The notes under the pieces: generated by a model
Told to the model about the DNA's origin: nothing
What the model saw: only the letters and a program-made list of their open reading frames with translations
The model's database searches: none
Source of the DNA: Mugilogobius chulae
Taxonomy: Eukaryota
Length of the DNA stretch: 29,681 nucleotides
Assembly (NCBI GenBank): GCA_046056395.1
Contig: CM100125.1
Span: forward strand, 45,175,895 to 45,205,575
Direction: 5' to 3'
Part shown: piece after piece, positions 1-29,681 of the stretch
How the letters are laid out: every line of letters starts with the position of its first letter
Numbering within the stretch: position 1 is the stretch's first letter
Program-made: the position numbers and the translations under genes

Positions 1-103
1 TACCATCTAAGATTACCCATACTAATTCTGCATTGTGACAACACTTCTAGAAACATTATACTATAGTCTGAATGACCAGTGAAAATGTAAACATGAGTGG
101 TAC

Positions 104-287
104 CATAAATTCGGACTGAAGTCTAGGTGTGTTGTGGACTCCATGCACACTGTCATGACCTTCGGGGCCTGGGTCAGACTCAGGTCTTTCTTTAGGAGGT
201 CCTTGCAACGCCCCCAAAGCTACATCACAAACCAACAGCAATCGAGATCCGTCTGTAGAACTGCACTGGGAATATTTTAAAGCAGTT
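104..287 (-). CDS. PARP1-like exon L (ADP-ribosyltransferase domain). Product reads ...TALKYSQCSSTDGSRLLLVCDVALGALQGPPKERPESDPGPEGHDSVHGVHNTPRLQSEFM. The gene continues beyond the window start.
   Basis: Minus-strand acceptor tgtgtttacag at 288-289. The translation aligns with the PARP1 catalytic-domain stretch '[31 protein letters not shown]' through KYSQ...LLVCDVALGAL. The frame stays open to a stop at 56-58, but a donor ATG|gtacca at 102-103, or CTG|gtcatt a little further on, is more likely. The catalytic Glu (YNEYIVYD) is not reached inside the window. Confidence 0.55.
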
Positions 288-482
288 CTGTAAACACAAA
301 AAGGATTGTAGAAGTCATGTTAGTTATATAGAGAGCATGTTGCAATGACTTTATTTAAATAATTGAGGCACACTTTTTAAACACCTAGCTAGAAACTACT
401 ATGCATATTTCTTAGTGGTTGTTTTAATATTAATTCGTTTTTTTCAGCTTTTATCAATGCTTTACCTTTTTTGCATGATATA

Positions 483-498
483 GACATTTAGCAGAAAG
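483..498. repeat. 5' target-site duplication GACATTTAGCAGAAAG of the LINE.
   Basis: It is identical to the 16-mer at 3606-3621 that immediately follows the LINE tail. Confidence 0.85.
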
Positions 499-821
499 AA
501 TGTAGCCACAATGGGGCACAAGCCAGTGTCTTATTGTGCCGGTCCAAGCCCGATAAATACAGAGGGTTGTGTCAGGAAGGGCATCGATGTAAAATTTTTT
601 GCCAAATCAAATATGCGAATCGAAACTAGTCTTTCATACCGGATCGGTCGAGGCCCGGGTTAACAACGACCGCCATCGGAGCTGTTCACTTACAGGGTGC
701 CGGTGGAAATTGGACTACTGTAGGTCGAAGAAGGAGAGGAGGAAGGTGTGTTCGTAGGAAGAGAGAGAAGAGGAACGCCAAGAGTATAGGACTGAGAGTA
801 GGGAGTTTAAATGTTGGAACT

Positions 822-1574
822 ATGACAGGAAAAGGTAGAGAGATAGTTGATATGATGCAGAGGAGGAAGGTAGACATATTGTGTGTTCAAGAGACCAGGT
901 GGAAAGGTAGCAAGGCTAGAAGTTTAGGAGCAGGGTTCAAGTTGTTTTATCATGGTGTAGATGGGAAGAGAAATGGAGTAGGGGTTATTTTAAAGGAGGA
1001 GTTTGTTAGGAATGTCCTGGAGGTAAAAAGAGTGTCAGACAGAGTGATGAGCCTGAGACTAGAAATTGAAGGTGTGATGTTCAATGTTGTTAGTGGATAT
1101 GCTCCACAGGTAGGATGTGAACTGGAGGAAAAGGAGAAATTTTGGTCGGACCTTGATGAAGTGATGCAGAACATCCCTAGAAGTGAGAGAGTTGTAATTG
1201 GGGCAGACTTCAATGGACATGTTGGTGCAGGAAACAGAAATGATGAGGATGTGATGGGCAGATTTGGTATCCAGGAGAGGAACGCAGAAGGACAAATGGT
1301 GGTTGACTTTGCAAAAAGAATGGAAATGGCTGTAGTAAATACTTTCTTCCAGAAGAGACAGGAACATATAGTAACCTATAAGAGTGGAGGTAGGGCCACA
1401 CAGATAGACTACATCTTGTGTAGACGATGTAACCTGAAGGAGATCAGTGACTGCAAAGTAGTGGTAGGGGAGAGTGTAGCCAGACAGCATAGGATGGTGG
1501 TGTGTAGGATGACTCTGGTAGTGAAGAAGATAAAGAGGGCAAAGGCAGAGCAGAGGACGAAATGGGGAAGCTAA
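822..1574 (+). pseudogene. LINE ORF2 apurinic/apyrimidinic-like endonuclease domain, truncated by a stop.
   Basis: The 250-aa ORF carries the EEP-fold motifs typical of LINE endonucleases. Confidence 0.85.
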
Positions 1575-1838
1575 AAAAGGAAGAGTGTTGCATGACTTTT
1601 AGACAAGAGCTGAGACAGGCTCTGGGGTGGGTCAGGAGCAGCTTCCAGATGACTGGACAACTACAGCTAATGTAATCAGGGAGACAGGCAGGAGAACACT
1701 TGGGTGTCATCTGGTAGGAAAGTTGATAGGGAGACTTGGTGTGGAATGAGGAGGTGCAGGATGTATACAGAGAAAGAGGTTAGCTAAGAAGAAGCGAGAT
1801 GCTGAGGGGACTGAAGAGAGAGACAGGAGTACAGGGAG

Positions 1839-3009
1839 ATGCAGCGCAAGGGAAATAGAGGTGGCAAAGGCCAAACAAGGGCTTATGATGAGTTGTATAC
1901 TAGATTGAACAGTAAAGAGGGAGAAACTGATCTATACAGATTGGCAAGGCAGAGAGACAGAGATGGGAAGGATGTGCAGCAGGTCAGGGTGATTAAAGAT
2001 AGGAATGGAAATGTGTTGACAGATGCCAGTAGTGTGATGGGAAGATGGAAAGAATATTTTGAAGAGTTGATGAATGAGGAAAATGACAGAGAACAAAGAG
2101 TAGAAGAGGTGACTGTTGTAAATCAGGAATACCAAAGATTAGTAAGGGAGAAGTAAGGAGTGCATTGAAGAGGATGAAGAGTGGAAAGGCACTTGGCCCT
2201 GATGATATACCTGTGGAGGTATGGAAATGTCTAGGAGAGGTAGCAGTAGAGTTTCTGACTGGGTTGTTTAACAGGATCTTAGATGGTGAGAAGATGCCTG
2301 AAGAATGGAGGAGAAGTGTGCTGGTGCCCATTTTTAAAAATAAGGGAGATGTGCAGAGTTGCACCAACTATAGAGGAATAAAGCTGATGAGCCATACAAT
2401 GAAGTTATGGGAACGAGTAGTTGAAGCAAGATTACGGGCTGAAGTGAGCATTTGTGAGCAGCAGTATGGTTTCATGCCAAAAAAGAGCACTACAGATGCA
2501 GTATTTGCATTGAGAATGTTGATAGAGAAGTATCGGGAAGGACAGAAGGAGCTGCATTGTGTCTTTGTAGATCTAGAGAAAGCTTATGACAGGGTACCCA
2601 GAGAGGAACTGTGGTATTGTATGAGGAAGTCTGGAGTGGCAGAGAAGTATGTTAGAGTGGCGCAGGACATGTATAAGGATTGTAAGACAGTGGTGAGGTG
2701 TGCTGTGGGCGTGACAGAGGAGTTCAGTGTGGAGGTGGGACTGCATCAGGGATCAGCTCTGAGTCCCTTCTTGTTTGCTATGGTGATGGACAGGCTTACA
2801 GACGAGGTTAGGCAGGAATCTCCATGGACTATGATGTTGCAGATGACATTGTGATATGCATGAATGCAGGGAACATGTGGAGGAGCAGCTTGAGAGTTGG
2901 AGGTTTGCCTGGAAAGGAGAGGATGAAGGTTAGCCGCAGCAAGACGGAGTACATGTGTGTGAATGAGAGCGACCCAAGTGGAAGATTAGGTTACAGGGAG
3001 AAGAGATAA
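1839..3009 (+). pseudogene. LINE reverse-transcriptase domain, split across three frames (1839-2156, 2165-2854, 2824-3009).
   Basis: RT motifs are present, including the YXDD box (YDVADD) in the third frame. Frameshifts between the three pieces show this is a dead copy. Confidence 0.85.
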
Positions 3010-3605
3010 AGAAGGTGAGGATTTTAATACTTAGGGTCAACAGTCCAGAGCAATGGAGAGTGTGGAAAGAGGTGAAGAAGCGTGTGCAGGCAGGTTGGAA
3101 CGGGTGGAGAAAAGTGCAGGTGTGATATGTGATAGAAGAGTTTCAGCTAAAATGAAAGGAAAGGTGTATAAACTGTGGTGAGACCAGCAATGTTGTTTGG
3201 CCTAGAGACAGTGCCACTGAGAAAAAGACAGGAGGCAGAGCTGGAGTAGCAGAGATGAAGATGCTGAGGTTCTCTTTGGGAGGACCAGGATAGACAGAAT
3301 CAGGAATGAGATCATTAGAGGTACAACACATGTTAGAGGTATTGGAGATAAAGTCAGAGAGGCCAGACTGAGATGGTTGGACATGTTCAGAGAAGAAATA
3401 GGAATATATTGGTAAAAGAATGCTGAGTTTGAGCTGCCAGCAGGAGACCTAGAGGAAGACCGAGGAGGAGGTTCATGGATGTGGTGAAAGAGGACATGAA
3501 GGTAGTTGGAGGAAAGAAGAGGATGCAGAAGATCGGTTAGATGGAGAAGTTTGATTCGCTGTGGTGACCCCTGAAGGGAAAAAGCCGAAAGGAAAAGAAG
3601 AAGAA

Positions 3606-3621
3606 GACATTTAGCAGAAAG
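3606..3621. repeat. 3' target-site duplication GACATTTAGCAGAAAG of the LINE.
   Basis: It is identical to 483-498. Confidence 0.85.
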
Positions 3622-3793
3622 GCTTCAAGTTGTCAATCGGACAGCTTTTTCGAAGATCAAACGTTTCGACTCTCATCCAAAAGTCATTTTCAATTTCATT
3701 TTCAAAAGACAGATTGAAAAAGACTTTCGGCTTAGAGTCGAAACTTTGATTTTCGAAAACGTTTCCAGATGACAACTTTGAAGCCTTTCTACT
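3611..3793. repeat. A roughly 180-bp imperfect palindrome (hairpin-forming, MITE-like) immediately 3' of the LINE. Its arms are tagcagaaaggcttcaagttgtcaatcggacagc...cgtttcgactct and agagtcgaaactttg...tccagatgacaactttgaagcctttctacta.
   Basis: I reverse-complemented 3725-3793 and it matches 3611-3680 at about 85% identity over arms of about 70 bp each. The outer ends of the arms overlap the LINE target-site duplication. Confidence 0.7.
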
Positions 3794-3967
3794 ATGAATC
3801 ACTCCTGGACGAATGAAGGATTACATCGTCTAATTAGACATTACACAATCCCAATATTAATTAATAATTATGCTGCTCTTAATTGATATAACATAATACA
3901 GTCAATTATTACCGTAAGGCATTGCTCTCAACTTAATCACCAAGTAGAACTATATCCTAGACAGTTA

Positions 3968-4160
3968 AAGTTGGGGTAGCTACTTTTTTAGTTGTAATTA
4001 GTAACTTTGTGCTTTGCACTAAAAAGTAAATATAAATGCAGCACTTGTGAAAAATAGACCACTGTACATTGAATTGAATTTTAGAAAAATTTGAAAAGAA
4101 TTTTAGTTCTCATCAGGAGCAAACAGCACTCTGATTGCTGAGCTTGGTCACTCCAGTTCC
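3968..4160. repeat. Interspersed repeat of unknown family, copy A (about 190 bp).
   Basis: It is about 80% similar to 14075-14250 (ttggggtagctactttttt...gcactaaaa.gtaaat..gcagcactt.gtgaaaaa.tagaccactg...ctcatcaggagcaaacagcactctgattgctgagcttggtcactccag). Confidence 0.6.
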
Positions 4161-4333
4161 CTTTATTGTTTTTAAAAATTATAAGCTATGACTGCATCCA
4201 AATAGAATACATTAAACTGTGATTATAACGTGTCAGAGACAAGATGTAATTTAACATAAAATGACATTGAAATAACCACTTACACATACGCAAATAAGCG
4301 AATATTACTGAAGAAGGATATTGAATTACTAAC

Positions 4334-4432
4334 TTTATGTCGTCACTGAAGTAGATTCCACTGCCAAGATTACCAGCATCAGTTCGTTGTATGCCATGTT
4401 GATCCACAGCAACATTTGGCAAAAGGAGGCCA
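4334..4432 (-). CDS. PARP1-like exon K (catalytic). Product (R)GLLLPNVAVDQHGIQRTDAGNLGSGIYFSDDIK.
   Basis: Acceptor tttattttcag on the minus strand. GSGIYFSD matches the PARP signature GKGIYFAD. Exon phases are consistent with neighbouring exons J and L. The donor AAA|gttagt is weak, so the 3' boundary is uncertain. Confidence 0.6.
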
Positions 4433-5079
4433 CTGAAAATAAAAACAGATAAAGTTATTTGTGAATTAATGTAAAGTAGGGCTGCACAACTTGGAAATAA
4501 TATCTAAATGTGATTTTTACATTTATTATTTTTACATTTAAGATTATGGTTTAAAAGCAGGTCTTGTCCAATTTTGAACAAAATCTGGTCTGGTAACACT
4601 TTACAATAACTACACCTTAATTAGACTTAATAACTGAATTCATAAGAAAACAAAAATTATTAATAGATGAAAAAGTTTGTTAAGGTTTAGTAACTACTTA
4701 GTTATTCCAAACCTTAAATCCTAAACTTCAGCTCCTTAATTAAGTTGTTACTTAATACTTTTTTCATTCAATAATTCACAATTTGTTGATGAATAATTAA
4801 GGGTTTAGTTATGCTTCATTTTTTCCAAATCAATAGTTTAATACGGTTTATCTGTAGTGTCTCGGTATATTTTTTGTTTTCAAATCTGACTATTTACAAA
4901 ACCATATTTTACATATCTTCAGAAAATAAATGTTTTAAGTCAAATAAACTAAGGCTCTTCAAAATTGCAGCTTTTGCTATTTGATAATTGTGGTTTCGTT
5001 TTGATTGTGATTAATTGTGCAGTCGTAATGTAAAGGCACAAAACCATTTCTAATTTGTGTTTGATGCACTGTTTTTTAC

Positions 5080-5211
5080 CGAGAGAGTATTCCCACAAAG
5101 TTGTGAGGACTGGATGAATGAAGAAGAGGTCTGATCTGTCCAAGTTCACTCTTAAAATTTTGGAGCTCCGGTGCTCTGCTTACACGGAAAATCTGATGAA
5201 CTTGTGCTTTA
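5080..5211 (-). CDS. PARP1-like exon J (catalytic). Product (S)KAQVHQIFRVSRAPELQNFKSELGQIRPLLHSSSPHNFVGILS(R).
   Basis: Acceptor ttattgcag and donor TCG|gtaaaa. The translation aligns with PARP1 '[46 protein letters not shown]'. The H-G-S triad reads H-S-S here. Confidence 0.65.
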
Positions 5212-5290
5212 CTGCAATAAACAAAAACAAATGTGATCGTTATTTAAAGTGACTTGAAAAAGACACATACAAGATACGTTATGTTTTTAC

Positions 5291-5433
5291 CTGTTTTGAA
5301 GCAGAGAAGTCACAGCTGTGAACTCTGAGCTGCCATTGTCAACTTCTTCAATTCCACATCTCAGCGCTCGGTATTTGCCCACGCTGGACAACACTGTGCC
5401 TCCTAATGTCATTTCACTGACATTCAGATGTCT
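5291..5433 (-). CDS. PARP1-like exon I (end of helical domain into ART). Product RHLNVSEMTLGGTVLSSVGKYRALRCGIEEVDNGSSEFTAVTSLLQN.
   Basis: Donor CAG|gtaaaaacat is strong. The acceptor ttaattag has a poor pyrimidine tract but is the only position that keeps phase. The translation aligns with PARP1 '[57 protein letters not shown]'. Confidence 0.5.
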
Positions 5434-5521
5434 CTAATTAACTTTCAAATCAAATCACAAGTCAAACTGAGACAAGATCACACAAATAAAAAAAAAGGCA
5501 ATTTGTAGCACATATAGTTAC

Positions 5522-5686
5522 CTGACAGAGGTCGAACTGTTTAGACACTGTGGACATGTTGACACTAACAGGAGATCGTGGAGGAAGAAGAGAACAGTAC
5601 TCAGACCAGAGAGATGCCACCTCCTCCGAATTATTTTGAGTTATTTTCCTTTGAATCTGAAGTAACAGTCCTTCTGCCCTGGTCAC
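5522..5686 (-). CDS. PARP1-like exon H (helical/regulatory domain). Product VTRAEGLLLQIQRKITQNNSEEVASLWSEYCSLLPPRSPVSVNMSTVSKQFDLCQ.
   Basis: Acceptor gtgtcaacag and donor CAG|gtaact. The exon is 165 nt and phase 0. The translation aligns with PARP1 '[64 protein letters not shown]'. Confidence 0.65.
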
Positions 5687-6546
5687 CTGTTGACACACAG
5701 TATCAAAATCAATTATGACTTTTATACAATAAATTAACAACCAATAATTCAAAGGTTTTACATTTCTAGAACTTTTAAGAGACGTCACAAAGATTTATAA
5801 AACAACAAACAAAACAGTCCAAAACAAACAAACAAAACGAGTGCAAGCAGGCAAACAATGAGTCAGTGTTCATTTTCAAAAGGGAGCCTCAAAATTATGT
5901 ATATCTTTAAAAAATAAACTAAAATCAATTTCCTTATTTAGACCAGGGAAAACAGTGGCTTGTAAACTGTAAGTATGCCATATTTCTCTCTGCAGAAGCA
6001 ATTTAAGATGGAAAAATAAAGGCTTTTTAAATTTGTATTGTATGAAGAGTGCCTGGGTTCATGAGAACTGTATAATTGACTTCGTGATCAAAAATACAAA
6101 CTGATAATCATTGTTTCTTTATAGTAGTGTATAATGTTGTAATAAGTGTTGTAAATAGTGTTTGGCATAATTTCTATTTAACATTTAATCTTAGTTTTTC
6201 AAATAATGTAAAGTAAGTACAAACAGGGATCTGGGAGAAAAAGAAGGTAGGTGAAGACAAAAAGTTTTCTGAACACTTAAGTCTCAGTTCCAAGATAATG
6301 GAAGAATGGATTACACAAAGAAGGAAGAAACAATCAAATACAGGAAATACTGTCAAGGAAATGCTGTTATAACAAGATCTAGAGCTCAGTGAAGCAGATC
6401 TGTTTCCAAATATTAATGAACTTTAATAAATACAAAAACTGAAGGTTTCATACATCGTTCAGACTGATCTTGTGAACTGGAGTGTTGAGAACGAGATCGA
6501 TGCAGCCCAAAGATTCCTTCCACAGAAGCTCCACAAACACCCCCAC

Positions 6547-6591
6547 CTCATCAGAGAGTTCCCCCAGGTTCAGCTTCTCCTCCAACAGCAG
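6547..6591 (-). CDS. PARP1-like exon G (start of helical domain). Product LLLEEKLNLGELSDE.
   Basis: Acceptor gtttgtttgcag and internal donor GATGAG|gtgggg. NLGELSDE corresponds to PARP1 'MPLGKLSKRQ'. If this donor is not used, the frame reads through to a stop near 6455, which would be an alternative truncated isoform. Confidence 0.5.
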
Positions 6592-7235
6592 CTGCAAACA
6601 AACACCAGGAAAATTAATAAATCGCTTTGTTTCAATTTGACGAACTTTTCTGCATAAAAACTAATAATCCTGTATCTTAAATCTGTTAATACAGGTTTGA
6701 AACGTGTGATTCTTATTAGCTTACTAGTTAATAGACATAACTCCGTTGTTCTGTCAACTGACTGTGCGTGGAACATCAGAAAAGACTTTTTTTAAAAGGA
6801 CTTTCCCAATTTAAAAAAAAACAACAAAACTTAAAATCAATTTGTTAATTTATCTATTCATAATTAGTCCACAATGTCTTGTCTATGTTTAATAATGTCC
6901 TGTGTTCAATAAATCTACTATCTATCTGAACAAATTGAAGACTCAGAATGCATTAGGTAAGTGAACAAAACATGTGAGAGGTTTAAATTTAATTGTTTCT
7001 TTTTGTTTACAGTTTTAAGGAAGGAAAAATTGAGAATAGCACCTTTAAATTGTTAATCTTTAGTATTAGCATTGAAACAAAAACAGAAAAATAGCGTCAA
7101 TGTGTTTGTAATGTTTAACAAATAGTCAAAAACATCAATCGCAACTCATTGTTCACTACCTGAACTTATATCTTATTTGTTCATTTTAGACTTAGTCAAA
7201 ACAAGTAAACTGTGATTTTGTGGTTTGTACTGAAC

Positions 7236-7394
7236 CTGCTGAAAAGGAGCTGATCCCATCTCATAGACTTGTTCAGGAACATATGTCTGTTGCTTCAGAC
7301 CTTCGGCTGTCATTGAGTCTATGAGCTGCTGGTACACTTTCACTGCCTCTTCAGATGACGACATAAACATGATCTGATCCCTCACAGCTGCTTT
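7236..7394 (-). CDS. PARP1-like exon F (C-terminal half of WGR domain). Product KAAVRDQIMFMSSSEEAVKVYQQLIDSMTAEGLKQQTYVPEQVYEMGSAPFQQ.
   Basis: Acceptor gtgtttttgcag. The donor CAG|gttcag is weak but is the only donor in the phase required by the next exon. The translation aligns with PARP1 '[40 protein letters not shown]'. Confidence 0.5.
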
Positions 7395-8099
7395 CTGCAA
7401 AAACACAGAATGTAAGTTGAGGTGGGCAGATTATGAACCAATATTGAACTGTCATATTGTGATTCATGATGTTGTTTTGAAGATATACTAAGGGTAGGAG
7501 ACAGTAACCCCCCAGAAAGCTACCACAAGAATACGATTGGACTGAAAATTTGGACACTAAGATAATACATCATAGTTATTCAAATATTTATAAAAGTAAA
7601 CTATCAAACCTCTGGGCATGTTAAAGATAAAAAGTAAACTTACTTCATGTCAAGTCGCTAAAACACTCTTTCTGTGAGATTACCTCTTACTTTTGAAAAC
7701 AAATTGTGACAGAACATGCTCAAACTATGGTCTTTATTGCCAAGGCATGAACAGGAGACAGCCTTAGTCAGGCTTTTTAGGGAAAACAGGCCCAGATGTT
7801 AAGAGATTAAAGAAGGCACTCAATTGCTAATTTCAGTCGTACAATTTATAATTCATTTTTAGATCATAAACAAGTACTGCTTTTTAACTAGGCTACTGCT
7901 TGTCAAAATTTATTAATTCCTTTTTGTACAAGGAATAAGTAACTTACGAATAAAAACTTCCCAAAAAGGTATGAATAATGTTGTTTGAAACTTGTTATTG
8001 TAAAAATGAATTTAGTCAGTATTGCACTAATCGTAGATGTGGTTAGATTTTATGTAACTACTGCATTGTATTGTGTTTTGTCTCCCTTTTTTGATTTAC

Positions 8100-8204
8100 C
8101 TTGGACTGAATGTCATCTTTCCAGTACCTCACCACACGATACTCCCTCAAATGGTCACTTTTTGCACTTTGAAGCTCCAACAAATACCAAGAACGGCTGT
8201 TAGG
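8100..8204 (-). CDS. PARP1-like exon E (WGR domain core, degenerate). Product PNSRSWYLLELQSAKSDHLREYRVVRYWKDDIQSK.
   Basis: Acceptor tttctctag and donor AAG|gtaaatc. The exon is 105 nt and phase 0. WYLLELQSAKSDHLREYRVVRYWKDD matches the WGR pattern '[25 protein letters not shown]', but the WGR motif itself reads YWKDD. Confidence 0.6.
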
Positions 8205-8277
8205 CTAGAGAAAGAACAAAATGAATAGACAAGGTGAATTACAGACTTCCATTACAACAAAAAACATTTTATTGTAC

Positions 8278-8356
8278 CTTTTGAAAGTGTGAGTATTTAG
8301 CCACTTGATAGTTCTCTGGAAATTGGGGCAGATCACGATCCTTCTCAGTGTATACT
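8278..8356 (-). CDS. PARP1-like exon D (linker into WGR). Product (R)VYTEKDRDLPQFPENYQVAKYSHFQK.
   Basis: Acceptor tttatttacag and donor AAG|gtacaat. Phase is consistent with exons C and E. Confidence 0.55.
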
Positions 8357-9065
8357 CTGTAAATAAATTATCATCTTGATTTGACTTTGTGACGAAAACA
8401 CAGCATAGCCCATTGCAAAAAAGTATGTAACAGTGTACTGAAAAAAATAGAAATAATTTGAAACAAGTAAAATATTAGCTAGGCTCCGTTAATTACACAG
8501 ATCTTAAATTTGTCAAAAGGTCTACAATTAAAGTTAAAGGAGCTATACCTGATTTTTGCATCCTTAAAAAATTAAACTGAAATATTACATTTTAATCATT
8601 TTATTTCAGTCCACATGTTTGTTCACTTATCTAACGAATTCTGAGCCTCCAAATTGCTCACCAAAATGTGTTTTAAGCATTTTCACAACTTCTAGAAGTA
8701 AACTGTGTTAGCCTAAATACTAACAACATAAACAAACACATTTCCTGGATATAAGTGGAAGTAGAGTCGACACTGTAAACTAATCTTTACCTAACTAGAT
8801 ACGTTAACACTATATTTGTGCAGGAGGAAAACTGAAAATTAAGAAATTATAACTCATCCAGTTGATAATTTTTGCACTGTATTCAGCTTATTCCACCACA
8901 CCCACTTTTCTGTTTTAGCTATAGTTAGCTACATAGACGCAAAAAGTAAATGTCAGAATTTATTCAAACTGTCTTGCAACAAGTGGGCAGGGCGAAATAA
9001 GTTGAACGGAGTATATTTAAGATACAGTACATAAAACGCATATATAATTATGTATATCTTCACAC

Positions 9066-9168
9066 CTGTAATTGTTTTTGCTTTTTGGAGACACTTCATT
9101 CAAAGGCACGACTTCCATGTCCCAGTCTCTGTGTGTCTGTGACGTAGTCGTACTTTGAGATGGTTTGT
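9066..9168 (-). CDS. PARP1-like exon C (Ser/Thr-rich linker after BRCT). Product (D)KPSQSTTTSQTHRDWDMEVVPLNEVSPKSKNNY(R).
   Basis: Acceptor ttttttctag and donor CAG|gtgtgaag. This is the only open frame and it matches the phase inherited from exon B. Confidence 0.5.
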
Positions 9169-10013
9169 CTAGAAAAAATTAACAAAGTTTAACTTAATCA
9201 ATTCTCAGAACTCAGAAGATTTACACAGACAGAATTTGATCACTTTTGACACATTACTCACTGCTACATTAGTCACTGGTTCTTAAGAAAACCTTACTAA
9301 GCACACCTTATGAACAAACATGCCAACCTATACACACACAGAGTAGTTAAACCTGCTGAAGTCAAAAGACACAACAAATGCACATTTATCTATGACTTGA
9401 CCTACTGTCTGGTGTTGTCAGCATCTTGTGTTCTTTCTTACATTACTATGCTTTCTTTTTTACCTTCTTCCTAGTGTGTTTAGTTGTCCAGTAAGGTGGG
9501 AGAGTCAGATTTTTGAGAGGGTGAGATGAAGTTAATAAATATTGCCTGAGCAGGACCATACCAACCTTCTGAACCACCAAACTGCACCCGTTCGCCTCCT
9601 CGGCCACGCCTCGAATAACCAGAGGCTCTCTACACTGGCCTATCCCATCAACACTGTTTGTTTGTATACACTTTTCAAGATGGTTCTTTATGGAGCGATA
9701 CCCAGGTTTCCTGATGTGATTCGGGAAGCACACAGTTTGTTGACCGCCACGACTGGGGTCTTTGTATGATTTTATCGTATGATACTTAACAGATTTTAAC
9801 GTTGAAAGACATAAAATATGTATTTTAATAAAGATTATTGCCTGTCTTGGAGTTGTCTTTCAAGACAGCAGAAACAAGAGAGGCGCGTCACTTACTACAA
9901 TCCGGATCAACATCAAACAGCGGTCTAAAGAATTTAGACGCTACAATAGTGAAAACTTGACCTGATCTAGTCCCACCCTTACTGTCAGCTATACTACATA
10001 TTACTATAACGAC

Positions 10014-10206
10014 CCAATAGTACCTTTATTTACAGAAGGAGGTGTATTTGTCAAAGAAGAAATGTCCAACTTATAATCATCTACCGGCAGCCGACAGTTT
10101 GCTTCCAAACACTGGCGCACATAGTCCAGTCCAACCACAGGAATCTGGTGTTTCACAATGTTACGAAGTCGACTGGGACTGAGACTGGACACACCAGTGG
10201 TCACTA
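10014..10206 (-). CDS. PARP1-like exon B (BRCT domain C-terminal half). Product CSLIVTTGVSSLSPSRLRNIVKHQIPVVGLDYVRQCLEANCRLPVDDYKLDISSLTNTPPSVNK.
   Basis: Acceptor tctccag and donor AAAG|gtactat. The exon is 193 nt. It fits the BRCT pattern '[37 protein letters not shown]' of PARP1. Confidence 0.65.
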
Positions 10207-10269
10207 TCAGAGAACACTGGAGACAAGAAAACAGATGATTTAAATATATAGCAAGAAAAAATTACCATA

Positions 10270-10695
10270 GGTTACGCTAGACTTTCTTTATGCCGGTCAA
10301 ATTCCGGTCAATTGGGAGAACAACCGGTCACATTTTATTGCCTTATGCAAACAACTGCACGTGAATTTTGGCAGTAACCTACTTGCTTTCGCCTGCTCTA
10401 CAGTCTCTATTTCTAAAGCTAAAATTGGTCATTGTTAGTGAAGTGTCCATAACTTTTACTCATCAGCGCGAGCCTTGTCTATAGTTTCTTAACCCGAAAA
10501 GCGGCCGGACTGACCACACAACGAACTAATGTGAAATTATCATTAACTAGTCTACAGTAAATCATGTATCATTCCTCATTTTTCTTCGACTTTTTATTTT
10601 TTCACCTATTATTTCTGCCGGTCAAGCTGACCGGGGACGTCTATTTTTTCTGATCAACGGCACATTTTACCGGCCAAAGACCGGCTAACGTAACC
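10270..10695. mobile_element. Roughly 425-bp MITE-like DNA transposon in PARP-like intron 1. Its terminal inverted repeats are GGTTACGCTAG / CTAACGTAACC, with sub-terminal CCGGTCA repeats.
   Basis: The left end ggttacgctag (10270-10280) pairs with the reverse complement of ctaacgtaacc (10685-10695). A ccggtca/tgaccgg motif recurs at about 10293, 10304, 10326, 10618 and 10670. Confidence 0.5.
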
Positions 10696-10972
10696 GCTGA
10701 CAATTACAAAACAGCAGCAATACTGTTAGTTTAAACAACGAAACCTAATGAAATGACTGCTTAAATTAAGAGTACACAGTAATATCATATATGACAGAGG
10801 TCACCAAACCTTTTGCAAAACAAAACTGATGGTGAGCTACTACTTTTAGCAATAAAATGTTTTTAAGTTAATCAGGTCACAGTTAGACTGGCCATTGTCT
10901 ATTTAGAAGTTGACAAGATTGGGCAAAAACAGGCATGTATCATACATAAAATTTGATTAACAAATTGTGTAC

Positions 10973-11100
10973 CTGTTTATTTGGCACATACGACATGTTC
11001 CCTCCATTATCCGTAACTGCGAACTTGATCTTTTTCTTCTCTTTAAATGACAAACCCCTGAGCTCGAACAGCACAGAGCAGTCCTGGAACAGAGCCATGT
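10973..11100 (-). CDS. PARP1-like exon A (start-codon exon, BRCT N-terminal half). Product MALFQDCSVLFELRGLSFKEKKKIKFAVTDNGGNMSYVPNKQ. ATG at 11098-11096.
   Basis: Donor CAG|gtacac. The ATG lies 2 nt after an acceptor tttcttcag (AG at 11101-11102), so a 5' UTR or coding exon further upstream is likely. The translation aligns with PARP1 BRCT start '[41 protein letters not shown]'. The frame is open upstream to 11167. Confidence 0.6.
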
Positions 11101-11460
11101 CTGAAGAAAGAAGAGACACATGAGCACAGTAACATGTGTAGTCCTTAATAACAACCCCAATGTACAAATTAATGTTGGCAAAATCTCAGAAGGTGGGCAA
11201 AACCTGTACAGGTCTATGGGAAATTTGGTTTATGGAAGCAATGACCACAATATGAACAGTTGACGAACAACAGTTGACCCTTATTATTATTTGTCATTAG
11301 TGAGTTCACAATCTCATGGCTTTAGGTTTTTTGTTTTAGGCATAATTTAACTTACTGACACGATTTGCCACTAGAATAAGCAAGTGCTTATCATTTCCTT
11401 ATTTAAAGTAAAACTACATATTTTACATCTGTTGTTCCATCAGCAAATTAGATCTTACTG

Positions 11461-12457
11461 GGAATTTACACCAGGAGCTGCAGCAGCACGTAACTGCAGC
11501 AGCACGTCATACGCGCGTATTTTCAAAAGCTTCAATCTCCACTAGACGCGTCAGTGCTGCTCCAATAACGCGAGCCTGAGCATCTACACACATGAATAAA
11601 CCAAAAAACTGCTCCATATTATGAACGAGGAAGAGCCTAAAACTGTGAATCAGAGGTGCGGTGTTCATTAACAGGCCGCGGTGTTGCATTTGCATATTTT
11701 ACATCAGGGCTTTTTGCCTACTTCACGTTGTACTAAGAACCTTAATTGTTCTTCTATTTCTCACACCGTCCCGCAAATAATAGCGTAGGATTTCTCTCGC
11801 CTGCTCTCTCATCCACGTGCACGCGCATTGGCACCCCAACAGGCACGCGCGGCACCGAGAAGAGCAGCTGGAGGGAGAGCAGACCCGCCGGGGAGAAAAA
11901 AAGACGTAGGTACGGCTAAAACGGCTCATATAAAGCGATTGTGAGCAGAGGGAACAGCGTTGTTTTCACAAACGCGTTCGTTACATGTTCAGCTGTAAAA
12001 TGATGTGTGGTTTAAAACAGTCTGACGCATATTCATGGAGAAAAGAGTCTCATAAGGACGTGATTTAAAGAAATCAGAAAGTTTGCAATGTTCACGGTCG
12101 TTAACGGCCGTTCACGGAGCTTCTGGGCACGGTACATGTTGTTTTAGTGGCTGTAATCTTTGTAGTTGACGTATTTTGAAAGGGCATCGTACTTTATTTT
12201 GTCTCTGCGCGGCTTTTTCTTGTGTTTTTCCTGCTAAAAAGCCCGGGAGACTGGTAAATTAGAAGTCCGTCCTATTTTGAACGACGCGTAGCGTATTGAC
12301 GGCCGTCAGACGGCCGTCAGACGCGCGTCTCACACTTCTGGTGTAAATTGTCAGAACCAAATCAGACTTGATTCCATTATGAGCGTATCCTGCGCGTATG
12401 ACGGCCGTATGACGTGCTGCTGCAGTTACGCGCTGCTACAGCTTTGGTGTAAATTGG
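11461..12457. mobile_element. Roughly 1 kb CpG-rich non-autonomous DNA transposon with terminal inverted repeats of about 55 bp and sub-terminal direct repeats.
   Basis: The left terminus aatttacaccaggagctgcagcagcacgtaactgcagcagcacgtcatacgcgcg (11463-11517) pairs with the reverse complement of cgcgtatgacggccgtatgacgtgctgctgcagttacgcgctgctacagctttggtgtaaatt (12390-12455). Internal repeats gtcagacggccgtcagacg and cgtatgacggccgtatgacg are present. There is no long ORF, so the element is non-autonomous. Confidence 0.7.
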
Positions 12458-12463
12458 GGGTTA

Positions 12464-12816
12464 TGGTGCGTTCCAGGCAACTGGGAACTGGTATATGTGC
12501 CACCTCCCACTTGTAAAAATGCGCTGGAACGCCACTCGAACTGGTTAATCCCACTTGTGAACTGGGACCTGGTCGAGGAAGCCCCACTTCACATACGAGT
12601 TCAACAATAACCAAAAAAATTATTGAGGGGTTTAACTGACGCAAAAACAATGTAAACATTGATTACAGGTTATTTACCGTTACTTTTGATTAGCCTAAAG
12701 GTTAGCATTAGCCATAATGTTTACATACGAGTTGATTACGTTGGAACGCTCTGAACTGGGAACTGGTACTTTTAAAGTGAGAAATGTCCCAGTTCCCAGT
12801 TGCCTGGAACGCAGCA
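12464..12816. mobile_element. 353-bp PIF/Harbinger-like (Tourist-type) MITE flanked by a TTA target-site duplication.
   Basis: The left terminal inverted repeat tggtgcgttccaggcaactgggaactgg (12464-12491) pairs with the reverse complement of ccagttcccagttgcctggaacgcagca (12789-12816). TTA is found at 12461-12463 and again at 12817-12819. Internal copies ctggaacgccactcgaactgg and ctgaactgggaactgg are present. Confidence 0.7.
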
Positions 12817-14074
12817 TTAGGACAGTCAAAACTAGATGAAAATTTCAAGGTCTTATAAACTTGTTGCTTTAAGTAAAATGGTACATTTTTTCCAGTGTAC
12901 TTTAAATTTGGCCAATTTGTTGGGTTATAAGAAGCACACATACACGGCTGCACCAGGCACCATAATAGATCCATGGGCTGCACTTACTGTAAGCATGAAA
13001 CATAACAGAGCTATTACACTGAGGTGTCATTTCCTGAACAGGAAACGCGGAAGCAACTTATTTGGATCCAAAATCTATGCAGCAGATTTGACAAAGACAT
13101 AAAATTCGTAATGTCTGCTCTAACTATCTCATAGCACTAGTTTTTGCCAAGTTTATAGATTTAAATAGTGAATAAAATATTACTGCAAAAGCGAGTCACC
13201 AGAATTGGCAAGTTATCAGCACAAGTCACGTTTCAAGTTATATTTACGTCTCATAAATAAACAGTATTGATAAAAGTTGGTTTGTGATATAGAAAAATGA
13301 CGGACACACCTGTATTTGACCCGTGCTGCTCTGCATTCGCCTTCGGGTGCTGTCTGAGGTCTGTCCCGTCGATTTTGTTGTTGTAAAGTGAATGTGTTGT
13401 GCAGGAGGAGTGAGCTTTTCAAAATAAAAGCTGGTGCATTTAACGACACAGTTCTAGGAATTAAATATGACATTTAATTTACTAGCAACAGACGTTACTT
13501 TCAGATATATTTAATGTAATATGCACAAGTTTAAGACTACCGGCCAAGCAGCATGTTGCTAGCTTATTACAATCTTTTATTTTGAAACTAACGTCAATGT
13601 TGCGCTGCTCCAGATCTGAAAGAACTTGACCAGCCCCGACAAGTTAAACAACTCTGCTGTTCTTCTCTTTTCTTCTCTTTCAATTGCAAAGTCATGTGGT
13701 TTGATAATTACTGACAGTTACAAGTATCCTTGCATTTACTTAATTCACTTTTTCCAGTGTCTTCTCAGAGTAAATAATACTCTCTCACTTTTTTATTTTT
13801 CCATTGTGAGTAGGCCTAAATCAATATTTACAAAAGGAAACCATGCAACAAATCATGAATGTGGATGAAATTGTTGTACATGTGTTGATAATTTATGATT
13901 GTATGAAACTGTACACTAGACTAGATAATGACCAAAACATCTGCCATAGGACAGAACACCTTTGGACTCATCATTCTTCTGCACCAGTATTTTAGGACAA
14001 GACGATGTTCATCTTTAAAAAGCACGTGTAGGACTGTAATCACTCAAGGCATGCTCCAGTGTTGTGGTCTAAAA

Positions 14075-14250
14075 ACTTGGGGTAGCTATTTTTTTAATTT
14101 TAAAATAGTAAATGTTATCTTTTGCACTAAAACAGTAAATGCAGCACTTTGTGAAAAAGTTAGACCACTGAGTGCTTTCTAATGTGAATCATTTTCTAAT
14201 CAGGAACCAATGATTCTGATTGGCTGTGCTTGAGTGGCCCTCTCCAGTTT
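14075..14250. repeat. Interspersed repeat of unknown family, copy B.
   Basis: It matches 3968-4160 in the same orientation. Confidence 0.6.
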
Positions 14251-14817
14251 CATTGTGCTGTTTGTAAAAACACATTTATTGACTATAATCACAACCAAAA
14301 TGAATTGATATTATATATGTGCTGAAGGGTTTATGCGAGGAAGTTGTCAGATGTAAAACATACATCGTGTTTGCATTGTTAAAATCAGCTACCCCATCTT
14401 TAATGAACCAAACAGCCTTCACAATTCTGCAACAGCAGTTTATACAGAAAAGTAACAGAAAACAATGTATGTTTCATGCAGTTCATACTTATTCAGTTTA
14501 TGTATGCAAGCTTGGTTGGTTGTACTGATCCCCTTTATACATTTTTAATCGCTAATTAATCGATTAATACTTGCTTAGAACTCATTAACAATTTTACCTG
14601 CTCTTGTTGTGAATACTGCTGCTTTTCTGTCCTTTGCCAGTACCATATTATTATTATAGTATATGTATTTAAATATTTTTCCATTAATAAATCAAATACA
14701 ATGCAGCAAAGTGACAATTAGAAAATCATGAATAGACTATTAAGGTAGAGTTCAGGTCAGGTGAACATAATTAGATTGTTCTATCTTTGTTTTTTAACTT
14801 AGGCCTATAAAGCAGCA

Positions 14818-14880
14818 GGCTGTGTGTGTGTGTTTGTGGGTGTGTGCAACATGTGCGTGTGTGTTTGTGTGTATGTGCTG
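14818..14880. repeat. Imperfect (TG)n/(GT)n microsatellite.
   Basis: tgtgtgtgtgtgtttgtgggtgtgtgcaacatgtgcgtgtgtgtttgtgtgtatgtg. Confidence 0.9.
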
Positions 14881-16290
14881 CAGCCACGGTAACAGGGGCA
14901 CACACAGTACCACCTTAAACAAGCCTAGCAACAGAGATTAAGCCCAAACACCTCCTGTCAGGCTGGCTAAAGAACTCATCCATTAAAAGTAAAGGTGTGT
15001 TTTGTGGCCCTGCTTTTGTCACAGACTTGCAGAGGTTTTGATGCTGTCGACAGAGAATCACATGAAGGATTTGCCTCTGTCAGTGCTGAGTCGAGGATGT
15101 GCTCAGTTTGTCCAATGTGAGGGGAAACAAAATGGACGACTGGATGTATGCTTCACACCAGAGGTACAACTCCTACACTGATTTATAGGTTTTACTTTTT
15201 GATTAGTCGCAGCATAATTTAATTGTACTTGGAACGTTCATTTGATTCCAATTACATATTATGCAAAACTGACTTTATTGAGTGTTTAATCTTGTTCTAA
15301 CTTTGCTTCTTCATCAAAAACACAGATAAGTTTTGCCTGTGAGATACTAATCTTTTCCCTCTAAGCCTCAGAAAACACTTGTCTGAATTTCTCAAATGTG
15401 TAATGTCATAGTTACATCTCTGAGATCTTCTGCACTGTTTTTAAGCTCATAAATCATTGACTTGCTATAGGAGCATTTCTGCATCATTAGCATATCAGGC
15501 AAGGTCAGTTTGATTATTTCCCCTGTGTCATTTCCCTTGCAGCCATTAGATGGAGCTCTAACTCAATTTCTGATTTGAGAAACACTTTCATTTGTGCTTT
15601 ACTACACAACACTTTTTATCGTTTCTGTGCATTGGATTACAAAGTGGGTGTCTATGTTTAACGAATGACAATACAGTAATCCAAATAATTTACCCTTTAA
15701 TACTGATTGAACAAGGCAGTTAAATGTCTTATTTTATTATTCATTTCTATTTTGGTGTGAATTCTGGAAGCTGTGAATATTAAATTAAAGTTTAATCATA
15801 AACATTATGACCTCTAAATACCACTTTCTTTGCAGGTTATGTATGCTTTAATGAATAATATTTAAATGATTTTACACTCTTCTTCACACTGCAGGATTAC
15901 TACATTTGGAAGGCACACGGCCCTTTACTGCGTCTGTCCACCAGTGGCTGCGTTTTCACAGAACCAGAGTCGCTCTCCCTAAAACCTTCAGCACACGCAG
16001 AGGCGCACTGCTGCTGTACTCTCAGGTATTATGGCTTCGTGAAAAAGTTTTACATAGAAAAACTGTAAATATATGTGAACTACATTGTACTCTCAGGGTC
16101 TGGCAAATTCTTATGATGGAAAAGACTATGGACAGTGCAGTGCTCAGTCATTTCAGCAGGAAGAAAACATCTCTATAAAGCTACCACAGTCTGTTCTGAA
16201 CCACAGTGGAGTACATGTAAGACAAACATTTAAGTTTACCTATTCCGCTTCAGCCTTTTTCAACAAACTGTTCTTATTAGGAAAGCAACC

Positions 16291-16452
16291 ATGAATCTCC
16301 CACTGTCACACTTCCTGCTCTTCATCATCCTCATCCTCTCGACATTAAATACTCTGGGTCTTTGCTTTGTCATCGAGAGTTCACTTCAGAGCAGCAAATA
16401 CAACCACTGCCTCAGTGTGATTTTATGGAACAGCAAGAAAGTCAATGTGAAG
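16291..16452 (+). CDS. Candidate exon 1 of a small secreted protein: MNLPLSHFLLFIILILSTLNTLGLCFVIESSLQSSKYNHCLSVILWNSKKVNVK. It has a signal-peptide-like N-terminus.
   Basis: The ATG sits in a Kozak-like context (caaccATGa). A hydrophobic h-region is followed by a small-residue cleavage context. The donor GTGAAG|gtaaaat is strong. Confidence 0.3.
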
Positions 16453-17176
16453 GTAAAATACATGAGACAGAATTATTTTGTATGATTTAATCTGGTCTCA
16501 CAATGGTGTTCAACAGTGACCGCTCTCAGTGCCTGATTATGTAAAAAAAAAAAAGTCAGAGAAAAAGCATAAATAACTGAAAAAATTATAAAATTAATGG
16601 AACAATTTTATAAAATCTGTTTCTGGAACTTTACAAAAAGCGAAATTATTAAAGCAATCATAAAATCTTTCTTTACTCCCTTACTTCTACTTCTCTACTT
16701 ATGTTGAACTCCATTTATGCTAATGATTGCATTTTCCAGGCTAAATGCATTACACTGCAAAAATTATATCTAGACTTGCTGAAAAGGACTTGGAATTTTG
16801 AGCTGTTTTAACTGGATAAAATTTAATTACTTATGTGAGAGAATTTGGCCTAAAATAAGAAAAACAATTTGCCAATGGAGTAAGAACAATTTTCTTAATC
16901 TATAATTTGGCTTGAAATAAGAAGCAATGTCTTAAAATCAGTTCAAAAAACTTTGGAACAAGGAAAATAATCTATGTCTCTACAATAAAGATTAAATTAG
17001 TCAAAAACCTTGAAATTAGGTTTAAATCCTAGAGGCAAGCAACTTTAACTTGTCTTAAATTAATTTTTTGCATTGTAATTTAAATAAAGTCGTGATTCTT
17101 CATTTATATCAGTTAATTCAAAATATAGAGATTTTTACCCCAAAAAATGATCAACAAACTCTCTATTTTCTTATAG

Positions 17177-17329
17177 ATGGACACAGAAGAAGGATCAGTG
17201 TGTTTCTCCAGATGCCTTCAGTCACTGCAGATTCAGCTTCACTTGAGAAACATCATTTTAAAAATGCTACAGAAGCAAAAGAAGAAAAGGATTTTAAAAG
17301 GGTGCCTAGAGTTTTACCATTTTAATTAA
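17177..17329 (+). CDS. Candidate terminal exon of the same small secreted protein: MDTEEGSVCFSRCLQSLQIQLHLRNIILKMLQKQKKKRILKGCLEFYHFN*.
   Basis: The acceptor ctctattttcttatag is strong. The frame is in phase with exon 1 and ends with a basic KQKKKR cluster before a stop at 17327-17329. A second frame is also open across this exon. Confidence 0.25.
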   Translation: MDTEEGSVCFSRCLQSLQIQLHLRNIILKMLQKQKKKRILKGCLEFYHFN

Positions 17330-18363
17330 CCGTTTAAAGGTGCACTAGGCAACTTTTCTGATGGTTCGATCTCCATTTGTTGAAATTAGAACAAAAAATA
17401 CCATGAAAATCTTGTGTTTTTTGTTGTGAATGGGCTTCACAGATCACATGGTCCAAAACTAAAGAAAAAAATGTATTAGTCACTGTCAGGGAAAAACAAA
17501 ACAATACACTGAAATACAATTCAGCAGCTTCATGATTATAAGCTTAATACTAAATACCAAATAATAGGCAAATGAATAATTGTATCCATAGAAACAAACA
17601 GGTTACTGACTCATTACCAGAAAAGTTACATAGGGCATCTTTAAATCTTTCCCATTAGAATCTATTGTCGACTAGTGCGGCACAAATTCAACAACAAGAA
17701 GTGACTGATGTAGCCAGTGGAATTCATCAGTCAGACTCAAGCAGAAATAATGATCATGGGAAGAGACACGAGGACAAGGTATTCCCCAAACAATCAAGCA
17801 CAAGACAATCTGGACAAGGTAAATGTGTTCTTACACAACCTCGATCTACCTCTTAAACTCTGTTGTCATTCTTTATCAAAACAAGTGTCTCCGGGCTAGA
17901 GCTGAGTGATATTGACAAAATTGTATATCTCGATCATTTTTTGGCATATTTCGATTACAATATTCAGTCAATATTGTTTCAAGAGAAATACATAAAAAAA
18001 TTGACAGAATTTGTGTTATACTTTTTAATTAATAAAAATTCTAGTCACTTAAAATACCAATGAGTGATCAATAAACTAAAATATCAGAGTCTAACTTTAT
18101 ATTTACAATGTAAATTTCTTACTTAAAAAAAAAAATAAATAAATAAGCTGATCTTAAAGACAACAATCACTATATAATCTAAAATTTTATCTATTGCACA
18201 CCTCTACTCTGGACAAGGCTTGTGGCTGGACATCCAAACTTAGTAAATTCACTTTCTTTTGTTCTAAATAGTTGGGTTTCTTCCTCCTCTGAAAGCAGCA
18301 CAACCAGTCCAGTTTGAATCTCACAAAATGCATTCTGACAGAGTAAGTGAACAACCTCAAATA

Positions 18364-18565
18364 CCGTAATTTCTGGCCTATGAGACGCTACTTTTTTCTC
18401 AAGCTTTGAACACTGCGCCTTATACGGCAATGCAGCAAAATGATAGATTCTCATAGACTTACTATTAACAAGTGTGGCCTACATATGTACTTTATCATTT
18501 TTCTTACTTAAATCTAGTGGGTGCGGCTTATATTCAGGTGCGCTCAATAGGGCAGAAATTACAGT
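18364..18565. mobile_element. Tc1/mariner-like MITE, copy 1 (about 200 bp), flanked by TA.
   Basis: Termini are ccgtaatttctgg and its reverse complement ccagaaattacag/gggcagaaattacag. TA dinucleotides flank it at 18362-18363 and 18566-18567. It is about 90% identical to the copy at 27037-27236. Confidence 0.7.
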
Positions 18566-18723
18566 ACAACAGATGCGTGCCAAATTCATATCTTCCCTCA
18601 CCTGTAGTTCTTCTGTATTTTTGACAGTGTGCAGAACGTCTACCTCCAATAGAAGAAACAGGAGCAGGGAGAACGAGAGGTTTGGATCACAACCCCGCAG
18701 ACGTCAAACTTTTAAAAAACACA

Positions 18724-18775
18724 ATGGGATCTCAGCAGACGTTCCTCCCTCGACTGGTACCTGAGGCGAATGAGG
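18724..18775 (+). CDS. MAP7-domain-like coiled-coil gene, exon 1: MGSQQTFLPRLVPEANE(G).
   Basis: Kozak-like context cacaATGG and donor GAGG|gtaagg. The phase (1) chains correctly into the next five exons. Confidence 0.4.
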
Positions 18776-20059
18776 GTAAGGTCGAATCTGCTGTAAAACT
18801 TCAATAAAAAGGCCTGCTACTGACTTTGTGAAAACCCAAGAGAATTAATCTAGAATTAGAAGTACCCAGAAGGTGAAAAGCTACTGTAACTGTTTTAAAT
18901 CAGTCAAGCCATGTGACAATGTCTGCATAGAGTCAGTTACCATTACTGTTAATACATTTCTAATATCGAATGCATTGCTTACCTTCACTAAACAAGAAAA
19001 ATGGACATTTACAAATAGAAAATAAACATTTTGAATTTGATTGATGATGATTTGTTAAAAAGAAATATAGCAAATAAAAATACCTATAAAAATGACCCTA
19101 ACACAGGACTATTCAAGTACATTTACCATTGAGCTATATTTGTCAGAGAGCTGTGGTCATAGGGCTGGACTACAAAAGTGAACTGCAAATGCGTTTTACT
19201 TTCACTATCTACAAGCCAATCGCAATGGTGTCATTTACAAAAAAAACTACAATAAATAAACAATAATGTGCATAAAAACAGGACTAAGCCAATAAACAAA
19301 CCTTATGTTAACAACTGGACTTGAATCAGAGCAGCAATGGGACTAGACCGGACTGCAAACCTCATCTTGACTACAATCGCACATGAAATGTGACTCAATC
19401 AGGAGGACTATAATTTTAACTATTTAAACTGCAAAACAGAATCTTGATGATGCCTAAGCTATACTGTATAACAGCTAACAGATTGGACTTAAGCAATACG
19501 GTCAAGTCCATGACCTATTTTTTCATGCTGGGCCAAAACATACTGCTCAGTGGGCTGCATTTGGCACCCCAGGTCATAGCCCTGCCCTAACAGTTTTTGG
19601 TACAGTAATACTCACAAAATCACACATTTTTGTCGTATTTTTTAAAGAAAAGACCCAGAGACAGAGACAAGAAAAGTCATCAGTCTGCACAGCAAACAGA
19701 AGACATGGAGCTATCGAATAATTGAGAGACAAGAATTGGAAAACTACAATAACTTTTCACTAAATACAGAAGAAGGTGTGTTGTGATTATTTCTAATGTC
19801 ATACTGTATATTTTAAGCTCAACTTTCACTCAGTGGTTGTACTTACAGGGTGTTTTGCTCCAGTCGGGCTGCTCACTGGGAAAAAAGGCCCAGGACGTCA
19901 GAGCTCTTTAGCATTTTTACAAAAACTTTCTGAAGAATCCAGTGACCCTAGAAACTTAGAGGTGGTGAGGGGCGTTCTGCCGCTGGAACTCAGAGGTAGA
20001 GTCAAACTATAAGTCAAGTTTTATTTTTGCAAGACTGAATTGTAATTGTATTTTTTCAG

Positions 20060-20161
20060 ATTTGCAAGGCCAGTCTGTAGGAAGTCTGATCCTGGGTCCT
20101 GACGGTGAAATTATCCAAATCTCAATGTTTGATAACATCCAGCACAGCGCTCGAGAACACG
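20060..20161 (+). CDS. MAP7-domain-like gene, exon 2: (D)LQGQSVGSLILGPDGEIIQISMFDNIQHSAREH.
   Basis: Acceptor attttttcag and donor CACG|gtagag. The exon is in frame with the six-frame ORF at 20062-20280. Confidence 0.45.
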
Positions 20162-21085
20162 GTAGAGTTTGTGATGTTTCCACACTACAACTGGAGAAAG
20201 AAAATGAGCTCAATAGAGTAATAGCTTTGATCAGTCTCAATCCAATCTATAAAGAAGAAACAAGTGAAGTCATACAATAAGATAAGATAAAATAAAAGAA
20301 CAATGTGTAAATCTGTTGCAAAGTTTATGGAGAATAAAAACTTGCCAAAGAGAAATCAAGATAAACAGCTATTGAATATTGACTTCAAAGTCCTATATTA
20401 TGCTTATTGAACTCTTGTTAACTTTTAGCCCTGTTCGAATGCTGGTAGCTCATCAAAAACAAACCCAGGACAGTGAAGCGATTCTTGTATTTGCACTTAA
20501 GACATCACAAAGGGGAACATGTTTTTAGACTGACAGGAAAATGTAGCCTTTAAAATATGTCAAATTTGTGTTAAACGTGTAAACAAAATGCAACTTCAAC
20601 TGTGTTTTTGATAAGGAAACATTAGATTGTGGAAACAATGACACAAAATGGACCTTATAGATGTACTATAGAAAAACATGTGTATTTAAAGTAAAAGTTA
20701 CTTAAACACACGTCTATACAAAGATTATTATATTATCTGTGAAATTATACCACTGCTCATTCCCAGTATTCTCTCACTCAGTGCATACTTAGAACCTCAT
20801 TTATCAAGCATTTGCAAACCAGTTAATGGGAACAAAAACTTGACACATTTAGTCTCACACAGACACCAAAAATGCAACATTTGAGTTGAGGCATGTGGAT
20901 TTTGTAGAAGATGTTACATGTGCATCTGCCAGTAGTAAATTGAGCGCAAAACGCTCACATATAACATAATTGTTTTCTCAATTTTTGCCGGTTGATAAAT
21001 GAGACTTGTTTAAAGCAAACCACATATTCGAGACAAACACATGACATAAATATTTACCAGATTTTACCATGTTCTTATTCTGAAG

Positions 21086-21163
21086 CTCTCGAGGTCGTAT
21101 CAGCCAAAGGAGAGAGGCTCCCATGGGTTGTCCTGCTCCAACCTGAAAACCACCAACTGACAG
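21086..21163 (+). CDS. MAP7-domain-like gene, exon 3: (A)LEVVSAKGERLPWVVLLQPENHQLT.
   Basis: Acceptor ttattctgaag and donor ACAG|gtattag. Phase is consistent with neighbours. Confidence 0.45.
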
Positions 21164-21254
21164 GTATTAGATAAAATAAACAGTAATATTTCTTTTGTGA
21201 CTAAAACCACACTTTAAATCACTGATCAATTTTGTTCCATTTTCACCTTTCTAG

Positions 21255-21307
21255 ACAAAAATGAGATGCAAATGGTCGACATTAAACAAGATCACAACTT
21301 TGATAAA
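21255..21307 (+). CDS. MAP7-domain-like gene, exon 4: (D)KNEMQMVDIKQDHNFDK.
   Basis: Acceptor cctttctag and donor AAA|gtaagc. It takes the reading frame from phase 1 to phase 0. Confidence 0.4.
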
Positions 21308-21418
21308 GTAAGCTTAAAGACAAAATAAATAGCTAAGAAATATAACATGATTGTCAGATTTTTCAAGGTAGACATTTCGGTCTTTGGTTGTAATAAGTAA
21401 TGATTTTGTCTTTTTTAG

Positions 21419-21479
21419 TTCCCAGACTTTATAAGACATGGTGCTGGTTCTGGATCAGCAAAAGTAAAATTTGACCCAG
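21419..21479 (+). CDS. MAP7-domain-like gene, exon 5: FPDFIRHGAGSGSAKVKFDP.
   Basis: Acceptor gtcttttttag and donor CAG|gtaaac. Confidence 0.4.
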
Positions 21480-21552
21480 GTAAACTCAAGTTGTATAGCT
21501 TTTATCCAACCACCTTTAGAATAAGTGATTTACTGATGTATTATACTTGCAG

Positions 21553-21792
21553 ATGCTGTGGAAAACAGGGATTACAGGGATTCCAAATCAGTAACAAAAC
21601 TAAAAATTAAGAGACCTAAACTAGCTGAAAATATTGTCTCTGACTCGTCCAGTTTGGATGAGACAGAAGAGGAGACAAATTCAAGAGAAGACACTGGGAT
21701 AAAAGACAAAAAGGACATCAGAAGTGGACAGTTGCCTCAAATACAGCAGCTGTTTGTGCCCTTTCTTTCATTTTGTAATATTAGTTCAAACA
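21553..21792 (+). CDS. MAP7-domain-like gene, exon 6 (K/E/S-rich): (D)AVENRDYRDSKSVTKLKIKRPKLAENIVSDSSSLDETEEETNSREDTGIKDKKDIRSGQ... The 3' end is uncertain.
   Basis: The acceptor tatacttgcag keeps the frame of ORF 21558-21797. The donor was not resolved. A possible donor is AACAG|gtgatg. Confidence 0.35.
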
Positions 21793-23879
21793 GGTGATGT
21801 AGTAACTGAATAGACTTTGTTTTATATAGAGACTTGTCAACGTCTACATCAAATGAAAAGTCAGCCATTAACAAGAGTCCGATGAAGCAACTTCACAAAA
21901 TGTTGAAAATGACAGTCAGAAGTCGATCAAAATGAAGGACAATGAAGCATCGTCAAAAACTGACAAGTAAAAGCACTATTCATGTATTTAAATAGAATCT
22001 AATTTGTCATGAATGTATGAGTGATTGATTTTTTTAATTAGGGAAAAAAGAAAAGACAGAAGATCTTCCAGTCACCAAAATTCTTCAGGAACAGAAAGAG
22101 AAGGCAGAATCACCGCTCATGATTCTCTGTCTTTCACTGGATCAGACGATGAGAACAAAACAACAAAAACTGTAAGAAATGCTGGTTTTAATTACAAGAC
22201 AAAACATTATTTCATTGTACTTTTCCCATCAGAATAAGGGAGTAAAGAGCAAAGAAGCAATGACAAAGAAGACAAACAATAAAAGTGCATCTCAAGGTAA
22301 TTTTGACGCAGATGTGCAGAGGGAGAAGAACAAGACAGAAGAGAAAAGCTAAAATACAAAGACATTCAGCCAGGTAATACATACTTTATCATTTGAATTA
22401 ACATTATACTTTGTAACACTTGTGATGGAGACACTACGTTTTATGTCTAAATTAGAAAAAATATAGCTAAAAGAACAACCGTGGAGATAAACAGGAGGAT
22501 AATAGTCCATTTTGTGATCATAAAACCTGCTCAAAGTAAAGACACACATTTTGATTATTAATTTAAAAATCACACAAGAAAGTTATACTATCAGAGTAAA
22601 AAGTACATCTGAAATGTAATTGCAATTTGTTAAAGAATTGTAATGTTCCTGGTCAATTTTGCAATCAATTTATATTTAGTCAATACATTTTTCTGTTTCT
22701 AGACAAGACTAAAGCTCAAAACTTGGCAAGATAAAGTATGAATTAGGCTGAAATAATCACTCAGATCAGGCACCAAATATTCTTTGCTTTTCAGTTCATT
22801 TTAAAGATTCTTTGAAGTAGTAGTAATACTTGTAGCTGCTTTAAAATGTAGTGAAGTAAAAGTAAAAAGTAATCACTGTAAAACTAAAGATGACTTGTTC
22901 CAAGACAAAGATTAAAAATCATTTTTTTTTAGACAATTACATTTCTTTGTTGTAGTTAATAAATAATACAAATCTGCGTCTTTACTTTGGTGAGCTTGCA
23001 AGGCTACAAAACTTTCACTTGTCCAAAAAAGTGTCTCTTCTTGTATGTTCTATGGCAAAGTGGTTTGTTTAGCTATTTTTTCACAATAGCCTATGGCATA
23101 AAATATATTTATCCCCATTCAGAATATCCCAAAATATGTCTTTTTTCTTTTTCCACTGAATTGTGTTGTTGACTTTTCATTTCCAGAAAGTTACACAGTG
23201 CACCTTTAAAATTATACCTAAGCACAGTACTTTTACATTTGTACTTTGTTTCCACAGATTGTAGATCAAAAAAACTAAATAGAGATTTTCCATATGTTTT
23301 TTTCTTCTCTTTTGGCATCTGATCTTTTAGCAAATGAAGCAATAAAGAACAGTGAAGATTCTAAAGGGGATGTCAGCAATCAAAGGAATACTGGACTTTC
23401 TGCCAAAGAAAAACACAATGTCACCAAATCAGAAGTCACTGAAGACAGTGAGGACACGAGGAGTCCAGACTGAACTCAGACAAATACAGCCGGTCTCTCA
23501 GATCTCTGACGTCAGGGGCCAGTGGATCTCGACCAAGACACAGCAGTAACTCCCAGAAGTCCTTGTCCTCGTCGTGTGAAGGCGGGACACTCCAGGGAAA
23601 CACTGTACCCTGTCCCTGTCCCGCAGCCGCCTGTCATCTTGCTCCACAGTCATGATCCAGAAGAACGACTTATGCTCAATCCAACTAAACCTGAGGTAAA
23701 AGTGAGACTGAAATGTATTATGATGAAACACTGATAAAGAGGTTATTTCTTAAAGTACATTTACTTTTAATGAACTGGAGCTAAACTGGGCTAAACAAGA
23801 CCAAACCAAAAGTCTACTATTGAATGTAACTGAGCTATGACCATACTTAAGTTGTCTGTGAGCTGTGTCTTTCTCTATG

Positions 23880-23960
23880 TGTTAAACCTGTGAGGAGTCG
23901 ATCACTGTTCAGGGTGTTCCCCGCCTAAGGCCCAAAGTCACTGAGATAGGCTCCAGTCCC
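23880..23960. repeat. Fragment of a repeat family conserved across teleost genomes (gtgttccccgcctaaggcccaaagtcactgagataggctccag).
   Basis: It resembles the widespread fish consensus 'cagggtgtaccccgcctctcgcccatagtcagctgggataggctccagc' from memory. This is not a database hit. Confidence 0.4.
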
Positions 23961-24023
23961 AAAACAAAACAAAAAAAATGTATGCATGAATGGTTACAAC
24001 ACATTGTACTTTTTTCTCCTCAG

Positions 24024-24232
24024 GCGGTTGTGACAGAGCAGCCTATAAAAGAACAGGATAACAATTCTAAAGTCCTTGCTGCGGAGAAAGCCAAACTCCA
24101 AAAACAGGAGGAGGTGAGGAAGAGGAGGGAGCAGGAGGAAGAACAAAGACGACAGCAGCAAAAAGTGGAACTGGAGCAGAGAATGAAGAACGAGCTGCAG
24201 AATGAAAGACAGAGGAGAGCAGAAGAGGCCAG
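24024..24232 (+). CDS. MAP7-domain-like gene, coiled-coil exon: AVVTEQPIKEQDNNSKVLAAEKAKLQKQEEVRKRREQEEEQRRQQQKVELEQRMKNELQNERQRRAEEA(R).
   Basis: Acceptor tttttctcctcag and donor CCAG|gtacaac. A possible preceding exon ends at 23697 (…LMLNPTKPE|gtaaaag) in matching phase. Confidence 0.55.
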
Positions 24233-24437
24233 GTACAACTTTTTAAATTTTGGGGTAGAGTTAAATACATGTAAGTTACAGAGGTGACCCAACTTTTGCT
24301 GCCAAATGTTTTGTAATAAATGTAGTATTGCATTGTTGTTTTAGTCAAAAATGTAACTTTTGGATAAATTGTCTGTCAAAATGTTATGAATGACAGAACT
24401 TAAATGAACAACTATGGCTTTATTTTCGCTCTTCGAG

Positions 24438-24610
24438 ATTGAAAAAGCAGACAGAGGAAGAGGAGAGACAGCGACGAGAGGAAGAGGAGCAGAGGAGAAA
24501 GCAAAGGGAACAAGAGCGGCGAGAACGAGAGATCAGGATGCAACAAGAGAAGAAAAGACAGATGGAGCATTTTCAGAGAATGAGAGAGGAGGAGGAGCAG
24601 AGGAGGAAGG
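24438..24610 (+). CDS. MAP7-domain-like gene, coiled-coil exon: (R)LKKQTEEEERQRREEEEQRRKQREQERREREIRMQQEKKRQMEHFQRMREEEEQRRK.
   Basis: Acceptor ctcttcgag and donor AAGG|gtaatg. EHFQRMREEEEQ resembles the conserved 'EKHFQREEQERLERKKRLEE' block of the MAP7 domain. This is recalled from memory and is not a database hit. Confidence 0.55.
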
Positions 24611-24727
24611 GTAATGTAGACATGTTTAACACTTATCAACGCTCTTGCATTTCAGTCACGTTATTTCTAGATAATTTTTTTTTTCTTAAAGACAATGACA
24701 TTTATTCTACTTTGTAATTTCTCACAG

Positions 24728-24947
24728 CTGAAGCAAATCGTTTGAAACTGCTGGAGGAGAAACGGCTCCAAGAAGAAAACCTTAAACTGCAAGAAATGAC
24801 TGCTAGTGAGAGAGTAGAGTATCTGCGTAAAAAACAGGAAGAAAACAATAAAAGAGAGATAGAAGAGGAAGAACATAGAAAGAAAGAGGAGGAAGCTGCT
24901 TTAATCAACGCACAGAAGGCGAAGATGGAAGAGGAGCTGTTAGCACG
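24728..24947 (+). CDS. MAP7-domain-like gene, coiled-coil exon: (A)EANRLKLLEEKRLQEENLKLQEMTASERVEYLRKKQEENNKREIEEEEHRKKEEEAALINAQKAKMEEELLA(R). It may instead read through to a stop at about 25005 (…RYNVVAAKSIFKESTNKLY*).
   Basis: Acceptor tttctcacag. A donor CACG|gtacaat is available. Alternatively the open frame runs to a TGA at 25003-25005. Confidence 0.5.
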
Positions 24948-25729
24948 GTACAATGTTGTTGCTGCAAAGTCTATATTTAAAGAAAGCACGAACAAATTAT
25001 ATTGACATGTTTCATTTGTGTTTTCTGAAGGGAGATGGCCCTGTTGCACCAGAGGTTGTCTTTTAAAAGAGGTCTCATGGTGGAGACTGAAGGTTTGGAG
25101 AGGAGCCAGGGCATCTCAAGACCTTGGACTTATTCATACTTCACTTTGCTACAACTGCTGAGTCTGTCCACTGCAGGAGAGCGCCACATGAGTGATAATT
25201 AATTTCAAAAAAGTGTATTATAATAAAATAAAATGAACATTAATAAAAAAGTATAATTTTTTGTTGATTTTATATTGATTAATTGACAGGATTTTAAAAG
25301 GAAATTGTTCACATAATAGACAGAAATGTTCAGATTTTCTATTTGTAAATGAAAAAGTAGTATCCTACAAAAATGGTCTACTTTCTACTTGGAATTAGGG
25401 ACAAATAAACAAACAATTAAAAAACAAAACAAATGAAAAACGACGTGAGGGGCTACTAAACATCCTCGAAAAGTGAGATCCATGGATGTATTATATTATC
25501 TACTTCCATGGTGAGATCCCAAAAGTGTCTTTCCCTTTTACACAATAGACGATCTTTGTTGACCCGGAAGTACATTCTCTGCTCTGTTTTTGTTTTTATT
25601 ACCGTGGATGAGGAGAAGAAAAGACTGTCTTATACATATTTGGCCTGAAATTGTGGTTTTATGTCCTAGTCGTTTTTAGTTTCTACTTCTAGTCTTTTTG
25701 TTGATGTTGTTATGAATTAGTTAATCGTC

Positions 25730-25794
25730 GGACGTCGCGGAAAGAGGAGCTTTGACCACCGCATCGATTTAGCTTTGTGCTAGCTTAGCACGGT
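25730..25794 (+). other. Putative non-coding first exon and transcription start region of the downstream ZNF-family-like gene (CpG-containing; donor GCACG|gtagtag).
   Basis: A local CpG cluster cgtcggacgtcgcggaaagaggagctttgaccaccgcatcgatttagctttgtgctagcttagcacg is followed by gt. The next exon opens with an acceptor (tgtttcag at about 26365) just before the ATG. Confidence 0.25.
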
Positions 25795-26381
25795 AGTAGT
25801 TCATATTCTTGTTATTATGGTGTAATTAAGACATTTAGAGTACCATAATATCATATGGGATGGTCTCAACTGGGTGTAGACATCTGCTGCATCAAATACA
25901 TGCGTAACATAAATGAGCAACAGACTGGAGCAGCAAATGAATGCATTTTAACTATTTTAGAATTAATGTAAGCTATGTAACAGTTAATTAATCGGACTAA
26001 TAGTAAGCGACAACTTAGCTTCACTTAGCAAAAATCTGTGACTTGACTTACGTGTGACTTGGATGTTATGACTTGAGACACTTCTGGTATCAGAAAGCGT
26101 TAGTCAATATTGTTATAAATAATGTTTATTGTGTGAGTTTTGCACCATTCTCTTTTTACTCTGATAATTTTGTTATTATTACTAGTTACAACAAAACTAG
26201 ACTAGTGTCAGAATATGAAGGGTATTATCACAGATCAAAAAAACATGACAGTGTCACATTTGAGTAAGGAACCCCTGTTTTTATTTGAAGGCAGGATTTT
26301 CTCAACTAAGTGTTTAACTATTACTCTCAGCAGTATTATACTAATCTAATACAATCTTGTTTCAGACCTGCAGACAGCACA

Positions 26382-26922
26382 ATGGATGTGAGCATTGCTG
26401 TTTCGCTGATTCGGGGACAGATGGGTGCTGTGGTGGAGCGAGCGGTCAACGGAGCAGTGGAGACTGTACTGGCTGAGATGCTCAAAGTTGTTGGGGGGAA
26501 ATTTGAAGAGCTAAAATCCCAAGTGGCGGTGATGAAGAGAGAGATGGTCCTCAAGGAGAAAGAGAATGAGAACATGAGGGCAAAACTGCGTTACACTGAA
26601 CTCAAGCTGAAGTATTATCGACAGGGAGTGGAGGAGGAGCTACAGCAGCACGTGTCCGCCGCGGCTCTCTCACACATGTACACACCCACAGGACAAGTCA
26701 CAGGACAGAGAGCGGCTCCTGGGTTTTCACAGTCAAACACAGCAGCACCCTCTTGCTCTGGTCAGACCAGGACCAAAACTACAAGCACGTCTCCTCAGAC
26801 CAGCGGGCGTCACAGTGGGAGAGTGCAGGGACATTCTGATGTGTGTGGAACCAGTTCTAACGCACCAGACATGATGCAGTCTCTAATGAGCACATCCACT
26901 GAGTCTCTGGACAACAGCACAG
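26382..26922 (+). CDS. Fish ZNF-family-like nuclear protein gene, first coding exon: MDVSIAVSLIRGQMGAVVERAVNGAVETVLAEMLKVVGGKFEELKSQVAVMKREMVLKEKENENMRAKLRYTELKLKYYRQGVEEELQQH...STG. In-frame Met codons further upstream (26310) are possible.
   Basis: The open frame is 180 aa with donor ACAG|gtaacatg. The N-terminal block AVVERAVNGAVETVLAEML...FEEL resembles the N-terminal domain found on many teleost-specific C2H2 zinc-finger genes (pattern ..ERL.aAaEEIf..F...I.EYEEEL). This is memory-based. Confidence 0.5.
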
Positions 26923-27036
26923 GTAACATGCTGTCCAAGATGTGGCAAACTTTTTGAATTTGAATTTTAAATATCCAGGACAATTAAAGCCTATGAACAT
27001 TATTATGTCCAAGTCTAGCTGTTCAGACTACAATTA

Positions 27037-27236
27037 CCGTCATTTCTGGATTATAAGACGCTACTTTTTTCACAAGCTTTGAACTATGCGGCTTATAAGG
27101 CAATGCAGCAAAATTATAGATTCTCATAGACTTACTATTAACAAGTGCGGCCTATATATGTACTTTATCACTTTTCTTTCTTAAATCTAGTGGGTGCGGC
27201 TTATATTCAGGTGCGCCCAATAGGGCAGAAATTACA
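27037..27236. mobile_element. Tc1/mariner-like MITE, copy 2, same orientation, flanked by TA.
   Basis: It matches 18364-18565 almost base for base (ccgtcatttctggattataagacgctacttttttcacaagctttgaac...gggcagaaattacag). TA flanks it at 27035-27036 and 27237-27238. Confidence 0.7.
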
Positions 27237-27625
27237 GTACTAGAATCATAATAGTTAAATCATTACCATTGCCATTAGATTTGTGGTTTATGTTTTAATT
27301 TAGAATTTAGTTCAAACTTCACTTGTTAAATATGCCTGGAGAGAAGACAAACAAAACTGAAATAGGTCAATAAACTGACAAACTAATAAAAGAATTCTTT
27401 GTGTTCAGAACATGACCCTCAAGTCATACATTGATTTAGATTTGATTGTGATACATTTTCCTGCTCTTATGTTACATAATTTATAAACTGGGCATACAAA
27501 CTAGATTAGCTAGGGAGAGAGTATATTTGTCTTTTTCCTTTCACAATAAATTGCAAGAAAACTGTATGTAACATTTGTATAAAGGTGAAAATCACCAATC
27601 ACAGTCCTGTCTTTTGTTGAAACAG

Positions 27626-27830
27626 GACTGAATCAAGACTCCTCTGTAAATAATTCAGAAGAGCAGAAACTTGAATGGACCATCGCTCTACAGTCAAACA
27701 CAGAAGGAGGGCCATACCAGGTTTCCAGACCCTCTCGTTTGAGTCAGAGCAACAGTCGACCACAGGCTCCACCACCTCGGAAGTATCAGCTCATGCAGAC
27801 AGCTCCACACTGCCCTGCTCACCTCCACAG
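27626..27830 (+). CDS. Same gene, exon 2: (G)LNQDSSVNNSEEQKLEWTIALQSNTEGGPYQVSRPSRLSQSNSRPQAPPPRKYQLMQTAPHCPAHLH(R).
   Basis: The acceptor ttgttgaaacag is in the phase left by the first exon. This is the only open frame. The strong donor CACAG|gtaatgtg leaves phase 2, which does not match the next exon. An alternative weak donor CAG|gtttcc at about 27719 would fit. Confidence 0.35.
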
Positions 27831-28049
27831 GTAATGTGACAATATTAAGCATGCTCCAGAATGTTGATATACTGAACTATCTTGGAGTCTATCTTGGACT
27901 CTGAGACACTGGCCTTTACTCGTACTGTGCTAAAATCTTTTCTTGCTGTGTCTTTTAAAAGCTTATGATTGTTCTGTAAAGCACTTGTCTTACGTTATCC
28001 ACCAATTGGGTAATACATTTTGCTTGCTTGCTAGAAGTGTGTCTTGTTG

Positions 28050-28330
28050 TGTTGAAGTTTTTTTTTTTTTTTTTTTTTTATTAAAAGGACATCAATATAA
28101 AGTTACCATAATTCCATTATACATAATCTAATAAGGTAAAAAGAAGATATACATTAATGCATAATAATGAATAATTACAATTTAACATAATTCATAATAA
28201 TAATAATTCATACTAATAATATTCATATTAATACATAGGACATAACAAACCAAAAACAAACAAACAAAAAACAACAACAAAACAATTATAACCAAAAATA
28301 AAAAATAAAAAATGGGGATACAATAATACT
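28050..28330. repeat. Poly-T tract of 23 T followed by an A/T-rich low-complexity block with AATAAT and ACAAAC units.
   Basis: Simple-sequence composition, read directly. Confidence 0.85.
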
Positions 28331-28425
28331 TTTTTTTTTATTTTATTTCATTCTAGACAGATGCTAATGCTAAAGTCAGTTAAGCCTGTTTCCAGCCACT
28401 GACATTTTAATCTGTTGTGTTGAAG

Positions 28426-28548
28426 GTTAAGCAGGAGCCACAACCAGATGATGAGGTCATCTATATCAAAGAGGAACCAGAGGCAGAGCAAGATGGGACC
28501 TCCATGTTTGATTGCCAGGTGCTTCCAGATTGTAAACCAGAGTCAAAG
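28426..28548 (+). CDS. Same gene: VKQEPQPDDEVIYIKEEPEAEQDGTSMFDCQVLPDCKPESK.
   Basis: Acceptor tctgttgtgttgaag and donor AAAG|gtaagaaac. The 'VKQE..EEPE' acidic exon is typical of teleost ZNF-family N-terminal regions. Confidence 0.5.
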
Positions 28549-28680
28549 GTAAGAAACTTCATTAAGGCCACATTTACTGTAGTTTTTAGTTTGCACTTTA
28601 ATCCTAATGTCTTATTACACCGACTAATAGATTTCAATGTACTGTAGATACAATTGATTAATAACACATATAATTATTAG

Positions 28681-28762
28681 GTTCCAAGAAATGGAGCTGA
28701 TTGGTCAGAACCACAGACCAGTGGAATAAATGCATCGAGCAGTTCATCTGGCTCAACCATCT
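28681..28762 (+). CDS. Same gene: VPRNGADWSEPQTSGINASSSSSGSTI(C/S).
   Basis: Acceptor taattattag and donor ATCT|gtgagtat. Phase 0 into phase 1. Confidence 0.45.
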
Positions 28763-28843
28763 GTGAGTATCTTTTCATCCAGACCCATTTTATAAAGTGT
28801 ATTAAATATTACTCAATACTAATCAGTTGAATTACCTTTCTAG

Positions 28844-29046
28844 CTATAATGTCCCAGCTAGCCGCATCTATGTCCCCCTCAATGTCAGCCTCTTCATTCA
28901 GCGCCTTTAATCAGCACCCCTGGTCTAGACGAGTTCTCGGTTTACCTGAGGAATACAAAAAACACAGAAAGGAGCAGCAAAGGCGGAGCTGGATGAAATG
29001 CAGAGAGCAGGAGAAGACTCTTCCTCAACCTCAGCTCTCGGAGATA
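28844..29046 (+). CDS. Same gene: (S)IMSQLAASMSPSMSASSFSAFNQHPWSRRVLGLPEEYKKHRKEQQRRSWMKCREQEKTLPQPQLSEI.
   Basis: Acceptor attacctttctag and donor GATA|gtaaga. It matches ORF 28849-29094. Confidence 0.5.
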
Positions 29047-29123
29047 GTAAGAAAAAACAAACCCAAAGACATTAAAGGTTATAGAAAGATTTAAAACAAC
29101 TATTCTGTACATTTGTTTTGCAG

Positions 29124-29198
29124 TTGCGAGAACGTCGTGAGAAGACCAGGCTGAGAGTTGCCAAATGGAGAGCAAAGAAGAAACTCCAAGAAGCAAAG
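29124..29198 (+). CDS. Same gene: LRERREKTRLRVAKWRAKKKLQEAK (basic region). The gene continues beyond the window.
   Basis: Acceptor atttgttttgcag and donor AAAG|gtcagat. Phase 0. Confidence 0.45.
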
Positions 29199-29391
29199 GT
29201 CAGATTATAACTAATTTCTCTGCATAAAAGCAAGCTATTCTTCTAAACCCACTAAAACTGATGTGTAAGACTGTAGTTGACTAAAGACAAGCTGTGTTCA
29301 GCAGTTTTACTAAAACTGGGCCAGGCAAAAAAAGAATTATTAGAAATTAGAGTTGTAGTAAACAGCCTCTACATAAATGATGCACAAAAGG

Positions 29392-29681
29392 TTTATTTTT
29401 TTTTTTTTTTCTAGTTAATCCGTTAGGGTCGCGGGTGATGGAGTATCCAGTGACTTGGCTTAGGCGGGAAATGACATGCACCGTGAGGTTAAAGACAATC
29501 ATCTCATTCACTACTAAGGAAATTACAGTATCCAATAATAAACATGCAGTTAGTAGGAAACAAGAAAAACCACGAACAAACATGCAAACTCACCAGAGAA
29601 ACGTGTGATGATATCGACCGGAGTCGAACACGACCCTTATGGAGCAGACTAAACTGTACTGCAAAAAGGTTCACTATTGTT
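29392..29681 (-). repeat. Poly-T followed by a fragment of the same teleost repeat family in reverse orientation (motifs gggtcgcggg..., ...catgcaaactc...).
   Basis: The reverse complement contains gagtttgcatgtttgttcgtggtttttcttgtttcc, which is similar to the common teleost repeat core 'gtttgcatgttctccctgtgttcgcgtgggtttcctcc'. It also contains gggtcgcgggtgatgg. Confidence 0.4.

Follow-up and report, generated by a model that had tools for sequence, protein, structure and literature searches.

The locus

The window, meaning the whole stretch of 29,681 nucleotides of Mugilogobius chulae DNA analysed here, contains PARP4 on the minus strand and a homologue of KIAA2012 on the plus strand. The two genes are arranged head to head, with 3.96 kb between their ATG codons.

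10973..11098, minus strand: first coding exon of PARP4 (MALFQDCSVLFELRGLSFKEKKK...NKQ), with the ATG at 11098
11099..11112, minus strand: PARP4 splice acceptor, ttctttcttcag/ac, directly 5' of the ATG, its position conserved in four teleosts
15062..15163, plus strand: first coding exon of the KIAA2012/DUF4670 homologue, the head-to-head neighbour of PARP4

The peptide encoded by the PARP4 exon is 57-62% identical to the N-termini of PARP4 from Notothenia, Hippocampus, and Coregonus, and at the nucleotide level the exon is 80% identical to that of Knipowitschia. PARP4 fragments in the protein database reach at most about 63% identity to the PARP4 of the window, so none comes from M. chulae or a close relative, and the exon 1 peptide alone as query gave no match. 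On the other side of the spacer, the KIAA2012 exon is 91% identical to the N-terminus of Knipowitschia protein P0041, with matches to DUF4670, and the exons downstream match M. chulae protein P0037 at about 100%.

The sequence-only reading of this DNA placed a splice acceptor just before the PARP4 ATG, and comparison bears this out: a pyrimidine tract and AG stand exactly 2 nt 5' of the ATG in the window and in Notothenia, Coregonus, and Knipowitschia. With the acceptor conserved, a non-coding exon must lie upstream. Since the KIAA2012 homologue begins head to head at 15062, the PARP4 start site has to fall within about 3.9 kb, and 1.35 kb of that interval is occupied by two elements, 8 bp apart, that lie 365 to 1721 bp upstream of the ATG.

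Two elements upstream of PARP4

The coordinates given in the sequence-only reading all stand. The features of the two elements are as follows, where TIR stands for terminal inverted repeat.

11463..12455: element 1, 993 bp, to judge by its TIR pair a non-autonomous transposon with long TIRs, carrying a CpG-rich tract
11463..11518, plus strand: left TIR of element 1, with two copies of CTGCAGCAGCACGT(A/C)A and one CGTCATACG unit
12390..12455, minus strand: right TIR of element 1, differing from the left arm by one additional 11-bp CGTCATACGGC unit and by a deletion of 1 nt
12293..12349, minus strand: additional internal copy of the element 1 terminus (CTTCTGGTGTAAATT), with 1 mismatch, preceded by 11-bp GACGGCCGTCA repeats
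11700..12330: CpG-dense core of element 1, 47 CpG, observed/expected 1.32
12461..12463: TTA, left target-site duplication of element 2, read from the sequence
12464..12816: element 2, a putative MITE, 353 bp, with TIRs of 28-29 nt and three copies of the subterminal repeat AACTGGGAACTGG
12817..12819: TTA, right target-site duplication of element 2, likewise read from the sequence

Element 1 had been described as bounded by TIRs of about 55 bp, and so it is. It begins with AATTTACACCAGGAG at 11463 and ends with GGTGTAAATT at 12455. An inverted-repeat search pairs arms of 43 nt that are 91% complementary, and blastn extends the pairing to 51 nt (92%, 71.6 bits), with 47 of the 51 positions matching, a gap of 1 nt, and sharp boundaries. 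As a null I used 200 first-order Markov shuffles of positions 10800-13500, in which the top-scoring inverted repeat reached 26.0 +/- 3.8 bits and never more than 39.2; the TIR pair of element 1 (71.6 bits) and that of element 2 (49.1 bits) each exceeded all 200 of the 200. The internal block at 12293..12349, which includes a tandem repeat (12298-12329), may be a second right end in variant form or a block of subterminal binding sites. Element 1 has no ORF longer than 80 aa, and six-frame translations of both elements found no matches in a database of 5.8 billion proteins. At its borders the sequence reads ctGGG/AATTTACACC...GGTGTAAATT/GGGgg, and which target-site duplication is seen depends on where the ends are placed: GGG (3 bp), AATT (4 bp), and TA (2 bp) all fit, while neither an 8-bp duplication, as for hAT, nor a TTAA duplication fits these flanks.

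Element 2, reported as a TTA-flanked Tourist-like MITE at 12464-12816, holds up in its structure. TTA stands on both sides, with no extension to 4 bp possible, and the 24-nt core of the TIR, GCGTTCCAGGCAACTGGGAACTGG, is exact in both arms, where 0 chance matches are expected. By blastn the arms match over 29 nt with one mismatch (96.6%, 49.1 bits). The only ORFs are short ones that cross the borders of the element. A 3-bp duplication of the TWA type, TIRs, small size, and lack of coding capacity are features that fit a PIF/Harbinger (Tourist-like) MITE. To describe the element instead with a 2-bp TA duplication, of the Stowaway or Tc1-mariner type, is strictly still admissible, if less parsimonious than TTA.

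From their structure, with one copy of each at hand, I infer that elements 1 and 2 are two independent non-autonomous cut-and-paste DNA transposons. Both contain subterminal arrays of short repeats of the type typical for the binding sites of transposases or accessory proteins. Self-BLAST found no further copies of either element in the 29.7-kb window. Exact scans with the TIR cores of viral, metagenome, and bacterial-archaeal collections, which hold essentially no fish DNA, turned up only three chance microbial matches of 20-23 nt, and a literature search with the inverted-repeat strings turned up only unrelated Staphylococcus primers. One might argue from this single occurrence, from the lack of copies in the DNA collections searched, and from the lack of an unambiguous target-site duplication at element 1 that mobile elements are not the source of the inverted repeats, which would be local inverted duplications, palindromes, or artefacts of assembly. 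Local inversions do occur at this locus, as judged by a 606-nt, 99% inverted duplication in the orthologous spacer of Knipowitschia. However, the absence of copies is uninformative, given how little fish DNA the collections hold, and local inversion would have to account for two different and unrelated inverted-repeat pairs, each with sharp ends, for the exact TTA duplication around element 2, for the subterminal direct-repeat arrays in both elements, and for a composition of element 1 unlike that of its flanks. I give this explanation hardly any credence.

The sequence-only reading had proposed a comparison with the orthologous locus of a related species that lacks the insertions. Such a locus exists in Knipowitschia, whose spacer has no counterpart of either element, but the flanks of element 1 do not align there either, and no empty site can be read. 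Sensitive blastn of the M. chulae spacer against the upstream regions of Knipowitschia, Notothenia, and Coregonus found a single conserved block, 14820-14952, adjoining the KIAA2012 start.

The window has no RNA genes, as judged by Rfam at gathering threshold and by tRNA scans. A mir-15 candidate on the left inverted repeat of element 1 was rejected: it scored 19.6 bits against a threshold of 57.3, its source was a AGCAGCACGTAA motif, and shuffled sequence folds just as well as the local hairpin (z = -0.35). A scan of the window for bacterial promoters and terminators was set aside as not applicable to a fish genome.

The CpG-rich tract belongs to element 1

The stretch that looks at first glance like the promoter of PARP4 had been assigned wholly to a transposon, and the distribution of CpG agrees. 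The observed/expected ratio of 1.32 in the core, and of 1.23 in the whole of element 1 (68 CpG), compares with 0.18 in 11099-11462, 0.38 in 12820-15061, and 0.44 in the window. Element 1 holds 68 of the 110 CpGs in the spacer between PARP4 and KIAA2012. When CpG islands are defined by a length of at least 200 bp, GC of at least 50%, and CpG observed/expected of at least 0.6, only two stretches of the spacer pass: 11653-12041, wholly in element 1, and 12205-12618, which begins in element 1 and extends into the MITE. The CpG-island-like tract is the body of element 1, not unique promoter DNA.

There is no excess of TpG in element 1 (ratio 1.03 versus 1.22 in the window). CpG so free of decay suggests that the element is either young or unmethylated. 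Undecayed CpG would also be expected of a functioning unmethylated promoter.

Then there is another CpG-rich MITE-like element, with a ratio of 1.21, within a PARP4 intron at about 10271-10697, so CpG richness is not specific to promoters in the M. chulae genome. Upstream of PARP4 in other teleosts, Notothenia has no CpG cluster within 6 kb and the rest have only modest ones; there is thus no reason to expect a CpG island at the PARP4 promoter.

Where PARP4 may begin

I propose, with a probability of roughly 0.6, that both elements are passengers. DNA transposons tend to insert in accessible chromatin at the 5' ends of genes. Elements 1 and 2 would have landed in such chromatin at the 5' end of PARP4 and would now form part of its 5'-UTR intron, while the non-coding exon 1 would lie upstream of both:

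13310..13400, minus strand: candidate non-coding exon 1 of PARP4 (5' limit guessed), with donor CAG/GTGTGT and the intron starting at 13309

Donors were scored with a rough consensus matrix, by which the real PARP4 donors of the window reach no more than about -1 to 4.6. In the sense of PARP4, the spacer has its best donor at 13309, upstream of both elements, with a score of 6.3. No other site on the minus strand of 11113-15100 scores 5 or more, and among all GT sites in the window the one at 13309 is in the highest 0.4%. The elements themselves contain weak donors only, at 0.7-2.3 by this crude matrix, a range that overlaps that of real PARP4 donors. The candidate exon is accompanied by a local cluster of CpG (6 in 121 bp). 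Without the two elements, some 850 bp would separate the donor at 13309 from the ATG, a distance similar to that of the modest CpG clusters found 700-1200 bp upstream in Coregonus and Knipowitschia. To be set against the passenger reading are the single copy of each element, the ambiguous target-site duplication of element 1, and a candidate exon (13310-13400) that is not conserved in Knipowitschia.

An alternative view, put forward by the sequence-only reading, is that the promoter or a 5'-UTR exon is derived from a transposon. The pieces of that proposal are real (two adjacent elements, a transposon-borne CpG tract, a true acceptor), but support for the elements as the source of a promoter or exon has not appeared, nor has a refutation. 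PARP4 would start inside the CpG-rich and presumably unmethylated body of element 1, or just downstream with the left end of the element serving as proximal promoter, and its 5'-UTR exon would be partly or wholly transposon-derived. Within the 3.96-kb spacer, CpG-island-like DNA is confined to element 1, except that one of the two stretches continues into the MITE, and the CpGs of element 1 show no sign of decay. CGTCA/TGACG, E-box, and CCAAT motifs abound in element 1, and on the plus strand of its core are found an E-box (11814-11819), ATTGG (11827-11831), and TATAAAG (11929-11935). The core also contains GTTCACGGCC repeats at 12090-12117. Usable-looking donors on the minus strand score within the range of real PARP4 donors: 11766 (ACG/GTGTGA) and 11591 (CAT/GTGTGT), both about 2, and 11458 (CCA/GTAAGA), 5 nt past the left end of element 1, with 1.4. 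Since real PARP4 donors score so low, any of these three weak ones could be used. However, the E-box/CCAAT/TATA layout lies on the strand opposite to PARP4 and points away from it, and looks like a promoter module of the element's own; a much better donor is available upstream of both elements; the regions upstream of teleost PARP4 genes are not CpG islands; and a second CpG-rich transposon-like element lies in a PARP4 intron. I consider the idea doubtful. A stronger version, that element 1 gave PARP4 in Mugilogobius a CpG-island-like, unmethylated promoter and first exon that replaced or supplemented a CpG-poor ancestral one, and that the element may belong to a Harbinger3-like family with a palindromic target of the ACACCWGGTGT type, I consider unlikely.

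A start inside the elements and a start beyond them were the two options initially recognized, and a third was missed: exon 1 could be short and fit between the acceptor and element 1, in 11113-11462 (for example, with donor TCA/GTAAGT at 11355). In that case the ancestral core promoter would occupy about 11400-11460, and the two elements, inserted just upstream of it, would not be transcribed. Donor-like sites do occur at 11355 and 11458, and in Knipowitschia a GTAAGT donor precedes the ATG by only about 230 bp, with another at -446 beside a modest CpG cluster, so short first introns occur in gobies. Yet 11099-11462 is AT-rich, very poor in CpG (observed/expected 0.18), and without similarity to Knipowitschia, and its donors score only 0.7-1.4. 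A short exon 1 seems to me quite improbable.

Relation to known systems

Element 2 resembles Tourist-like MITEs of the PIF/Harbinger group, such as mPing of rice, in being short and non-coding, with TIRs, subterminal repeats, and an exact 3-bp duplication of TTA, but its sequence resembles none of the named families tested. No autonomous partner is known. Its position is also reminiscent of mPing: it precedes a start codon by about 1.4-1.7 kb, and mPing prefers such 5' positions.

For element 1 the closest likeness is to Harbinger3_DR, a PIF/Harbinger element of zebrafish with a Myb-like accessory protein, and its short derivatives, with which it has in common long inverted ends and short direct repeats containing ACGG (GACGGCCGTCA, GTTCACGGCC, TAACGG). 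The array of ACGG repeats is of a kind that, by analogy, a Myb/SANT-like accessory protein could bind. The target consensus of Harbinger3_DR is AAACACCWGGTCTTT (PMC3016246), and the outer 12 nt of element 1, AATTTACACCAG, share ACACCWGG with it, which is a resemblance of motif only. The CWG duplication is not intact at element 1, which has CAG on the left and TTG on the right, and the element contains no gene for a transposase or Myb-like protein; the likeness was drawn by motif and not by the full Harbinger3_DR sequence.

Element 1 also invites comparison with transposons exapted as promoters or 5'-UTR exons, in that a CpG- and motif-rich transposon sits between a conserved 5'-UTR acceptor and a neighbouring gene, but its promoter-like motifs face the other way. 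A caution for annotation follows: in transposon-rich fish genomes, a CpG-island-like tract beside a first coding exon can be wholly transposon-borne, and such a tract is not to be taken for a promoter without transcript data.

Of the M. chulae genome, 15.6% is DNA transposon sequence (PMC7782490), and goby genomes show an enrichment of these transposons inside genes and in the 5 kb preceding start codons (PMC12415946). Two transposons upstream of PARP4 are an ordinary situation in a genome so rich in them. Should element 1 prove to initiate transcription of PARP4, it would add a further case of promoter co-option from a DNA transposon, in line with the enrichment of such transposons reported for goby regulatory regions (PMC12415946), and would leave current understanding unchanged.

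The PARP4 locus

At 37% GC, with CpG at 0.44 of its expected frequency, the window fits a vertebrate genome. PARP4 is encoded on the minus strand from 11098 downward. The peptide of its ATG exon is 57-62% identical to the PARP4 N-termini of Notothenia, Hippocampus and Coregonus, and more exons follow, reaching position 59. On the plus strand, a KIAA2012/DUF4670 homologue spans roughly 15-25 kb. Its exons are about 100% identical to the M. chulae protein WMY93_013908, which places the window in this species, the yellowstripe goby, or in a nearly identical one. Because the first coding exon of this neighbour lies at 15062-15163, the two genes stand head-to-head, 3,963 bp from ATG to ATG. The arrangement is identical in Knipowitschia caucasica (orthologous locus L006), with a spacer of 5.15 kb.

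Coding exons on either side of the spacer
10973-11098, minus strand: PARP4 exon, translation MALFQDCSVLFELRGLSFKEKKKIKFAVTDNGGNMSYVPNKQ
15062-15163, plus strand: first coding exon of the KIAA2012 homologue, with 91% identity to the orthologue of Knipowitschia caucasica at its N-terminus

The gene model for WMY93_013908 starts with MEQQESQCE at ~16446, while the conserved first coding exon, MKDLPLSVLSRGCAQFVQCEGKQNGRLDVCFTPE, sits 1.4 kb upstream and further conserved coding blocks occupy 15883-16279. The model seems to lack the 5' end of the gene.

Two transposons in the spacer

The coordinates that the sequence-only reading gave for the two insertions are correct throughout, as judged by repeat alignments and end sequences. 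Element 1 begins at 11463 with AATTTACACCAGGAG and finishes at 12455 with ...GGTGTAAATT. The two arms can be aligned for 51 nt at 92% if a 1-nt gap is allowed (71.6 bits), and an ungapped repeat search pairs 43 nt at 91%. Element 2 (12464-12816) has TTA on both sides (12461-12463 and 12817-12819) and inverted repeats of 28-29 nt, the two arms sharing an exact 24-nt core, GCGTTCCAGGCAACTGGGAACTGG, where chance predicts 0 matches; the element also carries three copies of AACTGGGAACTGG and two of TCCCACTTGTRAA. The TTA duplication and inverted repeats lie where a Tourist-like MITE had been claimed, and by its structure element 2 is a textbook MITE, of the PIF/Harbinger (Tourist-like) type. When 10800-13500 was shuffled 200 times under a Markov model, the top inverted repeat scored 26.0 bits on average (sd 3.8, maximum 39.2), and the terminal repeats of both element 1 and element 2 (49.1 bits) exceed all 200. 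It is very hard to believe that the two are not transposons at all.

Element 1 contains no open reading frame above 80 aa, and a translated search of the protein database with it found no match. Its ends are made of short direct repeats: CTGCAGCAGCACGT(A/C)A twice, and CGTCATACGGC units once on the left and twice on the right. The outermost 15 nt (CTTCTGGTGTAAATT) recur internally at 12335-12349, preceded by 2.4-2.9 copies of GACGGCCGTCA, and 2.8 copies of GTTCACGGCC lie at 12090-12117. The binding sites of transposases or accessory proteins in class II elements look like such arrays of short repeats, and those of element 1 may be of this kind. In this single copy, target-site duplications of GGG, AATT and TA are all compatible, and neither an 8-bp nor a TTAA duplication fits. 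By its structure, element 1 is a non-autonomous class II element with long TIRs. Its ACGG-rich arrays point towards Harbinger, and it shares the string ACACCWGG with the Harbinger3_DR target consensus (PMC3016246), both of which are leads rather than tests. Elements 1 and 2 belong to known transposon classes. DNA transposons account for 15.6% of the genome of M. chulae (PMC7782490), and goby genes, as well as the 5 kb upstream of their start codons, are enriched in them (PMC12415946), so a pair of insertions by the 5' end of a gene is to be expected.

A mir-15 candidate at 11486-11575 was rejected: it scores 19.6 bits against an Rfam gathering score of 57.3, arises from the TIR motif AGCAGCACGTAA, and its hairpin does not exceed shuffled sequence in stability. 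The left TIR (11473-11513) shares an exact 19-nt string, AGGAGCTGCAGCAGCACGT, with L006 39365-39406, which lies in the third gene of the Knipowitschia locus, within a coding exon (42 nt, 86%, E = 1.5e-5). In M. chulae the corresponding exon (26635-26653) agrees with the string at 18/19 positions. The similarity is probably a coincidence of CAG-rich sequences.

The CpG island is carried by the transposons

The dense stretch at about 11700-12330, previously placed inside a transposon, holds 47 CpG at an observed/expected ratio of 1.32 (1.23 for the entire element), and the flanks of the element are depleted (0.18 for 11099-11462 and 0.38 for 12820-15061). The spacer has 110 CpGs, 68 of them in element 1 and 12 in the MITE. 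Only two stretches of the spacer qualify as CpG islands by the classical 200-bp criteria: 11653-12041, entirely within element 1, and 12205-12618, which begins in element 1 and extends into the MITE. The island is transposon-borne, as had been suggested. The TpG ratio of element 1 is 1.03 (window, 1.22); its CpGs have not decayed, and it is therefore young or unmethylated.

A third, MITE-like element lies at ~10271-10697 inside a PARP4 intron, with ends GGTTACGCTAG... and ...CTAACGTAACC, subterminal CCGGTCA repeats and a CpG ratio of 1.21. CpG richness is thus a trait of some transposons here and not the mark of a promoter.

Where PARP4 begins

The acceptor ttctttcttcag/ac immediately precedes the PARP4 ATG, as the sequence-only reading had seen. 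A pyrimidine tract and AG stand exactly 2 nt before the ATG in Notothenia (ctcctcaaag/gc), Coregonus (ccttcaacag/ca) and Knipowitschia (cttgttgtag/aa) as well. The shared position of the acceptor implies that the 5'-UTR intron is old in teleost PARP4. Elsewhere the upstream sequences of these species are unalignable with the window. Exon 1 has to be sought between 11113 and about 15000.

I propose, with a probability of roughly 0.6, that both elements are intronic or promoter-proximal passengers and that PARP4 starts upstream of them, where a donor at 13309 would mark a candidate exon. This site, CAG/GTGTGT, is the only minus-strand donor in the spacer to score at least 5 on a crude consensus matrix (top 0.4% of all GT sites), and it is upstream of both elements, within which donors score 0.7-2.3. 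The ranking does no more than tilt the balance, given so rough a matrix, on which the real donors of PARP4 range from -1 to 4.6. A small CpG cluster at 13300-13420 (6 CpG, ratio 0.78) is comparable in strength to those that Coregonus and Knipowitschia have 700-1200 bp upstream of the ATG. With both elements removed, 13309 would be about 850 bp from the ATG. Notothenia PARP4 has no CpG cluster within 6 kb upstream, and teleost PARP4, to judge from these sequences, probably does without a strong CpG island. What speaks against a start upstream of the elements is that the candidate exon at 13.3 kb is not conserved in Knipowitschia.

The idea put forward earlier, that element 1 provides the PARP4 promoter or an exon, is a candidate but a minority possibility, and I consider it unlikely. 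Undecayed CpG is also what one would expect of a working, unmethylated promoter. However, the promoter-like motifs of element 1 face the wrong way:

11814-11819, plus strand: E-box
11827-11831, plus strand: ATTGG
11929-11935, plus strand: TATAAAG

If these are the element's own promoter, it faces increasing coordinates and leads away from the ATG of PARP4. The best donor and the small CpG cluster at 13300-13420 both lie outside the elements, and comparable CpG richness is found in the intronic MITE-like element. A short exon 1 squeezed between the acceptor and element 1 is less probable still.

Comparison with Knipowitschia

No more than two parts of the Knipowitschia spacer match the window: the ATG exon of PARP4, and a block at 14820-14952 that adjoins the KIAA2012 start. 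The spacer contains nothing matching element 1 or 2, so the two species do not share the insertions; the flanks are unalignable too, and no empty site can be read. The block, 80% identical, is the only conserved non-coding part of the spacer and is made up of a TG microsatellite (14821-14877) and, after it, GCAGCCACGGTAAC. The latter resembles an RFX X-box, which I presume would suit the promoter of the cilia-related KIAA2012. The PARP4 upstream region of Knipowitschia has, about 200 bp from the ATG exon, the start of a 606-nt inverted duplication (L006 5056-5661 and 6574-7179; 99% identity, arms 912 nt apart), and a 23-bp tandem repeat, ACTTCAAAATAAAAGCACAGCAG, at 7540-8010.

Other features of the window

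A third gene (26382-29100, plus strand) begins with an N-terminal coiled-coil exon (MDVSIAVSLIRGQMGAVVERAVNG...) in which no Pfam domain was found. Unnamed proteins from Coryphaenoides, Polymixia and a Logan transcript are homologous to it, and in Knipowitschia the gene keeps its place in the locus. A putative non-LTR retrotransposon (LINE), assigned by reading its translation, lies at 630-3400 (plus strand) inside a PARP4 intron. Its long open reading frames resemble endonuclease and reverse transcriptase, its GC skew is strong (about 0.5) and its 5' end (502-846) is rich in CpG. The PARP catalytic exon at ~100-290 (minus strand) translates in frame as ALGALQGPPKERPESDPGPEGHDSVHG, while its +1 frame, RCKDLLKKDLSLTQAPK, matches the LCKNVHKRDLTLTQAP of orthologues. 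This points to a compensated double frameshift or to a pair of indels in the assembly, one of which falls in a GGGGG run.
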